64,000 nt of DNA. It comes from Oceanispirochaeta sp. (GTDB lineage Bacteria > Spirochaetota > Spirochaetia > DSM-2461). This document shows, in pieces, positions 1 to 64,000 of this stretch. Each line of letters opens with the position of its first letter. Within the stretch, counting starts at the first letter, position 1. Position numbers and translations under genes: made by a program. The DNA is taken from the NCBI GenBank assembly GCA_963663385.2, contig CAXXXD010000002.1, positions 448,001 through 512,000 of the forward strand, given 5' to 3'. The notes under the pieces are model-generated. The model worked only from the letters and a program-made list of their open reading frames with translations, was not told the DNA's origin and did not search any database.

Positions 1-871
1 CCTCTTCGGCTGCTCTTATATAGGTTTCTATCTCTTCTGCCGGCATTGCTTCCAGGGGGTGTTCATAGGAGCGTCCCAGGTTCCGGTATTTCCCGGCGCC
101 CAGGGGATGGTAGGGCATAAAATCGATCCCTTTGATGCTTTGGTCCGCATCGGGCAGTTTGTTCAGCTTTTTCAGAATCGATAGTATGGTCCGGTTGTCA
201 TGATTAAAATCGTCTATCACGGGGATACGTATCCGGATGGCAGTTCCTGTTCGGATAAGCTGTTTTAGATTGTTCCATATCAGTTCCAGGTCCCCTCCTG
301 TCTGTTCTCTAAATACGACTGGATCAATATGCTTGATATCACAAAGGAATTCATCAATAAGGGGAACCAGGTTCTCAATGTTTTTCCAGGGAACGTGGAG
401 GCAGGTTTCCACAGCAATTGAGACTCCTTCCGCCTTTACGATAGAGGCAATTTCCCGGCAGAGTTCCGGCTGCATCAGCGGCTCTCCTCCCGACAGGGTT
501 ACGCCGCCGTTTTTTCCGTAAAATGCCTTGTCCTTCAATGCTTCCCCGGCAATTTCCTCTGCTGTTTTATCCTCTCCGATCAGCTGCAGCGCCCTGGTGG
601 GACAGATATCTTTATACTGCTGCGGCTCAGTCTGTCTTTCCGGATGAAAAACAGCCCGGCTCTCTTCCCGGGACATGGCACCTTCCGGTTCAACAGCTGT
701 GCAGTCACCGCAGCCCATACAGCGGGAGGCGTCAAACATCAGTTCCTGATTGAAACTCTGGCTTTCGGGGTTGCTGCACCAGCTGCAGTGCAGGGGACAC
801 CCTTTAAAAAATACAGTAGTCCTGAGTCCCTCCCCGTCGTGCAGGGAGAAACGTTGAATATTGAAAATCAT
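1..871 (-). CDS. Glycyl-radical enzyme activating protein (radical SAM, PflA family); 3' end runs off the window
   Basis: Manual minus-strand translation from ATG at 871: MIFNIQRFSLHDGEGLRTTVFFKGCPLHCSWCSNPESQ (CxxxCxxC motif), later GGVTLSGGEPLMQ; AAGGAG upstream. Not in the ORF track because it is open at the window edge. Confidence 0.92.
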   Translation of the reverse strand, partial: MIFNIQRFSLHDGEGLRTTVFFKGCPLHCSWCSNPESQSFNQELMFDASRCMGCGDCTAVEPEGAMSREESRAVFHPERQTEPQQYKDICPTRALQLIGEDKTAEEIAGEALKDKAFYGKNGGVTLSGGEPLMQPELCREIASIVKAEGVSIAVETCLHVPWKNIENLVPLIDEFLCDIKHIDPVVFREQTGGDLELIWNNLKQLIRTGTAIRIRIPVIDDFNHDNRTILSILKKLNKLPDADQSIKGIDFMPYHPLGAGKYRNLGRSYEHPLEAMPAEEIETYIRAAEE

Positions 872-995
872 TCAGGCCGTCTCTCCTTGTTATTACTCTA
901 TTGAAATTGCGAACGAAAGTCAAATAGCTTTTTAACGAAAATTGTGATTTGGTTAAAATAAGAACTTTCTGGTTTTAATCTCTTTCGTTCGGAGA

Positions 996-1024
996 TTTAC
1001 AGAATTCTTTCTGTAGACTATACT
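996..1024 (+). promoter_or_regulatory. Sigma70-like promoter of the DeoR gene (TTTACA-17-TATACT), likely leaderless transcript
   Basis: -10 box ends 7 nt before ATG 1032; no SD sequence. Confidence 0.55.
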
Positions 1025-1031
1025 CCTGGGT

Positions 1032-1775
1032 ATGATAGAACGGCATCAGCGAATTCTCCAGTTGATAAACAGTGAAAAAGAAGCATCAGTTACAGAACTC
1101 TCCCGGATTCTGGATGTATCGGTTGTAACTATCAGAAGCGATCTCCGTGCTCTGGAAGAACAGAACCTGCTGGTCAGGACGCACGGGGGGGCCAGTCTGC
1201 CCTCTACGGACGATATTGCCCGCAGGATGAGCATTAACTATCCGGTCAAGCAGAAGATTGCCGCTGCGGCAGCAGCTGAAGTGGAGGAGGGAGAAACCAT
1301 TCTTCTTGAAGCCGGGTCCTGCGTGGCCCTGATGGCCCGGGAACTTGTAAAACGGAAAGGGATCAATGTGATTACCAACAATGCCTTTATTGCCAGGCAG
1401 CTAAAGGACGCTCCGGGTATTAATGTTATCCTTATGGGCGGCACTTACCAGAAGGAGAGCGAGACCATGGTGGGGGCTATGACCCGTGAATATCTGAAGT
1501 TCTATAATTTCAGCAAGGTTTTTATGGGGATGGACGGCTTTACCATGGATCAGGGCGCCATGTGCCGCGACCTGGAGCGGGCGGAAGTCATGAGCGAGTT
1601 TGTCAGGCGGGCGGAAAAGGTCTATTTCCTGTCGGATTCCTCCAAACTGGGAAAAAAGGCGGTCCGAACAATCTGTTCCCCCGGGGAGATGGACTGTCTT
1701 ATTACAGACAACGGCGTTACGGAAGAGTATCGTGAACTATTGGAATCCTGTCATATCCGCCTGATCAGAACCTGA
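1032..1775 (+). CDS. DeoR/GlpR family transcriptional regulator
   Basis: N-terminal 'SVTELSRILDVSVVTIRSDLRALE..RTHGGA' HTH plus DeoR C-terminal sensor domain. Confidence 0.95.
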   Translation: MIERHQRILQLINSEKEASVTELSRILDVSVVTIRSDLRALEEQNLLVRTHGGASLPSTDDIARRMSINYPVKQKIAAAAAAEVEEGETILLEAGSCVALMARELVKRKGINVITNNAFIARQLKDAPGINVILMGGTYQKESETMVGAMTREYLKFYNFSKVFMGMDGFTMDQGAMCRDLERAEVMSEFVRRAEKVYFLSDSSKLGKKAVRTICSPGEMDCLITDNGVTEEYRELLESCHIRLIRT

Positions 1776-1880
1776 GCCCTATTTCAGACTTTTGGAAATA
1801 ATATTCTTGAAACGGGTTGTGGAAATATACCGGTCTGCCAAAAGCTTTCCTTTGTATATAAGGTTAAAGGACGCAATTAA

Positions 1881-3101
1881 TCAGGGATTGCCCGGGAACA
1901 GGCTGAACCTTCCGGGATTCAATAGAACAGACTTTTCGCTTCCTGCCGGAAGGATCACTTCCAGATCGCCCCACCGGCTGCTGCACTCTGCCAGAATCCT
2001 GTTGCTGTCCAGTACATGCTCTTTCCGGATTTCAGCTTCGATGCCGGCTCCCTTTTCAACCGTTTGAACTTCATTTGCCCGAAAAAGAAAGCTGTAGTTT
2101 CCATCGGGGCTTTCCACTGCAATCCCGAAGGGTTGTATTATGCCATCCTCAACCCGGACTCTCAGTTTGTTGACTGAAAAGCGGGATGTCAGTTCAAAGG
2201 CCGTTACTGATGCCGGGTTATCATACACATCCATGGTTTTTCCGAATTGTATTATCCTTCCCCTGTCAATAATGGCTATATAATCGCTTAAGGCCAGAGC
2301 GGTTTCCGGATCATGCAGACTGACAATGGTTGTTTTCCCCATTCCGGATACCAGCTCTTTCAAAAATACCCGCATCTGTATTCTGAGTTTTGTATCCAGC
2401 CTGGCCATGGGTTCATCCATAATAAGAATATCAATATTCCTTATATCTGCCTTGCCAATGGCTATAAGCTGTTTGACCCCCTCCGGCAGCGCTCTGACCA
2501 TACTGTCCAGTTCTCTCTCTTCTATACACAGTTTCCGGGCCATTTCCTCTACGGCCGGATCAATTTTGACTTTTTCTATTTTTCTCTGGAGTTCGAGGGG
2601 GAAGCGGATATTCCCCCTTCCGCTCCTGTTGGGCATCAGGGCATAATCTTCAAATACAAAACCGATATTCCTGTCTGCCGAAGCAAGCTGGTCCAGCCGT
2701 TCCGTTCCCAGGAATACGGCCCCTGAATCCGGTTTGTTCAGCCCGGCAAGGGCTTTCAGCAGCATCGTTTTTCCCGATCCGGAGGCTCCCAGTATGGTCA
2801 GTATTTTACCCCGTGGAATTTCAAAGCTGATATCCTTGAGCTGAAATTCCTCCCTGTGAAAGTTCAGGTTTTTAACCAGAAAGATATTCTCATCGGTGTT
2901 TTCTATTGTTTCACAGTTTTTATGGAACTCCTGTTTCTGCTTCTCCACATAGGCAAGCAGGTCCGAGTAGAGGACCCTGATGGCGCTTCCCACCTTAAAG
3001 GCTTCGATCTCCTTATCCCGGATCAGGTTGTAAACCATCTGATTGGAGATATTCAGGAATTTGGCGACTTCTTTAATTGTAAGTGTTTGCTCGTTTACCA
3101 T
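1881..3101 (-). CDS. Excisionase-type HTH domain fused to a MalK-like ABC ATPase
   Basis: N-terminal 'LTIKEVAKFLNISNQMVYNLIRDKEIEAFKVGSAIRV' (HTH_17-like); Walker A GASGSGKT, Walker B ILIMDEP, H-loop SLHD. Confidence 0.85.
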   Translation of the reverse strand: MVNEQTLTIKEVAKFLNISNQMVYNLIRDKEIEAFKVGSAIRVLYSDLLAYVEKQKQEFHKNCETIENTDENIFLVKNLNFHREEFQLKDISFEIPRGKILTILGASGSGKTMLLKALAGLNKPDSGAVFLGTERLDQLASADRNIGFVFEDYALMPNRSGRGNIRFPLELQRKIEKVKIDPAVEEMARKLCIEERELDSMVRALPEGVKQLIAIGKADIRNIDILIMDEPMARLDTKLRIQMRVFLKELVSGMGKTTIVSLHDPETALALSDYIAIIDRGRIIQFGKTMDVYDNPASVTAFELTSRFSVNKLRVRVEDGIIQPFGIAVESPDGNYSFLFRANEVQTVEKGAGIEAEIRKEHVLDSNRILAECSSRWGDLEVILPAGSEKSVLLNPGRFSLFPGNP

Positions 3102-3262
3102 AACATACTCCTTTACAGTACTCTATATTATAATATTTTATAACATAATATAATAATGTCAAATCTGTTATAGCAGGAGTATATATAAGGAGTTCTTCAT
3201 CCACTTTCTCCGATCCCCGAGCAAAGTGAGGGGGGAGGTTGAATAGATAGGTGGGGTTGTTT

Positions 3263-5848
3263 TTACTGCTTCGGTGCAGGTTCCCTGAATTCTCTGTATC
3301 GTACGGGACTCTCTTCCCGATGCAGATCCTCCGGCCAGGTGATATCAAAGATACAGGCTTCGTCACCCCTGTGGACACACTCCGTCTGCACAACCCGGCC
3401 GTTTCTGATGCCGTACATATCCAGGATCCCCATGTAAACCCCTTCAATGACCGAGCAGGTATAACCGGGAGAGTAGGCTTTGATCTTCAGATGTCCCGGC
3501 TCGTACAGCAGGATCTGCCTTTTTTTTACATCCGGACCCTTATGGTAGTCCAGAAAGGTGTCGCATTCCAGTTTGAGCATCTCTCCGGCGGTTTCTACAG
3601 AAGGCGGAAGCCCTCCCGCTTTCTGTATGGTCGGATAGATTTTCCGGCCCAGCATCACCAGCGCCCGTATTCCGGAGATGGAGTTTTCAGCATAAATCTT
3701 CATAAAACTGTTCCAGATAGCCGTTTCAACCCAGTCATCCGGAGTCAGTTCGTCCCAATGTTTCCCCGTCTTTTTAAACAGCAGGGCATCTGCTTTCTGC
3801 TGTATTTCGGGATTCAGATTCATCAGCATCCCTGTGAGATTCACAATATTACCCCTGACTTGAGCCTTGACCGGCTTTATACAGCTAAAGGCCGTTTTCA
3901 GGTTATCTCCCGGCTCCTCCTGCTCGACAACCCTGTATTCCACCTGTTCCGTATCGGTCTTTCTGTTTGATTTATCAGTTGTCGTAAAATACTTCAGTTC
4001 CGAGATAATACCGCTTACCATCTCTTTATTGGTAATACTTGTAGACATAACATTCTTTACAGCTGTATTTATCTCTTCAACGCTGGAGGTTATTTCCTGT
4101 ATTCTTATTCTGTTGTCATCGCTGGTGTCTTTCAGCTGCATTATCTCATTCAGTACCAGTCTACTCCCGTGACCGATCTCATTCGCCCCGGCCCGAACGG
4201 TTTCCGTAATACGGGTCATACTGCCCAGTGATTCCAGAATCTGTTTACTGCCGCTGCTCTGCTCTATCATGGCAAAACGGATTTCTTCATTGCGCTGGCT
4301 GACATTTTCAACCTTATCCTGAATAACGGTGAAGCTTGCCGCTGTCTCTTCAGAGCTTTTAACAATTTCATGAATTAACCCCTGGATGGAATTCAGCATA
4401 TTGGATACTTCATGGCTCTGCTGGCTGGTGGATTCGGCCAGTTTTCTTATTTCATCCGCTACAACACTGAACCCTTTTCCCGCTTCACCGGCATGGGCTG
4501 CCTCAATAGCCGCATTCATGGCAAGGAGATTGGTTTGACTGGCAATACCGCTTATCAGCTGATTGGTTTCCATCAGACGCTTTGATTCGTCGGCAATCTT
4601 TAATATCTGACTGTTATTCTGATTCATCTTGTTCATACCGTTTTTACTGGCCTGATTGAGTTCTTCCGAGGATTGATGGACCTTATTCATATTCAATGTA
4701 ACACTATCGATAGAGCTGACCATCTGTTCAATGGCACTGGAGGATTCTATTACCTGGCTGGCCTGCTCTTCTATAGCTGAGTTGAGGGATTCAATATTGC
4801 CGTTAATCCGGGATATGGCGGAAGTCACCTCTTCCACATTACTCCCCTGGGCAGTAAGATGCTGATTCATAGACTTCAGGTTCCCTGTCATCATGTTCAG
4901 GGACGCACTTGATTCTTCCGCACTTTCGGATAAGCCATTTCCCACGTCTTCCAGTCTGTATGTTCTGGACTTGATCTCTCTTATAATCCGGGTAAGTTGA
5001 GAGCTCATTTTTTTCATGGCAGAATAAGCGCCCTGAGCCGGTTCTCCCGTTTCTTTTATCACAAGGTTTCCATTGCTGATCCGTTCGGACAGAGATACCA
5101 GCTCCCGGGGATCGGCGCCAAGCCGTCTGTTAATCAGCAGAAAAATCAGAAAACAGGCCATCCCTGCTGCTGCGGCTGCAATAAATATCTGGAGTGTCAG
5201 GACGAGAGTCGTAAAAATCCTGATTTTTCTGTCGATCAGGGAAATCTCTCCGGATATCCTCTGATCCAGTTTCTCAATAAAGGCATTGACTGTCCCCCGG
5301 ATCTTATAGATCTCCTGATGATAGAAATTGCCGTATAAATGTCTGATCCCGAACTGTACTGAGCTTTCACCTTCCCGGATATCCCCCGGACCATCCTGTA
5401 TTTCACCGGATTTTATAGACTGCATGACCTGATCTTCCAGTTTGAACAGATGATCGGACATGTCTGAAATCTGCTGCAGAATAGTAAACTCATCTACGGA
5501 TAAGCCAATTCCCCGCATAATTTCACTCTGGGCTTTCACTTCTCCCCTGTAGAGGTCTTTGTTTACATAATCGGGACGGGCAGTCATTCCGGTACGCCAC
5601 TTTATTATCTGCCAGTATTCATCCCAGTACTTCTGTTCGGCTGTTGTCGCGTATGTCCGGGCATAACGGGTAAGATCCATCGAAGTCTGGCGTAATTCAT
5701 TGGCAATGGTGAAAGCGTAATACCTCTCGGTCAGCTTTCCTTCGACCTGCTTTGTCAGAAAAGAATTCCAGACAGTCAGTGTGACAGACCCCAGTACCAT
5801 AAATGTTATAGAAAATCCCAGGACCTTCACTATCAACTTAAACTTCAT
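3263..5848 (-). CDS. Methyl-accepting chemotaxis protein with an extra C-terminal V4R-like domain
   Basis: Two TM helices; '[38 protein letters not shown]' signalling tip; C-terminus '[10 protein letters not shown]...[18 protein letters not shown]'. Confidence 0.9.
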
Positions 5849-5966
5849 ACAAAACCCCCGTTAATACCAGATACATTTGATCTGAAACTGTTCTATGATG
5901 AGTGTTTGCTGATTGAGGTTTAATGAATTTTAGTTTACCGGAAACGGATGTTCAATATAAAAACTT

Positions 5967-7478
5967 CTAAAAGGGACCGAAACTGAATCCGACGGCCGCC
6001 ATAAGGAAAAGCATGGACAGCCCGGCTATCCCGGCCTGCATCTTCCAGGTCCACTTCATCCATTTGGGATAGCTCACTACTGTAAAACTCAATCCTATCA
6101 GAAGGAGGGCGTTTGTTGGAAAAATCATATTGCTGAATCCGTCGCCCATATCGAAAGCAAAAACAGCGGTCTGCCTGGTCAGACCGACCAGATCCGCCAG
6201 AGGGGCGATGATAGGCATAACAAGGAAGGCTTTGGCGGAGGCGCTGCTGATAAAAAAATTGAGAGCCAGGGTCAGCAGGTAGATATAAAAAGCGGCTATA
6301 AATGGATTGGTCCCTTTTATGGTCCGGGAAGCGTAGAAGAGAATGGTATCCATAACATTTCCCCGGGTCATAATATGGGGAACGCTCATGGCCATCAGAA
6401 TCAGAAGGATTCCCGGAAACATATTAAGGGCCCCCGAACCAAGAACTTTCAGAAGTTCCTTCCAGCTGTATCCGATTATCCGCCCGGCGCCGGCACCCCC
6501 GATAAGGAAGAGAAGGGCAACCGCCGGGAAAGCGGCATCCGAGGGGAGGGCAGGGATGAGACCAGACAGGATCATAAAGACAATGGCAACGCCCAGGCAG
6601 GACCCGAACCAGAGGGCTGCTTTTACCTTCATGGGATCACTTTCTTTTTGATGGCTCAGCACGGCTTCTGCGCTGAACCGGTCCCTCACTTTCGCATCCG
6701 CTTCATAAACAGGTGATGCTTCAGGATTTTTCTCAATTTTCCGGGCATAACCGCTGACAAAGAGGTAGCACATGCTGTAAGTGGCTATAAAAAAGAGAAT
6801 CCGGAACCAGGCGCCCGAAAAGAGGGGCAGATCGGAAAGCTCCTGAGCTACGGCGATGGTAAAGGGGTTGGTTACCGCTGCGGCAAAACCGAAGCTGAGA
6901 GCCAGGAGGCTCATGCCCAGGCCTGTCAGGGAGTCCCATCCCAGAGCCAGGGAAAGGGGGACAATAATGACAATAAGGGGAACCAGTCCCTCATAAACTC
7001 CCACAAAGGCCGCCAGGAACATCATGGCAAACATTATCACGCCCAGCAGGCGGTACTTGTTCTTTCTGAAACGGGAGACCGTTCCTGCCAATAGCTCCTG
7101 CATAACCCCGCCCTTCTCCAGAACCGAGAAGGAGCCCCCCAGAAAAACCATAAACAGGGAGAGAACCAGTACCATCAGCCAATTGTCTCCCCAGATCACC
7201 TCAACGGGAGAGGTGAACCAGCGCCAGACAGGGAAGGATGACTCGGTCAGGTACTCGAAGGATCCGGCCACCACAGCCATCCTGTCCTCAATCATTACCC
7301 TTTCATAGGCTCCCGCCGGTATCCAGCGTGTCAGGAATCCGGAGAAGATAATCAGCAGGAAGAGAATCCCGAAGGCCGTAAGAAAGGGTTTTACGCCTAT
7401 CTTCAGCATGGATTCATTCTCATTCGTCTCTGTTTTAATTTCTGCGGGGCGCTTCAGTGCATTTTCCCGTAGTTGCAT
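5967..7478 (-). CDS. YfcC family (DcuC/IT superfamily) transporter
   Basis: Multi-TM; 'IPAGAYER', 'NPFTIAVAQELSDLPLFSG', 'GDGFSNMIFPT' motifs. Confidence 0.88.
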   Translation of the reverse strand: MQLRENALKRPAEIKTETNENESMLKIGVKPFLTAFGILFLLIIFSGFLTRWIPAGAYERVMIEDRMAVVAGSFEYLTESSFPVWRWFTSPVEVIWGDNWLMVLVLSLFMVFLGGSFSVLEKGGVMQELLAGTVSRFRKNKYRLLGVIMFAMMFLAAFVGVYEGLVPLIVIIVPLSLALGWDSLTGLGMSLLALSFGFAAAVTNPFTIAVAQELSDLPLFSGAWFRILFFIATYSMCYLFVSGYARKIEKNPEASPVYEADAKVRDRFSAEAVLSHQKESDPMKVKAALWFGSCLGVAIVFMILSGLIPALPSDAAFPAVALLFLIGGAGAGRIIGYSWKELLKVLGSGALNMFPGILLILMAMSVPHIMTRGNVMDTILFYASRTIKGTNPFIAAFYIYLLTLALNFFISSASAKAFLVMPIIAPLADLVGLTRQTAVFAFDMGDGFSNMIFPTNALLLIGLSFTVVSYPKWMKWTWKMQAGIAGLSMLFLMAAVGFSFGPF

Positions 7479-7497
7479 ATTTATTCCTTTATTGGGT

Positions 7498-8967
7498 TTA
7501 CAGCTCTCTGAAAAGGCGGAGGTAAAAGTCCATACCCTTTTTCAGATTCTCAAGTGATACCTTCTCATTCACTCCGTGAATACTGGCAATATCCTTTGGC
7601 AGCAGTTCCAGAGGGGTAAAGCGAAGGATCTGGTCGCTCAGGTTCCGGTAGTATTTGGAGTCGGTCGATCCGTTTACCAGAAAGGGAACGGCAACTGTTC
7701 CCGGGTGGGTCTTGCTTAGGGTATCTTTTATAAGGCGAAAGCCGCTTCCTTCAGGATCCGTTGCCTTGATGGGGTTGTTGGAGGGCCAGTTTCCGGCGTC
7801 TGTAATCTCCAGCCCCGGATCTTTCAGAACTCTGCTGTGTCTGTGTTTCAGGCTCTCTATGGTATCCCCCGGCAAAATCCTGTGATTCACCAGACAGGCT
7901 GCCTCTCCGGGCAGGATATTCTCCTGTTCTCCTCCGTCCACAACGGTAACAGCCTGGGTGGTCCTGATGAGGCTGTCGGTGGTGCGGTTCCGGGAAAAGA
8001 CAAAACGGATAAGGGGGGCTGTAAGCCACAGGTTGGCAAAAAGAATTCCCAGAGGAGGGGAGACAACCGGAACAAAACGTTCCAGCATATTCCGCATTAC
8101 CGGATCCAGGCGGGAGGGGAAAAGCCTTTTCTCCAGGCGGGTTATACCCCGGGCCAGCTTTCCGATGGCTGTGCCGGATCTGTCTGGCATGGAGGAGTGT
8201 CCGCTCTCTCCCGACGCGCTTATTTTAAATGTTACAAAGCCCTTTTCGGCCAGGCCGATCAGGGCGGCCGGGCGTCCCTTTAAAAAGGCCAGCTGATCCC
8301 GGGCGATAACACCCCCTTCGTCCAGAATAAAATCAAACTGCAGGCCCCTCTCTCCAAGAATCCGGGCCAGGTTCTGAGCTCCCTCCAGACCGGAAATCTC
8401 CTCATCTCCGCCGAAGGCAAACCATATATCCCTTTCGGGCTGCCAGCCCTCTTCCAGAAGCCGCTCTGCCGTTTCCAGCTGGAACGCCAGCTGGGTTTTT
8501 ATATCAAGTGTGCCACGGCCCCAGAGTTCTCCCTCTTTGATCAGACCGCTGAAAGGATCCTCCCGCCAGGCTTCCCCCCCTTCCTCTTCGGCGGGAACCA
8601 CGTCGTAATGGGCCAGGAAAAGAACCGGTTTTTTATGGGAATCCTGTCCTTTCCAGTGATAGAGCAGGCCAAAGTGCCCATGGACTTCCCGTTCCATATT
8701 TTTATGGACCAGGGGAAACTGGCGGATCAGTTCTTCCTGAAAATCTGTAAAAATACGACTGTCTCTTTTATCCCGGTCTGTCCAGGAAACGGTGGGGATC
8801 CGGATCAGGGAGGCGAGTCTGTTAACAAAACGATCCTGTATTTCATTATCAGTCTCGTCCCGTGATTTCCTGTCTGCTGTTTCCTGCGTGGTGTAGCGGC
8901 TTTTTATACGGAAATAACGGCTTAAAAGAAAAATGGTAAGAGTTGAAAAGATCAGTAAAGGGATCAT
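7498..8967 (-). CDS. M20 family metallopeptidase/amidohydrolase (PM20D1/CpsS-like)
   Basis: 'LAHYDVVP', 'WGRGTLDIK', 'GGDEE', 'DEGG', 'IHGVNE' metal-binding motifs. Confidence 0.92.
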   Translation of the reverse strand: MIPLLIFSTLTIFLLSRYFRIKSRYTTQETADRKSRDETDNEIQDRFVNRLASLIRIPTVSWTDRDKRDSRIFTDFQEELIRQFPLVHKNMEREVHGHFGLLYHWKGQDSHKKPVLFLAHYDVVPAEEEGGEAWREDPFSGLIKEGELWGRGTLDIKTQLAFQLETAERLLEEGWQPERDIWFAFGGDEEISGLEGAQNLARILGERGLQFDFILDEGGVIARDQLAFLKGRPAALIGLAEKGFVTFKISASGESGHSSMPDRSGTAIGKLARGITRLEKRLFPSRLDPVMRNMLERFVPVVSPPLGILFANLWLTAPLIRFVFSRNRTTDSLIRTTQAVTVVDGGEQENILPGEAACLVNHRILPGDTIESLKHRHSRVLKDPGLEITDAGNWPSNNPIKATDPEGSGFRLIKDTLSKTHPGTVAVPFLVNGSTDSKYYRNLSDQILRFTPLELLPKDIASIHGVNEKVSLENLKKGMDFYLRLFREL

Positions 8968-9113
8968 TCAGGCAGTCCTCAGCTTGTGTTAAACTTACTT
9001 CATTTAGTGTTTTATGAAAGAAGGATAGCCGGGAAGGAGGACCGCCGTCAAGGAAATCCCGGGGCAGCGGATTTTTATTGAAAGCTATTAGCCAAACAAT
9101 TGAATTATTGTAT

Positions 9114-10247
9114 TCACTGCTCCAGGTATGTTTCCAAAGAGCACACTTCAATTTTTTCATGAATCGGGTATCGTTCTTTTCCGGGGTATATAACTACCAG
9201 TTTGGATAGCTCCAGATCCTGAATGGCTGAATGCATGGATTTGGTAGTTTTGGGAGCTTCGGATGTTTTAAACTCAATTCCAATCCTTTCACCCTTCTTC
9301 ATTATTAACAGATCTATTTCGGCACCGCTGAAGGTAGACCAGAAATAGGGCTCCGTTATGGATGAAGTCCGTAGTATCTGTTCCATGGCAAAGCTCTCCC
9401 AGGATGTTCCGTATATGGGATGGCTCAATAATTCATCATAACTCGAGATACCCAGTAAATGGTGCAGAATCCCTGTATCTGTAAAATAGATTTTAGGAGA
9501 TTTTACCTGTCGTTTCTTCATGTTGGTAAACCATGGCTGCAGAGGTCTAATCATATAAGTGGCACTGAGAATATCAATGTAGGATTGAACTGTTTTATGA
9601 TTAATACCCATTGATTGTCCCAGTTGGGATCTGTTCAGAATCTGACCATGGCTGTGAGCCAGCATTGTCCAGAATCGTCGTAGAGTTGTTGAGGGAACAT
9701 TAATTCCCAGCTGAGGAATGTCCTTTTGTAAAAAAGTCCGGATAAAACCTTCTCTCCATGCAAAACTGTCTTCTTCACTTTTAGCCAGATAGGAAAGAGG
9801 AAATCCTCCTCTAAGCCAAAGCTTTTCAGATTCTGAATTGCCAGTTTCCTTCAGGTTAAACCCGTGAAGATCAATGAACTCAACACGGCCTGCCAGAGAT
9901 TCAGAAGCATTTTTTACTAATTCAGGGAATGCACTTCCCAGGATGAGAAAACTTCCGTTATTCCCTTTCTTGTCTGCCAGTACACGCAAAACAGGGAATA
10001 GCTCAGGTCTATTCTGGATTTCATCTATGATGATCAGTCCATCCAGTGAATCCAAATATAGTTCCGGATTCTGGATTTTGGCTTGATCAATCGGGGATTC
10101 CATATCGAGAAAATGTGATGGTCTTATATTGGAAACCAATCTGGCAAGAGTCGTTTTTCCACACTGTCTCGGGCCTAGAAGTGCTGTTATTTTAACCCTG
10201 TCTAATGCTGTTTCAATTTGTTTTAAATACTTAACTCTTTCAACCAT
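9114..10247 (-). CDS. AAA+ ATPase (AAA_14) with DUF4143 / PD-(D/E)XK-like C-terminal domain
   Basis: GPRQCGKTT Walker A, IIIDEIQ Walker B, 'ESLAGR', 'KSPKIYFTDTG', 'EIDLL...IEFK'. Confidence 0.9.
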   Translation of the reverse strand: MVERVKYLKQIETALDRVKITALLGPRQCGKTTLARLVSNIRPSHFLDMESPIDQAKIQNPELYLDSLDGLIIIDEIQNRPELFPVLRVLADKKGNNGSFLILGSAFPELVKNASESLAGRVEFIDLHGFNLKETGNSESEKLWLRGGFPLSYLAKSEEDSFAWREGFIRTFLQKDIPQLGINVPSTTLRRFWTMLAHSHGQILNRSQLGQSMGINHKTVQSYIDILSATYMIRPLQPWFTNMKKRQVKSPKIYFTDTGILHHLLGISSYDELLSHPIYGTSWESFAMEQILRTSSITEPYFWSTFSGAEIDLLIMKKGERIGIEFKTSEAPKTTKSMHSAIQDLELSKLVVIYPGKERYPIHEKIEVCSLETYLEQ

Positions 10248-10255
10248 ACTGTTAT

Positions 10256-10302
10256 TTTATCATTGAAAAATGGGGGATGCAATCCCAATTTTCAATGATA
10301 AA
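10256..10302. repeat. 14-bp perfect inverted repeat (TTTATCATTGAAAA / TTTTCAATGATAAA) over the promoter of the AAA/DUF4143 gene
   Basis: Read directly; inner TGGG/CCCA extends the stem. Confidence 0.8.
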
Positions 10303-10476
10303 CGATCTTATGAAGATTATTAGAAGGGGAATATCCTTTTTCTGAATGCTTTGATCAATTTCTTTTTCTATCGATATATAAAGCATTTATGATTTCTCTG
10401 GCTTATGATAGATTTTATCAGTATCTTAAGAAGAACCAATCCGGTCATATAAAGACCGGAAGATAGGATTATTTTT

Positions 10477-11580
10477 ATGACAGAAAAACAATTACACAGT
10501 TTAAACCACTACCTGCAGGACCTGGAACTTCCGTTTCACTACCCTGTAGTTACCGCCCTTATCCGCGAAGCCCTGGGGGGCAACGGGGATCCGGCGGATA
10601 TAATATCCAGAAGAATCTACCAGATTGCCGGTGCGGTTCTGCCCGGAGAGGATGATCCCCTGCTGTTTGAACAGCTGATTTTTGATCTGTATAAAGAGGT
10701 GAAAGCCGACTTCAACAAAGAGGAAGATGAAATTTTTTCTACCATGCGGGGCAGGCTTCTGGATCTGATTGACAAGTGGATGCAGCTTTCCGACTTTCTT
10801 AATGAAAAAGAGCAGCTGGAGCTGTCCGGAAATGAAGAGATTCAGACTGAAATGGAAGAGCTGATGAAGTTTGTTCAATCTCTCCTGGAACGTTTGAATA
10901 CCCCGGAAAAGGAAACTCCCGAAAGCGCCAAAGAGCTGAGTTTCCTTCTGGATCAGAGTGAAGAAGTATTCAGCCGTTTTATGGAACAGGTTGAAGAGAT
11001 GCTGAATCCCCAGGTTCATGAGTGTTCCGGGGATTCGGAAGGACAGACTCTTGTTGTCAGAGTGGAAATAAAGGATGCCGGGCATCCTGTCTGGAGAGAA
11101 GTTCGGGTTCCCGGGAATATTACGCTGGACCGGTTTCATATCATACTGCAGAAGTGCATGGGCTGGTGGGATCTGTATGATCACAGTTTTGAGCAGGCCG
11201 GCTCTTTCTGGGGAACTTCCGCAGGGGAGGATGACAGCATTATCTATCAGGATGAGAGCGAATGCCTGCTGCATTCTCTTTTAAGCGAAGAGGACGATAT
11301 GCTCCACTACCACTATGATCTCCCCGAAGGGTGGCATCACATTATCCGTGTTAATGAGGTTCTGGAGTGCGAATCCAACCTGTCCCCTGTTTGTCTGGAT
11401 GGAAAAGGAGCTTGTCCTCCTGAGGACTGCGGCGGCCCGGAGGGGTTTCGTATGCTACTGGATTCTCTTAAACCCGACGCACCGGAAGAGTTGAAAGAGG
11501 ACTTCTCCTGGGTGGGGGATTTTGATCCCGATGCCTTTGACAGAGATGCGGTGAATAAAGAGCTGGGCGAGCTGATTTGA
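10477..11580 (+). CDS. Plasmid pRiA4b ORF-3 family protein with an acidic N-terminal extension
   Basis: C-terminal 'PVWREVRVPGNITLDRFHIILQ..MGW...H', 'YHYDLPEGWHH', 'GKGACPPEDCGG'. Confidence 0.85.
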   Translation: MTEKQLHSLNHYLQDLELPFHYPVVTALIREALGGNGDPADIISRRIYQIAGAVLPGEDDPLLFEQLIFDLYKEVKADFNKEEDEIFSTMRGRLLDLIDKWMQLSDFLNEKEQLELSGNEEIQTEMEELMKFVQSLLERLNTPEKETPESAKELSFLLDQSEEVFSRFMEQVEEMLNPQVHECSGDSEGQTLVVRVEIKDAGHPVWREVRVPGNITLDRFHIILQKCMGWWDLYDHSFEQAGSFWGTSAGEDDSIIYQDESECLLHSLLSEEDDMLHYHYDLPEGWHHIIRVNEVLECESNLSPVCLDGKGACPPEDCGGPEGFRMLLDSLKPDAPEELKEDFSWVGDFDPDAFDRDAVNKELGELI

Positions 11581-11669
11581 ATAGAACCGATGCAAAATCT
11601 TGTTCTTGATTAAAATTATAATTTTGCATCAGATTCTATAATTACTTTCTTACCGTTATTTCAGACGGA

Positions 11670-12680
11670 TCAGTTCTTTTTCTTGGTTCTCATAACATCC
11701 ATAACAACCGCACCAATAATAATTATACCTTTGATAATCTCCTGAATATAGGCATTGATTCTCAAATAGGTAAAACCGCTCTGGACTACGCCCAGAACAA
11801 GAGAACCGATTAGGGTACCGGGAATACTTCCGATACCACCACTTAAACTGGCCCCGCCAATTACCGCGGAAGCGATAGCATCAAGTTCAAAACCTACACC
11901 CATCCCGGACTGTCCACTATTCACCCTTCCTGTCAGTACGATTCCAGCTAATCCGGAAAGCAGCCCGGCGTAGGTGTAAATCAGTATTTTATACCTATCT
12001 ATATTAACACCGGAAACTCTGGCCGCCACTTCATTTCCACCGATAGCATAGACATACTTACCATAGCGGGTCTGTGTTAGAAGGTAGTAGGCTACCCCGG
12101 CCATCAGAAGATATATAACGACTGGCATAACTCCTCCCGGTCCATTCCCAATAAAGTTGAATGAATCAGTCAGCATGCTGACAGGTTTTCCGGAAGTGTA
12201 GAGCTGGGCCATACCCCGGGCGGATACGAACATTCCCAGAGTAGCAATAAAGGGTGGTATACCGGTTTTTGCAATAAGAACACCGTTTATGAATCCACAG
12301 GCTGCTCCAACCATTAAACCGATCAGGATAGGGATAAAAGCGGGAAGTCCCAGAAGATTCTCAAAAACCGGTCTTGAAGCACCATCAGCCTGGGCAAAAC
12401 TGGCTGTGACAACAGCAACAAGAGCCACAATTGATCCTGATGATAGATCAATTCCTCCTGCAATAATTATCTGTGTCACTCCGATGGCTATGGTTCCAAT
12501 TACGGCAACCTGCAGAATCATTAGAAAGAGTCTTTGAGGGTTCATAAGGAACGATTTGCCTACGACGAACCATCCTAATACTTCAAATAGTAAGGCAATT
12601 CCTATAAGAATAAAAAGTATGCTGTATTTGCTGAAAGAAATTTTTCCTTCCATTTTTAATGACTTTGATTGAGTTTCCAT
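11670..12680 (-). CDS. Sugar (inositol/ribose-type) ABC transporter permease
   Basis: 'GGIDLSSGS', 'IPPFIATLG', 'ELDAIASAVIGGASLSGGIG'. Confidence 0.95.
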   Translation of the reverse strand: METQSKSLKMEGKISFSKYSILFILIGIALLFEVLGWFVVGKSFLMNPQRLFLMILQVAVIGTIAIGVTQIIIAGGIDLSSGSIVALVAVVTASFAQADGASRPVFENLLGLPAFIPILIGLMVGAACGFINGVLIAKTGIPPFIATLGMFVSARGMAQLYTSGKPVSMLTDSFNFIGNGPGGVMPVVIYLLMAGVAYYLLTQTRYGKYVYAIGGNEVAARVSGVNIDRYKILIYTYAGLLSGLAGIVLTGRVNSGQSGMGVGFELDAIASAVIGGASLSGGIGSIPGTLIGSLVLGVVQSGFTYLRINAYIQEIIKGIIIIGAVVMDVMRTKKKN

Positions 12681-12692
12681 ACAAGTATCTCC

Positions 12693-14189
12693 TTAAATCT
12701 TTTCACCTGAAGCAAGGGCCAGAATATTTTCCTGAGTTGATTCATTTCTGTCTAGAATCCCCATGCATTCACCTTCATGCATAACCAGAACCCTGTCGCT
12801 CATTCCCAGTACTTCAGGGAGTTCGGAAGAGATCATAATGATTGATTTACCAGTTTTAACAATCTCTCCCATTAATTTATGAATCTCTGATTTTGCACCC
12901 ACGTCAATTCCTCTGGTTGGTTCATCCAGCAGGAGTATGTCAGGATTTGTCAGGAGCCATCTGGATATGAGAGCTTTTTGCTGGTTACCTCCGCTGAGAT
13001 TCTCAATCTTCTGGTTGATACCAGGGGTTTTAATTCTAAGTTTTTCTACCTGGTCATAACAGTCTTTTCTTATATTTGACTGGTTCAGTTGAATCCCATG
13101 TAAATAAGTGTTGATATTGGCAATAGCAATATTTTCCTTTACGGACAGAGATAGGAACAGCCCGCTGTCTTTTCTGTCTTCAGTCAGAAGAGCCAATCTG
13201 TGCTCCAGGGCATCTCTGGGTGATTCTATCTTTGCTTCCAAACCTCTGATGTTTATCTTGCCATCAGTTTTCGGGTAGATTCCAAAGATTGTTTCAATTA
13301 GTTCTGTACGACCGGCTCCCATGAGGCCGGCAATACCGAGGATCTCTCCCTCTCTAAGCTCAAAACTTACATCACGGAAATTACCATCTCGTGATAGATT
13401 TTCAACTTTTAAGATCACATCTCCGATAGGAACATCTATTTTGGGAAAAACCTGGTTTAAATCTCGGCCGACCATTTTGGTGATTAAAGAGTTTTTATTT
13501 ATATCTTCGGATTTGTCAGTTGATATATATTCACCGTCTCTTAAAACAGTGATATCATCAGAAATCTTAAAAACCTCATCCATTTTATGTGTAATGTAGA
13601 TTATTGATATATTTTTTTCTTTTAAGTCATGAATAATGCGGAACAGATGTTCTACTTCTTTTTCTGTAATAGCAGATGTGGGCTCATCCATAATGATCAA
13701 TTCGGAATTGTAGGAGATTGCTTTGGCAATTTCCACCATCTGCTGACTGGCTACACTTAATTCAGCCATCTTTGTATTAGGATCTAATGAAATCCCCAGA
13801 TTTTCAAGCAGGATTGATGTATCCTGTTTCATTTTTTTATGGTCTATCCGACCCAGTCTGTTTTTCAGGGGTTCTCTACCCAACCATATATTTTCGGAAA
13901 TTGTCATTTGGGGTACGGGATTAAGTTCCTGATGAATCATGGAAATACCAAGTTCCAAAGCCTTTTGAGTTGTATCAATCCTGACGGTTTTTCCATTAAA
14001 GCGGATCTCTCCCCCATCGGGCTGATACAAACCGATAAGCATTTTCATCATAGTGGATTTTCCAGCTCCATTTTCTCCCATGAGAGCATGAACTGTACCT
14101 CTTCTGACTCGTAGATTTATTTTGTTGGCGGCCAGAACTCCTGGAAAATGCTTTATCATGTTATGCATTTCCAGTATATATTCACCCAT
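12693..14189 (-). CDS. Sugar ABC transporter ATP-binding protein (RbsA/MglA type)
   Basis: [29 protein letters not shown]; two ABC domains. Confidence 0.95.
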
Positions 14190-14325
14190 TCTATATCTCT
14201 CCTGTTATTTAAATGAAGAAAGAACCCCGGTTCTTTCAAATAACTAAAACCGGGGACAGTGGTAAACAGTATATGACAGGGAATATCGAGACTGCTCAAA
14301 TATTCCCAACACATTTATACAGGTC

Positions 14326-15300
14326 TTATTCTTTCAGACCTAGTATTTTTCTATATTCCATATAGTTATCTTCAGTAACCTGCTCAAAGGGAATCCAGAC
14401 AGTCTGTTCAATGGTTTCACCTTTCAGGACACGGTAAGCAGTATCAATTGCTCCCCGGCCCTGACCTTCAGCATTCTGAAATACTGTTACAGTTAATTTA
14501 CCATCTTTCATGAAATCAAGAGCATCTGCAGTTGCATCAATACCACCGACCCATACATCTTTATTTGGATTTTTTCCGGCATTTTCAAGAGCTATGATTG
14601 CACCAATAGCCATCTCGTCATTGTTTGCAGCTACAGCATCTATTTCCAGACCAGCCAGCAGCCAGTTGCTCATAAGGTCGAGGGCCTGATCTCTCTGAAA
14701 ATTGGCTGTTTGTTCATCAATGATATTTATACCAGGGTATTTAGCAAAAACCTCTTTTGCACTGGTTGTTCTACCATGGGTTGCACTGTGTGAGAGTTCT
14801 CCCAGCATTATTACAACGTTACCTTCTCCACCTAGTTTTTCTGCCAGTATTTCTGCCTGAAGTTTACCAGAAACCAGTTCGTTTGATACAACAAGATACA
14901 CTCCCTCTGGTAACTCCTCGTTGGGAACACGGTTTACATAGATAAGGGGGATTCCTGCATTCTCACATCTTTGCGTAATAGAGTAAGTTGAGTCAGTATC
15001 AACGGCATTGACGATTATAGCATCATATCCTTGTGCAATAAAATTCTCTACTTGTGCTAACTGTTTCTGTGTGTCGTTATTTGCATCTTCAATAAAAACA
15101 TCCAGATCATCAATTTCTGCAGCATACTCGTCAATGGCATCCCTAAGATAGGTCAGCCAGTTATCTGCGAATAGTGCCATTGAGACACCCACTTCGTATT
15201 TGTCAGCTTCCCCTGCAACTTTTTCCTGCTGGCCATTTGCAAACATTGACGGTGCCATCACCAATAGTAGTGCTGTAACCAATACCAATAGCTTTTTCAT
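14326..15300 (-). CDS. Sugar (likely inositol) ABC substrate-binding protein
   Basis: Signal peptide, periplasmic-binding type I fold motifs 'AANNDEMAIGA', 'TVFQNAEGQG'. Confidence 0.92.
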   Translation of the reverse strand: MKKLLVLVTALLLVMAPSMFANGQQEKVAGEADKYEVGVSMALFADNWLTYLRDAIDEYAAEIDDLDVFIEDANNDTQKQLAQVENFIAQGYDAIIVNAVDTDSTYSITQRCENAGIPLIYVNRVPNEELPEGVYLVVSNELVSGKLQAEILAEKLGGEGNVVIMLGELSHSATHGRTTSAKEVFAKYPGINIIDEQTANFQRDQALDLMSNWLLAGLEIDAVAANNDEMAIGAIIALENAGKNPNKDVWVGGIDATADALDFMKDGKLTVTVFQNAEGQGRGAIDTAYRVLKGETIEQTVWIPFEQVTEDNYMEYRKILGLKE

Positions 15301-15327
15301 AAAAATCCTCCTAATATTTACTCCTTT

Positions 15328-16152
15328 TCAGCTGAAAAGGTAGTTGTAACTCTCAATGATCCCATCTTTCAGTTCTGAAATCTCCATTTTCTGGATGACT
15401 GATGAAAATGGCTCATAGGAAATAACTGCTTTGCATCCATTTTTTAATAGTAAGCTGATTTGTTCACGATTTCCTACAAGGTCCTTCTCATCTATCAGGA
15501 TTCTGTCTTCATCATCAATTTCTGTTTTCTTCTTTTCTGTATAAACACCAGAAACATGTACCAAACCTGTATGAGTTGGGAAGACTTCTTTTTCATCACT
15601 TAAAAAGTGGTGGAAAGTATCATGCACAATCTTATATACAGCTTCTAACGCTGTCGACTTGATTGCTTCCACTGCCTGTTTTTTGTAACGGACGCTGCAA
15701 ATGGGAAACCCAAGGGGCTCTATAAGTCCCGTAATCCCTTTTGATTTAAGGATTGGTGCATATACTTTCAGAGCGGCTTCAAGATCGTTTCTCTGCTTAT
15801 CTGTAGATCGTTTATCTTCCGGATCATTGACTGGACACATAATAATCTGTGTACATCCGACACTGAGAGCTTCGTCAATCATTTCTGAAATCTCAACCTT
15901 CTTCTCTTCAAATAGTGATGGATCATTAAAGCGCTGAAGGGCATTTATTGTTAAAATTTGTACATTCAGTTCATTGCATTTCTGCTGGATTGTATCTGCA
16001 GATTCAGCTCCCTTTATTGTAGGATCGTCCAGATCGTTCCGCAATTCAATTCCGCTACATCCAGTGTCTGCGGCAAGCTGAATGAACTCAGTTACCGGAA
16101 TCCCGGGTTTTATTATTCTGTTTAGTGATAATTTATTTTTTTTGGGAATCAT
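15328..16152 (-). CDS. TIM-barrel sugar isomerase/epimerase (IolI-like)
   Basis: 'IELRND', 'INALQRFN', 'EPLGF', 'HDTFHH', 'SYEPFS'. Confidence 0.8.
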   Translation of the reverse strand: MIPKKNKLSLNRIIKPGIPVTEFIQLAADTGCSGIELRNDLDDPTIKGAESADTIQQKCNELNVQILTINALQRFNDPSLFEEKKVEISEMIDEALSVGCTQIIMCPVNDPEDKRSTDKQRNDLEAALKVYAPILKSKGITGLIEPLGFPICSVRYKKQAVEAIKSTALEAVYKIVHDTFHHFLSDEKEVFPTHTGLVHVSGVYTEKKKTEIDDEDRILIDEKDLVGNREQISLLLKNGCKAVISYEPFSSVIQKMEISELKDGIIESYNYLFS

Positions 16153-16370
16153 TTATTTTCCTCCATAATTCAAGGATAGCATAGAAATCTAGTTTGTCAA
16201 CAATATTATGATACTAAATTAACAAATGATATTATGTATTGTTGTTGTAATACTGACTGTAAAGATCTTTTACAATAATAAAAACAATTTTATTGAACAA
16301 ATCTATTACTGCTTTTAAGAAATAGCTATTATTGGGGAGGCGGTTAAATAAGTTGGATCAGAAGACTCTC

Positions 16371-17597
16371 TTATTGGATGTTGAAATAATGGTCTACTCC
16401 ATAGGCCGCAGCACCCTTTAATGTCGGTATAGATTCACCACTGTTAAAAAGGATTCTGGTCTTTTTTATGGATAGCCTGGGAAAGGCTAACTCTTTGACC
16501 AGAGATTTAATTCCCTTTTCAAAGTATTCAGACTGGCAAGAGTAATCTCCTTCGATCAGAATAAGCTCTGGATCAAAAAACATTATAATTTGTGAGATGG
16601 ATATGGAAAACCAGTAGATTACTTCATCCACTATTTTCCTGGCCAATGGATCCTCACTCTCTGATGCCTTCAGAATTGTTTCTATATCAATATCATCTTC
16701 TGTATTGATGAGTATTGAACCCGGAAAATCCATTCTGTAATTTTGAATTTTTTCATTAAGTCTTTTAATACTCAGTTGTTGTTCAAGGCACCCTTTACTG
16801 CCACAGGCGCAAATTTCCTTGTCTTCTCTGTTTACTGTAATATGTCCGATTTCTCCGGATAAATAATGTTTACCAGGGTATAACAGGCCATCCAGAAGTA
16901 TTCCGGATGTAACTCCATGCCATCCTGCATCAATCAGAACAACAGTATCGTAACTACTCGCACACCCAAGTTTATTTTCACCATATGCTTTGTAGCGGAT
17001 CCAGTTATCCAAGTGTATCGGACAGTCCAGATTTAATGTGTTCTGAAGTGTTTCTTTTAGATTTGAATATATTCCCCAAGAGGGAAAATATGTAGAATGT
17101 ATACAGATTCCAGTATCAGGATTAACATTCCCGTGTATTGCTACCAGGCAGGCCAGAAAAGATGTCTCGTCAGGAAGCATAGCTTCATGCTTTTTAATAA
17201 ACCCTTTCATTTTAATAGCGATAGTATCAAAAGGTTCATCAACTTTAAGGGCCGTTTCTTCATTTACGACTTTTTGATATTTTAAATCTGATAATCTAAA
17301 TTGAATTCTATCATACTTGATATGAAATGCAAGGATTAAATTTTTTCTGGAATTGAAGCGGAAAATAGAAGGCCGTTTTCCTCCTTCTTCGCTTGAATCA
17401 CCTTTGCCGGCATCTTCGATGATGCCTTTGTCCAGTAATTCTTCATTTATTATCATCACAGTCGTTCTGCTGAGTTTTACTGATTTGGAAATTTCAGAAA
17501 CTGAAAGAGTTTCATTTTCCCTGTACAGCTCTATTATTAGCTTTGTGTTGCGAGATCTGATATTTTTAGGTTTTGTACCTAAGCCGTAATTACTCAT
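16371..17597 (-). CDS. ROK family transcriptional regulator
   Basis: N-terminal HTH, 'GGKRP', 'GEIGHITV....ICACGSKGCLE'; start moved to MSNYG because the longer ORF overlaps the divergent gene. Confidence 0.9.
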   Translation of the reverse strand: MSNYGLGTKPKNIRSRNTKLIIELYRENETLSVSEISKSVKLSRTTVMIINEELLDKGIIEDAGKGDSSEEGGKRPSIFRFNSRKNLILAFHIKYDRIQFRLSDLKYQKVVNEETALKVDEPFDTIAIKMKGFIKKHEAMLPDETSFLACLVAIHGNVNPDTGICIHSTYFPSWGIYSNLKETLQNTLNLDCPIHLDNWIRYKAYGENKLGCASSYDTVVLIDAGWHGVTSGILLDGLLYPGKHYLSGEIGHITVNREDKEICACGSKGCLEQQLSIKRLNEKIQNYRMDFPGSILINTEDDIDIETILKASESEDPLARKIVDEVIYWFSISISQIIMFFDPELILIEGDYSCQSEYFEKGIKSLVKELAFPRLSIKKTRILFNSGESIPTLKGAAAYGVDHYFNIQ

Positions 17598-17706
17598 AAT
17601 AACTTTATCATATGTCCAATATCCGATTAGAGTCAATATAAAAGTAAAACAATGTAACAATACAATGTATCGTAATTTAGTAGCATAATAAAGTAACATA
17701 ATAAAG

Positions 17707-17735
17707 TTGACAAACCTATTATGAGGGTTTAAAAT
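17707..17735 (+). promoter_or_regulatory. Sigma70 promoter TTGACA-17-TAAAAT
   Basis: Near-consensus boxes upstream of the UroD-family gene. Confidence 0.65.
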
Positions 17736-17802
17736 GCTAATATCCAGAAAATGGAAACCGCGGAGCAGGCAGCTCCATCTCATTGAAAAAAAAGGATTAA
17801 GT

Positions 17803-19074
17803 ATGACTTCCCGAGAAAGAGTAATAAAAGCAATCAATCATCAACAGCCGGATAAGGTCCCAGTTGATTTCGGAGCTACTCCCGTTAGTGGAATTTCAGC
17901 TTCTGCCATGGCCCGTCTGCGTAATGCCCTTGGATTGGAAAATGTGCCAATTAAAGTCCATGAACCATTTCAGATCTTGGGGCAGGTAGAAAAGGATCTC
18001 CTTGATGCCATAAAAGGAGATGTTATCGGTTTATGGTCCAACAATACCTGTTGGGGGTATAAAAATGAAAACTGGAAAAAATGGACACTTCCTGACGGTA
18101 CGGATGTTATGGTTGGGGATGGCTTTACCATAAAGACCGATGAGAACGGTGATTATGTAATTTACCCCCAGGGAGATGAAACAGTTCCGCCAAGCGGCAA
18201 ACTGCCAAAAGACGGCTTCTATTTTGACAATATATCCCGACAGGAAGCATATAATGAAGAAAATTTGAACGGCAGGGAAGATTTCAAGCATCAGTGGAGC
18301 ATCTTTACCGACGAAGAACTGGTGGATTTAGAAAAGCGTTCTTCGGATTATTTTACCAATACAGAATATGGCATAATTGGGGTTTTTGATGAAATGGGCC
18401 TTGGGGATGCCGCCAGGTGGCCTGGCCCCGGCCTGAAACAAACCCCGGGAATCCGAAATATCGATGAGTGGCTGATGGCTCATCTTATTCACGCCGACTA
18501 CGTAAACGATGTTTATGATCTTCAGGTTGAAAAAGCCATTGAGAATCTAGCCCTATATAAAGAAGCTGTAGGTGATAAAATCCAGGCAATTATGGTAAGT
18601 GGAACGGATTTTGGAACTCAGCGCTGTGAGTTTATATCTCCGGATATGTTCAGGGAATTCTACAAACCGCGATATAAAAAAGTGAATGACTGGATTCATG
18701 AAAATACAAACTGGAAAACCTTCTATCACAGCTGTGGCTCCATTGTGAATGTATTAGATGACTTTGTAGAAATGGGTGTGGATATTCTAAATCCTGTTCA
18801 GTGTTCTGCTGTTGGTATGGATCCCCATTTCTTAAAAGATACATACGGTGACAAACTGGTTTTCTGGGGAGGAGGAATTGATACACAAAAAACTCTTCCC
18901 TTTGGTAAACCCGATGAAGTCCGGGAAGAAACAATTGAACGTCTCAGTATTTTCTCAAAGGGAGGCGGTTATGTCTTTAATCCCATTCATAATATCCAAG
19001 CGCCTACCCCTGTTGAAAATATTATATCCATGTTTGATTCGGTCAAACAATTTAACAAACAGAATTCAATATGA
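17803..19074 (+). CDS. Uroporphyrinogen decarboxylase / MtaA-CmuA methyltransferase family protein
   Basis: 'MTSRERVIKAINHQQPDKVPVDFG', 'FYHSCG', 'LNPVQ', 'FWGGGIDTQ', 'HNIQ'; AAGGA RBS before ATG 17803. Confidence 0.88.
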   Translation: MTSRERVIKAINHQQPDKVPVDFGATPVSGISASAMARLRNALGLENVPIKVHEPFQILGQVEKDLLDAIKGDVIGLWSNNTCWGYKNENWKKWTLPDGTDVMVGDGFTIKTDENGDYVIYPQGDETVPPSGKLPKDGFYFDNISRQEAYNEENLNGREDFKHQWSIFTDEELVDLEKRSSDYFTNTEYGIIGVFDEMGLGDAARWPGPGLKQTPGIRNIDEWLMAHLIHADYVNDVYDLQVEKAIENLALYKEAVGDKIQAIMVSGTDFGTQRCEFISPDMFREFYKPRYKKVNDWIHENTNWKTFYHSCGSIVNVLDDFVEMGVDILNPVQCSAVGMDPHFLKDTYGDKLVFWGGGIDTQKTLPFGKPDEVREETIERLSIFSKGGGYVFNPIHNIQAPTPVENIISMFDSVKQFNKQNSI

Positions 19075-19086
19075 AGGAGAATTAAT

Positions 19087-20100
19087 ATGTCTGATACTGT
19101 CACAATTGGTATAATTGGAGCAGGGCGAATTGCCCATGTTCACGCCAGAAGTCTGTTTTTTCATATTCCCGAAACGGAAGTGAAAATGATTGCCGACCCT
19201 TTTCTGACGCCGGAGGCTGAAGAGTGGGCTACCAAACTGGGAATAAAGGAGTGTAGCAGAAACTATAAGGATATTCTGAATGATCCGGAAATTGATGCCG
19301 TTCTGATCTGTTCCTCCACGGATACCCACGCCAGTATTACTAAGGAAGCTGCTAAAGCCGGCAAGCATATTTTTTGTGAAAAACCGATTGATCTGGATGA
19401 AAAGGAAATTGTACAAACACTGGATATTGTGAAATCTGCAGGCGTTCAGCTGCAGGTCGGATTTAACAGACGATTCGATCATAATTTTAAAGCACTGAAA
19501 GAAGCAGTTGTCAGTAAAAAAATCGGTGATCTGCATATGGTAAAAGTAACATCCAGAGATCCCGGTCCTCCTCCTATTGAGTATGTTAAAGTTTCGGGAG
19601 GGTTGTTTATGGATATGACAATCCATGATTTTGATATGATCCGTTATCTTTCGGGCAGCGAAGTTAAGTATGTATTTGCTACTGCTTCTGTCATGGTGGA
19701 TGATGAAATCGGTAAAGCCGGTGATGTTGATACAGCGGTTATAACTATGGAAATGGAAAATGGTTCTATTTGTGTCATTGATAATTCCCGCAAAGCTGCT
19801 TACGGCTATGACCAGAGAGCAGAAGTTTTCGGTTCGAAGGGAGCTGTGTCAACAGGAAATGATAAACCTAATACATCTGTATTCAGTTCGGCAGAGGGAA
19901 TTACATCGGAAAAGCCGTTTCATTTTTTCCTTGAAAGATATGAGCAGGCTTTTGCAGATGAAATGAAATCTTTTATTGCCTCTCTTTCCAAGGGAGAGCC
20001 TGTTTCTGTAAGTGGTATGGACGGTCTTAAACCCGTACTGATAGCTAAGGCGGCCCTTAAATCTCTTGAGACCGGAAGAAAAGAGCCTGTTGTTCTCTAA
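19087..20100 (+). CDS. iolG: Inositol 2-dehydrogenase
   Basis: GAGRIA Rossmann motif, 'CEKPID', 'GFNRRFD', 'SRDP', 'DMTIHDFD', 'YGYDQRAEVFG'. Confidence 0.93.
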   Translation: MSDTVTIGIIGAGRIAHVHARSLFFHIPETEVKMIADPFLTPEAEEWATKLGIKECSRNYKDILNDPEIDAVLICSSTDTHASITKEAAKAGKHIFCEKPIDLDEKEIVQTLDIVKSAGVQLQVGFNRRFDHNFKALKEAVVSKKIGDLHMVKVTSRDPGPPPIEYVKVSGGLFMDMTIHDFDMIRYLSGSEVKYVFATASVMVDDEIGKAGDVDTAVITMEMENGSICVIDNSRKAAYGYDQRAEVFGSKGAVSTGNDKPNTSVFSSAEGITSEKPFHFFLERYEQAFADEMKSFIASLSKGEPVSVSGMDGLKPVLIAKAALKSLETGRKEPVVL

Positions 20101-20305
20101 TCCATAAGAGAGAAACGTTGCATAATAACTACTGATTAAGGGCCGGCAGTAAGATTAAATTAGTAATATCCGTATAACGGATTTACATAAATTCCCCGGG
20201 ATACAGTATGGAAATGAATTATCTCCTCCTGCTAGCAGGCTTTTTTATGCTGTATCCATTTTTTGTAGAGTATTCTATCGATTTTAATAGATATCAGATA
20301 ATTGG

Positions 20306-20902
20306 CTAATTAAACAATATATTCCTGATTCCTGTAAAAACCATCTGGGCGGACAGGGCAGACAGGATCAGCCCTGTGAGTCTGCTCAGTATGGTGATCC
20401 CTTTTTTCTTCAAAACCTTTTCCAGCCAGGGAGAGATCAGAAGAATCAGTCCTACCAGTAACACGGCGACTGTTACTGCAATAAACCCAGTAAAAAAGTC
20501 TCCTGTTGTTTTATAGGAGGACCCCATAACCATAAGAGTTCCTGTGGTAGCGGGGCCAACAATAATGGGTATGGAGAGGGGAACAACGGAAATATCATTA
20601 TTATCTATCGCTTTGGATTGGGCATCCTTTCCCTGGACCAGGTCTACGGCGCTTAAAAAGAGAATCGCCCCGGCACCGATCTTGAAGGCATCTACGGTAA
20701 TGCTGAAAAGGGAGAAGATTGTGCTGCCGCCGAATATCATTATCAGACAGATCACTTCTACAGAGACAGTTGTTTTAAGAACAAGAATCATTTTCTCTCT
20801 TCTTTCCAGATGGGCTGTCATGGTCAGAAACATAGACAGGACAAAGAAGGGGGTGAAAATAAAAAACAGCTGTATAATCATGGCGAATAAACTGGTTTGC
20901 AT
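20306..20902 (-). CDS. MarC family integral membrane protein
   Basis: 'ISVVPLSIPIIVGPAT', 'RLTGLIL'; about 6 TM segments. Confidence 0.9.
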   Translation of the reverse strand: MQTSLFAMIIQLFFIFTPFFVLSMFLTMTAHLERREKMILVLKTTVSVEVICLIMIFGGSTIFSLFSITVDAFKIGAGAILFLSAVDLVQGKDAQSKAIDNNDISVVPLSIPIIVGPATTGTLMVMGSSYKTTGDFFTGFIAVTVAVLLVGLILLISPWLEKVLKKKGITILSRLTGLILSALSAQMVFTGIRNILFN

Positions 20903-21078
20903 GGGGGATCTCCAAACTTGGTCTCAGCATCATTTCTAACGTATTTCAAAGGAGATATCAATATGAAAAACTATTGAAGACCCCAATGCGGGAACCTTTC
21001 ATATCCTATCGGGGAAATATCTGTTCTGCCGGACTATCTACCTTGCATGCACCCGATTCATTACCTAATCTTAATACC

Positions 21079-23130
21079 ATGGAGCCTGTACGGAAAAAAT
21101 ATATTTCTTTTCGCTCTACTATCCTCTTCTATACTCTGGGCTGTTTCATTATTTTTGCCCTTTTGCAGACCGGTTTCGGCTTCTACGATCATTATTCACT
21201 TATAAAGCAGGAATCTGAGGAGAGACTGATGAATCAGGTTCAGGCTCAGATTCAGATGCTTAATGCTGACTTTGTAAAAAAAATAATCTCCGGAAATCTT
21301 ATGGCTGACTATATCCGGGGAACATTTAGCCGTGAACGTTTTGCGGAGGAGGATGATTACCTGTCCTCGTATAAGGAGGAGTTGAAAAACCTGATTTACT
21401 CTCTGGCTTTAGAGGATCTGGATGCCTGGTTCTATTTTAATCCTGAACTGGAAAATGCAAGTCATGATATCTGGTATCTGTATAACCCCGGCAGCGGTTT
21501 GCATGAAAGAGTCAATGAAGTGGATCTCTCATACTATGATGATTCCGCCGGAAAAGACTGGTTCTTCAGGGCCAGAGATGAAGGACAGCCTATCTGGAGT
21601 AACCCTTCTCCCTCCATGCTTGAGGAGTTTAAAGACACTACATGGATTTCCTACTCCTGTCCTGTCTTCCTGGATAATCTGTTTATCGGTGTGGGCGGAC
21701 ACGATTTTGCTTTTGATGATCTGAAGAAAAAACTGGAGGATCTGTCCGTTTTCAGTACAGGTTATACATTTTTAATGAATGATGAGCATGAATTGCTGAT
21801 TCACCCGGATATCGATTCCTCCATTGATATGGATGAATACAGGGGAGGACAATTCAAATGGCTGAATGAAGAGCTGGATAAAAGGGAGACCGGTCTGATT
21901 GAGTATACCTGGATGGACGGTGAGGCAAAGGTCCTGGCTTTTTCTCATCTGTCAAACGGGTGGGTTGCCGGGATGACTGCCCAGCGCGGGATTATTTACC
22001 AGCCCCTTTTCGGGCAGCTCCGGGTTATGGTGCTTATGGTGCTGATAGGGGTGCTTGCCTGTTATGCCCTTCTCATCAGTTTGCTGGCAGGGCTTACCAG
22101 AGATCTGGAAGGACTGAGTTTTTATGTACAGAAAATCGGAGAGGGACATTATGACGTACCGATTCCGGACTACCTGATCCGAAATAATACGGAGATCGGG
22201 ATTCTGGCGGAAACACTGGAACAAATGAGGGTGATTCAGCAGACGTCTTTTGAGCGTATCCGTCTGTATAATGAAGAACTTGAGTCACTTGTTGCGGAAC
22301 GAACCGAAAAACTGGCACAGAACAAGGTGGATCTTGAGCATTCCTACCGGGATCAGAAAGCCCTTCAGGAGAAACTGGTGCAGTCCCGTAAATTCGAAGC
22401 CATTAATCGTTTATTGAAGGAACTGGCAGACAGGATGAGTCTGCCATTGGGAAATGCGGGGATGTCTATCTCATTCTTCAGAAAGAAAATGGAGGAAGTT
22501 TATGAACAGAGTCCCGGTAGATCCCTTACAGAAACAGAGTTTGATCATATAAGCGATATTATCTCATTGGCATCCGGGGATATTGTAAAATCGGTGAATA
22601 TTATAAATCAGCTGCAGGATATAACCCGTATTCTGGATGTGAATCCCTCCGCTTCAATCGATCTTTATAAAACGCTGTATGAAATTTCCTCCCAGTTCAA
22701 GGGAGAACAGCCTGTCGAACAGGCTCCGGAATTTACAATCGATTGTCCCGGTGAACTCAGATTGACAACAAAGCCGTCTCTTTTTCACGCTCTGCTGCTG
22801 AACCTTTTCCGCTATTCTGTTAACTACAGCCTGAACGGAGTAAAAGATCCCCGGATTCGTTTGAAAGCCGGAAGCCGGGGGGGGGTGGTTTTTCTGGAAT
22901 TCCATGATAATTCAAAACTCTCTTTTTCCGAGCTGGAAGATACAGTTTTCGAGCCTTTCACTTTTACAAATGAACGGGACAACCCGGGCGGGATGGAGAT
23001 GTTTATTGTGTACAGTCTTATCGAATCGGGATTGGGAGGAGATATCGACTGTTTTGAGGATTCGTCGGGGCGTCCGTATTTTCTGATCTCCTTCAGGGAA
23101 AATCCTACTGTTTCCGGGGGGGCGGTATGA
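21079..23130 (+). CDS. dCache-HAMP sensor histidine-kinase-like protein, degenerate (no phospho-His)
   Basis: TM-Cache-TM-HAMP-HisKA/HATPase layout; H-box reads 'ELADRMSLPLGN'; start placed at MEPVRKK. Confidence 0.75.
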   Translation: MEPVRKKYISFRSTILFYTLGCFIIFALLQTGFGFYDHYSLIKQESEERLMNQVQAQIQMLNADFVKKIISGNLMADYIRGTFSRERFAEEDDYLSSYKEELKNLIYSLALEDLDAWFYFNPELENASHDIWYLYNPGSGLHERVNEVDLSYYDDSAGKDWFFRARDEGQPIWSNPSPSMLEEFKDTTWISYSCPVFLDNLFIGVGGHDFAFDDLKKKLEDLSVFSTGYTFLMNDEHELLIHPDIDSSIDMDEYRGGQFKWLNEELDKRETGLIEYTWMDGEAKVLAFSHLSNGWVAGMTAQRGIIYQPLFGQLRVMVLMVLIGVLACYALLISLLAGLTRDLEGLSFYVQKIGEGHYDVPIPDYLIRNNTEIGILAETLEQMRVIQQTSFERIRLYNEELESLVAERTEKLAQNKVDLEHSYRDQKALQEKLVQSRKFEAINRLLKELADRMSLPLGNAGMSISFFRKKMEEVYEQSPGRSLTETEFDHISDIISLASGDIVKSVNIINQLQDITRILDVNPSASIDLYKTLYEISSQFKGEQPVEQAPEFTIDCPGELRLTTKPSLFHALLLNLFRYSVNYSLNGVKDPRIRLKAGSRGGVVFLEFHDNSKLSFSELEDTVFEPFTFTNERDNPGGMEMFIVYSLIESGLGGDIDCFEDSSGRPYFLISFRENPTVSGGAV

Positions 23131-25139
23131 ACAGGATATTTCCCACAAGAACCCGAATCCTGGCAATTGTATTTTCCTGCTTCATGCTGTTTTCTCTGCT
23201 CCTTTCCGGAATCAGTTTATACCGCAGTTACCTGCTGATTAAATCCGAATCGGAGGAGAAGCTGATGAATCTGATGCGGGTTCATGCCAGGACTCTTGAT
23301 GCGGAAATTGTTCAACGGGAAGTATCCATAAATGTAATTGACCGGTATATCAGACAAACCCTGGATCTGGAGCGGTTTTTACAGGAAGATGAGTATATCC
23401 TGGAATATAAAAAAAAGATGGAACCGCTCATTTTCTCCATAGCGCAGCAGAACCGGAATGCCTGGTTCTTTTTTGATCCGGAAATCAGGAAATGGGGAAA
23501 TGATATCTGGTATGCAGAGGATAGTCAGGGAAACATTCGGCGGATGCCCGAAGAGGATTTGTCAGCTTATAATGATTTGAACGAAGCACTCTGGTTCTGC
23601 AGTGCCAGGGATAAACGGGAGTGTCTCTGGACAAATCCCTATCCCTCACTGGCCTTTGAAGATGTATTCTGGGTAACCTATTCCTGTTCTGTTTATATAG
23701 AGGGAAAATTCATAGGTGTTGGAGGACATGATTTTTATTTCAACGAGTTGAGGGAAAGCCTGGAGAATATCAGTATATACGGAACCGGTTTTGCCTTCCT
23801 TCTCAATGAAGATTTTGAATTTCTGGTTCATCCTGATATGGACAGCGTGATAAACCTGAAGGCATTTGACAGCGAATCGTATGAGTCGACTGTCCGGTTT
23901 ATAAAAGAGCATGAAACGGGGATTCTGGAATACAGGGATGAAAAGGGAGAAGCAAGAACTATGGCGTTTTCGCATCTCTCCAATAACTGGATTATCGGAA
24001 CCACAGCCGCTTCCTATATTATCTATCGCCCCCTGTTTATCCAGATTCGTTCCAAAGCCCTGATAATCCTGGGTGGTTTAATCAGTTTTTATCTGCTTCT
24101 TCATGGTCTGACTCTCCATATGACAATGAATCTTGAAAACCTTACTCATACCCTGTCCCATATAAAATCCGGAGACTACGCCTCGCCCATTCCTGCGGGA
24201 CTCACAGACGACAGAACCGAGGTCGGGGTACTAGCCAGAACGGTAGAGAATATGCGTATTCTTCAGAACAGATCCATAAAAGAGATTCGTCGATACAATG
24301 CGGAACTGGAAAAGGTCGTGGAACGCAGAACCGATGATCTTGAAAGGAGCAGAGGGGAGCTGGAGCTCTCTCTGGAACTTTTGAAATCAACACAGAAGAA
24401 AGTTGTGGAATCAAAGAAATTTGAAGCGACAAACCGTTTTCTGATGGAGATTGCTCACAGATTGAATACCCCTCTGGGGAATGTCAGAATGGCCGTTACT
24501 TTTATAGAGAGTGTTCTGAAGGATTGGGGGAGTTTCCGGAAAACGGGAGAGGGGAATCCTGCCGCCTATATTGCCTATTTGAAAGATTCATCCGCAATAG
24601 CGTCCTCCGGGATTCTGAATTCCCTCAGTATTATAAGAAATCTGCAGGATATAACCGGGGATTTTGAGAAAAAGGATGCCGAATCTGTCAATCTGTATGA
24701 GCTTCTTCAGGATGGCATCAGGGAGTTCTGCTCTCAGTACGATATTACCGATTCCGGGGCTATACAGCTGGAATGCAGGAAGAACCTGGTAATCCATACC
24801 TATCCTGTTCGTATAAAAAGGATGTTTCATAACCTTTTATCCTATTCTATGAAATACAGTATGAAAGAGAGTGAAGTTTTTAAAATTAACCTGACCGTCT
24901 GTGTGCAGGATGATCTTCTTCTCCTTGAGTTCAGGGATAATTCCCGTCTCTCCTATATGGAACTGAAAGAGAGAATCTTTGAGCCCTACTCGGTTAATTC
25001 ATTTCAGGATGACGGCGGCGGTATGGAAATGCATATGATCTACAGTCTGGTCAAGATCGGTCTGGATGGTGATATCGAGTGTCTTGAAAGTAATAATCGA
25101 CCTTATTTTCGGATTTCCCTGCCTGTTCAAATTGTTTAA
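23127..25139 (+). CDS. dCache-HAMP sensor histidine-kinase-like protein, paralog of the upstream gene
   Basis: Same architecture; H-box 'EIAHRLNTPLGN'; ATGA overlap with the upstream gene. Confidence 0.78.
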   Translation: MNRIFPTRTRILAIVFSCFMLFSLLLSGISLYRSYLLIKSESEEKLMNLMRVHARTLDAEIVQREVSINVIDRYIRQTLDLERFLQEDEYILEYKKKMEPLIFSIAQQNRNAWFFFDPEIRKWGNDIWYAEDSQGNIRRMPEEDLSAYNDLNEALWFCSARDKRECLWTNPYPSLAFEDVFWVTYSCSVYIEGKFIGVGGHDFYFNELRESLENISIYGTGFAFLLNEDFEFLVHPDMDSVINLKAFDSESYESTVRFIKEHETGILEYRDEKGEARTMAFSHLSNNWIIGTTAASYIIYRPLFIQIRSKALIILGGLISFYLLLHGLTLHMTMNLENLTHTLSHIKSGDYASPIPAGLTDDRTEVGVLARTVENMRILQNRSIKEIRRYNAELEKVVERRTDDLERSRGELELSLELLKSTQKKVVESKKFEATNRFLMEIAHRLNTPLGNVRMAVTFIESVLKDWGSFRKTGEGNPAAYIAYLKDSSAIASSGILNSLSIIRNLQDITGDFEKKDAESVNLYELLQDGIREFCSQYDITDSGAIQLECRKNLVIHTYPVRIKRMFHNLLSYSMKYSMKESEVFKINLTVCVQDDLLLLEFRDNSRLSYMELKERIFEPYSVNSFQDDGGGMEMHMIYSLVKIGLDGDIECLESNNRPYFRISLPVQIV

Positions 25140-25810
25140 AACTCATCAATCATATTCTTCAGAGACTCTCTGTCTATTATGGTGATGGAACGGCCTTCCA
25201 TTGAAATAACTCTGTTTTTCTTTAAATCATGAAAGGCCCGGCACAGGGTTTCCGGAGTTGCACCGAGCATTTTGGAAAGTTCCTGGTGGCTGAAAGGGAG
25301 CTCAATGGTATCTGAATCTTCTGTCAGGGAGAGAGAGTAAGTCAGAAAGGAGGCCAGTCTCTGAGGAACTTTCTGCAGGGCCAGGGATTCTACCATTCCC
25401 ATGGATTCCGCCAGCCGGGCAGACAGGGCGAATACGAGGCTGAGCAGCAGAGACTGCTCTTTATAGGCAATTGCTTCAAGCTTTTTTTTTGAAAGAAGAT
25501 AAACTCGTGACTTTTCAAGAGCTATGGCATTGGCCGGAAAAAGGTTCTCTGTAAAGAGGGTGCACAAGCCCATCATTTCCCCGGGACTGTAGATATGTTC
25601 AATCTGCTCTTTCCCGTTAGGAGAGTATTTGGTCAGTTTCACACTCCCTTTACTCAGGAGGCAGAGGGAATCCATAATATCATTATCTCTGACGACAAAC
25701 TGGCCTTCTTCGTATTCCTTCTCCCTGATCAGACCGGCAATCAGCTTAAGCTGACTGTCAGAAAGCCCGCTGAACATGGTTGTTTTACTTAAAAATTCTA
25801 TTCGCTGCAT
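25136..25810 (-). CDS. Crp/Fnr family transcriptional regulator
   Basis: cNMP-binding domain plus C-terminal HTH 'SHQELSKMLGATPETLCRAF'. Confidence 0.93.
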   Translation of the reverse strand: MQRIEFLSKTTMFSGLSDSQLKLIAGLIREKEYEEGQFVVRDNDIMDSLCLLSKGSVKLTKYSPNGKEQIEHIYSPGEMMGLCTLFTENLFPANAIALEKSRVYLLSKKKLEAIAYKEQSLLLSLVFALSARLAESMGMVESLALQKVPQRLASFLTYSLSLTEDSDTIELPFSHQELSKMLGATPETLCRAFHDLKKNRVISMEGRSITIIDRESLKNMIDEF

Positions 25811-25859
25811 ACTGTTCTCTCAAATAACTGGATAAAGTTATGAAATTATCGCTCCCAAA

Positions 25860-25873
25860 TTGATCTATATCAA
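25860..25873. promoter_or_regulatory. Perfect FNR-type box TTGAT-CTAT-ATCAA
   Basis: Matches TTGAT-N4-ATCAA; lies between the Crp/Fnr gene and the divergent oxidoreductase. Confidence 0.75.
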
Positions 25874-25947
25874 TATATATTTCAGGAATATGCCATAAAC
25901 TCCTTAATTGAATAATAACTTATCCAATGGGAAAGAGGAGTATTGTG

Positions 25948-27297
25948 ATGATAAAGACAGATGTATTGGTATTGGGCGGTCTTTCGGGGATTACAGCAGC
26001 GATCAGCAGCAGACGGCACTATCCGGACAAGAAGGTTGTTCTGGTCAGAAAGGAGGGAACAGTCCTGATTCCCTGCGGGATCCCCTATATCTTCGGAACC
26101 GTCGGGGGGCCTGAGAATAATGTTGTTCCCGATGGTCTGCTGGAATCAAATGGAATTGAACTGATTACCGATGAAGCTGTTTCTGTCGATCGGGACGGAA
26201 AGGTTGTCACCCTGAAAAACAGTACTCAAATAGAGTACAGCAAGCTTGTTTTTGCAACCGGATCTGTTCCTCTTGTTCCTCCTCTTCCCGGATTGGACAA
26301 GGAAAATGTATTTGTCGTTAAAAAGGAATTCGGATATCTGAAGAATGTGCTTGATAGAGTCAATGAAGCTAAAGATATCATTATTATCGGCGGCGGGTTT
26401 ATCGGTGTAGAGTTTGCTGATGAGTGCCGCAAGGGAAGAGATGTTAATGTAACTGTTGTTGAGATGCTCCCAAAATGTCTTCAGATGGCATTGGACGATG
26501 AGTACTGTGAGGAAGCTTCAGAGAAATTGAACGAAGCCGGTGTCAAGATTCTGGCAGAAGAGAGAGTTGTCTCGATTGACGGTGATAAAAAAGTGAACGC
26601 TGTAAAACTGGCGAGCGGAAAAGAGATAAAAGCCGATCTGGTGATTCTGGGAATCGGAGCTCTGCCCAATACGGAACTGGCAGAGAAAGCCGGACTGGAA
26701 CTCGGTTACAGAAATGGGATTCAGGTGGACCGGTATATGCGGAGTGTTTCGGATAACAATATTTTTGCCTGTGGAGACTGTGCCGCCCGTTCTTCCTTTT
26801 TCGATGGACGGCCTTCCGGTGTCATGCTGGCATCTGTGGCAACTTCGGAAGCCAGGATCGCCGGTGCCAACCTTTTTTCTCCCACGCATCATAACTGCGG
26901 CGTTATCAGCTCTTTTGCCACTGTTATTAACGGACGGGCTTTTGGAGTAGCCGGTATGACCGAAAGAATTACAAAAGCAAATGGTATGGATGTGATTATT
27001 ACAACAGCCCAGGCGACAGACACTCACCCGGGGGGTATGCCCGATTCGTCTATGCTGAAGGTAAAACTGATCTTCTCAAAGGATACGGGAATCCTTCTGG
27101 GGGGATCCGTTTCCGGCGGGAAATCAACAGGAGAGTTGGTCAATGTAATCGGAGCCTGTATTATGCACCGTATGACCGCAAATGATATTGTTAAATTCCA
27201 GATGGGTACTCATCCGGCACTGACCTCATCGCCCATAGCTTATCCTGTTGTAAATGCCGCATGTAAAGCTATCATTCCCATTAAGGGAATCAAGTAG
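25948..27297 (+). CDS. FAD-dependent pyridine nucleotide-disulfide oxidoreductase (CoA-disulfide reductase / NADH oxidase family)
   Basis: 'IPCGIPY' redox Cys, GGGFIGVE, 'FACGDC'; GAGGAG RBS before ATG 25948. Confidence 0.9.
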   Translation: MIKTDVLVLGGLSGITAAISSRRHYPDKKVVLVRKEGTVLIPCGIPYIFGTVGGPENNVVPDGLLESNGIELITDEAVSVDRDGKVVTLKNSTQIEYSKLVFATGSVPLVPPLPGLDKENVFVVKKEFGYLKNVLDRVNEAKDIIIIGGGFIGVEFADECRKGRDVNVTVVEMLPKCLQMALDDEYCEEASEKLNEAGVKILAEERVVSIDGDKKVNAVKLASGKEIKADLVILGIGALPNTELAEKAGLELGYRNGIQVDRYMRSVSDNNIFACGDCAARSSFFDGRPSGVMLASVATSEARIAGANLFSPTHHNCGVISSFATVINGRAFGVAGMTERITKANGMDVIITTAQATDTHPGGMPDSSMLKVKLIFSKDTGILLGGSVSGGKSTGELVNVIGACIMHRMTANDIVKFQMGTHPALTSSPIAYPVVNAACKAIIPIKGIK

Positions 27298-27421
27298 AGC
27301 CGGAGCTGACTGGTCTATATATGGCCCTCCAGATCAATCCGGTCTGGAGGGCTCCTGGTTAATTTGGTATGTCAAACTTTCTGAGGTGTGTGTATTTTTA
27401 ATATTGACATTTTTAATTCAT

Positions 27422-27443
27422 GTTATTAGCATATGCCAATAAC
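27422..27443. promoter_or_regulatory. Palindromic operator GTTATTAGCATATGCCAATAAC overlapping the -10 of a TTGACA promoter
   Basis: 10 of 11 bp inverted repeat; TTGACA at 27404-27409. Confidence 0.6.
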
Positions 27444-27487
27444 TAATGAAATATAAAGTGAATTAAATATTGATAGAGGCAGTATAA

Positions 27488-28351
27488 ATGAAAGTAGCTA
27501 TCGCCAGCGGAAAAGGGGGGACCGGGAAGACAACCCTGTCCACAAACCTGTCATCCTTTATGGCCGAATCGGGTCCTGTTGTATTAGCCGATCTTGATGT
27601 GGAGGAACCCAATTCCGGTCTGTTCCTCAAAGGAGAGCTGGTTCATCGGGAAGATAAATTTACCATGGTACCGGAGTGGATTGAGGCTGACTGCACTCAC
27701 TGCGGTAAGTGTCAGAAGGTCTGTAACTTTAATGCCGTATTAAAAATGGGCGATATGATTATGGTATTTCCCGAGCTCTGCCATGCCTGTTTTGCCTGCT
27801 CGGAACTCTGTCCCGCCGCATCTCTTCCTATGAAACCCAGAAAAATGGGTGAGTTGAAATCCTTCCGCATTGGCGATCTGAGCTTTGTAGAAAGCAAACT
27901 CCTGATCGGTGTGGAACAGGCTGTTCCCCTTATCAGCCAGACAATCACCTACCTGGATGAAAATTTCCCCCGGGACAGCATACAGCTTATAGATTCTCCT
28001 CCCGGTACATCCTGTCCTGTAATCGAAGTGGTCAAGGAGTCGGATCTTGTCATTCTTGTGACCGAGCCAACTCCCTTCGGGCTGCATGATCTGAAGCTTG
28101 CAGTCGACACGGTAAGGAAACTGGAAAAGCCGTTTTCCGTTGTAATCAACCGGCACGGGATAGGAGACCGCAGGGTTGAGGAGTACTGCATGAGCGAGAA
28201 TATTGAAATTGCAGCTATGATTCCCAACGACAGAAAGATAGCCGAAATCTACTCCAGGGGAGATCTGCTGTATCCGGTTATTCCCGCTGTAAAAGAGGCT
28301 ATACAGAATGTTGCTGCCTACATCAAATCAGCAGAGCGGGGTAGAAAATGA
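27488..28351 (+). CDS. MinD/CobQ-like P-loop ATPase with a 2x[4Fe-4S] ferredoxin insert
   Basis: SGKGGTGKT, 'DLDVEEPN', CxxCxxCxxxC twice, 'DSPPGTSCP'. Confidence 0.9.
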   Translation: MKVAIASGKGGTGKTTLSTNLSSFMAESGPVVLADLDVEEPNSGLFLKGELVHREDKFTMVPEWIEADCTHCGKCQKVCNFNAVLKMGDMIMVFPELCHACFACSELCPAASLPMKPRKMGELKSFRIGDLSFVESKLLIGVEQAVPLISQTITYLDENFPRDSIQLIDSPPGTSCPVIEVVKESDLVILVTEPTPFGLHDLKLAVDTVRKLEKPFSVVINRHGIGDRRVEEYCMSENIEIAAMIPNDRKIAEIYSRGDLLYPVIPAVKEAIQNVAAYIKSAERGRK

Positions 28352-29226
28352 AAGAGATTGTTGTTATTTCCGGTAAAGGCGGAACAGGTAAAACGTCCCT
28401 GACAGCTTCATTCTCGGTTCTGGGAGGAGCTGAACTTGTGGTCGCCGACTGTGATGTGGATGCAGCGGATATGCACCTGCTCCTGGAACCTGATTTCGGG
28501 TTTTCAGAGGATTTCTTCAGCGGCGAGCTGGCCGAAATCGATTCTGATAAGTGTATCTCCTGCGGAAAGTGCCGGGACATCTGCCGTTTTCATGCAATAG
28601 ATGTTACAGACGGTGTTTACAGGGTCGATCCGATCAGCTGCGACGGCTGCGGCTACTGTGCCAGAATCTGCCCGGCAGAAGCTATCAGCAATATTGAGCA
28701 GAATGTGGGCAAGTGGTATATCTCCGGGATTAAAACGGGCACCTCCATGGTACATGCCCGATTGGGAATCGGTGCGGATAATTCGGGGAAACTGGTTGCC
28801 CGGGTTAAAAATGAAGCAAAACAGCTTGCCGAAAAAAAAGCCAGGGATCTTGTCCTTGTGGATGGTTCTCCCGGAATCGGCTGTCCTGTTGTCTCTTCTC
28901 TTTCCGGGGCGGACTATGTTGTGCTTGTAACGGAGCCTACCGTTTCGGGGGTTCATGACTTGAAGAGGGTGTATGAACTGGTAAATAAATTCGGTATCAA
29001 GGCGGGCTGTATTGTAAACAAGGGCGATCTTAATCCGGTTGTTCTGGCAGATCTGAAATCCTTTCTTTCGGACAATGCCATCGCCCTTCTTGCCGAAATC
29101 CCCTACAACGAAAAATTTACCGAGGCCATTACCAATGGAAAAACCATTGTCGAGTGGGATGGTGAACTGAAGGAAATTATCAGTAACAGCTGGGAAAAGA
29201 TTAAAACAGTAGTCAAGGCAATGTAA
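28348..29226 (+). CDS. MinD/CobQ-like P-loop ATPase with a 2x[4Fe-4S] ferredoxin insert (second paralog)
   Basis: SGKGGTGKT, 'DCDVDAAD', CxxCxxCxxxC twice, 'DGSPGIGCP'. Confidence 0.9.
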   Translation: MKEIVVISGKGGTGKTSLTASFSVLGGAELVVADCDVDAADMHLLLEPDFGFSEDFFSGELAEIDSDKCISCGKCRDICRFHAIDVTDGVYRVDPISCDGCGYCARICPAEAISNIEQNVGKWYISGIKTGTSMVHARLGIGADNSGKLVARVKNEAKQLAEKKARDLVLVDGSPGIGCPVVSSLSGADYVVLVTEPTVSGVHDLKRVYELVNKFGIKAGCIVNKGDLNPVVLADLKSFLSDNAIALLAEIPYNEKFTEAITNGKTIVEWDGELKEIISNSWEKIKTVVKAM

Positions 29227-29257
29227 GCAAATTTTAACCTGCAAGGAGTAGAAGATT

Positions 29258-29596
29258 ATGAAAATTGTATTTACGGCAAAAGGCACAGATATGAGTGCCT
29301 CCATTGATCCCCGTTTCGGAAGAACAGAGTATTTTGTTATTTTTGATGAAGATTCAAAAAGTGTAGAGTCCTACGATAACAGGGCCATTGAAAAAGAAGC
29401 CCATGGCGCCGGTCCCAGGACTGCCCAGAAACTGTCCGAGTATAAGGCTGAGGTGCTGATTACCGGTAACGGTCCCGGGGGAAATGCCGCGGCAGTTCTG
29501 AAAACACTGGGACTGGAGATCTATGTAGGCGCAGCCAATATGACAGTTCAGGAAGCCTACGATGCTTATAAAGCGGGTGATCTGAAGAAGGCATAA
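29258..29596 (+). CDS. NifB/NifX family Fe-Mo cofactor-binding domain protein
   Basis: 'DPRFGRTEYF', 'HGAG', 'LITGN.PG.NA'. Confidence 0.88.
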   Translation: MKIVFTAKGTDMSASIDPRFGRTEYFVIFDEDSKSVESYDNRAIEKEAHGAGPRTAQKLSEYKAEVLITGNGPGGNAAAVLKTLGLEIYVGAANMTVQEAYDAYKAGDLKKA

Positions 29597-29606
29597 AGGG
29601 TAGAAC

Positions 29607-30005
29607 ATGGAAAAAATGATTGCCGCTTTTGCCACGGATGACGGAAGAAACTATATTGACCGCCATTTTGGAGATGCCGAGCACTACGATATCTACGAAA
29701 TTTCTGCCGCCGGATCCAAGTTTTTAAAAAGGATTGATAACACAACTGAGGACGAAAATGACGAAACCGGTCACGGAGACGAAAAGAAGGCGAGAGGAAT
29801 TGCGGGGATATTAAAGGCTGAAGGCGTTCATATCGCTGTGTCCAGAGTGTTCGGACCCAATCTGAAAAGGATCAGGAAGAAATTCCTGTGTGTTCTGTTC
29901 AAATCCGGCTCTATTGAACGGGGGATCGAAACTCTCCGGGACAATTATTCCACCCTTCTTTCCGAATGGGATAAAGGGGAAAAGAGGTCCTTTCTCCGTT
30001 ATTGA
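29607..30005 (+). CDS. NifB/NifX family protein
   Basis: 'FATDDG....HFGDA..Y.IY', 'FGPN'. Confidence 0.82.
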   Translation: MEKMIAAFATDDGRNYIDRHFGDAEHYDIYEISAAGSKFLKRIDNTTEDENDETGHGDEKKARGIAGILKAEGVHIAVSRVFGPNLKRIRKKFLCVLFKSGSIERGIETLRDNYSTLLSEWDKGEKRSFLRY

Positions 30006-30033
30006 TAGATTTCTCTGTTCAGTAAAAAAGAAG

Positions 30034-30070
30034 GCTCCTGCCCTTTCCAGATAAGGCAGGAGCTTTTCTT
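30034..30070. terminator. Probable bidirectional intrinsic terminator
   Basis: GCTCCTGCC...GGCAGGAGC stem with A-rich 5' and T-rich 3' flanks, between convergent genes. Confidence 0.7.
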
Positions 30071-30103
30071 TTGCATTCCAGTGAAAAACAGGCGCTTAAC
30101 CTG

Positions 30104-31450
30104 CTATTTCATCAGTTTTTCGAGGGCATTCATGGCACAAAGGACAATGGGATAAACTCCCGGACCGCTTGTCAGCAGAGGTTGAGTTCCGTACTGCATG
30201 ATTGACAGTTCAGAGGCTGTCATGGACTTCTGTATGGCCAGACCAAGTATATTGATCATTTCTCCTGTGGATTTACCGCCTGTTATCTGTGCTCCCAGGA
30301 GAGCTCCTGTTCCCCTGGAAAAAATCCCCTTTATCCTGACTTTTGACGCATCGCTGATTTTACCGGGGTGGCGGTCAATTCCTTCGCTGTAAGCTGCAAC
30401 AATATCAAATCCCTCTTTTTCCGCCTGACTTTCCGTCAGTCCGGCTGCTCCCATCGAAATATCATTGAGGGAGGAGGAGAAAATGGCAATGCTGCCTTTA
30501 CAGTGCCGGACTATTTTCAAATTGAAAAGATTAAAACCGGCTACACGGGCTTCCGCCGCAGCTGTAGACGCCAGCATCAGACGGGAGGGTTTTCCGGAGA
30601 AGAAATCCTTATGTTCCACACAGTCACCTACGGCAAAAATATCCTCCCGGGATGTCCGCATATACTCATCGGTCCAGATACCCCCGGTCGAACCCAGCAT
30701 CAAACCTGTTTCCCCGGCCAGAGCTGTATTGGGTCTGTATCCTATGGACAGGATAACTCTGTCGGCCGGTATTGACGAACCGTCGGAAAAATCAATCTGA
30801 CTGACTTTTCCATTTTCACCGCCGATGCGGGAAACCATGGCTGACTTCATAATGGTCACTCCATGGTCGTTCAGCTTATTTTCTATAGAATCGGACATAT
30901 CCTTGTCGAAAGCTAATGGCAGGATCGAGTCCATTGCTTCAATCAGTGTAACTTTCCCGGAAAATTTCGCCAGTTCATCGCAGACTTCAACCCCGATAAA
31001 TCCTGCTCCGATTACTATCAGGTTTTCAGCGGACCGGAGATCCTCCCTGATGGATTTTATGTACTCCGTATCTTTTCTGATAGTTACAACTCCATCCAGA
31101 TCTGCTCCGGGGATGGGGGGAACAAAAGGATTTGAACCTGTCGCAAATATCAGCTTGGAATAGGAGTAGGAGCGCTCTTTTGCCGTTTTCAGTGTTTTTT
31201 CATCCGCATTTACGGAGATCACTTCATCATAGGCAAAATCAATGCCCTTCTTCAGCAATCCCTCAACAGGTTTGATATCCGCCTCGACAGAAGGGAGTGA
31301 CCCCAATGCATAGGGGATCCCGCAGGGGATCAGAGCATCCTGTTCCTTTCTGATAACCAGGACAGATTTGTCCTTGTAAGTCTGTTTTATGGCACTGGCT
31401 GCCGATGCTCCCGCAGGATTGCCTCCGATAATAATTACATCATATTTCAT
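30104..31450 (-). CDS. FAD-dependent pyridine nucleotide-disulfide oxidoreductase (second CoADR/Nox paralog)
   Basis: GGNPAG, 'IPCGIPY', GAGFIGVE, 'FAVGDC'. Confidence 0.9.
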   Translation of the reverse strand: MKYDVIIIGGNPAGASAASAIKQTYKDKSVLVIRKEQDALIPCGIPYALGSLPSVEADIKPVEGLLKKGIDFAYDEVISVNADEKTLKTAKERSYSYSKLIFATGSNPFVPPIPGADLDGVVTIRKDTEYIKSIREDLRSAENLIVIGAGFIGVEVCDELAKFSGKVTLIEAMDSILPLAFDKDMSDSIENKLNDHGVTIMKSAMVSRIGGENGKVSQIDFSDGSSIPADRVILSIGYRPNTALAGETGLMLGSTGGIWTDEYMRTSREDIFAVGDCVEHKDFFSGKPSRLMLASTAAAEARVAGFNLFNLKIVRHCKGSIAIFSSSLNDISMGAAGLTESQAEKEGFDIVAAYSEGIDRHPGKISDASKVRIKGIFSRGTGALLGAQITGGKSTGEMINILGLAIQKSMTASELSIMQYGTQPLLTSGPGVYPIVLCAMNALEKLMK

Positions 31451-31599
31451 TATTGCTCTTCCTTAATGATCAGTTTGATTCCGATCTTTTAATATAGATA
31501 AAAAAGTATATATAAAACTATAACTATAAGGACGGCCCGTCAATAGAAATATTGGGAATATTCTCATTATTTTCAGGAAAATGTATCAGAAGGATGAGC

Positions 31600-31634
31600 A
31601 AAAAAAAACCTTCCACCTGGAAACAGGCGGAAGG
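31600..31634 (-). terminator. Intrinsic terminator of lon
   Basis: CCTTCCACCTG-GAAA-CAGGCGGAAGG stem preceded by a poly-A run (poly-U on the minus strand). Confidence 0.75.
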
Positions 31635-31657
31635 CGACTAATGGAATTTTATCAGGT

Positions 31658-34003
31658 TTAGAATACCAGATCCACAACCTCTTTGAAGGTTTCCACAGGA
31701 TGAAATGTGATTCCATTGCGAATATTCTCGGGAATCTCATCCAGGTCTCTCTCATTCTGTTTGGGAATGATAATATCCTTTATCTTGTTGCGCCGTGCGG
31801 CAATTGTCTTCTCTTTCAGACCGCCGATAGGCATAACCTTTCCTGTCAGGGAGAGTTCTCCCGTCATGGCCAGATTTTTTTTGATTGTTTTTTTCCTTGC
31901 CAGGGAGAGCAGGGCTGTTGCCATGGTAATACCGGCTGAGGGACCGTCTTTCGGGGTAGCCCCTTCCGGGATATGCAGGTGTATCAGGTTTTTGTCAAAG
32001 TACTCCTGTTTAATACCGAATTTTCCGGCGATTGTTTTTACATGGGAGTAAGCGATACTGGCCGATTCCTTCATTACGTCTCCCATCTGTCCGGTAAGCT
32101 GTATGCCTCCCTTGCCGGGGGTATTCACAGCTTCGATAATCAGGGTATCTCCCCCCATGCTGGTCCAGGCCAGACCGACAGTCATACCGGGGGCGCTGAC
32201 TTTCTTTGTTTCATCCTCCCGGAAATAGGGTTTTTTAAGATACTCTTCCAGGTTGTCCTTTGTGATTCGGATAGGAAACTCATCCACACCCCCGACAATT
32301 TTCCGGGCAGTTTTGCGGTTTATCTTGTCGATGGCTTTTTCAAAGGTTCTTACACCGGCTTCACGGGCATAGCCGTCCACGATATTCCTCAGGGCCGTTT
32401 TGTTAAATACCAGCTGCCCCTTTTTTATTCCGTGTTTCCTCATGGATTTGGGAATCAGGTATTTCCGGGCAATCTCGATCTTTTCATCGGTAATGTAACC
32501 GGATAGACGGATGATCTCCATCCGGTCCAGCAGGGGCCGGGGAATGGTATCCAGTGTATTGGCTGTTGCAATAAAAAGGATATGGGAGAGGTCGTAGGGA
32601 AGGTCCAGGTAGTGATCCCGGAACGCTATATTCTGTTCCGGGTCCAGTACTTCCAGCAGAGCAGAGGAGGGGTCTCCCTGATAGGACTGTCCCAGCTTGT
32701 CTATCTCATCAATCATAAAAACCGGGCCTTTGGTTTTGACAATTTTCAGACCCTGAATAATCTTGCCGGGCATAGCTCCCACATAGGTTCTTCTATGGCC
32801 CTTTATTTCGGCTTCATCCCGCATACCTCCTACGGAGAACCGGAAAAACTCCCGGTTAAGGGCACGGGCAATAGATTTTCCGATTGAGGTTTTTCCCACT
32901 CCCGGAGGGCCTACCAGGCAGATAATGGAACCTTTGTTGTCCTCTTTCAGTTTTCGTACGGCCAGGTATTCCAGTATCCGTTCCTTTACGTCTTCCAGGC
33001 CGTAGTGGTCCTGATTGAGGATTTTCTCTCCCTTGACAATATCCACCACTTCTGGCGCCGGATCATCCCAGGGAAGGTGTACGATGGTGTCCAGGTAGTT
33101 TCTGGTTACAATATACTCTGAAGAAGAAGGATCCATCAGGGAGAATTTCTCCAGTTCCCTGTCCACCTGTTCCTTTGTCTCTCCTTCAAAATTGAGTTCC
33201 TCAATTATCTCCTTGAATTTGAGGTACTCGCTGGACTTGGAATCCACCGGTTCACCCAGTTCTTTTTTGATAGCCTTGATCTCTTCTCTCAGGAAGTACT
33301 CTCTCTGGCTCTTCTCAATCTTTTCATTGATCTGGGTCGCAATTTTTTTCTGAATCCGGAGGAGGTCCTGCTCTTTTTTTATGTAGACAAGAACCTGTTC
33401 CATCCGGGTCATCACATCCAGCTGCTCCAGAACTTTCTGCTGCTGGTCCCTGTCTATATTAAGGATGGAGGTGATAAAGTCGGCAATCTTGCCGGGGTTG
33501 TCTATATTCACCATATTCAGTCTCATCTCTTCCGAAAAGAGAGGATTGTCTTCGGATATCTGTTTCATCTCGGAGATGAGAGAACGGGTCAGAGCTTTCA
33601 GTTCGTCCTTCTGCTCCTCCCCTGCGATATCATCCAGGTATTCAACCGCGGCAATTATGGGCGCCTCGCTGGTAAAGAACTTGCGTATTTTGAACCTTTT
33701 CACAGTGGAGATGAAAATATTGACTCCCCCGTCGGGCAGATTTATTTTTTTTACGATTTTCGCGGCTGTCCCTATCTGATAGATATTTTCCGGACCTGTT
33801 GCCGATTCATCTTCCTCTTTCAGAAGAACGAGACCTATTACTTTGTCATTTTCCATTGCCTGGTTGACAATTTCGATATCATCATTGGATGTGATCATGA
33901 TGGGAGTGAAAATACCGGGGAAAATGGGTTTCCCCAGAAGCGGTACGATAAAAAGTTTATCCGGCAATGCCTGTTCCGCTACGATGATTTCTCCGTCTGC
34001 CAT
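31658..34003 (-). CDS. lon: ATP-dependent protease La
   Basis: LON N-domain, GPPGVGKT, 'RGHRR'-like KGHRRTYVGA, 'PKDGPSAG' catalytic Ser. Confidence 0.98.
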   Translation of the reverse strand: MADGEIIVAEQALPDKLFIVPLLGKPIFPGIFTPIMITSNDDIEIVNQAMENDKVIGLVLLKEEDESATGPENIYQIGTAAKIVKKINLPDGGVNIFISTVKRFKIRKFFTSEAPIIAAVEYLDDIAGEEQKDELKALTRSLISEMKQISEDNPLFSEEMRLNMVNIDNPGKIADFITSILNIDRDQQQKVLEQLDVMTRMEQVLVYIKKEQDLLRIQKKIATQINEKIEKSQREYFLREEIKAIKKELGEPVDSKSSEYLKFKEIIEELNFEGETKEQVDRELEKFSLMDPSSSEYIVTRNYLDTIVHLPWDDPAPEVVDIVKGEKILNQDHYGLEDVKERILEYLAVRKLKEDNKGSIICLVGPPGVGKTSIGKSIARALNREFFRFSVGGMRDEAEIKGHRRTYVGAMPGKIIQGLKIVKTKGPVFMIDEIDKLGQSYQGDPSSALLEVLDPEQNIAFRDHYLDLPYDLSHILFIATANTLDTIPRPLLDRMEIIRLSGYITDEKIEIARKYLIPKSMRKHGIKKGQLVFNKTALRNIVDGYAREAGVRTFEKAIDKINRKTARKIVGGVDEFPIRITKDNLEEYLKKPYFREDETKKVSAPGMTVGLAWTSMGGDTLIIEAVNTPGKGGIQLTGQMGDVMKESASIAYSHVKTIAGKFGIKQEYFDKNLIHLHIPEGATPKDGPSAGITMATALLSLARKKTIKKNLAMTGELSLTGKVMPIGGLKEKTIAARRNKIKDIIIPKQNERDLDEIPENIRNGITFHPVETFKEVVDLVF

Positions 34004-34145
34004 GTATTACCTCTATGCTCTTATATTCTTGGTATGGATTATCCCAGTCATTTGAATTTATTATTTCCATCCCTTAAAGGCAAGATAATTCGAGCAGTAA
34101 GTCTTTTTTGGTTGGATCGGCGGTTTTTTTTAGTATATTAAGATT

Positions 34146-34871
34146 GTGGGGCGACTGATAAAAGACAAATATATTCCTTTGAAGACAAAACCAATGGGAG
34201 ACAACCACCGTACTGTTTATATGCTGACTGCCGGACAGGGGCTGATATATGCGGCTGCATTCGGCGTTTCAGGCAAAACGGCACGGCTCCGTCCGCTTAT
34301 CCAGCCTTTTTCTCTTTGCGACGGGGATTTCTATCTGGATCCAGTAAAAAAGCTCTGGCGCCTGAAAGACGGCACATGTCTTAACAGACATGACTCTTTT
34401 CATTCAAGCCTCAGGAAATATTACGCTGCTGTATTCTGGAGTGAACTGATTTTCAAAACCCATGGAGGGGCAGGTTCCGGTGATTTTTTTCAGCTCAGCG
34501 CTGATTTCCTGGATGAGCTTGACCGGGCCGGAAACGAAGAGGTTCCCCTTCTTCTGATTTCTGTATTATGGATTTTTCTCGGGCAGGAAGGGATCCGGCC
34601 CGATCTGGAACGCTGTGCCCGCTGCGGCAGAAAAGCGCCTGATAAGAGAGCTGTCTGTTACGACCCGGAAGGGCATGTGGTTTGTTCCCGCTGCCGGATA
34701 GCCCAGCTGCCGGTTCTTTCTGAAAAAGCTCGCTCCTATCTATCGGGCGCAGCGGATATCATCCCGAACCGGGATGATGTTGATTCCCTCTATACCTATA
34801 TTCTTTCAATTCTCAAGGTACTTTCCAGCTTCTCCTTTGAAAAGGAAAGTCTGGATATTATTTTTAAATAG
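34146..34871 (+). CDS. recO: DNA repair protein RecO
   Basis: N-terminal OB-fold pattern; C-terminal Zn finger 'CARCG...CSRC'. Confidence 0.8.
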   Translation: MGRLIKDKYIPLKTKPMGDNHRTVYMLTAGQGLIYAAAFGVSGKTARLRPLIQPFSLCDGDFYLDPVKKLWRLKDGTCLNRHDSFHSSLRKYYAAVFWSELIFKTHGGAGSGDFFQLSADFLDELDRAGNEEVPLLLISVLWIFLGQEGIRPDLERCARCGRKAPDKRAVCYDPEGHVVCSRCRIAQLPVLSEKARSYLSGAADIIPNRDDVDSLYTYILSILKVLSSFSFEKESLDIIFK

Positions 34872-34979
34872 TGAAAATGTAATATAAAGCAATCCAATCC
34901 ACACAGTCTCCACTGTCTGCCACTTGAGAGTCGTGAGTCTTAGTTATATACTTTTTTATCGTACCGGGTTATTTGGCAG

Positions 34980-37088
34980 GTGGTTGAATTCATGACTGAT
35001 AAAAAAGTAAAAGCATTGAAAAAAAGTCTTATTGTCTCTTTCATATTCTACTTTATGATTTTTCAGATTGTCGTATTTCTGGGATTGGGAATTCTCCTCA
35101 GGAGCTCCACCAACAATATGATATTCAGTATGCAGGAAAAGAATCTGATGGTGATGGCCGACTCCCTGGAAGATACCCTGTCCATGGAGATTCATAATAT
35201 CAAGGAGCTTGTATTTGCCCATACCATGAACAGGGATTTTCATGAAGGTTTGAAAAAGGGTGACTACTTTAACGTTGACAGTATTCTGAAACGTATCCTT
35301 AATCAGAACAATTTCTTTGAAACCGTATTCCTGGCTGATCAGAACGGAACGGTTACCGCATCAACCCGCTTTAATAATTTAAGAGCCGATATTTCGGGAT
35401 TGGAGTATTTCAAGGCAACCGTAGAAGAGAATCAGGAAAAATATGTTACCCCCAGTGCCATTATCTCGAAAGTAACGGGCAATCCGGTTATTGTTTTTTC
35501 ATCCCCTGTCCGTGATAACGGTCAGGTTATCGGTATGCTGGGAGTATCTCTGGATCTTGGCCTTTTCGGAGAAGAGACTATTACAGACAAGAAGATAGGC
35601 AACACCGGATATGGTTTTGTTCTGGATAATCATAATGCCATTATCATTCACCCGGATCTTGATGTACTGATGGAAAACACCAGTGAACTGGATTTTATCA
35701 GGGATGTCAGGTCCCTGGGTGATCAGAAGATTTTTTATCCCTATACCCACAAGGGTGAAGCCAAGCAGGGCGCATTTATTAAGATGGAAGGGCTTGACTG
35801 GATGATTATCGCTTCAATACCGGACAGGGAGGTCTCAGCCATCGGACGGAGACTCACGGGGATTCTTGTAATAATTCTGGTTGTCAGTAATATTCTGATG
35901 GGGTTCTACCTGTTTGCCCTGGTCAGGATAAAGATCACCCGGAAACTGGTTCCTCTCCAGCAGTTAATGGGGAAGGCCGCACAAGGCGAGCTCGGTGAGA
36001 GGGGGACTATAAAGGGAAGTGATGAACTGGCTTCCATTACAGACAGCTATAATACTCTTGCCGAATCCCTTGGAGCCTTCTTCAGGGGGATGAATACAAA
36101 CCTGGAGGATCTGGAAAACCGGGGGCTTGAACTTTCGGCCAATATGGAAGAGACCGCTGCAGCGGTTCATCAGATAAAGGCTAATATCAACAGTTCCATG
36201 GGGCTGTTTCAGAACCAGGAAGCGAGTGTCAACTCTACTGTAACGGCTGTTGAGCAGTTGACCAGAAATATTGAGTCTCAGGATAACAGTATCGATAAGC
36301 AGAACGGCAGTATTATCGAGTCCTCATCGGCTGTGGAAGAGATGATAGCCCAGAATCAGGCTATAGGCGCTTCGGTAGAAGAAGCTGAGAACTATATGAA
36401 GATCCTTTTGAAATCATCGGAAGAGGGCCGGGGCAATATCCGTCATGTGGCGGATCTGGTCAGTACTATTTCGGAAAAATCCAGCGATCTGGAAACGGCG
36501 AACAGTCTTATCAGCGGAATCGCCGCGCGGACAAATCTGCTCGCCATGAATGCTGCCATCGAAGCGGCTCATGCGGGTGATGCAGGGCGGGGGTTTGCAG
36601 TTGTTGCCGATGAGATCCGGAAACTGGCGGAACAGGCCACTGCCCAGTCTGCCCAGGTAAAGGCTTCCATTTCAGAGATCAACCAGTATATCAAGGATGT
36701 CGTCGAAGGTTCCCAGTCTTCCGGCCAATCCTATGAGATAATCCAAATGAATATCCGGAGAATGGGTGAGCTTACCAGTACAATCCGCTCTTCCATGCAT
36801 GAACAGTCTGCCGGAGGCAGTATGATTCTGAATTCTCTGACGGATATGCGGGAGCATGCCGCGGATGTTCAGAGCGGTTCTCAGGAGATGACTATGGGGA
36901 ACAGGGTAATCCTGGATGAAGTCAGTACACTCCGTAATATCAACGATCAGTTGAATATGGCTATGAAAGAGATTTCCCACGGGATTGATGAGATAAATCA
37001 ATCCGTACTGGATGTTTCAGAGCTGACAGGTAAGAACCGGGAAAGTATTCAGCAGGTTAAGAGTGATGCCTCTCTGTACAGATTGTAA
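34980..37088 (+). CDS. Methyl-accepting chemotaxis protein (dCache-HAMP)
   Basis: '[38 protein letters not shown]'; start may be ATG 34992. Confidence 0.95.
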
Positions 37089-37197
37089 CTGATGGGAGAA
37101 ATATTGAAGGCGTCCGGGAAGATGCCTCCTGGTACAGTCTGTAGGTTAATATAAAATACGAAAACTTTTCTAATATGTTATACTTGGAATCAGAACC

Positions 37198-37752
37198 ATG
37201 AAAAGACTTTTCCTTGCCCTGCCCCTGTCGGAAGAGGCTGCTCTGAAGCTCTGGACAGCCTGGGAACCCCTTCGCTTTACTTCCCGCCAAACAAGATGGA
37301 TCGGTCCGGAGCAGTTTCATATTACCCTGGCCTTTCTGGGAGACTGCAACGAAAGTCTTATCTCCTCCCTGGTTCCTATCATGGAGGAGACGGGAGAACA
37401 CTACTCTCCCATACCTGTCTGTACGGGAGGACCGGGGCAGTTCCCCCCGGGAGATCACCCAAAAGTGCTCTTTGAATCCCTGAGGGACGGGCAGAACAAG
37501 ACGATTAAGCTGAATAAACACCTGCGGCGGCATCTTGCCACCATGGTAGACCTGGAAAAAAGAAAGTTTCAACCTCATATCACCATGGCCCGGATTAAGG
37601 CAAAAAACCTTATCCTTCCTCCTGTTTATGCCCGGACGGATTTTCCCGGAATAAGCGACACTCTGGAGGAGCTGGTCCTTTTTGAATCTCGTCTGACACC
37701 TTCCGGAGCAGTTTATACACCTTTGCATATCACTCCCCTCCGGGGAGGATGA
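37198..37752 (+). CDS. thpR: RNA 2',3'-cyclic phosphodiesterase (2H family)
   Basis: 'RLFLAL', two HxT motifs (FHITL, PHITM), 'LFESRL..SGAVY'. Confidence 0.9.
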   Translation: MKRLFLALPLSEEAALKLWTAWEPLRFTSRQTRWIGPEQFHITLAFLGDCNESLISSLVPIMEETGEHYSPIPVCTGGPGQFPPGDHPKVLFESLRDGQNKTIKLNKHLRRHLATMVDLEKRKFQPHITMARIKAKNLILPPVYARTDFPGISDTLEELVLFESRLTPSGAVYTPLHITPLRGG

Positions 37753-37761
37753 AGGAAGGAA

Positions 37762-38625
37762 GGGGGACGGAGGTTCCCTTTCATAAATCTGAAGCAATAA
37801 TTATTGTTTTCGAGGCTGATTGATCCACATTTTCTATCAGATACTATGACATTAAAGTACTTCTGATTAAAAATAATTATCAAAGTAACGCTTCTATCTG
37901 TTATTCCTCTGTATTTTTCAAGGAATATATAAAAACAGATCTCTTCTCCTATGGTCTTCTGGAACTGCTTAAGTAAAGAGGTGTTCGGGAAAGAAGGATC
38001 TCCTTGATTTTAAGAGCTCAGTTACTTAAAAAAAGCAGCTTTAACAGCTCATCCGGAGGATCCACCACTCTTAAGCGGTTTCGTTTCAATTCATATAAGC
38101 CGCTGTAAACATAGTCCTTTGAGTTTTTACAGATTCCGGCTTTTACCGGGTTATCCGAAATATACTGAAATGTATTTAATAATTGTACGAAGCTGCTGAT
38201 AATTACACTCTTAAAACGGTCGTACCAAACATGACCTATAAGGTTGAACATTTTATTAAAGCGGATGGCAAATGTAGCTAAAATCCACTGCATTAATTTT
38301 GACAGGCTTGTGCCGGGCCCCGGTTCTACTAGCATGTGTATGTGGTTACTCATTATAGTGTAATGTTTTAATTTGATACTATATTTATCGTGAGCATCTT
38401 CTATAACACATAGAAGCAACTCCTTCACTTCATCGGGATTCAATAGAAATTCCCCTCTGTTTGTCTTTGCTGTAACATGGTATCTAGCTCCCTCCTGGAG
38501 CGATCTGGGTTTTCTCATACAAGTATTAATTGGAAGAACTTAACTGCTGATTCAATTTCCTGGGATAAAGATCGCCAAATAGAATCCTCCGTCCCCCCCC
38601 GGGATAAAATCATACCTCCGTCCCC
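37762..38625. mobile_element. RAYT locus bounded by GGGGACGGAGG motifs in inverted orientation
   Basis: GGGGGACGGAGGT at 37762-37774; CCTCCGTCCCCC at 38586-38597; ACCTCCGTCCCC at 38614-38625; AT-rich interior. Confidence 0.6.
38018..38518 (-). CDS. REP-associated tyrosine transposase (RAYT, Y1 HUH family)
   Basis: 'YHVTAK', HUH motif 'MSNHIHMLV', 'VWYDRFKS', catalytic 'YISDNPVKAG'. Confidence 0.9.
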   Translation of the reverse strand: MRKPRSLQEGARYHVTAKTNRGEFLLNPDEVKELLLCVIEDAHDKYSIKLKHYTIMSNHIHMLVEPGPGTSLSKLMQWILATFAIRFNKMFNLIGHVWYDRFKSVIISSFVQLLNTFQYISDNPVKAGICKNSKDYVYSGLYELKRNRLRVVDPPDELLKLLFLSN

Positions 38626-38719
38626 AGCAGCTATAAGGACTGACCAATCCTTTCCAAAATAGACAGATACTTCCGGTCCGGGTTATAATTATTGTTTAGC
38701 ACCGAAAGGAGGCCGGCTT

Positions 38720-40024
38720 ATGAGAGCAGCAGATATAATAATGAAAAAGAGGGACGGAGGTGAACTTACCGAGGCAGAGATCCAGTTCCTGATTTCCGGG
38801 TATGTAAAGGGGGAGATCCCCGACTACCAGGTTTCCGCCTGGCTGATGGCTGTGTTTTTTCAGGGGATGACCCCGTCTGAAACCGGAGTCCTGACCCGTC
38901 TGATGATGGAATCCGGAGCCGTTCTGGATTTGAGCTCTCTTTCAGGTCCTCTTGTAGACAAACACTCCACAGGCGGAGTCGGGGATAAAACCTCTCTTAT
39001 CCTGGCCCCTGTCGCGGCTGCCTGCGGTCTTCAGGTTCCCATGATGAGCGGACGGGCTCTGGGGCATACGGGGGGGACCCTGGATAAGCTGGAATCTGTT
39101 AAAGGATACAATATCAACCTCAATCAGGATGATATTATCCGGGTTATCGATCAATCGGGGTATGTTGTCATGGGGCAGACAGCCGAGATCGTTCCGGCCG
39201 ACCGCAAGATGTATGCTCTGAGGGATGTCACATCCACAGTCGAATCCATTCCTCTTATTACAGCCAGTATCCTCAGTAAAAAACTGGCCGAAGGGGCGGA
39301 AGGACTTGTCTTTGATGTGAAGTCCGGCGCGGGCGCCTTTATGAAAACCGAAGATCAGGCCGGGGCTCTGGCTGAATCCCTGGTTAATACGGGGAGGGCT
39401 ATGGGGCGGAAGATCAATGCGGTTATCACCTCCATGGAGGAACCTCTTGGCCGGATGGTAGGGAACTTTCTGGAAGTGGAGGAGTCCTGGGACTGCCTGA
39501 ACGGACGGGGACCGGAGGACCTGATGGAAGTTACCCTGGCTTTGGCATCCCGGATGCTGGTAGTGGGCGGTGTTTGCTCAAATTCGGAAGAAGCCCTTTT
39601 CCTTTGCCGGGAAAAAATCGATAATGGGGAAGCAGCCGATCGCTTTTTGGCCAATATGGAAGCCCAGGGAGGAGACTCTGAGTGGTTTCTGGCGCAGACA
39701 GGATCCTGGAGAGCCCCCGAATCGGTTAAGCTGAAGGCATGGGATGATGGATTTGTTGGAAGTATTGATGCCTATGCCACCGGAATGTGCGCTGTTGGTC
39801 TTGGTGTAGGCAGGAATAAGGCGGATGATCCGGTCCAGCCTCATACGGGTATCCGGTTTGTGAAAAAAACGGGTGATCCTGTGAAAAAAAATGAAGCCCT
39901 GTGCGAAATTTTTGCTGTAGATAAGGTACAGGCTCGGGAAGCTGTAGAAAAAATGCGCGCCGCTTTTGTTATCGGTGCGGATCAGCCCGGAAGATCTTCA
40001 TTGATCCTCCGGGAAATAACTTAG
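38720..40024 (+). CDS. pdp: Pyrimidine-nucleoside (thymidine) phosphorylase
   Basis: 'DKHSTGGVGDK', 'SGRALGHTGGTLDKLES', 'LRDVT.TVESIPLITASILSKK'. Confidence 0.95.
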   Translation: MRAADIIMKKRDGGELTEAEIQFLISGYVKGEIPDYQVSAWLMAVFFQGMTPSETGVLTRLMMESGAVLDLSSLSGPLVDKHSTGGVGDKTSLILAPVAAACGLQVPMMSGRALGHTGGTLDKLESVKGYNINLNQDDIIRVIDQSGYVVMGQTAEIVPADRKMYALRDVTSTVESIPLITASILSKKLAEGAEGLVFDVKSGAGAFMKTEDQAGALAESLVNTGRAMGRKINAVITSMEEPLGRMVGNFLEVEESWDCLNGRGPEDLMEVTLALASRMLVVGGVCSNSEEALFLCREKIDNGEAADRFLANMEAQGGDSEWFLAQTGSWRAPESVKLKAWDDGFVGSIDAYATGMCAVGLGVGRNKADDPVQPHTGIRFVKKTGDPVKKNEALCEIFAVDKVQAREAVEKMRAAFVIGADQPGRSSLILREIT

Positions 40025-40025
40025 T

Positions 40026-42131
40026 ATGAAATGGAATAAAAAATATATAGATCCCGTTCTGGTGAGAGCCCGGGCTGAGAAGATGCATATTGATCTTCTT
40101 CAGACCGCGATTCTTATGAGGCGGGATATTGCGGAAGAGGATTTTCTCTATTTTCTGGAGGATGATTTGCGTTATCTGCATAATCCTTTTCTCTTCCGGC
40201 ACATGACCGATGCGGTGGACCGGGTTCATACCGCAGTGGAAGAAGAGGAGAAAATCCTTATTTGCGGAGACCGGGATGTGGATGGTATCACCTCTACGGT
40301 TCTGCTCTATGAAGCCCTGAAACGGGAAGGGGCGGATGTCAGCTGGCGTGTCCCTGTGGGAGATGAAGCCTATGGTCTGAATCCCGAGGTTATCCGGGAG
40401 TTCGCGTCCGGAGACGGAACACTGATCTTCTGCGTGGACTGCGGGATATCGGATTTTGCGGAAATTGAGCTGGCCGGTTCTCTGGGAATCGATGTGATAG
40501 TTCTGGATCATCACAATCCGAGGGAAGGGGACCTGCCAGACGCGTTTGCCATTATCAACCCCAAAGTAAAAGAAGATGCCTATCCCTTTGACGGACTGGC
40601 CGGCTGCGGTGTCGTATCCAAGATGATCTGGGCTCTCTGCTTTGGACGGACTGAGCTTTATAATCAGAACTACTGTTTTTTCTATGTAGACAGCGAGAGT
40701 AAACAACTTGAAATCTACAAGTATGTGAATCTGCTGGAAACTGAAAGGAGAATCTATCCGCTGGAAAAACCGGTCACTCTGGATGAACTGTCAGATTTCC
40801 TGAGGGGATGGCTCCTGTTCAGCTACGGCATGAAGGAGCAGAAGGAGTGGTTTCAGAAAATTTTCGGATCTGCTGCCGATATTCAGATCAACGATCTGGC
40901 CGAAGAACTCTGCCGGGATTTTCCCACTCTCCGGGGGCGGGCATTCCGGGAACTTCGGGATAACAGCCGATATGCCCGCTATTCCGCCGGTCCTGTGGAT
41001 AACGGAACTGCGTTTCTCTACCTCTTCTCCGGCTTGATGCTGAAGCGCTACAGTGGTGAATTCAATCAGTTCTCCGGCTCCCTTGATCTGGTTGCCCTGG
41101 GAACTCTGGCTGATCTGATGCCCCTGCAGAACGAGAACCGTATCCTTATAAGAAAAGGACTCCCCGGTTTGATGAGAGCCGGCCGGCCGGGGATGCGGGA
41201 ACTGTTTATCAGGCAGCGTATTCTGGGAAGGCCTCTGGAAACTTCCGATGTCTCCTGGCTAATCTCCCCCTGGATAAATTCTTCCGGCAGAATGGGAAAG
41301 GCTGATCTGGCTGTTGAACTTTTTACTACGGAAGACCCGGCCCGCAGAGAAGTTCTGGCTGATGAGATGCATAGCATAAATCAGGAACGCAAAAAGCTGG
41401 GGGATTCTCTCTGGGAACAGGCTGCTTCGGAAGCCCGCAGTGAGATGGAAAAATATCATAATAAGCTGATCCTGATCAGTCATCTGCCTGTTCCAAGGGG
41501 ATTGACAGGTATTGTGGCATCCCGTATGGTCAGCAGCTTTAAAGTTCCCGCTATAATTCTGTCCCATCAGGAAGACGGATCCCTTTCCGGTTCTGTCCGC
41601 ACCCCGGATGACTGTCCTGTAAAGACCATCCTTGAAGGGATGACCGATCTTTTTACAGATTTCGGAGGGCATGACTGTGCCGCCGGATTCAGTATGGACG
41701 GCGGGAATGAAGACGTCTTTTTCAGGCGTCTGTCAGCTTTTACCAAAGGGTGGGTACCGGAAGAGAAGGTGGAACCTGTTCCCGAAGTGGATGCGGAAAT
41801 CCCTTCAGATTACCTCTCTCCCGAATTGTGGAAGATGGTTACAGATCTGGAGCCTTATGGAGACAGTTTCCGACCCATATTGTTTTACAGCAGGAATGTT
41901 CTTATTGAAAAGACAGACCTGATAGGGAAAGAGCCCCAGAACCATCTGAAATTCCTTCTGAATACGGGAGAATATAAATGCCCGGCCCTTTTCTGGAACG
42001 GAGCTGAGCGTTTTCAGGACTTTATGCACCCGGACAACCGGGTAAATTTGCTGTATCATGTAAGAAAGAACTATTATATGAATAAAGAGACCCTGCAAAT
42101 GGTTATTGTTGATATGGAGCCTGCTGAATGA
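40026..42131 (+). CDS. recJ: ssDNA-specific exonuclease RecJ, with an internal insertion
   Basis: 'GDRDVDG', 'VDCG', 'LDHH', 'LGTLAD', 'NSSGRM', 'GGH..AAG'. Confidence 0.93.
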   Translation: MKWNKKYIDPVLVRARAEKMHIDLLQTAILMRRDIAEEDFLYFLEDDLRYLHNPFLFRHMTDAVDRVHTAVEEEEKILICGDRDVDGITSTVLLYEALKREGADVSWRVPVGDEAYGLNPEVIREFASGDGTLIFCVDCGISDFAEIELAGSLGIDVIVLDHHNPREGDLPDAFAIINPKVKEDAYPFDGLAGCGVVSKMIWALCFGRTELYNQNYCFFYVDSESKQLEIYKYVNLLETERRIYPLEKPVTLDELSDFLRGWLLFSYGMKEQKEWFQKIFGSAADIQINDLAEELCRDFPTLRGRAFRELRDNSRYARYSAGPVDNGTAFLYLFSGLMLKRYSGEFNQFSGSLDLVALGTLADLMPLQNENRILIRKGLPGLMRAGRPGMRELFIRQRILGRPLETSDVSWLISPWINSSGRMGKADLAVELFTTEDPARREVLADEMHSINQERKKLGDSLWEQAASEARSEMEKYHNKLILISHLPVPRGLTGIVASRMVSSFKVPAIILSHQEDGSLSGSVRTPDDCPVKTILEGMTDLFTDFGGHDCAAGFSMDGGNEDVFFRRLSAFTKGWVPEEKVEPVPEVDAEIPSDYLSPELWKMVTDLEPYGDSFRPILFYSRNVLIEKTDLIGKEPQNHLKFLLNTGEYKCPALFWNGAERFQDFMHPDNRVNLLYHVRKNYYMNKETLQMVIVDMEPAE

Positions 42132-43081
42132 AAAAAACTCTTGTAAACCTTTTCCTGATTTTCCTGCTGAGCCTTTCCTCTTTGTGGAGCCTGGATGTTT
42201 ATTCAGGCAGCCAGGTTTATCTGGGCGATGTGTTAACCGGGCTTGTTACGGATTGCGGCTGGGAAGATAATATACGATTTATCCTCAAAGATCCGGACGG
42301 TAAAGTCCGTTCCCTTGTCGCGGGGATCCCTTTTCGTGATGAAGACCTGTCCGGAAACAATTCCATCGGATTAATCGGCATAGACTCCGGTCTTCCTGTG
42401 GGGACCTATACCCTGAGGACAGAGATCGACCGGAGATCCGGTTCTCTGGAATTTGAGAAGCCTGTCCTGGTCAGAAGCCGCACCTTTAAAAAGGAAGATA
42501 TCAGTCTGAATCAGGCTATGAGCGATCTCAGGAGCAGTGAGGACCCGGTTAAACTGGAGCAGTCCCGCCGGCTCTGGGCTATACTGGTCACCGTAGGAGA
42601 GGGATCGGCTTCTCCCTGTGAAAGCATGATTTCTCCGGTGGATTCCTACACTATGACATCCTGGTTCGGTGACAGGCGCAATTTTCTCTATACAGACGGG
42701 GGGACCGCCGGATCAGTACATACAGGTGTGGATATGGCTGCCGATACGGGAACTCCCATTGTTACGCCTCTGGGAGGGAAGGTCGTTCTGGCGGAAGACC
42801 GGGTTTTAACGGGTTTCAGTATTGTGCTGGAGCACTTCCCCGGAGTGTATTCTCTCTATTACCATTTGGATACCCTGGATGTTCAAGCAGGGGATATTCT
42901 GGTTCCGGGAGATTCCCTGGGGACCCTGGGCGCCACCGGGCTTGTTACAGGACCCCATCTGCACTGGGAACTCCGGGTAAATACAATTCCTGTTGATCCC
43001 ATGAAATATTTGGACAAAGGTCTTATTGACAAAGATGAAATTATGGCTATGATAGATGCTACTATACAAGAAGGGAGGTGA
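42128..43081 (+). CDS. M23 family metallopeptidase
   Basis: Signal peptide, 'HTGVD', 'YYHL', 'TGPHLHWE'. Confidence 0.92.
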   Translation: MKKTLVNLFLIFLLSLSSLWSLDVYSGSQVYLGDVLTGLVTDCGWEDNIRFILKDPDGKVRSLVAGIPFRDEDLSGNNSIGLIGIDSGLPVGTYTLRTEIDRRSGSLEFEKPVLVRSRTFKKEDISLNQAMSDLRSSEDPVKLEQSRRLWAILVTVGEGSASPCESMISPVDSYTMTSWFGDRRNFLYTDGGTAGSVHTGVDMAADTGTPIVTPLGGKVVLAEDRVLTGFSIVLEHFPGVYSLYYHLDTLDVQAGDILVPGDSLGTLGATGLVTGPHLHWELRVNTIPVDPMKYLDKGLIDKDEIMAMIDATIQEGR

Positions 43082-43087
43082 TTTCGT

Positions 43088-43297
43088 ATCGCCAACATTA
43101 AGATTAATGACGACGAACCGCTTGAAAAAGCGATCAAGCGTTTCAAGCGTATGGTGGAAAAGGAAGGTATTATCCGGGAATGGAAAAAACGGGAATACTA
43201 TGAAAAGCCTTCCACTATCAAGAACCGCAAGAAGAAAGCTATGGTTCGGAAACAGGCTAAAAAGCTGAGAAAGATGCAGGGCGGCTCCGGTCGTTAA
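43088..43297 (+). CDS. rpsU: 30S ribosomal protein S21 (ATC start codon)
   Basis: Manual translation: (I/M)[78 protein letters not shown] 6 nt upstream; in-frame TGA at 43079-43081. Confidence 0.93.
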
Positions 43298-43307
43298 GCA
43301 TGAGAAG

Positions 43308-43329
43308 GAGGTCCTGCGGGACCTCTTTT
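43308..43329 (+). terminator. Intrinsic terminator after rpsU
   Basis: GAGGTCC-TGCG-GGACCTC followed by TTTT. Confidence 0.7.
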
Positions 43330-43397
43330 CTATTTATAAGCCCTTCCTCTGCCTCTCCATTTGCTTATGACAGATAACCCTTGTATTGGATTTTTTA

Positions 43398-44195
43398 TTA
43401 CGCTTCTGTTTCAGAACTGCTCTTTACGATTTCTATTCCGGATGCTTCAAATCTGGCAATTATCTCGGGATCTGCTATCGAATCGGTTATCAGAATATCC
43501 ACATCTTCAATGGAACAAATCCTGCTCAGGGCTGTCTTTCCCAGCTTTGAGTAATCGGCAAGGACAATTATTTTATCAGCGGCTTTCAGCATCTGTTTTT
43601 TTACGGATGACTCGATTATGGTATGATCGCTGAGCCCTGTTTCCGGCGATACCGCTTTGACTGCAAGAAAAAGCAGATCGGCGTGAACCTCCGAGAAAAA
43701 CTGTTCGGCCGGCTGACCAGTCAACGAACGGGATGAAGGGTTGACAATCCCTCCCGGCAGTATCAGGGTAATGTTCTGATTTCCGCTCAGGATATCCGCC
43801 GCTGCCAGAGAAGGGGTTATGACTGTGATGTGTTCCTTCTCCAGAAGTTCCTCTGCCAACTCTACAGTTGTTGTTCCCGAATCCAGTATGATGGTAGAGC
43901 CGCATTTGACAAGCTCCGCAGCCTTTTGGGCGATATGGGATTTACTTTCACGATGAAGGGCCAGGCGGCTGGAAAAAGGAGTCCTGTCATTACTGCGTTC
44001 CAGCAGGGTGGCCCCCCCCTTTATCCTGTAGCAATACCCCATTCTCTCAAGGTCGATTAAATCCCGGCGGATTGTATTTTCCGAGACATCACAGGCTTTA
44101 CTTAATTCGGATACCTTTACAGTTTTCCTCTCTTCCAGTACGGATTTGATTTTATCAAGCCGTTCCGGGTGGAGGAGTTTGTCTTGCGGGTTCAT
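43398..44195 (-). CDS. DeoR/GlpR family transcriptional regulator
   Basis: 'VSENTIRRDLIDLE....IKGGA', 'ILDSGTT'; start placed at MNPQDK. Confidence 0.93.
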   Translation of the reverse strand: MNPQDKLLHPERLDKIKSVLEERKTVKVSELSKACDVSENTIRRDLIDLERMGYCYRIKGGATLLERSNDRTPFSSRLALHRESKSHIAQKAAELVKCGSTIILDSGTTTVELAEELLEKEHITVITPSLAAADILSGNQNITLILPGGIVNPSSRSLTGQPAEQFFSEVHADLLFLAVKAVSPETGLSDHTIIESSVKKQMLKAADKIIVLADYSKLGKTALSRICSIEDVDILITDSIADPEIIARFEASGIEIVKSSSETEA

Positions 44196-44270
44196 CCTTC
44201 CAGTATATCCATTGTATCCCGGTTTGGAAACAAACATATTTGCCTTTTTATGATTGAATGTCGTTGAATA

Positions 44271-44305
44271 TGGTGATATATTGTGAAACGCGCAATATAT
44301 CACCA
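44271..44305. promoter_or_regulatory. 13-bp perfect inverted repeat upstream of the metal ABC operon
   Basis: TGGTGATATATTG-N9-CAATATATCACCA. Confidence 0.65.
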
Positions 44306-44323
44306 CCAGCAGAGGTTAGATAA

Positions 44324-45436
44324 ATGAGAAAATTTTGTACTATCATCGTTTTTTTATCAGCAGTCATTTCGGTTTGGGCCGGAGGACAGGCGGAAGGGGC
44401 CGCTTCCGCGGGCAGCCGTAAGCCGGCAGATACCATTACAGTCACAGACTGTATGGACAGGGATGTTTCTATCCCGGGTAATCCAGAACATTTTGTTGCA
44501 ATCGGCCCGGGTTGTTTGAGGTTGTACTGTTATGTGGGTGATGTAGAAAAGATCGCCGGAATAGAACAGCTGGAAGTGAAGAACGGCCCTGTGGGAAGAC
44601 CTTATATAAAGGCTAATCCTCAGCTGCTGGATCTTCCGGTCATCGGCCCCGGAGGACCGGGGAATGCTCCTGATCCGGAAAAAATCCTGGAGGTTCTTCC
44701 GGATGTAATCTTTACCCTTTATAACTCGGATGCTTCCTCGGTAGAAGAGCTGCAGCATAAAACCGGTATTCCTGTTGTGGCCCTTTCCTATGGAGAAACA
44801 GAAGTATTTGATCCTATGCTGACACATTCCCTAGAACTTATCGGGAAAATTACCGGAAATGAGGCTCGGGCGGAAGAGGTTATCGGTTTCATTGATAGCT
44901 GCAGCAAAGATCTGCAGAGTAGAACGGAAGATATCGCAGCGGCGGATAAACCAGGCATATATTTTGGTGCCATGTCCATGAGGGGCGCTCATGGAATTGA
45001 GAGTACCAGAGGGAATTATTCCCTTTTTCAGGCAGTAAATGCTAAAAATGTTGTTGAAGAAGCGGGAATTAAAACCTATGTGATGCTGGATAAGGAAAAA
45101 CTGCTGGATATGGATCCGGAGATTATTCTTCTGGATGCCGGAGGCCTTGCAAATGTCCGGGAGGATTATTCCGCCAATACCCAGTTTTATAACGGATTAA
45201 GGGCTTTTAAAAACGATCAGGTTTATATGCAGCTTCCCTATAACTACTACTATACCAATATAGATATCGCTCTCTGCGATGCCTATTTTATCGGAACCGT
45301 TCTGTATCCGGACCGGTTTGATGATATGGATATTGCTGAGAAATCAGACGAAATATTTCAGAAGCTTCTGGGGAAAAAGCTCTATTCCCAGGTGGCCTCA
45401 GAGTATTACGGCGGCTATCAGAAACTGACTTTTTAA
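44324..45436 (+). CDS. Iron-siderophore/cobalamin-type ABC substrate-binding protein
   Basis: 'TVTDCMDRDVSIP', 'PDPEKIL...PDVIF', TroA/BtuF-like fold. Confidence 0.88.
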   Translation: MRKFCTIIVFLSAVISVWAGGQAEGAASAGSRKPADTITVTDCMDRDVSIPGNPEHFVAIGPGCLRLYCYVGDVEKIAGIEQLEVKNGPVGRPYIKANPQLLDLPVIGPGGPGNAPDPEKILEVLPDVIFTLYNSDASSVEELQHKTGIPVVALSYGETEVFDPMLTHSLELIGKITGNEARAEEVIGFIDSCSKDLQSRTEDIAAADKPGIYFGAMSMRGAHGIESTRGNYSLFQAVNAKNVVEEAGIKTYVMLDKEKLLDMDPEIILLDAGGLANVREDYSANTQFYNGLRAFKNDQVYMQLPYNYYYTNIDIALCDAYFIGTVLYPDRFDDMDIAEKSDEIFQKLLGKKLYSQVASEYYGGYQKLTF

Positions 45437-45455
45437 AATAGGGAAGAGAGAAATC

Positions 45456-46250
45456 ATGACTGAATGGCAGCTGAGAAATACGAATAAAAAGGCCAGTGTC
45501 GATCTGTGGGATTCCATGTCCCGGGGGTTTGAGGAATACAGGCTGCCCACCTTTGAAGACAACCGTTTTCTGAAACTCCTGGCGGATAATGACATGTTTA
45601 GGAAGGACTCTCTTGTCCTGGATGTAGGATGCGGAACCGGAAAATATGCAAATGCCATTGCACCGGTATGCAAAAGAGTGACCGGCATTGACCTGTCTCC
45701 CGCCATGCTTGAAATTGCTGAACGGAAATCCCGGGAGTATTCAGCGGGGAATGTGAACTACATACTGGACGACTGGCATGAACTTGATCTGAAAGAGAAG
45801 GGGCTCTATAAGGAATTCGATCTGGTCTTTGCCCATATGACGCCGGCGGTGCAAAGCTCGGACTCTTTTATGAAACTGGCTCAGGCAAGTAAAGGCTGGT
45901 GTGTCCTGTCAAAACCCACCAGACGTACCGATCCTGTCTCCGATGCGGTTAAAGCCCGTGCCGGTATCAGGGAAAAGCGGGAAAGCAGCGATGACGATAT
46001 TGTTTATGCTTTTGAACTGCTATGGCGGCAGGGGGTTAATCCCCGTTTTGCCTATGAGCAGCAGCACTGGCATTTGGAAAAAACCCTGGAACAGGCCTAT
46101 GCCCTCTATATTAATCGCGTTAAAACCTACCGGGATCTCTCTTCTGATGAAGAGGAGAATTTGAAAGAGTATCTTCAGTCAATAGCAAAAAATGGTCTGA
46201 TTACTGAGGATATCGAAACCACAATCACAACAATCTATTGGCATGTGTAA
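45456..46250 (+). CDS. Class I SAM-dependent methyltransferase
   Basis: 'VLDVGCGTG', 'GIDLSPAML', 'FDLVFA'. Confidence 0.9.
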   Translation: MTEWQLRNTNKKASVDLWDSMSRGFEEYRLPTFEDNRFLKLLADNDMFRKDSLVLDVGCGTGKYANAIAPVCKRVTGIDLSPAMLEIAERKSREYSAGNVNYILDDWHELDLKEKGLYKEFDLVFAHMTPAVQSSDSFMKLAQASKGWCVLSKPTRRTDPVSDAVKARAGIREKRESSDDDIVYAFELLWRQGVNPRFAYEQQHWHLEKTLEQAYALYINRVKTYRDLSSDEEENLKEYLQSIAKNGLITEDIETTITTIYWHV

Positions 46251-47343
46251 AATGACAGTGCAGTCGGAACTGAAACAGAAAAACGGAATAGCAGGCTATC
46301 ATAATTTTATAAAGAGGAAATGGCTGATTCTGCTGCTCCTTGCAGCCGGGGTCTTTGTTATCTCTGTCTTTTCCGTAAATGCGGGGTCCTCCTCCATCGA
46401 TACATGGGAAGTTATTAAAGCTTTTGCAGGGATGGGCAGCGAAAAGGCGTCCATTGTAATCTGGCGAATACGTATGCCGAGAGTGATAACTGCGATAATT
46501 GCCGGTGCCGGACTGTCGGTAGCCGGTTGTGTAATGCAGAATAATTTAAAAAATCCCCTGGCTTCTCCGTCGACCCTTGGCGTTTCAAATGCGGCGGCTT
46601 TTGGCGCCAACCTCGCTATCATTGTTCTGGGGGCGGGGACTGTAATGAATACAGCCGGAGATGCGGTAGCCATCAATAATCCTTATATGGTCACTATATG
46701 GTCATTCGCCTGTGCCATGGGCGCCACGCTGATTATCCTCGCCCTTGGTAAAATCAGAGGGTTTTCGCCTGAAGCGATTGTACTGGCAGGGGTTGCTCTG
46801 GGATCCCTTTTTTCTGCGGGAACTACCCTTATGCAGTACTTTGCACCCGATATCAAGATTGCCGCGGCTATATTCTGGACATTCGGGGATCTGGGAAGAG
46901 TCTCCTGGAACGAAGTTTTTATTATACTGGCAGTGGTTTGTCTGTCGTCTTTTTATTTTTTTATAAAGAGGTGGGACTATAACGCCATGGATAATGGAGA
47001 AGAAGCGGCAAAAAGTCTGGGGGTCAATACAGAAAGGCTTCGTTTCTTCGGTCTGCTGACGGCTTCTCTCGTTACAGCTGTCAGTGTATCATTTCTTGGT
47101 ATAATCGGATTTATCGGACTGGTAGGGCCTCAGATTATGCGACGGATACTAGGGGCGGACCACCGGTTTCTGATTCCTGCGTCCATGCTGTCGGGAGCTG
47201 TTCTGCTTCTTGTTTCCGATACTCTGGCACGAACCGTTATCTCTCCAGTGGTACTGCCGGTGGGGGCGATTACATCCCTATTGGGGGCGCCGTTATTTAT
47301 TTATCTGCTAATAAGAGGCATGAAAGGAAAAATGAGAAAATGA
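46243..47343 (+). CDS. FecCD/BtuC family ABC permease
   Basis: 'IRMPRV', 'NPLASPSTLGVS', 'AKSLGV', 'GIIGFIGLVGPQ'. Confidence 0.93.
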   Translation: MCKMTVQSELKQKNGIAGYHNFIKRKWLILLLLAAGVFVISVFSVNAGSSSIDTWEVIKAFAGMGSEKASIVIWRIRMPRVITAIIAGAGLSVAGCVMQNNLKNPLASPSTLGVSNAAAFGANLAIIVLGAGTVMNTAGDAVAINNPYMVTIWSFACAMGATLIILALGKIRGFSPEAIVLAGVALGSLFSAGTTLMQYFAPDIKIAAAIFWTFGDLGRVSWNEVFIILAVVCLSSFYFFIKRWDYNAMDNGEEAAKSLGVNTERLRFFGLLTASLVTAVSVSFLGIIGFIGLVGPQIMRRILGADHRFLIPASMLSGAVLLLVSDTLARTVISPVVLPVGAITSLLGAPLFIYLLIRGMKGKMRK

Positions 47344-48092
47344 GTTTAGCTGTTGATTCCTTATCATTTCAATACCCTTCCCACGATGTTCTGAACGATA
47401 TCTCCTTCTCCCTGGGAAAAGGGGAATGTCTGGCTATCCTCGGAACAAACGGGGTCGGGAAGTCCACACTGCTGAAGTGTATAAACCGCATCCTTAAACA
47501 GAAAAGAGGAAAAGTCGTTGTTATGGGAGAGAACGTCAGTTCTCTCAACGGGAATGAGCTGGCCAAAAGAATCGGTTATGTATCGCAGGATCATCACTGT
47601 TCCTTAAGTACGGTGTTTGATGCTGTTCTGCTGGGAAGAAAGCCCTATATCAAATGGGATGTTACCGAAGAAGACCTGGAGATCGTTCATGACGTTATGA
47701 AATCCCTTGGTCTGGAAGAGTATGCGCTCCGCTATGTTGATGAATTAAGCGGCGGGGAAGCCCAGAAAGTGAGTATTGCCCGGGCTCTAGCCCAGCAGTC
47801 GGATGTTCTTATGTTCGATGAGCCTACCAGTAACCTTGATTTGAAAAATCAGCTTGAGGTGACAGGCATAATTAAGAATATTGTAAAAAAAAGGCAGATA
47901 TCCGCAATTGTAACCATGCATGATCTGAATATGGCTCTCCGTTTTGCCGACAGGTTTATTCTGATGAGAAACGGGGAGATCTTTGCCATGGGGGATTCGA
48001 GCGTTATAACGACAGAAAATATCCTTGATGTTTATGGCGTTCCCGTTGAGATCCGGACCCACCGGGATCTGCCCCTTGTAATCCCGGTCTGA
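47340..48092 (+). CDS. FecE/BtuD-type ABC ATP-binding protein
   Basis: GTNGVGKST, LSGGEAQ, DEPTSNLD. Confidence 0.93.
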   Translation: MSLAVDSLSFQYPSHDVLNDISFSLGKGECLAILGTNGVGKSTLLKCINRILKQKRGKVVVMGENVSSLNGNELAKRIGYVSQDHHCSLSTVFDAVLLGRKPYIKWDVTEEDLEIVHDVMKSLGLEEYALRYVDELSGGEAQKVSIARALAQQSDVLMFDEPTSNLDLKNQLEVTGIIKNIVKKRQISAIVTMHDLNMALRFADRFILMRNGEIFAMGDSSVITTENILDVYGVPVEIRTHRDLPLVIPV

Positions 48093-48124
48093 GCCGGAAC
48101 CAGAATTCATTAGGGAGGAAAGAA

Positions 48125-48652
48125 ATGAAAAAAGAACTTTGGGATAAATCAGTGGCTTTTCACGGGCATGAGTGCCCCGGTCTGGCGATCGGAGTCAAGG
48201 CCTGCGAAGCGGCTTTTGAAAAAATGGGTATAGGTGTTTCGAATGATGAAGAGATCGTATGCATAACAGAAAATGATGCCTGCGGAGTAGATGCCATACA
48301 GGCACTATTAAGCTGTACCATGGGAAAGGGAAATCTGATCTACAGAGGTACTGGAAAACAGGCCTTTTCGTTCTTTAACCGTTCTAATGGTGAAAAATTA
48401 AGGGTTTGTCTTAAGGCCGGCAACCGGGAAGGGCTTGATCGGGATGAATGGAAGGAATACCTTTTGAGTGCCCCGGTAGATGACATATTCAGCTTTTCCG
48501 AACCCGGATATGATCTGCCCGAAAACGCCAGGATTTTCACTACCCTTATTTGTGATATCTGCGGCGAGGGAGCTCCCGAGCACAAGATGCATCTCCAGGA
48601 AGGGAAAACAGTTTGCCTGGACTGCTTCAACGCTTATGACCGGGGATGGTAA
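48125..48652 (+). CDS. FmdE family protein with a C-terminal Zn finger
   Basis: 'FHGHECPGLAIG', 'ENDACGVDAIQ', 'CDICGE...CLDC'. Confidence 0.9.
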   Translation: MKKELWDKSVAFHGHECPGLAIGVKACEAAFEKMGIGVSNDEEIVCITENDACGVDAIQALLSCTMGKGNLIYRGTGKQAFSFFNRSNGEKLRVCLKAGNREGLDRDEWKEYLLSAPVDDIFSFSEPGYDLPENARIFTTLICDICGEGAPEHKMHLQEGKTVCLDCFNAYDRGW

Positions 48653-48824
48653 AAAAGCCGGGATGGAAGATTTCAGAAGACCGGACGGCTCCCGTCGATA
48701 AGCAGAAGAAGGGAGCCGTTCAGGCCGCTTTCCTTTTCGTCAATCTTCTTCTGACCCCTTCCCGGTATGTGGGAATCCTCATCTCCTCTTTCACTGGCCG
48801 CATACTTATGTTACAATCTGCAGT

Positions 48825-49265
48825 ATGACCCAGGTATTAACTGCCGCTGTTGCAGGAGTCGTTCTGCTGGCGGGGATAACATATTTTTTAAGAAAACGTA
48901 TTAATATTCGCCGGAAAAAGAGAAATGATCTCTCTTTGAATGAAAATCTGCAGAAACTGATAAGTCAGGATCAGTTTGAATACTACCTGATTGATGTCCG
49001 TTCCGAGAACGAATACCGTAAGGGACACATCCCTACGGCTGTCAATGTTCCTTATGGAAGCCTCAATACATACCTCCCCTCGGATAATCTGTTTTCCAAT
49101 ATGATTGTATATGGCCGTTCCCCTCTTCAGTCTGCCCGGGCGGCTGCTGTTCTTGAAAATTCCGGTTACTTCAATGTAACCAATTTCGGTCCCTTCTTCA
49201 GTTGGCGTGGAGACGTTACCAGGCTGGAAAGCTGGAAGAAAGACGTCCGCAAAAAAACCAGCTGA
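48825..49265 (+). CDS. Membrane-anchored rhodanese-like domain protein
   Basis: 'LIDVRSENEYRKGHIPTAVNVP'; active-site Cys apparently absent (IVYGRS). Confidence 0.82.
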   Translation: MTQVLTAAVAGVVLLAGITYFLRKRINIRRKKRNDLSLNENLQKLISQDQFEYYLIDVRSENEYRKGHIPTAVNVPYGSLNTYLPSDNLFSNMIVYGRSPLQSARAAAVLENSGYFNVTNFGPFFSWRGDVTRLESWKKDVRKKTS

Positions 49266-49412
49266 TCCGTTTTTTAACGAAGAAAACGCTGTATGGACCG
49301 CATCTCCTTGGTCTTTGCAATAAAAAACTGTTCCGGTCCCGTCTCTCTTAGTATATTAAATTCTATTACCATTGAAGTTTTCAGCTGTACAGCAGCTTAA
49401 AGGAGTATAAAC

Positions 49413-52379
49413 ATGTCCTCATCAATATCCTGCCCAGATACATTCTCACTCATTTCTACAGATGACCTGGATGAATACCGCGGCAAAGGTTATCTTTTTG
49501 AACATATAAAAACAGGTTGTCAGATCTATCATGTCCATAATGACGATGAGGAGAATCTGTTCTCCTTCAATTTCCGCACGCCCCCCGCAGACAGTACGGG
49601 GGTCGCTCATATCCTGGAGCATTCCGTGCTCTGCGGATCCCGGAATTTCCCTGTGAAGGATCCTTTTCTATCCATGATGAAGGGGAGTGTCAATACCTTT
49701 CTGAATGCCATGACCTATCCGGATAAAACCCTCTATCCTTCTGCCAGTGTTCTGGAGAAGGACTATTTCAATCTGATGCATGTATACGGAGACGCAGTTT
49801 TCTTTCCTCTGTTAAAGAAGGAGGTTTTCCGTCAGGAGGGACATCGCCTGGAACGGGATGAGAAGGGTAAACTCCGCCGGGTGGGTATTGTCTATAATGA
49901 GATGAAGGGAAACTACTCCTCTCAGGAGGGGATTGCTTCGGAGTGGTCCATCCGCTCCCTTTTTCCCGATAATCCTTATGGTGTGGATTCCGGTGGGGAT
50001 CCCGATTTTATCCCGGCCCTGACCTATGAACAGTTTCTTGAGTTTCATAAGACCTACTATCATCCCTCCAACTGCCGGATTTTCCTTTATGGGAATGTGA
50101 GCCCCCGGAAAAATCTTGAATTTCTGGATGACAGATTCCTGAAGGAGTTTGAAAAACGGGATGTGGATTCCCGGGTTCCCCTTCAGGAAAACTGGACAGC
50201 TCCCCGGGTGTTCGAAACAACCTGGCCGTCCGGCGAGGAGGAAGATGAGGATGGGAAATCTTCCCATTTGCTGAATTGGAAAACTGTTGGACCTGAGGAT
50301 CCCGTCCGCAGTTTGAGTTATTCCATTATGACCGAAATGCTTATGGGAAACAGTGGAGCTCCCCTTCAGAAGATTCTCCATGAATCCGATCTGGGGGATG
50401 ATATCTCTCCGGTCAGCGGGATGGATTTCGATCTGAATGAAGCGGTTTTCTCCATCGGTTTGCGGGGCTCCGATCCGGATAAGAAAGAGGCTTTCAGAGA
50501 GCTGATTTTCTCATCTCTGAAGGAAATTGCAGAAAAAGGGTTTCCGGAAGATCTGAAAGAGAGCTGCATGCGCCTTGTGGAATTCCGGGCCAGAGAGATC
50601 AAGGGGGGGGGACCTTTCGGCCTCCGTCTGCTGAAGAAAGCCCTGAAGGGCTGGAATTATGATCTTCCTCCTGTTCAGACCCTGCGCTTTGATTCTGTCA
50701 TGAAGGAAGTCCGGCGCCGGGCGGAAGAGCCCGGATATTTCGAATCCCTGCTGAAAGAGGGGATTCTGAATAATCCCCACTACTCCCTGGTTACAGTAAA
50801 ACCGGATCCTGAAAGTCGCAATAAACAGGAAGAGGCCCTCCGGAAGGAAATGGCTGCCATTGAGGCATCCTTATCAGAAGAGGATGAGGCTAATCTCAAG
50901 CAGGAAAATGCTGCTCTTAAAACTTTTCAGGAGAAGGTTGATACCCCGGAAGAGCGGCAGACAATCCCCACCCTGAGCAGGGATGATATACCCCGTACCA
51001 TTCAGAAGATCCCCTATCATTTAAGTGATGAGAAGGGAATTAAAGTTCTGAGACAGGGGATTTTCACCAATGGTATCCTCTATTCTGATCTGGCTTTTGA
51101 TCTTTCCGGAGTGGATGAGGATCTCTACCCGTATCTGCCACTTTTCTGCCGCGCCCTGTCCGGAACCGGTCTGCCCGGTATCCCCTATGATGTGGTTACC
51201 CGGGATTTAGCTCTTAAAACCGGCGGTTTCGGGGCGTCTCTGGAAGCGTCCTGTTCCCTCTCCGGTTCCTCCCCCGATCGTTACCTTTATGTACGCCTCA
51301 AAATGCTGGAAGAACAGAGTGCCGAAGCTCTGGAGCTGGCGGGGAAACTGCTTCTGCAGGCGGATTTTGATAATACGGCCCGTCTGGATCAGATTATGAC
51401 GGAGATGCGGAACGATATGAAAGCATCCCTGATCCCCGGAGGGCACTCCTATGTCTCCCTGAGAACAAACCGGGCTCTGTCAAAAGCCTCGGCTCTGGAG
51501 GATGACTGGTTCGGGATCTCCCAGCTTCAGTTCCTGAATGAACTGACGGCAAAAAAAGATAAGCCATTCCTCTTGAAACTTTCATCCCTTATGAAGCAGA
51601 TCCGGAAGGAAGTCTTCAACGCTGAAGGGCTGGTTATAAGCCTGACAATGGATGAATCGGTTATGAACCGCCATAGCCCTGAAATTCTGAACTACTGGCA
51701 GGAGATTTTACCTGTTTCCCCGGAAAAAGGAGAAGGTCTGAATCAGGGGATGCCCCGGATAGACCGGTCTCTATCAGAAGCGGATAATCAGGGAGAAGGT
51801 CTGGCTATCCCGGCTTTGATCGGATTTGTGGGAGCCTCCCTGCGGGGAACCCGTCTGGGGACTGCGGAACACTCGGCCCAGATCCTTCTGAGCCATATGC
51901 TGAAAACAGGTCCTCTCTGGGAGAAAATAAGGATGAAGGGCGGTGCTTACGGGGCATTTTCCTCTCTCTCCGGATTGGAGGAAACCTTTTCGTTTGCCAC
52001 TTACCGGGATCCCCGGATTGAGGATTCTCTGGATGCCTTCAGAGAAAGCCTCGGAGAGTATGTGAATTTTTCAAATCCGGAGGAGCTGGAAAAATCCCTG
52101 ATCAGTGTGATCGGCAAGGAGCTGCGGCCTCTCTCCCCCTCCGAGAAAGGTATGATCTCTTTAAAGCGGTACCTCTACGGGATCAGTGACGAACTGCGTC
52201 AGAAAAAGCGGGATCAGCTTATGAATCTGACTGAATCACAGATTTCTGAAGCGGCGGGGAGCCTGCTCCGGCTCTGGGAGAAGGCTGTCGTCGTTGTTAT
52301 GGCTCACCCCGATCAGCTCGACCGGGCTTCAAAGAGATGGCCCGGTTTAAAAGACCGGAGGATTGACCTTTCGAAGTAG
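49413..52379 (+). CDS. M16C peptidase (presequence protease / insulinase family)
   Basis: 'HILEHSVLCGS' HxxEH, 'NAMTYPDKT.YP', 'GIVYNEMKG', 'IRMKGGAYG'. Confidence 0.95.
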   Translation: MSSSISCPDTFSLISTDDLDEYRGKGYLFEHIKTGCQIYHVHNDDEENLFSFNFRTPPADSTGVAHILEHSVLCGSRNFPVKDPFLSMMKGSVNTFLNAMTYPDKTLYPSASVLEKDYFNLMHVYGDAVFFPLLKKEVFRQEGHRLERDEKGKLRRVGIVYNEMKGNYSSQEGIASEWSIRSLFPDNPYGVDSGGDPDFIPALTYEQFLEFHKTYYHPSNCRIFLYGNVSPRKNLEFLDDRFLKEFEKRDVDSRVPLQENWTAPRVFETTWPSGEEEDEDGKSSHLLNWKTVGPEDPVRSLSYSIMTEMLMGNSGAPLQKILHESDLGDDISPVSGMDFDLNEAVFSIGLRGSDPDKKEAFRELIFSSLKEIAEKGFPEDLKESCMRLVEFRAREIKGGGPFGLRLLKKALKGWNYDLPPVQTLRFDSVMKEVRRRAEEPGYFESLLKEGILNNPHYSLVTVKPDPESRNKQEEALRKEMAAIEASLSEEDEANLKQENAALKTFQEKVDTPEERQTIPTLSRDDIPRTIQKIPYHLSDEKGIKVLRQGIFTNGILYSDLAFDLSGVDEDLYPYLPLFCRALSGTGLPGIPYDVVTRDLALKTGGFGASLEASCSLSGSSPDRYLYVRLKMLEEQSAEALELAGKLLLQADFDNTARLDQIMTEMRNDMKASLIPGGHSYVSLRTNRALSKASALEDDWFGISQLQFLNELTAKKDKPFLLKLSSLMKQIRKEVFNAEGLVISLTMDESVMNRHSPEILNYWQEILPVSPEKGEGLNQGMPRIDRSLSEADNQGEGLAIPALIGFVGASLRGTRLGTAEHSAQILLSHMLKTGPLWEKIRMKGGAYGAFSSLSGLEETFSFATYRDPRIEDSLDAFRESLGEYVNFSNPEELEKSLISVIGKELRPLSPSEKGMISLKRYLYGISDELRQKKRDQLMNLTESQISEAAGSLLRLWEKAVVVVMAHPDQLDRASKRWPGLKDRRIDLSK

Positions 52380-53604
52380 TTCTGTTCCGTGTAATCAGGG
52401 GGAGCCCTGCCAGCTGCAGAAGCAGCAGAGGCAGGAAGAGGAATACGGTTCTTTCATTCCCCTGGTGAAACCCGGGCAGCAGGTTTATCAGGATCATCCC
52501 GATAAACAGAAGAGCTTGAATCTGCCAGAATCGAACCAGTATTTTTATCCGGCGGGGATTGTTCCTTTTGGGAAAGAGAAAAATCAGCACCAGATAAAAT
52601 GGATGGATAACCATCAGGTTCAGGTTTTCACTGGCCACCTGGTGGTTGGTGAACAGACTGATGAAGAAGGTCAGCCCTCCTGTTACGGAGAAAACTGTCA
52701 GGAACAGGGTCAGGAGTATTCGGCAGGTGTTTCCGGGGCCGTTTTTCCGTGACAGGGCTCCCGCCTGCAGAAGCAGAAGACATATACCGCTTATCAGGCC
52801 GTAAACCAGAGCCATTTTTATATTGGAAGGGGCGGTATCGGGTACGGCTTCCCGTCCTTCGGCTTTAACCCTGTATTCCGTATTCCGCACCAGAGCTTCC
52901 GTTCCGTTCTCTGTCTCTATGGTCAGTTTGCCAACCTGAATCATCAGTTCATCCGGCAGGAACATGGTATCCCAAACCGTTATATCCCTGTCTATTGTCC
53001 GCCCCTGAAGAAAGGAGAGAAGCCAGTCGGCCCACCAGCTGTGGCTGCTGTACCGGCGGAAACTCTCCCGGAAACTGGTTCCGGCCGACATCATGGTTGC
53101 TTCTTTCAGCTGCCCTCCTGTTGCTGTATCGATAAGATCCCTGATGCGGGTGGAACAGTTATCCAGGTAATGATGGTAGAGGTAGGTATTATTGCCGGGA
53201 GAAACCTTCCATTCCAGATACTGAGCCATATCTGCAATGGCTCTCTGGGACAGGTTGAGGGCCTGAATGGTTACATCCCTGTTTTCGTTTGCTATGTAAT
53301 TGAGATAGGCACGGGCTGAGACTCCCACTGAGGAGTATATAAGTCTTCCCATGGCAAAATTTCTGTAAAAATGGTCTGACTTGAAAGAAAAATTCCCGAA
53401 GTCATAGAACCGTGCTTTGCTGTTTGCCGTATATTCCAGAATCAAACCCGTATGTCCAAACCATATATAAAGTGGATCCCCCGGGCCAACGGTCACAAGG
53501 TAGCAATTCCAGGTCCCCTCCGGGGAATCTGCATTGGACTGTGTCGAAAGGGGCATTATAAGAATGAAAAGAATAACGGGGATAAGGATTTTTTTTTGAT
53601 ACAA
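52297..53604 (-). CDS. DUF4105 / Lnb-like membrane protein
   Basis: 'TVGPGDPLY.WFGH', 'YDFGNF', 'Y.YHHYLDNCSTRIRD'; C-terminal TM helices; TTG start after GGAGG. Confidence 0.82.
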   Translation of the reverse strand: MYQKKILIPVILFILIMPLSTQSNADSPEGTWNCYLVTVGPGDPLYIWFGHTGLILEYTANSKARFYDFGNFSFKSDHFYRNFAMGRLIYSSVGVSARAYLNYIANENRDVTIQALNLSQRAIADMAQYLEWKVSPGNNTYLYHHYLDNCSTRIRDLIDTATGGQLKEATMMSAGTSFRESFRRYSSHSWWADWLLSFLQGRTIDRDITVWDTMFLPDELMIQVGKLTIETENGTEALVRNTEYRVKAEGREAVPDTAPSNIKMALVYGLISGICLLLLQAGALSRKNGPGNTCRILLTLFLTVFSVTGGLTFFISLFTNHQVASENLNLMVIHPFYLVLIFLFPKRNNPRRIKILVRFWQIQALLFIGMILINLLPGFHQGNERTVFLFLPLLLLQLAGLPLITRNRTTSKGQSSGLLNRAISLKPGRADRGEP

Positions 53605-53753
53605 AAAATACCTCCATGTAGTAAATAGCCCAAAATACGGGATAATATTAATCGATGACGGTTAATTTTTCTACCCTATTGATTTTTTCTATTTATTTCT
53701 TATAAAGAATTGTGATAGAATGGGCCTCAACAAATAGGCATAAGGAGCAATTT

Positions 53754-53939
53754 ATGGCTGAAAAAGAAACCCTGGTAGTATCCTCCAAGGTTAAAAACTA
53801 CATCAAGACAACTGGCGATCTGAAATGTTCTGCCAAAGTTATTGATGTTCTGTCAGACAAAATCCGTGAGATGTGTGACGCCGCAATCGAAAATGCAAAA
53901 AATGATAAAAGAAAAACAGTACAGGAAAAAGATTTCTAA
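53754..53939 (+). CDS. Bacterial histone-fold protein (Bd0055/Leptospira-type singlet histone)
   Basis: MAEKETLVVSSKVKNYIK...SAKVIDVLSDKIREMCDAAIENAKNDKRKTVQEKDF; RKTVxxxD histone L2 motif; TAAGGAG RBS; 61 aa. Confidence 0.85.
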   Translation: MAEKETLVVSSKVKNYIKTTGDLKCSAKVIDVLSDKIREMCDAAIENAKNDKRKTVQEKDF

Positions 53940-53970
53940 TCCAGATTATTAAATCTTTTTTTATTGTACA

Positions 53971-54011
53971 AAAAACCGCTTTGCCGTACCGGGCAGAGCG
54001 GTTTTTTTTTT
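53971..54011 (+). terminator. Strong intrinsic terminator after the histone gene
   Basis: AAAAACCGCTTTGCC-GTACCG-GGCAGAGCGGTTTTTTTTTT. Confidence 0.8.
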
Positions 54012-54153
54012 CCCGGCCGGGGTGAGCGGGGCCGATTAAAGAAAAGGACAGTTCGAGCGAAGCCGAGAACAGGTATGACCTTTCTTTTGTTGACTGGACA
54101 AATGGAAACACCCGCCGGATAATTATTTAAATAATATAAGAGGGGGCATAATA

Positions 54154-56291
54154 ATGAGTCAGAAAATCAGCGCATCCGTCAGAAGAAAGGATGCAATAGA
54201 TAAAGCCGCCGGAACGATGGAGTACCTGGCGGATCAATTCCCCGTTTCTCCTCTTCACGGGCGTTTTTTTTATTCAACTGTTGCCAGGGGAAAGATAAAA
54301 TCCGTGGATCTGCCGGATCTGCCCGAGGGATACCGTATTTTCGGTGCCGAAGATATACCCGGAAAAAACGGTATACAGATGATCCAGGATGACTGGCCTG
54401 TTTTTGCGGATAAAGAGGTTCGGTATATCGGACAGGTGATTTTTCTGATTGTGGGGCCGGATAAAGCCGAAATCCTGAAAATCCGGGATGCCATACATGT
54501 GGAATACGAAGAGGAGCCACCCTGTTATACCCTGGAGGATTCTGAAGCTCAGCTGGGCGGAACCCAGCATGGGGATGATAATGTTTTTACCCGCTATGAA
54601 ATAAATCACGGCGATGCTGAAAGTATGTTCGCCAAAGCGGACCGTATCCTTGAAAACGATTACTTTACGGGTTATCAGGAGCACGTCTACCTTGAACCTC
54701 AGAGCCTTTTTGCCCACTGGGAGGATGATACGCTTATAGTTCATGCCTCCGCTCAATGCCCTTTCTATATCAGGCACAGTATGACCGGTGCCCTGGGAAT
54801 GGAAGAAGATAAAATCCGGATTATTCAGACCCCTACAGGTGGTGCCTTCGGAGGAAAAGAGCATTTCCCCGATGTCCTGGCCTGTCCCCTTGGGGTCGCC
54901 GTTTATCACCTGAAACAGCCTGTTTCCCTGATCCTCGACAGGAAAGAGGACCTGGCGTATTCCATCAAACGTCATCCCAGTGCCGTCCATATCCGGACAG
55001 CACTGGATAAGGACGGAAAGATCCTTGCAATGGATATTGATCAGCGCCTGGATGGCGGAGCTTATGAAAGCTGTTCCATGGTTGTACTGCAGCGGGCTGT
55101 TTTTCACGCTGCAATGTTTACAATTTCCCCCATGTTCATGTACTGGGAAGGGCTTTCTGTACCAATAAAGTCCCCTCAGATGCGTTCCGGGGATTCGGGG
55201 CTCCTCAGGCTATTTTTGCCATGGAAAGCCATATGAACTTTCTGGCTTTCGAGCTGGGGATGGACCCCATGGACATCAGGGAGCCATACCTGCTGGCCCA
55301 GGGAGACAGTACTATCACAGACGGCCGGATTCATGAAACGGTTATCCTCCCCGAGCTGATTGAGCGTGTCAGGAAAATCTCCGGTTATCAGGAAAAAATG
55401 ACTGCCTATAAAACAATACCCTGGAAAGGGATAGGCTTGTCCCTGTTTATGCATGGATGCGGTTTTACCGGCAGCGGGGAGCAGGATATTATTAAGGCCC
55501 GTGTCAAGGTTTTGAAAACAGCGGACGACAGGATTGAGATTTCCGCCTCCAATGTTGAAATGGGGCAGGGACTGACCACTACCTTTTGTAAAATCGCTTC
55601 GGAAACTCTCGGGATTCCCCTTGATCAGGTTCAGTATATGATACCCGATACGGGAGCTGTCCCGGATTCGGGTCCCACAGTTGCTTCCCGTTCCATTACC
55701 ATTGTCGGATACCTTATTGAAAAGGCCTGTGAAAAACTGAAAAAACAGTGGATGCCGGGAAAAGAACAGACTGTCTTTCATGACTATGTCCCTCCTGAAA
55801 ATGCCGTTCCCTGGGATAATGACGCCCTTACCGGGGATGCTTATCCTGCCTACAGCTGGGGGGCAAATGTTGTTGAGCTTGAAGTGGATCCCATCACATT
55901 TGAAATTGAAACAAAGGGAATCTGGGGCGCTTACGATGTTGGGGTTCCTATTGATCGCCGGATTGTGGAAGGACAGATACAGGGTGGTATGATTCAGGCA
56001 CTCGGTTACAGTAATCTGGAAAAGCTGGAGGTTAAGAACGGCCGCTTCCGCCAGGCTACCCTGGCGGATTATATGATTCCCACCAGTAAGGATTTTCCTT
56101 CCATGAAGTGTGAGATTCTGGATAATCCCTACGACGGCGGTCCTTTCGGCGCCAAAGGGGTAGGGGAAATGGTATTTAACGGCGGCGCTCCCGCTTTTAC
56201 CGCAGCAGTCTGCCAGGCCGTGGATGCGGAAATTGATGAAATCCCGGTTCTTCCGGAAACACTGATGGAGTTGAAAGATGAAGGAAAATAA
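54154..56291 (+). pseudogene. Xanthine dehydrogenase-family molybdopterin-binding subunit split by a frameshift near 55100-55112
   Basis: ORF1 has 'QEHVYLEP' and 'GGAFGGK'; after 'RAVFH' the conserved 'NVYNFP...TNKVPSDAFRGFGAPQAIFAMES' continues in the frame of ORF 55221..56291. Confidence 0.85.
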
Positions 56292-56757
56292 TATTGAGTT
56301 TCGATTGAATGGAAAAAATACGGAATACGATGGGTCTCCCCTGAAGCGTCTTCTGGATGTGCTGAGGGAGGATTATGAGCTGACAGGTCCTAAAGAGGGC
56401 TGCGGTGAAGGGGAATGCGGAGCCTGCAGTGTCATCATGGACGGTAAAATGGTCAACAGCTGTATGGTCCCCATGGGTAGTGTTATGGGGAGAGATATTG
56501 TAACCATCGAAGCATTCAGTCAAACAGACCGGGGAAAGTGCATTGTTGAGGCTTTTGCCGATGCAGGCGCCGTTCAGTGCGGTTTCTGTACGCCCGGTAT
56601 GGTCATCGCCAGTGAAATGATCCTTCAAAAGAATGCCGATCCCGGTGTGGCTGAGATCCGTGAGGGACTGTCGGGCAATCTCTGCCGCTGTACCGGTTAC
56701 GATCTGATAGTGGAAGCTGTCAAACTGGCAGCGGAAAGGGGGAAGGGGTTATGGTAA
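56278..56757 (+). CDS. Xanthine dehydrogenase-family [2Fe-2S] subunit
   Basis: 'KEGCGEGECGAC', 'QCGFCTPG', 'GNLCRCTGY'. Confidence 0.95.
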   Translation: MKENNIEFRLNGKNTEYDGSPLKRLLDVLREDYELTGPKEGCGEGECGACSVIMDGKMVNSCMVPMGSVMGRDIVTIEAFSQTDRGKCIVEAFADAGAVQCGFCTPGMVIASEMILQKNADPGVAEIREGLSGNLCRCTGYDLIVEAVKLAAERGKGLW

Positions 56758-57623
56758 GCTATTTTTATCCTGATGATCTGAAGGAAGCCCTTGAAATCCG
56801 GAAGGAGAATTCTGTTCTTCCCCTGGCGGGCGGAACGGATCTTATGGTCCGGTATGAAAACTGGAGCAGCCTGCCTCCCGACTTTCCCGGGGATGTCCTT
56901 GGAATTTCACACCTGAAGGAGTTGAAGTATATCCGCGAAGATCAGGATTTTCTGCTTATCGGCGCCGGGATGACTCTGAACGATATCCTTGAGTATAAGG
57001 GGATCCCCGATCTGCTCAGGAAAGGAATCGGAGAAATCGCCGCCCCTGCCGTTCGGAACCTGGCCACCCTTGCGGGTAATATCGCCAACTCATCTCCTGC
57101 CGCGGACTCTCTGCCTCCCCTTATTGTAATGGATGCAGTTCTCAACCTTGTCTCTGTCAAAGGAGAAAGAACAGTCCCGGTCAGGGATTTTATTACGGGG
57201 CCCGGCAAGAACAGCCTGCGGGATGATGAGCTGATCGAGTCCATCCGTATTCCCCTGGATTTTATTAAAGAAGAAAGCAGCGGGAAGGGATTTTACCGCA
57301 AAGTGGGAACCCGGAAAGCCAATGCGCTTTCCAAACTCTCCTACTGCGGCTGGGCTTCAATCGAAGGTTATATGATAAAGGATATCAGGATGGCCGCCGG
57401 AGCTGTCAGTCCCGTCGTTGTCCGCCTGCCAGAGGAAGAGGATAAATTGAAAGGGTGTAAACTGAGGGAGCTGTCCCGGGAGTGGAGCAAAGTCAGAGGC
57501 GCCTATGAACAGAAGATCACTCCGATCGATGATCAGAGATCTACCGCTTCCTACAGGAAGCGTACAGCCCTTAAGCTCTTCGATTATATGATCTCGGAAC
57601 TATCCGCCTTATCCGTGTCGTAG
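56751..57623 (+). CDS. Xanthine dehydrogenase-family FAD-binding subunit
   Basis: 'AGGTDL', 'RNLATLAGNIANSSPAAD', 'PIDDQRST..YR'. Confidence 0.93.
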   Translation: MVSYFYPDDLKEALEIRKENSVLPLAGGTDLMVRYENWSSLPPDFPGDVLGISHLKELKYIREDQDFLLIGAGMTLNDILEYKGIPDLLRKGIGEIAAPAVRNLATLAGNIANSSPAADSLPPLIVMDAVLNLVSVKGERTVPVRDFITGPGKNSLRDDELIESIRIPLDFIKEESSGKGFYRKVGTRKANALSKLSYCGWASIEGYMIKDIRMAAGAVSPVVVRLPEEEDKLKGCKLRELSREWSKVRGAYEQKITPIDDQRSTASYRKRTALKLFDYMISELSALSVS

Positions 57624-57853
57624 GACAGTGCCCGGGCCAGCTGGTCCGGGCAGGAGGTATCCTTTCCCAGACACTGGATACCTCTTAACTGTTCAATTAT
57701 CTCTTTTCTGTTTTTACCGGTAACCAGGGCTTTTATGCCGGTCAGGTTTCCCTGGCAGCCATAGTAAAAATTCACGTCTTTTATTATATCCCCCTCAAGG
57801 GTTATGGAAATCCTGCTGCAGCAGGTTCCGTCTGTTTTATAGTCAATCTGCAT
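57584..57853 (-). CDS. TIGR03905 family TSCPD-domain protein
   Basis: 'YKTDGTC', 'GCQGNL.GI', 'GIQC..KDTSCPDQLA'. Confidence 0.88.
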   Translation of the reverse strand: MQIDYKTDGTCCSRISITLEGDIIKDVNFYYGCQGNLTGIKALVTGKNRKEIIEQLRGIQCLGKDTSCPDQLARALSYDTDKADSSEII

Positions 57854-58014
57854 TAATCACAATCCTGAAAAAATCGGCGGCACGCCTTAAACTCCGTGTA
57901 TCTTAAATTGTCCACCCGTACAGGTCAATCCTCAGGATTGTGTATCCGATAAAATAACAGAACTTGTTATTCCTATGGCAAAATATCAATGCCCATCAAT
58001 CTGTCAGTACCGGA

Positions 58015-58902
58015 TCAGCCTGTGACGGAATTCATGCGGTCGAAGACCTTGTAAAGCCCCTGTGTTCCAAGATTTTCCAGGCCCTGAGCCATAGCCGCTT
58101 TATAGAACTGATTGACCAGAGCCAGCCCCGGCAGGCTCAGATTCATACGGTCTGCCTCTTTCAGGGCAATCCCCATATCCTTGACAAAGTGCTGAATCAT
58201 AAAACCCGGATCGAAATTATCCGCGGCAATCCGGCGCCCCAGGTTGTTGATCGACCAGGAAGAGGCCGCTCCGCTGCCGATCACATCGATTATTTCATTC
58301 ATGTCCAGCCCTGCTCTATGCCCGTAGAGGAGGGATTCCACTACACCAATCATGGTACCCGCAATAAGGGTCTGGTTGCACATTTTCGTATGCTGACCTG
58401 CACCGGCTGCACCCATGTATTTAATATTTTCTCCAAAGGCTTCCAGAAGAGGGAGAACTCTGTCATAGGATGCTTTGTCGCCGCCGCACATAACGGCCAG
58501 TGTTCCGTTTCTGGCTCCTATGTCTCCGCCGGAAACAGGGGCATCAATGCTTCCTATTCCTCTGGCTGCCGCTTCCTCTGCAATCCTGACGGCCAGGGAC
58601 GGCTCGCTTGTGGTCATATCGACCAGAACGGATCCGGAGGCAGCTGTCTTCAGAACGCCGGATTCTCCCAGGATGACGCTTTCCACATCCGAAGGATAGC
58701 CGACAATGGTAAAAATCACGTCGCAGCCCTCTGCTGCCTGGGCAGGCGTATCACACCAGACCGCCCCTTTGGCTACAAGTTCGTCCGCTTTGGATCTGGT
58801 CCTGTTGTAGACTCTGACGCTGTACCCCTTATCCATAAGATGACTGCACATGGATTTTCCCATGACTCCGGTTCCTATCCAGGCTGCTTTTTTATCCGAC
58901 AT
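58015..58902 (-). CDS. NAD(P)-dependent beta-hydroxyacid dehydrogenase (3-hydroxyisobutyrate / GarR family)
   Basis: GTGVMG, 'DAPVSGGD', 'GAGQHTKMCNQ'. Confidence 0.93.
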   Translation of the reverse strand: MSDKKAAWIGTGVMGKSMCSHLMDKGYSVRVYNRTRSKADELVAKGAVWCDTPAQAAEGCDVIFTIVGYPSDVESVILGESGVLKTAASGSVLVDMTTSEPSLAVRIAEEAAARGIGSIDAPVSGGDIGARNGTLAVMCGGDKASYDRVLPLLEAFGENIKYMGAAGAGQHTKMCNQTLIAGTMIGVVESLLYGHRAGLDMNEIIDVIGSGAASSWSINNLGRRIAADNFDPGFMIQHFVKDMGIALKEADRMNLSLPGLALVNQFYKAAMAQGLENLGTQGLYKVFDRMNSVTG

Positions 58903-59019
58903 GATTTGCTCCTTATCTCTCTATTCGCATAATCTGCTGATTTATTGTATTATATATGTCTTAAGTATAAAGATTTTTACTTAATTGTATACCATTTATA
59001 TATGAGATAAGAGGAATTG

Positions 59020-59229
59020 ATGGAAGATAAAATTATTCAGATGGATACAAGAATCCTGTATCTGGAAGATATGGTCCAGCAGATGAATGTCATTATGATG
59101 GAGCAGGACAGGGCTATCACCAGGCTGAATACCATAGTCAAAACGTTGAATGACAAGATTAAGGAACTGGATGAGAAAAAGGGCGAAAGAGGCATTTCCG
59201 CAGAGATTGAACGCCCGCCTCATTATTAA
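59020..59229 (+). CDS. slyX: SlyX family protein
   Basis: Short coiled coil ending in 'ERPPHY'. Confidence 0.88.
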   Translation: MEDKIIQMDTRILYLEDMVQQMNVIMMEQDRAITRLNTIVKTLNDKIKELDEKKGERGISAEIERPPHY

Positions 59230-59340
59230 TTTTCTGAATTATCGGATGTATAGCCTTACCGGCTATTCATGTCCCGGAATTATTCCTATAATGGTATCGT
59301 CCGGAGACGCGCTTCGGTTACACCCATTTATCCAAACAAA

Positions 59341-59385
59341 TTGACAAATCTGATCTCTTGTTTTATTCTAGTGTTTTAGAACACT
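59341..59385 (+). promoter_or_regulatory. Promoter TTGACA-17-TATTCT followed by operator AGTGTTTTAGAACACT
   Basis: Same arrangement recurs at 60577-60620. Confidence 0.75.
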
Positions 59386-59397
59386 TATAGGCGGCTT

Positions 59398-60468
59398 ATG
59401 GAATTAAAGGTAGATAGAACAATCAGTATCCCTCCCTATCAGCAAATTGTCAGACAGATCCGGGAACGGATTGTCAGCGGTGAGCTGGAAGAGCATGCGT
59501 CTCTTCCTTCGGCCAGGGAGGTTGTTCAAAAAACAGGCGTGTCTCTGGCTACGGCTCAACGGGTACTAAACGAGCTGAAAAACGAAGGACTCATATACAG
59601 TCTGCCCGGCAAGGGGAGTTTTGCTTCTCCCAAAAAGGACAGCCTTCCTTCGGTGATACATATCTTTCTTCCTTCATCAAGACTCTCTTTCTTTATGGAA
59701 ATACTGAACGGGATCTATGACGTTTTAAGCGATAAAAGCATCGAGCTTAAGATGCACAGCCTAAACACGGATAAACTGGTCTGGAACTGGAAAACGATTG
59801 AGGATCTGGAAGAGGCCGTAAGGAATCAGGAGGCGGTCATCTTTATCGAAGAAGCTTTTGATTCTGTGCGGACAACCTGTTTACGGGCAGCCAGGCAGAT
59901 CCCTTTTGTAGCCGTGGAGTGGATGCTCGACGGAGCCTGTTCCGTTATCAATGATTATGAAGAGTCTACCCGCAATCTGATGTCTTATCTTAAAAAGGAG
60001 AAACACTGTGAATCCTTTCTGATTCTGAAAGGCCGGGATTACCAGTACAACGCCTCCATGAAGATGGCCGGGGTTCAGGACTTTGCCCGCAGTTCCGGTC
60101 TGGTGGAAGGAAAGAACCTTTTCTATATGGATACGGACTTTGATGCCTTTTCCGGCTATGAATCGGTAAATGCTTTTCTGAAGGATAACGATGTTCCCGA
60201 TGCAATCTGTTGTGCCAACGATTATGAAGCCATAGGAGTGGTCGGTGCTTTGACGGAGAACGGCTATCTCCCAGGAAAGGACGTACAGCTGGTCGGTTAT
60301 GGGGATATGACGGATAAAACAACCATCTATTTCCCCCTGACAACTGTAAAACAGAACCTGGAGATGATGGGCCGCAGGGCCGTGGAACTCCTTCTGGAAA
60401 AAGCTGCGGGAAACGCTGTGCCTTCTGTTGAAATTGTACAGACTGATCTGATTGTCCGGAAAACCTGA
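59398..60468 (+). CDS. GntR-HTH / LacI-type ligand-binding transcriptional regulator
   Basis: 'PPYQQIVRQIRERI..G....LPS', 'GKGSF'; C-terminal 'CANDYEAIG', 'LTTVKQ'. Confidence 0.92.
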   Translation: MELKVDRTISIPPYQQIVRQIRERIVSGELEEHASLPSAREVVQKTGVSLATAQRVLNELKNEGLIYSLPGKGSFASPKKDSLPSVIHIFLPSSRLSFFMEILNGIYDVLSDKSIELKMHSLNTDKLVWNWKTIEDLEEAVRNQEAVIFIEEAFDSVRTTCLRAARQIPFVAVEWMLDGACSVINDYEESTRNLMSYLKKEKHCESFLILKGRDYQYNASMKMAGVQDFARSSGLVEGKNLFYMDTDFDAFSGYESVNAFLKDNDVPDAICCANDYEAIGVVGALTENGYLPGKDVQLVGYGDMTDKTTIYFPLTTVKQNLEMMGRRAVELLLEKAAGNAVPSVEIVQTDLIVRKT

Positions 60469-60576
60469 CCGACCCGCCTCTTTCCATCTCTTCCTCTTTT
60501 CTCATTCTTAAATTCACAGGTTAGCTCCAATTCTATTTTTTCGTTAATGACTTATCCATTGCCTCTGATTTCTCAA

Positions 60577-60620
60577 TTGACAAATATTGCTCTTCGTTAT
60601 ATTCTAGTGTTCTAGAACAC
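60577..60620 (+). promoter_or_regulatory. Promoter TTGACA-17-TATTCT with perfect palindromic operator GTGTTCTAGAACAC
   Basis: Palindrome at 60607-60620 immediately downstream of the -10 box. Confidence 0.8.
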
Positions 60621-60663
60621 ATAAAAAATGGCACACTAAAACAGATTCGGAGGATAGAGGACA

Positions 60664-62166
60664 ATGGCTAGATATATACTGAGCGTGGATTTGGGAACGA
60701 CCAGTACGAAAACCGTTCTTTTTGATGAGAAACTGAAGGTGAAAGCTTCTGCAAAGGCAGAGTATCCTACTATATTCCCCCGCCAGGGATGGGCTGAGCA
60801 GGATGCGGAGCACTGGTGGGACGCCCTGATCTCTACTACAGCGGAAATCCTGAAGGAGAGCGCCGTTGATCCTTCGGAAATTGTCGGGGTAGGGGTGGAT
60901 TCCATGTCCAGTATGGCTCTGCCTGTGGATAAAGGGGGCAAACCCCTCAGAAACGGTCTTCTCTGGCTTGACCGGAGAGCCGAACAGGAATCCGCCTGGA
61001 TACGGGAAAACTACCGGGATTTACAGATTCGTATAAACAGTAATGATTCGGATCCTTCCAATTTTGCGCCCAAAATTCTCTGGATAAAAAATAACGAACC
61101 CGAAATCTATGAAAAAACGGATAAGTTCCTTCACTGCAACGGGTACCTGAACTACCGTCTGACCGGAAAAATGACAATGGATATTTCCGAATCGGGTATG
61201 TCCCAGCTCTGCGATATCCGGACGGGACAGTGGTCGGACGAGCTGATCCGGGCCAGCGGCATCAACCGGTCAAAACTGCCTGAAATATCTCTCTGTACAG
61301 ATATCATCGGAACGGTTACTGCCGAAGCAGCGGCTCAGACAGGCCTGAAAGAGGGAACTCCCGTTATTGCCGGAGCTATGGATAATGTCTCCGCCACTCT
61401 GGGACTGGGGCTGCGTAAAGACGGGCAGGCCTATATCTCCGCGGGAACAGCAACCAATGCGGGAGTCTGTGCTTCTTCCGTTCCCGCCGATCCCGGTATG
61501 CTCAACTATCATCACGGTGTCCCCGGACTCTACCTGGTAAACGGGGGAGTGGATTACGGGGGGGCAGGGCTTCGCTGGTTTAAAGCGCTAATCGAAGAGG
61601 AGCGTTTTGAAGTGATTGACCGTCTGGCCGGGGAATCGGGTTATCTGGATGATGTGCTTCTTTATCTGCCCTATATGATCGGACAGCGGGCTCCCCTCTG
61701 GGATCCCCATTCCAGAGCCGTCGCTTTCGGTATGAATCCGGATACCGACCGGAAAGCTATGATTCGAATGGTTATGGAAGGGATCGCTCTTGGTGTTAGG
61801 AACGTTTTCCAGATGATGGAAAACGACGGATATGCCGTTGAAGATATTGTAATGACCGGGGGGTGTGCCAACAGTCCCGTATGGACACAGATTTTTGCGG
61901 ACATCCTGGGCAAGCCTGTCATCCTTCCGGGAGAGATGGATGTAGCCCCTCTGGGAACAGCCATTATGACTGCTGTCGGCGTGGGGCTATACCCCGACTT
62001 TGATGCCGCCCTGGACGTTCTGACCGTACGGGCTTCCCATGATCCGGATAGAGAGAAGGGAGGGTATTACGATGCTCTTTTTAAGGCATTTGTCAATTTA
62101 TATAAGGCTGTCGGCCCGGTCTACAGGGAACTGGATGATATCAGGACAGAATTCCAGGGGAAGTAA
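60664..62166 (+). CDS. FGGY family carbohydrate kinase (xylulokinase-like)
   Basis: 'VDLGTTSTK', 'WAEQD', 'WLDRRA', 'YLPYMIGQRAP.WD', 'GGCANS..WTQIFAD'. Confidence 0.93.
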   Translation: MARYILSVDLGTTSTKTVLFDEKLKVKASAKAEYPTIFPRQGWAEQDAEHWWDALISTTAEILKESAVDPSEIVGVGVDSMSSMALPVDKGGKPLRNGLLWLDRRAEQESAWIRENYRDLQIRINSNDSDPSNFAPKILWIKNNEPEIYEKTDKFLHCNGYLNYRLTGKMTMDISESGMSQLCDIRTGQWSDELIRASGINRSKLPEISLCTDIIGTVTAEAAAQTGLKEGTPVIAGAMDNVSATLGLGLRKDGQAYISAGTATNAGVCASSVPADPGMLNYHHGVPGLYLVNGGVDYGGAGLRWFKALIEEERFEVIDRLAGESGYLDDVLLYLPYMIGQRAPLWDPHSRAVAFGMNPDTDRKAMIRMVMEGIALGVRNVFQMMENDGYAVEDIVMTGGCANSPVWTQIFADILGKPVILPGEMDVAPLGTAIMTAVGVGLYPDFDAALDVLTVRASHDPDREKGGYYDALFKAFVNLYKAVGPVYRELDDIRTEFQGK

Positions 62167-62276
62167 GTACCGGAAATCAAGTACTAAAGTAACTTACGGT
62201 TTTTTGAATTCTTATTGAGAATTACAGATACAGGAGGAATGATAAAAAGTCTTCATAGGCTTGTGGATTGATACAA

Positions 62277-62434
62277 TGTTCTAAACATCGTTTAGAACAG
62301 CCAGGTTACTGTTCGCCATTTTTACTGGTCTCCGAGACCGTACAGGAGAATGAAGAGCCGTGACCGAAACATTCAATGGTCTTCGAGACCGGATAGGAGA
62401 ATGGAATCAATTCACCGTACAGGCGCTGTTTTAG
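62277..62434 (+). ncRNA. Putative IS110 bridge RNA
   Basis: 10-bp hairpin 62277-62299, then two repeated GGTCT-N3-AGACC hairpins flanked by segments matching the target and donor junctions; boundaries approximate. Confidence 0.7.
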
Positions 62435-62451
62435 GCAATAGGAGCGAAGGT

Positions 62452-63564
62452 ATGAAGATGAGTATCGGAGTGGATCTGCACAAATCCCAGTTAACAGTCT
62501 GTTTCCTGAGTGATGATAGAAGCATTTGTGAATCAGGAATGTATCCGACCTCTGAGGACGGTTACAGAGCATTTCTTGAGAAAGCAGTGTCCTATACAGA
62601 AGAGGGCCTTGATGTTAGGGCTGCAGTGGAATCAACAGGAAATGCCCGGTTCTTCCGTAACAAGCTATTGCTAGCAGGGATTGAGGTGGTGGTTGTGAAT
62701 ACACTGAAATTCAAAGTTGTAAATGAATCAGTGAAAAAGACGGATAAGCATGATGCCAGAACTCTAGCAGAGTTCTTGGAAAAAGATATGCTTCCCGAAT
62801 CACAGCTTTGTTCTCAGGAGAGTGAGGATATCCGTAGAGTTCTTAAATCCAGAACTATCCTTGTTAAATCAGTCGTATCTTTGAAGAATCAGGTTCACGG
62901 ACTGCTTCTAGGGTATGGAATTGAAACAAAAAGAGCTGCGCTGCAGAGTAAAAAAGAAAGGCAGCGCATCCTCATCGGTCTCGTGGACCATAGGAGTTTC
63001 GGAAGCGCTGCCAAAGCGATAGAACCGCTGCTTTCTACGATAGATCAGGTTTCGAACCAGGTCAAGCAGTTAGAGATAGTCCTGCTGGAACTTGTAAAGG
63101 AAGATGAGGATGTACAGTTATTGCAGACGATCCCGGGAGTCGGATTGATAACGGCATCGACTATTAGGGCCTATACGGATGATATCAAGCGGTACGCCAG
63201 TGCCAAGAAGTATTCGGCTTATGCCGGTCTTGTACCATGGGTGCAGAACTCCAATGAGACGATTCATCATGGGCATATAACAAAGAGAGGGGCTGTAGAA
63301 CTGAGAACGGCATTTGTTCAGTGTGTTATGGGAATGGTTAGAACTCGGAAAACGACTGGCAATTACCGTATCATGACGAAGTACAGAGCGATGAAGAAGA
63401 ACAAGGGCAGCGGCACGAGTATTATCGCCTCTGCAAGAAAGATGAGTACGGTAGTGTACTCCATATTGAAAACCCGTGAACCCTTTGATCCGTTGAAGAT
63501 GGTTCCGGATGATAAGTACTTGAAGATGCAGGCGGCTGCATTCAATGCCGTAAAAACTGGGTAA
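62452..63564 (+). CDS. IS110 family DEDD recombinase/transposase
   Basis: 'IGVDLHK', 'AVESTG', 'KKTDKHDA'; C-terminal 'TIPGVG', 'YAGLVP..QNS', 'HITKRG'; GGAG 7 nt before ATG 62452. Confidence 0.95.
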   Translation: MKMSIGVDLHKSQLTVCFLSDDRSICESGMYPTSEDGYRAFLEKAVSYTEEGLDVRAAVESTGNARFFRNKLLLAGIEVVVVNTLKFKVVNESVKKTDKHDARTLAEFLEKDMLPESQLCSQESEDIRRVLKSRTILVKSVVSLKNQVHGLLLGYGIETKRAALQSKKERQRILIGLVDHRSFGSAAKAIEPLLSTIDQVSNQVKQLEIVLLELVKEDEDVQLLQTIPGVGLITASTIRAYTDDIKRYASAKKYSAYAGLVPWVQNSNETIHHGHITKRGAVELRTAFVQCVMGMVRTRKTTGNYRIMTKYRAMKKNKGSGTSIIASARKMSTVVYSILKTREPFDPLKMVPDDKYLKMQAAAFNAVKTG

Positions 63565-63625
63565 TCCGGTTCAATTGTAAGCTTGTTAATAGGCTTATGA
63601 TTGACTTTTTATAGGAGTAAAAAAT

Positions 63626-64000
63626 ATGAAAGCAGCCGTATTATACGGAGATAACGACATCCGCTTTGAAGAGTGGGAAAAGCCCTCAGCCGGTCCCGGC
63701 GAGGTTCTTGTTAAAGTAAAAGAGTCCGGTTTGTGCGGTTCTGATATCCCCCGGACCATACACAGCGGTGCTCACTTCTATCCCATCGTTCTGGGGCATG
63801 AGTTTTCCGGTGAAATCGTAGAAGTCGGCGAAGGTGTAACCGCCAGAAGTGTGGGTGACAGAATTGCCTGTGTTCCCCTTATTCCAGACAGGAACGATCC
63901 CCAGAGCCAGAAGGGAAACTACTCCCTCAGCAAGGGTTACAAGTTTATCGGTTCCCGGGTTCAGGGGGGATGGGCGGAATATGTTTCCATGCCCTGGGAG
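63626..64000 (+). CDS. Zn-dependent polyol dehydrogenase (galactitol-1-P / sorbitol dehydrogenase-like); runs off the window
   Basis: Manual translation MKAAVLYGDNDIRFEE...SGLCGSDIPR...YPIVLGHEFSGEIVEVGEGV. Confidence 0.9.
   Translation, partial: MKAAVLYGDNDIRFEEWEKPSAGPGEVLVKVKESGLCGSDIPRTIHSGAHFYPIVLGHEFSGEIVEVGEGVTARSVGDRIACVPLIPDRNDPQSQKGNYSLSKGYKFIGSRVQGGWAEYVSMPWE

Follow-up and report, generated by a model that had tools for sequence, protein, structure and literature searches.

The window, by which we mean the whole stretch of 64,000 nucleotides of Oceanispirochaeta sp. DNA that was analyzed, carries on its plus strand a short gene that a first-pass annotation had read as a stand-alone bacterial histone (for an overview see Table 1). 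Positions 53754-53936 (+) translate without an internal stop into 61 residues (P0001) and are followed by a TAA stop codon at 53937-53939. The product contains 11 Lys and 2 Arg residues as well as two Cys residues (C25 and C41), has a pI of 8.6 and a net charge of +2, and includes the strings LVVSSKVKNYIK, SAKVIDVLS and AKNDKRKTVQEKDF that the annotation had quoted. An AAGGAG ribosome-binding site ends 6 nt ahead of the ATG, and with it the earlier description of a Lys-rich frame of 61 aa with its own RBS holds.

The ORF listing opens the histone frame at GTG 53712, which would yield 75 aa. As M1 is invariant across 48 aligned homologues, the stop-to-stop frame comprises merely 61-62 codons in several relatives, and GTG 53712 falls within a -10 region that is conserved in the genus comparison, we assign the start codon to ATG 53754 and not to GTG 53712, in agreement with the suspicion voiced earlier that the ORF track over-extends the start. 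The gene is under very strong purifying selection: dN/dS values against nine genus orthologues (Nei-Gojobori) ranged from 0.007 to 0.039 at dS 0.67-1.6, which argues against a chance ORF, and the histone is 95-98% identical within the genus, where the neighboring Lnb protein reaches 47-68% (best tblastn segments). A 90-aa antisense ORF (53839-54111, minus strand) runs across the terminator and the 3' half of the histone gene; it is most likely spurious, since the selection pattern fits the plus-strand frame.

Across the genus, the 20 bases preceding the ATG show little or no variation, and their flanks vary. A scan with a sigma-70 pattern returned no promoter upstream of the histone gene, having missed the extended -10 element because the -35 region is too weak for the scan rule. 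Conservation within the genus suggests a promoter of the extended -10 type and points to a role of the box TCTATTTA further upstream.

Table 1. Features of the histone locus, in window positions.
Feature	Position	Strand	Basis
Upstream box TCTATTTA, overlapping the weak -35 region of the putative promoter	53688..53695	+	invariant or at least 90% conserved in 10 genus sequences, flanks vary
Putative extended -10 element (TG 53713-14, TAGAAT 53716-21)	53713..53721	+	TG-n-TAGAAT invariant in 10/10 genus sequences
Invariant 5' leader with Shine-Dalgarno AAGGAG (53742-53747)	53737..53753	+	genus conservation of GGCATAAGGAGC.ATTT
HBb-type histone CDS, 61 aa (P0001)	53754..53939 (including stop)	+	translation, Pfam, PDB, fold, dN/dS
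Intrinsic terminator (A6, GC-rich stem 53975-53985 / 53992-54002, T10)	53970..54011	+	fold and genus comparison

At the 3' end, the strong terminator claimed in the first-pass annotation was recovered by folding, although a terminator pattern scan had listed none at the histone gene. The segment 53965-54012 folds into a hairpin with 16 pairs (-25.7 kcal/mol, z -5.88), a stability that none of 200 shuffles reached, followed by the run of ten T residues, and both hairpin and T-run are kept at 10/10 genus loci with differing stem sequences. A search of Rfam returned no known RNA family; sub-threshold, terminator-like matches occurred over the hairpin only, the best at 30.6 bits against a gathering threshold of 59. 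The histone gene would thus be transcribed as a single-gene unit from an extended -10 promoter. Metatranscriptome contigs from one RNA library (word share 0.08) covered parts of the neighboring genes within 50500-57500 and left the histone gene uncovered, where such contigs give no level and missing cover proves nothing. Contigs of a related strain (run X7) have 30 additional bases after position 54063, where a spacer separates the histone terminator from the xanthine-dehydrogenase genes.

The genes on either side have no relation to the histone and encode a PreP-like M16C peptidase (+), a divergently oriented membrane protein of the Lnb family (-) and, downstream, a cluster of the xanthine-dehydrogenase family. 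The order PreP - Lnb - histone occurs at 9/9 genus loci and at 16 of 80 public loci, and at none of the 11 loci from other Spirochaetota classes. The molybdopterin-binding subunit of the xanthine-dehydrogenase family (54154-56291) falls in the window into two ORFs that overlap but differ in frame, 54154-55236 (MoCoBD_1) and 55221-56291 (MoCoBD_2). Compared to locus L029, in which both MoCoBD parts lie in frame, the window is one base short in a CAAATG/CAATG stretch near 55112; the frame break could be due to a pseudogene or to an assembly error.

Fold and family of P0001

P0001 matched the Pfam family PF00808 (CBFD_NFYB_HMF) with 22.4 bits at a cut-off of 21.4 and the NCBIfam model archaea_histone with 26.6 bits, under the cut-off of 50. 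In a phmmer search against the PDB, HBb/Bd0055 (8fvx, 8cmp) was the best match (E 2.1e-11, 46.7 bits, residues 5-60), followed by HLp of Leptospira perolatii (9qt0; E 3.1e-9, 40 bits). A profile of 48 homologues, chosen across 69-98% identity from the 120 matches listed of 145, matched HBb at 2.3e-19 (72.8 bits) and HLp at 1.9e-14 (57.1 bits), the archaeal face-to-face histone HTkC at 7e-10, and Asgard and HMf histones at 4e-5 to 0.07 (HMfB at 0.029). The AlphaFold2 model built on the 48-row alignment, with a mean pLDDT of 80 and no residue reaching 90, consists of the helices alpha1 (residues 2-21), alpha2 (27-50) and alpha3 (58-60), connected by the loops L1 (22-26) and L2 (51-57). Foldseek searches of the PDB with this model returned HBb for all of the top five matches (TM 0.72-0.75, rmsd 1.9-2.3 A, 51-52% identity), followed by HLp (TM 0.71, 41% identity), HTkC and eukaryotic H2B. 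Hence, the comparison with histone folds and Bd0055 that had been proposed as a check gave a predicted histone fold with HBb as its nearest neighbor, and the claim of a stand-alone singlet histone is consistent with PDB phmmer, profile and fold, all of which rank HBb/Bd0055 first.

In the alpha3-truncated histones described by Schwab 2024 (PMC11390915), alpha3 is cut to 3-4 residues and alpha2 is 4-5 residues shorter than in nucleosomal histones. The modeled P0001 conforms to this definition with an alpha2 of 24 and an alpha3 of 3 residues, and the RxTxxxxD motif of the L2 loop, which forms the R-D clamp, is present (R53, T55, D60). R53, K54, T55 and D60 as well as K12 and K14 are invariant in the 48 homologues. 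The window gene is therefore confirmed to encode a bacterial histone of the alpha3-truncated kind. The pseudodimeric DUF1931 histone fold was also considered and rejected, as PF09123 scored 14.9 bits at a cut-off of 21.8 and P0001 comprises a single fold of 61 aa, not a doublet.

Distribution and codon usage

With the histone profile (E <=0.001), matches were obtained in all 24 other genomes of the window's family, f1, and, in a larger sample of the class, in 37/37 genomes of this family. These distribution figures refer to samples in which some genomes are incomplete. The class sample as a whole gave matches in 89 of 401 genomes and 33 of 155 genera, and among the genomes searched the families f12 (0/38), f5 (0/37), f69 (0/17), f83 (0/12) and f63 (0/11) had none. 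In the phylum sample, 95/401 genomes were matched, 72 of them, at weaker scores, from family f20 (72 of its 75 genomes), which includes Leptospira, as shown by an f20 sequence with just two differences from the HLp chain. The named homologues among the matches listed belong to Spirochaetaceae, Spirochaetales, Thiospirochaeta and Entomospira; f20 shares only the phylum with the window, and the host is, as had been supposed, a spirochaete outside Leptospira.

In a library of 1.84 billion proteins, the 48-row profile matched 1,160 representatives at E <=0.001 and 456 at <=1e-10. Many of the best-scoring representatives are tandem HBb-type doublets of 126-149 aa with two matched stretches, and in others the domain lies at the C-terminus of longer proteins (P0121, P0122, P0125, P0129, P0140). 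Two loci from MAGs titled Spirochaetaceae (L100, L106) encode a Myxococcota-type histone with Thr in L1 that groups within the Myxococcota clade of the tree, and one of the isolate names contains 'MYXO'; mislabeled bins or gene transfer are both possible. One genome of the same class (G557; C27, C60) has three matches to the histone profile, of which two adjacent partial ones on one contig resemble a broken or frameshifted second copy.

The genome of the window (5.31 Mb in 4 contigs, 98% complete) holds this one histone-fold gene only, next to four matches over the cut-off for PF00216 (HU/IHF). Two of these four HU/IHF-family matches are arranged head to tail within 550 bases on the minus strand (G000:C4:608920-609469). 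Relative to 27 ribosomal-protein and EF-Tu reference genes of the same genome, which themselves range from 0.59 to 0.79, the codon adaptation index (CAI) of the histone gene is 0.796, and it exceeds those of all 3,964 non-overlapping ORFs of at least 150 aa (best 0.784). The value also beats 99.8% of 20,000 length-matched windows of 61 codons, a length at which the index is noisy; the four HU/IHF genes reach 0.59-0.68. As the index lies above that of every one of the long ORFs, the histone is probably very highly expressed, with codon bias as the proxy. Persistence throughout the family, purifying selection and the most ribosomal-protein-like codon usage are what would be expected of a major nucleoid protein.

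Dimer type and DNA binding

The closest characterized relative, HBb, is an essential homodimer that binds genome-wide irrespective of sequence and introduces a DNA bend of about 84 degrees over 36 bp (Hu 2024, PMC11317129). The same work names N22, R57, S9, T53, T8, S24, K10, K12, K52 and K16 as the top DNA-contact residues and R51-D58 as the clamp. According to the phmmer alignment, HBb residue n corresponds to window residue n+2, by which seven of the ten contact residues are identical in P0001 (S11, K12, K14, K18, S26, K54, T55), three are altered (T8 to S10, R57 to K59 and N22 to K24), and the clamp is R53-D60. As these HBb contact residues are kept, backbone contacts by the start of alpha1 and the L1-L2 loops as well as bending of the DNA would be expected for P0001. 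The L1 contacts may differ from those of HBb, since the top contact N22 is replaced by Lys and the adjacent Thr by Cys.

The four-copy ESMFold2 predictions scored an ipSAE of 0.84 in three runs, compared with 0.01 for the best of three controls. Of the calibration proteins, 20 of the 30 solved as pairs and 1 of the 23 solved as single chains had attained this ipSAE mark; predictions with four copies lie outside the calibration. Contact agreement between the runs was at least 85%, with a partner pLDDT of at least 86. The predicted contacts are those of a handshake, with alpha1 residues 16-21 on alpha2' 41-45 and L1 23-26 on L2' 55-56. The model displays a likeness to the histone dimer rather than binding as such, and it may simply reproduce HBb dimers, which are among the solved structures.

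Taken together, we consider it likely that P0001 is a histone of the HBb category that is transcribed alone, forms a handshake homodimer without assembling into a tetramer, bends DNA without sequence preference and is very highly expressed, where DNA binding, bending and abundance are predicted by analogy to HBb. Transcription would run over the histone gene alone, from the extended -10 promoter to the hairpin terminator. Two copies of the product would then associate in a handshake, with the alpha2 helices crossing antiparallel, alpha1 packing on alpha2' and L1 pairing with L2'. The dimer would grip the DNA backbone by the start of alpha1 (S10-S11-K12, K14 and K18), irrespective of sequence, with further backbone contacts from the L1 and L2 loops (K24, S26, K54, T55, K59) and the R53-D60 clamp. 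As reported for HBb, this would bend the DNA, and neither a tetramer nor a wrapped particle would be formed. In the cell, the histone would probably rank among the top-expressed proteins, alongside the four proteins of the HU/IHF type. Homology, conservation and codon bias lend good support to the predicted role of an abundant, DNA-bending nucleoid protein, as far as the analogy to HBb carries; 'histone-based chromatin' in this spirochaete, as put forward in the first-pass annotation, would be the corresponding extrapolation, in which codon bias speaks for abundance.

How a dimer of this kind arranges on DNA has been described in two ways for Bd0055 itself. Crystals of Bd0055 with DNA were interpreted as end-on binding that forms a DNA sheath (Hocher 2023, PMC10627809), and as P0001 belongs to the same family and shares its DNA-facing residues, it might likewise coat DNA in a nucleohistone filament or sheath, which would straighten the DNA rather than bend it. 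However, bending by Bd0055 was found in tethered-particle motion, ligase circularization and topology assays as well as in molecular dynamics (Hu 2024, PMC11317129), and we regard the end-on arrangement as unlikely for P0001.

A second alternative is suggested by HLp, which is the second-best PDB match in sequence and is also close in structure, ends in D-F like P0001, and comes from a host of the same phylum. HLp is a stable torus tetramer that wraps about 60 bp, with contacts by R49, S52, N53, R55, T61 and F63, so that the shared terminal Phe corresponds to a residue of the tetramer contact (PMC12701072). The tetramer residues of the face-to-face logo, R48 and N52, are equivalent to R49 and N53 of HLp (PMC11390915, PMC12701072). 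In the phmmer alignment, these two HLp residues align with N47 and D51 of P0001, and the pair is missing throughout the genus and the family. Among 107 histone domains cut from the loci and aligned, from which the duplicate window locus L001 was left out, the f20 sequences had R in 4/4 and N in 4/4, the nine genus orthologues had N (eight) or K (one) in the first column and D in all nine in the second, and the 63 sequences from spirochaete MAGs contained a single R and no N. In addition, L1 of P0001 is one residue longer than that of f20.

In a maximum likelihood tree of 100 distinct rows, a starred branch splits the f20 clade (support 99/84) from a clade of 94 rows (99/85) that comprises the window, other Spirochaetia sequences, Bdellovibrionales and Myxococcota; the tree is based on 62 columns, leaves many forks unsettled and has a root for drawing only. 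The four-copy ESMFold2 predictions also contain confident contacts for a single pair of copies only, where one partner was scored and unlisted contacts are uncertain, so that a tetramer would still be compatible with them.

The histones of the 'bacterial dimer' category are reported to cluster with HBb in CLANS sequence clustering and to be devoid of the tetramer Arg and Asn (Schwab 2024, PMC11390915). The alpha1 lysines of the corresponding logo (11, 13, 17) are present in P0001, K12 and K14 being invariant and K18 at least 90% conserved. As the Arg/Asn pair is absent, we place P0001 by its residues in the HBb 'bacterial dimer' category and not with the face-to-face type of Leptospira, and wrapping by an HLp-like torus is very improbable. 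The earlier assignment of the pattern to the singlet histones of Bdellovibrio and Leptospira thus stands for the HBb type, but had lumped two subfamilies, from the second of which the window gene is set apart by the missing tetramer pair.

Equally improbable is a role as a specific regulator or as part of a different complex, as the name 'NFYB/HAP3 family transcription factor subunit' of some source entries among the homologues, the match to PF00808 and the statement that histone-fold proteins need not all be global organizers (Schwab 2024, PMC11390915) might suggest, since the only histone-fold gene of the genome leaves no NF-YC-like partner, P0001 carries no further domain and tops the genome in codon adaptation, and the residues for non-specific backbone contacts of HBb are kept. 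Identity with an NF-YB/HAP3 subunit itself was rejected, given the lone histone-fold gene, E values of 0.24-0.29 for NF-YB chains (profile) and a truncated alpha3 as opposed to a full-length alpha3 plus alphaC.

Of the two cysteines, for which the first-pass annotation had suggested a possible redox sensitivity, C41 is common to HBb and is Cys in 97 of the 100 HBb-like sequences besides the window (9/9, 60/63, 11/11, 16/16 and 1/1 by group), where f20 has Ile or Leu. In the ESMFold2 model this residue packs on alpha1' of the partner (V13, Y16, I17, T20), by which C41 is predicted to be a buried core residue. C25, within the L1 loop, is the only clade-specific cysteine by alignment: the column is Cys in 9/9 genus and 58/63 spirochaete MAG sequences, and in the 34 sequences from other phyla, other Spirochaetota classes and f20 it is Thr (31), Ser (1) or Val (2). 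On the tree, the Cys25 label needs at least three changes, at least two of them forced by well-supported branches, with few columns and no reliable root behind this count. An exchange of Thr for Cys is nearly isosteric.

C25 sits between the positions of the HBb contact residues N22 and S24 and aligns with T27 of HLp, for which a contact with the DNA backbone is seen in both HLp-DNA crystals (PMC12701072). C25 could act as a redox switch on the nucleoid, where oxidation or S-thiolation would add bulk or charge at the DNA interface and, under oxidative stress, loosen or re-shape binding, but we consider this quite unlikely. If true, an abundant histone would be a direct sensor that couples the redox state to global DNA compaction in mostly oxygen-sensitive spirochaetes. 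A disulfide within the dimer was rejected, as the contact list, which places the crossing of alpha2 near residues 36-37 and C41 on alpha1', suggests too great a distance both between the two C41 and between C25 and C41'.

Comparison with known systems

Bacterial histones have been accepted as real chromatin proteins only in 2023-2025, and HLp was presented as only the second bacterial histone to be characterized, after HBb (PMC12701072, December 2025). The class Spirochaetia has been named among the holders of bacterial dimer histones (Schwab 2024, PMC11390915), and the supplement of Hocher 2023 (Table S1 and alignment file) lists spirochaete singlets, including a protein of 61 aa that is identical to P0001 at 59 of 61 positions. 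As the family and near-identical orthologues are already published, the window gene is a correct call and no discovery. A full-text literature search found no experimental study of a Spirochaetia histone. In a 2025 preprint on spirochaete genomics, Leptospira are given as the sole spirochaetes that encode histones (PMC12236494), a statement contradicted by the present data and the two surveys. Free-living members of the class Spirochaetia carry an HBb-type histone, so that both architectures, this dimer type and the tetramer type of Leptospira, occur within one phylum. The division of labor between histone and HU/IHF in one cell could conveniently be studied in cultured relatives.

The prototype of the 'bacterial dimer' group, HBb/Bd0055 of Bdellovibrio bacteriovorus (8FVX, 8FW7, 8CMP, 9EZZ, 9F0E), is the best match by sequence, profile and structure, at 51-52% identity. 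Both proteins have a short alpha2, an alpha3 of 3 residues, S-K at the start of alpha1, the alpha1 lysines, RKT in L2 and the R-D clamp; they also share the Cys in mid-alpha2, the lack of tetramer residues and a single-domain, stand-alone gene. P0001 differs in L1, where K24 and C25 replace N22 and T23 of HBb, in the Lys at the position of R57, and in stopping right after D-F, whereas HBb chains comprise 64-66 residues. The host is a spirochaete of the free-living type and no predator, and P0001 is known from sequence and models, unlike HBb.

The closest listed protein, OQY32390.1 of 'Spirochaetaceae bacterium 4572_59' (Hocher 2023, Table S1 and alignment file), is the 59/61-identical one and differs by I45V and K49T. 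Its locus (L029) has PreP, Lnb and xanthine-dehydrogenase genes as neighbors, as in the window. The protein is a table entry that was never studied singly.

HLp of L. perolatii and LA_2458 of L. interrogans (9QT0-9QT2) have the same alpha3-truncated fold at 41% identity and come from the same phylum, and the Leptospira face-to-face histone is reported as an abundant nucleoid protein in Leptospira (PMC10627809). Where HLp has R49, S52 and N53, P0001 has N47, N50 and D51. In HLp, moreover, the N-terminus is extended by a tail, L1 is shorter, and Ile or Leu takes the position of C41.

With the archaeal HMfA/HMfB, P0001 has the histone fold and RxTxxxxD in L2-alpha3 in common, as well as putative DNA contacts via L1-L2 and alpha1. 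However, HMfB is only weakly matched (profile E 0.029), has an alpha3 of 10 residues and a longer alpha2, and polymerizes into hypernucleosomes, while P0001 ends one residue beyond the clamp Asp. The likely function, by analogy, is that of a small, basic and dimeric DNA bender and resembles that of HU/IHF (PF00216), and HBb was found to compact DNA similarly to HU (Hu 2024, PMC11317129). The fold of HU/IHF is unrelated to that of P0001, and the four HU/IHF genes of the genome display a lower codon adaptation than the histone gene.

Follow-up and report, generated by a model that had tools for sequence, protein, structure and literature searches.

An IS110-family element of Oceanispirochaeta sp. 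with a predicted two-loop guide RNA that matches Shine-Dalgarno target sites and an element end that rebuilds them

The insertion sequence IS621 (Durrant et al. 2024, PMC11208160; Hiraizumi et al.) carries a two-loop RNA in its long left end, each loop holding one guide for each DNA strand around a 2-nt core, and the same arrangement is predicted for the element described here. The IS110 group is recognized by a long left end, a short right end and an RNA upstream of the recombinase (PMC11208160), together with a subterminal inverted repeat of only 2–3 bp. For IS621, a junction promoter and a requirement of excision for read-through transcription into the left end are reported (PMC13626964). 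The model published for IS1111 elements by Siddiquee et al. 2024 (PMC11187229) includes a circular form with a promoter at its junction; such promoters are reported there for ISEc21 and ISEc11, and the RNA usually lies downstream in a long right end, with rare exceptions such as ISMtsp17. Subterminal inverted repeats of IS1111 elements measure 7–17 bp. IS900 is said, going by the title of Doran et al. 1997, to target translation initiation signals. Its motif CATGNNNNNNTCTCCTT (PMC8141618) reads AAGGAGA-N6-CATG on the gene strand, with the insertion point directly 3' of the Shine-Dalgarno (SD) sequence.

The element described here occupies positions 62237–63617 of the window, i.e. the whole 64-kb stretch of DNA that was analysed, and comprises 1381 bp when a single copy of the core is counted at the right end; all features discussed lie on the + strand. 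Its transposase gene (62452–63564; 370 aa) has an AGGAG motif of its own at 62440–62444. The assignment to the IS110 family, originally made from the DNA alone, agrees with all three protein profiles passed: PF01548 (N-terminal DEDD/RuvC-like domain; 1.6e-20, positions 1–153 of 155), PF02371 (C-terminal Tnp domain; 4.6e-19, positions 2–82 of 87) and NF033542, 'IS110 family RNA-guided transposase' (224.8 bits at a cut-off of 140, positions 2–343 of 343). In the C-terminal motif GLVPWVQNSN the serine aligns with the S of 'ESG' in IS621 and the T of 'STG' in IS4321, and the next residue is N, not G.

Ahead of the transposase ATG the element extends over 215 nt, and past the stop codon over 53 nt. 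Re-reading of the DNA reproduced both junctions as previously described. On the left, the host SD sequence TACAGGAG (62229–62236), whose final AG (62235–62236) is the core common to the right end, is followed by GAATG (62237–62241), the first bases of the left end and the right donor half-site. On the right, TATAGGAG (63610–63617) is followed by the spacer TAAAAAAT and by the ATG at 63626–63628; within it, ATAGGAG (63611–63617) forms the left donor half-site plus core and is the SD sequence passed to the downstream gene. A perfect 10-bp subterminal inverted repeat lies 5 nt inside each element end and consists of ATAAAAAGTC (62242–62251) and GACTTTTTAT (63603–63612), which were 100% complementary in a repeat search. 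Terminal inverted repeats are absent, as expected of the IS110 family. The proposed ends agree with ten full-length copies in the genome and with relatives: AG is present at both junctions in all ten copies, and relatives retain the right end TATAGGAG. The copies are 99.9–100% identical (0–2 differences), which indicates a recent burst. A unitig of the element from independent short reads covers 62232–63617 at about 8–10 times the depth of the flanks.

The initial annotation had proposed that the element targets SD sequences and supplies AGGAG from its own right end, and it had named the flanks of other copies and homologs, as well as the empty allele, as checks. Both proposals are borne out. 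At each of the ten genomic copies xAGGAG is found on the left and N6–8 followed by ATG on the right, the element being co-oriented with a real gene; all ten downstream ORFs bear Pfam domains that begin at their N-termini. The left flank contains ACAGGAG in eight copies and TACAGGAG in six. ACAGGAG is positioned as an SD sequence in only 12% of its occurrences versus eight of eight occupied ACAGGAG sites. Among relatives, 50 of 54 left junctions finish in AGGAG, and at 61 of 73 right junctions a start codon follows at a distance of 3–12 nt and begins an ORF of 50 aa or more.

In the window the upstream host gene encodes a sugar kinase of the FGGY family (60664–62166; Pfam FGGY_N and FGGY_C). 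The right target (63618–64000) consists of the spacer and, from the ATG at 63626, a zinc-type alcohol dehydrogenase gene that exceeds the window. ADH_N is matched from residue 23 in the part inside the window; the full ORF of 348 aa contains ADH_N and ADH_zinc_N, and its orthologues in congeners begin at the same ATG. The orthologous site was empty in all nine congeners with a match: there, the dehydrogenase gene comes directly after the kinase gene, and AAGGAG or GAGGAG precedes its start codon by 5–7 nt.

The 5' non-coding end is predicted to encode a two-loop guide RNA, as had been suggested, and its fold is conserved in relatives with compensatory pairs. RNAalifold analysis of 29 sequences yielded 26 consensus pairs, 12 of them with compensatory changes. 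The predicted structured core of this bridge or seek RNA (62263–62415) is closed by a long-range stem (62263–62267 with 62411–62415), one pair of which is altered on both sides in up to 11 of the 29 sequences. It comprises a 5' stem-loop with a perfect 10-bp stem (62277–62299; a hairpin is seen by eye at the equivalent position in relatives), a target-binding arm (62304–62365) predicted to fold into a basal stem GGUUAC/GUGACC, an internal loop and a hairpin (62327–62339), and the donor-loop hairpin GGUCU-UCG-AGACC (62378–62390), in which one pair is altered on both sides in up to 13 sequences. An Rfam search of the region with E values of up to 1 was negative.

The segments around the two hairpins were recovered exactly as first described, namely TTTTTACT (62319–62326), GGTCT-CCG-AGACC (62327–62339) and TACAGGAG (62341–62348) in one unit, and CATTC (62370–62374), GGTCT-TCG-AGACC (62378–62390) and ATAGGAG (62393–62399) in the other. 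At the RNA level, the 5' strand of the target loop, UUUUUACU, is complementary to the top strand of the core plus right flank AGTAAAAA and represents the putative right-target guide. The 3' strand, UACAGGAG, equals the left flank plus core and would pair with the bottom strand as a left-target guide with an effective length of 7 nt. In the donor loop, the candidate right-donor guide is CAUUC (5' strand) and the candidate left-donor guide is AUAGGAG (3' strand), which equals the last seven bases of the element.

Within the window TACAGGAG occurs exactly twice, as left flank and as RNA segment, a count that is not unusual on its own (shuffled sequences average 1.5, and 40 of 100 contain at least two). 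Across 29 relatives, the left flank covaries with the 3' strand of the target loop (permutation p ~5e-5), which for this guide bears out a further check named in the initial annotation. The match at position -7 is 0.78 with the own guide versus 0.37 with guides of other families, and 0.95 versus 0.63 at position -6; the observed sum was attained in none of 20,000 family-level permutations. This signal is confined to positions -7 to -1, and the near-invariant AGGAG itself gives none. Own guide and flank agree in 7/7 positions at 32 of the 54 left junctions of relatives, and in the genome of one relative the donor guide is a closer fit than the target guide for 9 of 15 left flanks. The stretch common to target and donor covers only 2–3 nt before the left end in two relatives (L040 and L061). 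CATTC, for which intramolecular pairing had been considered besides a function as donor guide, covaries with the first five bases of the element and thus behaves as a donor guide: it is complementary to the left end in 26 of 29 relatives, and nine of the 12 variant left ends stay complementary to it, six of them by strict Watson-Crick pairing. ATAGGAG is invariant in all 29 RNAs and in the right end. In this comparison, covariation of guide with flank is demonstrated for two of the four predicted guides, and a third is invariant alongside its DNA partner.

The proposal that TTTTTACT addresses the right flank held up in part, in that matches are enriched within the host genome but do not covary across families. 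All eight positions match at the copy in the window and at one other copy, and the mean match to TAAAAA is 3.8 of 6 at occupied sites versus 1.93 at 176 free ACAGGAG SD sites. Since AGTAAAAA has 14 matches in the 64-kb window, a match of the right flank is weak on its own. Across 24 families no covariation of the right-flank guide was found, the match rates of own and other guides being equal in all 14 registers and at each position. Reading of the start codon by the RNA was considered for a CAU that borders the target loop on its 5' side and does not vary. The match is highest in the register that places this CAU on the ATG at a 6-nt spacer, but equally so for guides of other families; CAU also pairs with AUG within the RNA (RNAalifold consensus), and the spacing found at occupied sites is that of the natural distribution. 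When sites in the host genome were ranked by a 14-position match score after in silico removal of the copies, both sites with 14/14 matches and one of 12 with 13/14 proved to be occupied, and thousands of free non-SD sites scored 9 to 11 of 14. Of the 326 free ACAGGAG sites with at least 3/6 right-flank matches, 51 are SD-positioned. Given the many free guide matches outside SD sequences, the strict SD position does not follow from guide complementarity alone, and selection or a further determinant is needed.

We consider it very probable that this locus represents an active RNA-guided IS110-family element which has a two-loop bridge (seek) RNA encoded in its 5' non-coding region and inserts between SD sequence and start codon. 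As far as sequence comparison reaches, the identity of the element, its ends, its site preference and the conserved RNA fold are established. In the donor loop, AUAGG plus AG would pair with the right end of the element and CAUUC with the left end. Recombination at the common AG would then bring the element to lie between SD sequence and start codon in the direction of the gene, which by virtue of ATAGGAG in the right end would retain an SD sequence at an unchanged distance from its ATG.

The element probably passes through a circular form whose joined ends serve as a promoter. A putative -35-like box, TTGACT (63601–63606), is kept in nearly all right ends of relatives, and an extended -10-like box, TGATAAAAA (62240–62248), is present in the left end, where GATAAAAA is conserved across 29 relatives; both boxes were assigned by eye, and at the circle junction they would be arranged as TTGACT, 17 bp, TGaTAAAAA. 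Four DNA runs inspected as contigs contained neither an end-to-end circle joint nor a joint across the element, which is uninformative because contigs drop rare forms. A search for RNA runs that contain positions 62100–63700 listed none. The integrated copy may be transcribed by host read-through, and the read-through needed for excision of IS621 would make sense of insertion into 5' leaders in the direction of the gene. Judged by the rebuilt SD sequence, the downstream gene is likely left translatable after insertion, and its expression may continue. No promoter directed out of the right end was found by eye or in the analysis of this end. Directly preceding the rebuilt SD sequence is a terminator-like hairpin followed by the T-run CTTTTTAT (63571–63604; -17.7 kcal/mol, z-score -3.2), which could end transcription before the downstream gene.

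This hairpin would fit a different reading, namely that AGGAG in the right end is kept for recombination or promoter spacing, that the terminator silences the downstream gene and that the rebuilt SD sequence is a by-product. A compact GC-rich stem ending in TTGAC directly ahead of TTTTTAT was also seen by eye in three relatives (L042, L044 and L057), and the invariance of both the left-donor guide and its DNA partner makes their conservation explicable by pairing alone. However, the remaining donor half-site changes freely in concert with its guide (12 variants among 29), which suggests that ATAGGAG is under a constraint beyond pairing. Moreover, if the gene were silenced, an insertion at an SD site would have no advantage over one in coding sequence, and the strict use of SD sites would call for another cause. 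We judge silencing with a fortuitous SD sequence to be unlikely. Unlikely as well, though slightly less so, is a model in which no more than about 7 nt (ACAGGAG) are set by the guide and the position at start codons results from purifying selection: intragenic insertions would be lost, and SD insertions would survive because the SD sequence is rebuilt and transcription reads through. The restriction of covariation to positions -7 to -1 and the lack of a right-flank signal across families speak for such a model, as do 1277 free ACAGGAG sites that are not SD-positioned and the distance from occupied sites to their ATG (6, 7 or 8 nt), which tracks the natural distribution in the genome with its mode of 6. 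Selection is less easily reconciled with the fact that none of the ten genomic copies is intragenic despite a recent burst in a 5.3-Mb genome in which many genes should withstand disruption for some time, that almost no intragenic case exists among the 73 right junctions of relatives, and that the right flank matches better at occupied than at free SD sites.

We find it hardly credible that the transposase protein reads AGGAG directly, the matches in the non-coding region being coincidental or ribosome-binding sites of longer isoforms. Three in-frame ATGs, including those at 62350 and 62401, are indeed each located behind AGGAG, and the near-invariant AGGAG yields no covariation. Against this stand the covariation of flank positions -7 and -6 with the RNA segment, that of the right-donor guide with the left end, and a conserved fold with compensatory pairs. 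Longer isoforms as a coding explanation of the region were rejected, as the frame is not conserved in 28 relatives: upstream of the transposase ATG it is open for only 1–58 codons, and in most of these relatives it ends ahead of the first loop.

Guided insertion ahead of start codons appears to extend well beyond the genus. The SD-targeting relatives form two clades with only 34% protein identity between them, and the assemblies that contain them are labelled as Spirochaetia, Desulfobacterales, Gracilibacteria, WWE3, Dehalococcoidales, Dysgonamonadaceae, Lentisphaeria/Victivallales and Clostridia. It is tempting to speculate, on balance with some reserve, that a deep lineage of bridge- or seek-RNA elements fixed the SD sequence in two roles, as the target it is programmed for and as the donor end of the element. 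Its members might home co-directionally into 5' leaders, be transcribed by host read-through and return an equivalent SD sequence, and hence be near-neutral 'translation-start homing' elements. Equally tentative is the notion that this lineage, with its mixed IS1111/IS110 layout, acquired SD targeting independently of IS900. A guide RNA that encodes an SD sequence would offer a sequence-level mechanism for the long-standing observation that some IS110-family elements land on translation start signals. The element would also be a natural bridge-RNA system in which target and donor have five core-adjacent bases in common and the right end restores the split signal. The element may serve as a ready design for the insertion of cargo ahead of genes with translation signals spared, and as an example from nature in which 'half-match' recognition, the order of guides and the direction of strand exchange can be examined. 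In genome annotation, it represents a widespread and easily spotted class with the left end G-N3-GATAAAAAG and the right end TTGACTTTTTATAGGAG, always located 5–9 nt ahead of an ATG.

Like the IS900 group of mycobacteria, compared here via its published motif, the element inserts at a host gene with the ribosome-binding site on one side and the start codon on the other. As the published IS900 motif follows the strand of the transposase, IS900 is antiparallel to its target gene, whereas all ten copies of the element are co-oriented with theirs. IS900 furthermore carries a long antisense ORF (hed) that has no counterpart in the element, where the longest overlapping ORF on the minus strand is 88 aa. 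A guide RNA analysis or a restoration of the SD sequence for IS900 was not found in the literature searched, nor was a description of an SD-targeting bridge RNA, although a target logo in the supplements of PMC11187229 may have escaped the search.

Common to IS621 and the element are the core, AG here being CT on the other strand, and the Pfam and NCBIfam families. The element differs in its target, an SD sequence rather than a REP sequence, in that left target and left donor have AGGAG in common, and in the guide order within each loop, which is reversed: UUUUUACU precedes UACAGGAG, and CAUUC precedes AUAGGAG. The inversion relative to IS621, noted initially, was confirmed on IS621 of E. coli W, which when read directly has the strand-identical guide 5' and the complementary guide 3', and by the text of PMC11208160. 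The reversed order is not new, however: the seekRNAs of IS1111-type elements are published with the same order as seen here (PMC11187229), the top-strand match lying 5' of the bottom-strand match. The transposase was placed solely by pairwise scores against two named references, IS4321 and IS621, and these do not decide its group: BLASTP gave 80 bits to IS4321 (31% identity over 237 aa, few gaps) and 71 bits to the remote IS621 (26% identity, 17% gaps), with 60.5 bits between IS4321 and IS621. Like the IS1111-type seekRNA elements (ISEc11, ISKpn4, ISPa11; IS4321/IS5075), the element has a DEDD transposase and 10-bp subterminal inverted repeats, a length that lies within the range of the IS1111 group and exceeds that of the IS110 group. 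By contrast, its transposase is longer (370 aa versus 330–350 aa) and contains the motif GL-P----SN in place of S/T-G, and its RNA is encoded upstream of the transposase gene in a left end of 215 nt opposite a right end of 53 nt, as in the IS110 group. Inspection of the IS4321 downstream region by eye revealed no clear RNA motif in common with the element. Going by these sequence features, the layout is a hybrid, with guide order and 10-bp repeats of the IS1111 type and an upstream RNA position of the IS110 type.

All ten full-length copies of this IS110-family element occupy the same kind of site. The 1381-bp stretch at 62237–63617 (+ strand) is present ten times in its own genome (5.3 Mb, 4 contigs), with one base differing from the window copy in nine copies and two bases in one. 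As the initial annotation had expected of further insertions, the flanks are Shine-Dalgarno (SD) sites throughout: the left flank ends in AGGAG in 10/10 copies, in ACAGGAG in eight and in TACAGGAG in six, and the right flank consists of a few nucleotides followed by ATG in 10/10 (6 nt at five sites, 7 nt at three, 8 nt at two). Each ATG opens a reading frame with a Pfam domain from its N-terminus (dehydrogenase, H+-pyrophosphatase, chemoreceptor, GDPD, GNAT, URO-D-like, hydrolase, GFO/IDH/MocA oxidoreductase, acyl-carrier subunit, and a DUF barely over the cut-off), and every genomic copy is oriented like its target gene. In short-read contigs from three studies, a unitig over 62232–63617 shows about 8–10 times the depth of its flanks, and its loose ends are the flanks of other copies. 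It begins five bases before the element because AGGAG is common to every left flank; within this AGGAG, sequence alone cannot fix the element boundaries. A 2-nt AG core was assigned because target and donor have only 2–3 nt in common at L040 and L061, two loci of relatives. Peculiar to the window locus is a promoter-like arrangement across the left junction (62215–62243), where TTGAGA of the host flank is followed, after 17 bp, by AATGAT belonging to the left end.

The strings listed in the initial annotation all proved to be present where it had placed them. Domain assignment identifies an FGGY sugar kinase gene upstream of the element and a zinc-type alcohol dehydrogenase gene downstream. 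The sole long gene of the element (62452–63564) encodes a protein of 370 aa with the IS110-family transposase domains PF01548 and PF02371, which scores 224.8 bits on NCBIfam NF033542, 'IS110 family RNA-guided transposase' (curated threshold, 140 bits). Among solved structures it comes closest to the transposases of IS621 and ISCro4, with similarity chiefly in the C-terminal domain. At 63077 the window copy has T, in contrast to A in the consensus of the reads and in the other nine genomic copies; this replaces Lys by Ile in the coiled-coil part of the protein. At 63085 one contig in each of three DNA runs joins unrelated sequence; this joint may reflect a truncated copy or a bubble formed at the 63077 variant. 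In-frame ATGs preceded by AGGAG occur at 62350, 62401 and 62452, i.e. at 51-nt spacing, the former two within the two RNA loops; this reading frame is not conserved among relatives.

The RNA was modelled by RNAalifold from an alignment of 29 non-coding regions, each bounded by the left end and the transposase ATG. The consensus comprises a long-range stem (62263–62267 with 62411–62415), an arm consisting of a basal stem (62304–62309 with 62360–62365), an internal loop and a hairpin (62327–62339), and a second hairpin (62378–62390). Compensatory changes occur at 12 of 26 consensus pairs, with both sides of one pair changed in up to 13 sequences. A 5' hairpin (62277–62299) was found in each of the 29 sequences, though misaligned, and the single-sequence fold of the region has a z-score of -2.5. 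No matching model exists in Rfam. The hairpin regions 62326–62347 and 62376–62398 are 77–78% complementary to 62969–62991 in the transposase gene, which could be chance or reflect pairing within a long transcript.

Covariation of flanks and guides, as foreseen in the initial annotation, was found for the left flank and the 3' strand of the first, target-binding loop (62341–62348 in the window copy). Guide UACAGGAG faces the flank ACAGGAG in this element, UUUAGGAG faces T(A/T)TAGGAG in a 15-copy Spirochaetia relative, UUAAGGAG faces TAAGGAG at 5/6 sites in Marispirochaeta, CAAAGGAG faces CAAAGGAG in three Desulfobacterota-type elements, and UUCAGGAG faces TCAGGAG in a congener. Over 26 families, own guides matched better than those of other families at positions -7 (0.78 versus 0.37) and -6 (0.95 versus 0.63), counted leftward in the left flank; positions -8 and -9 gave no covariation signal. 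The observed sum was not attained in any of 20,000 permutations at family level; the corresponding p-value overstates independence, as the families are interrelated. Of four candidate guide segments, the weak one is UUUUUACU, which forms the 5' strand of this loop and would face the right flank. The match to TAAAAA is enriched at occupied sites in this genome (mean 3.8/6, versus 1.93 at 176 free SD-positioned ACAGGAG sites and 1.59 at 1277 other free sites), but no covariation with the right flank was detected at any register over 24 families.

In the second, donor loop, the 5' strand (CAUUC here) varies in step with the five bases that open the element (GTATG/CAUAC, GCACG/CGUGC, GCATG/CAUGC, and GAGCG/CGUUC with one wobble) and is complementary to the left end in 26/29 elements. 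Among 12 variant left ends, nine are still complementary, six of them by strict Watson-Crick pairing. CATTC, for which the initial annotation had allowed intramolecular pairing instead, is thus marked by covariation as a donor guide. The 3' strand AUAGGAG does not vary in any of the 29 elements, and neither does the right end. Pairing between the two is consistent with this invariance, which holds no covariation information.

The same site preference extends to relatives, encoded at 76 loci in a scan of one genome per species. A closer clade, whose proteins are 51–78% identical, is found under the assembly labels Spirochaetia, Marispirochaeta, Alkalispirochaeta, Treponema, Leptospira, Desulfobacterales, Gracilibacteria, WWE3, Dehalococcoidales and Dysgonamonadaceae; its ends are conserved (left G-N3-GATAAAAAG, right TTGACTTTTTATAGGAG), and its left junctions terminate in AGGAG in 50 of 54 cases. 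A second clade (32–39% identity; Lentisphaeria, Victivallales and a Clostridia MAG; loci L072-L085 and L067-L070, L079, L084) has different ends (ATGGTATGATAAATA ... ATCATAGGAG), and its site is again between xAGGAG and an ATG 5–9 nt on, with a first-loop 3' strand (GAAAGGAG or GUUGAGGAG) that agrees with its flanks. In both clades together, a start codon opening an ORF of ≥50 aa follows at 3–12 nt in 61 of the 73 right junctions for which enough flank was available; our reading of the output adds seven with a suitably spaced ATG and a shorter or cut ORF. Exceptions include degenerate copies, a tandem right-end remnant (L039) and one Leptospira element (L061). Just past the L039 transposase gene are two right ends in tandem, each terminating in ACTTTTTATAGGAG, likely from repeated insertion at one site, or the leftover of one, because a rebuilt SD is itself a near-target. 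L061, from a Leptospira MAG, has the guide UUGAGAG and lies at TTTAGAG behind a terminator-like hairpin without a start codon nearby; judged from guide and site, it is a natural retargeting away from the SD. On one Spirochaetia MAG chromosome (L011-L024 and L029), where the target guide is TTTAGGAG, 9/15 left flanks are TATAGGAG, the element's own donor half-site, which may by analogy represent the 'half-match' use of the donor loop described for IS621 in a 2026 preprint. A repeated hairpin (CCYGCATCCATGCRGG) with a T-run after it precedes several of these sites.

Why insertions lie before start codons is only partly a matter of the guides. When the copies were removed in silico and sites of this genome ranked by a 14-position guide match, the occupied fraction was 2/2 at a score of 14, 1/12 at 13, 1/71 at 12, 1/606 at 11, 4/3243 at 10 and 1/12,525 at 9. 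However, only 12% of ACAGGAG and 11% of AGGAG occurrences in the genome are SD-positioned, as are 51 of 326 free ACAGGAG sites with at least 3/6 right-flank matches, compared with 8/8 occupied ACAGGAG sites. Since so few free guide-matching sites are SD-positioned, guide matching as scored cannot explain the 8/8, nor the near-total pattern in relatives, and some further factor must act. The pattern could stem from selection against insertions within genes, or from a further determinant such as an A-rich spacer, leader DNA that is AT-rich and opens readily, or else the ATG. Regarding the last of these, the spacing to ATG at occupied sites follows the natural distribution of the genome, and this comparison gave no evidence that the ATG is read.

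A left-flank search of 41 genomes (40 relatives and the window's own) matched 12, and the locus was fetched for nine, all congeners (G001-G009). In 9/9 the dehydrogenase gene is the immediate downstream neighbour of the kinase gene, with a spacer of 24–90 nt and AAGGAG or GAGGAG 5–7 nt before the start codon. The empty allele sought by the initial annotation is thus represented by orthologous element-free sites, which have diverged and are not the identical allele. Among the 41 genomes, the element at ≥99% identity is confined to the window's own, and relatives at 71–75% DNA identity occur in two others (one and six copies), a distribution that fits a recent arrival and a burst of transposition.

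Based on published models, joining of the ends would place TTGACT (63601–63606) 17 bp before TGaTAAAAA (62240–62248); both boxes are conserved over the clade. Junction promoters are reported for ISEc21 and ISEc11 in passages of PMC11187229 and for IS621 in passages of PMC13626964, the latter also stating that excision of an integrated IS621 copy needs read-through transcription into the left end. By analogy, an element landing co-directionally just past the SD of a gene would be assured of such transcription, and its right end would supply ATAGGAG, keeping the original spacing to the ATG. The rebuilt SD is immediately preceded by a stable hairpin followed by CTTTTTAT (63571–63604; -17.7 kcal/mol, z = -3.2); by eye, the equivalent stem in several relatives resembles a canonical terminator.

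Guide order in both loops is opposite to that of IS621, as the initial annotation had proposed and the IS621 copy annotated in E. coli W confirms (first loop, AUCGGGCCU in the 5' and GUAG in the 3' strand; flanks ATCAGGC-CT ... CT-AC). This is exactly the reversal between IS1111-type and IS110-type seekRNAs described in passages of Siddiquee et al. (PMC11187229). The subterminal inverted repeat, perfect over 10 bp and situated 5 nt inside either end, is likewise a hallmark of the IS1111 group, in which such repeats measure 7–17 bp as opposed to 2–3 bp in the IS110 group (PMC11208160). By contrast, an RNA upstream in a long left end is the IS110 arrangement, although PMC11187229 mentions rare relatives of IS1111 whose non-coding region lies upstream. 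Pairwise BLASTP gave 80 bits against IS4321, 71 bits against IS621, and 60.5 bits between these two. We file the element under the IS110 family in the broad sense, with a hybrid IS1111/IS110 layout.

Targeting of translation initiation signals has long been known for another IS110-family element, IS900 of Mycobacterium avium subsp. paratuberculosis, as Doran et al. reportedly described in 1997. The IS900 motif CATGNNNNNNTCTCCTT (PMC8141618) is the reverse complement of SD-N6-ATG, so that the insertion point is the same as that of the present element but IS900 lies antiparallel to the gene. In the full-text literature searched, with two supplementary files of PMC11187229 outside its scope, we found no account in which a bridge or seek RNA encodes an SD or an element end restores one, and the passages covered of a 2026 preprint that clusters bridge RNAs globally make no mention of either. 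Already known are the enzyme family, the RNA principle, the reversal of guide order and, in itself, the targeting of SD sites; their combination in a widespread clade, together with co-orientation and SD restoration, appears to be new.
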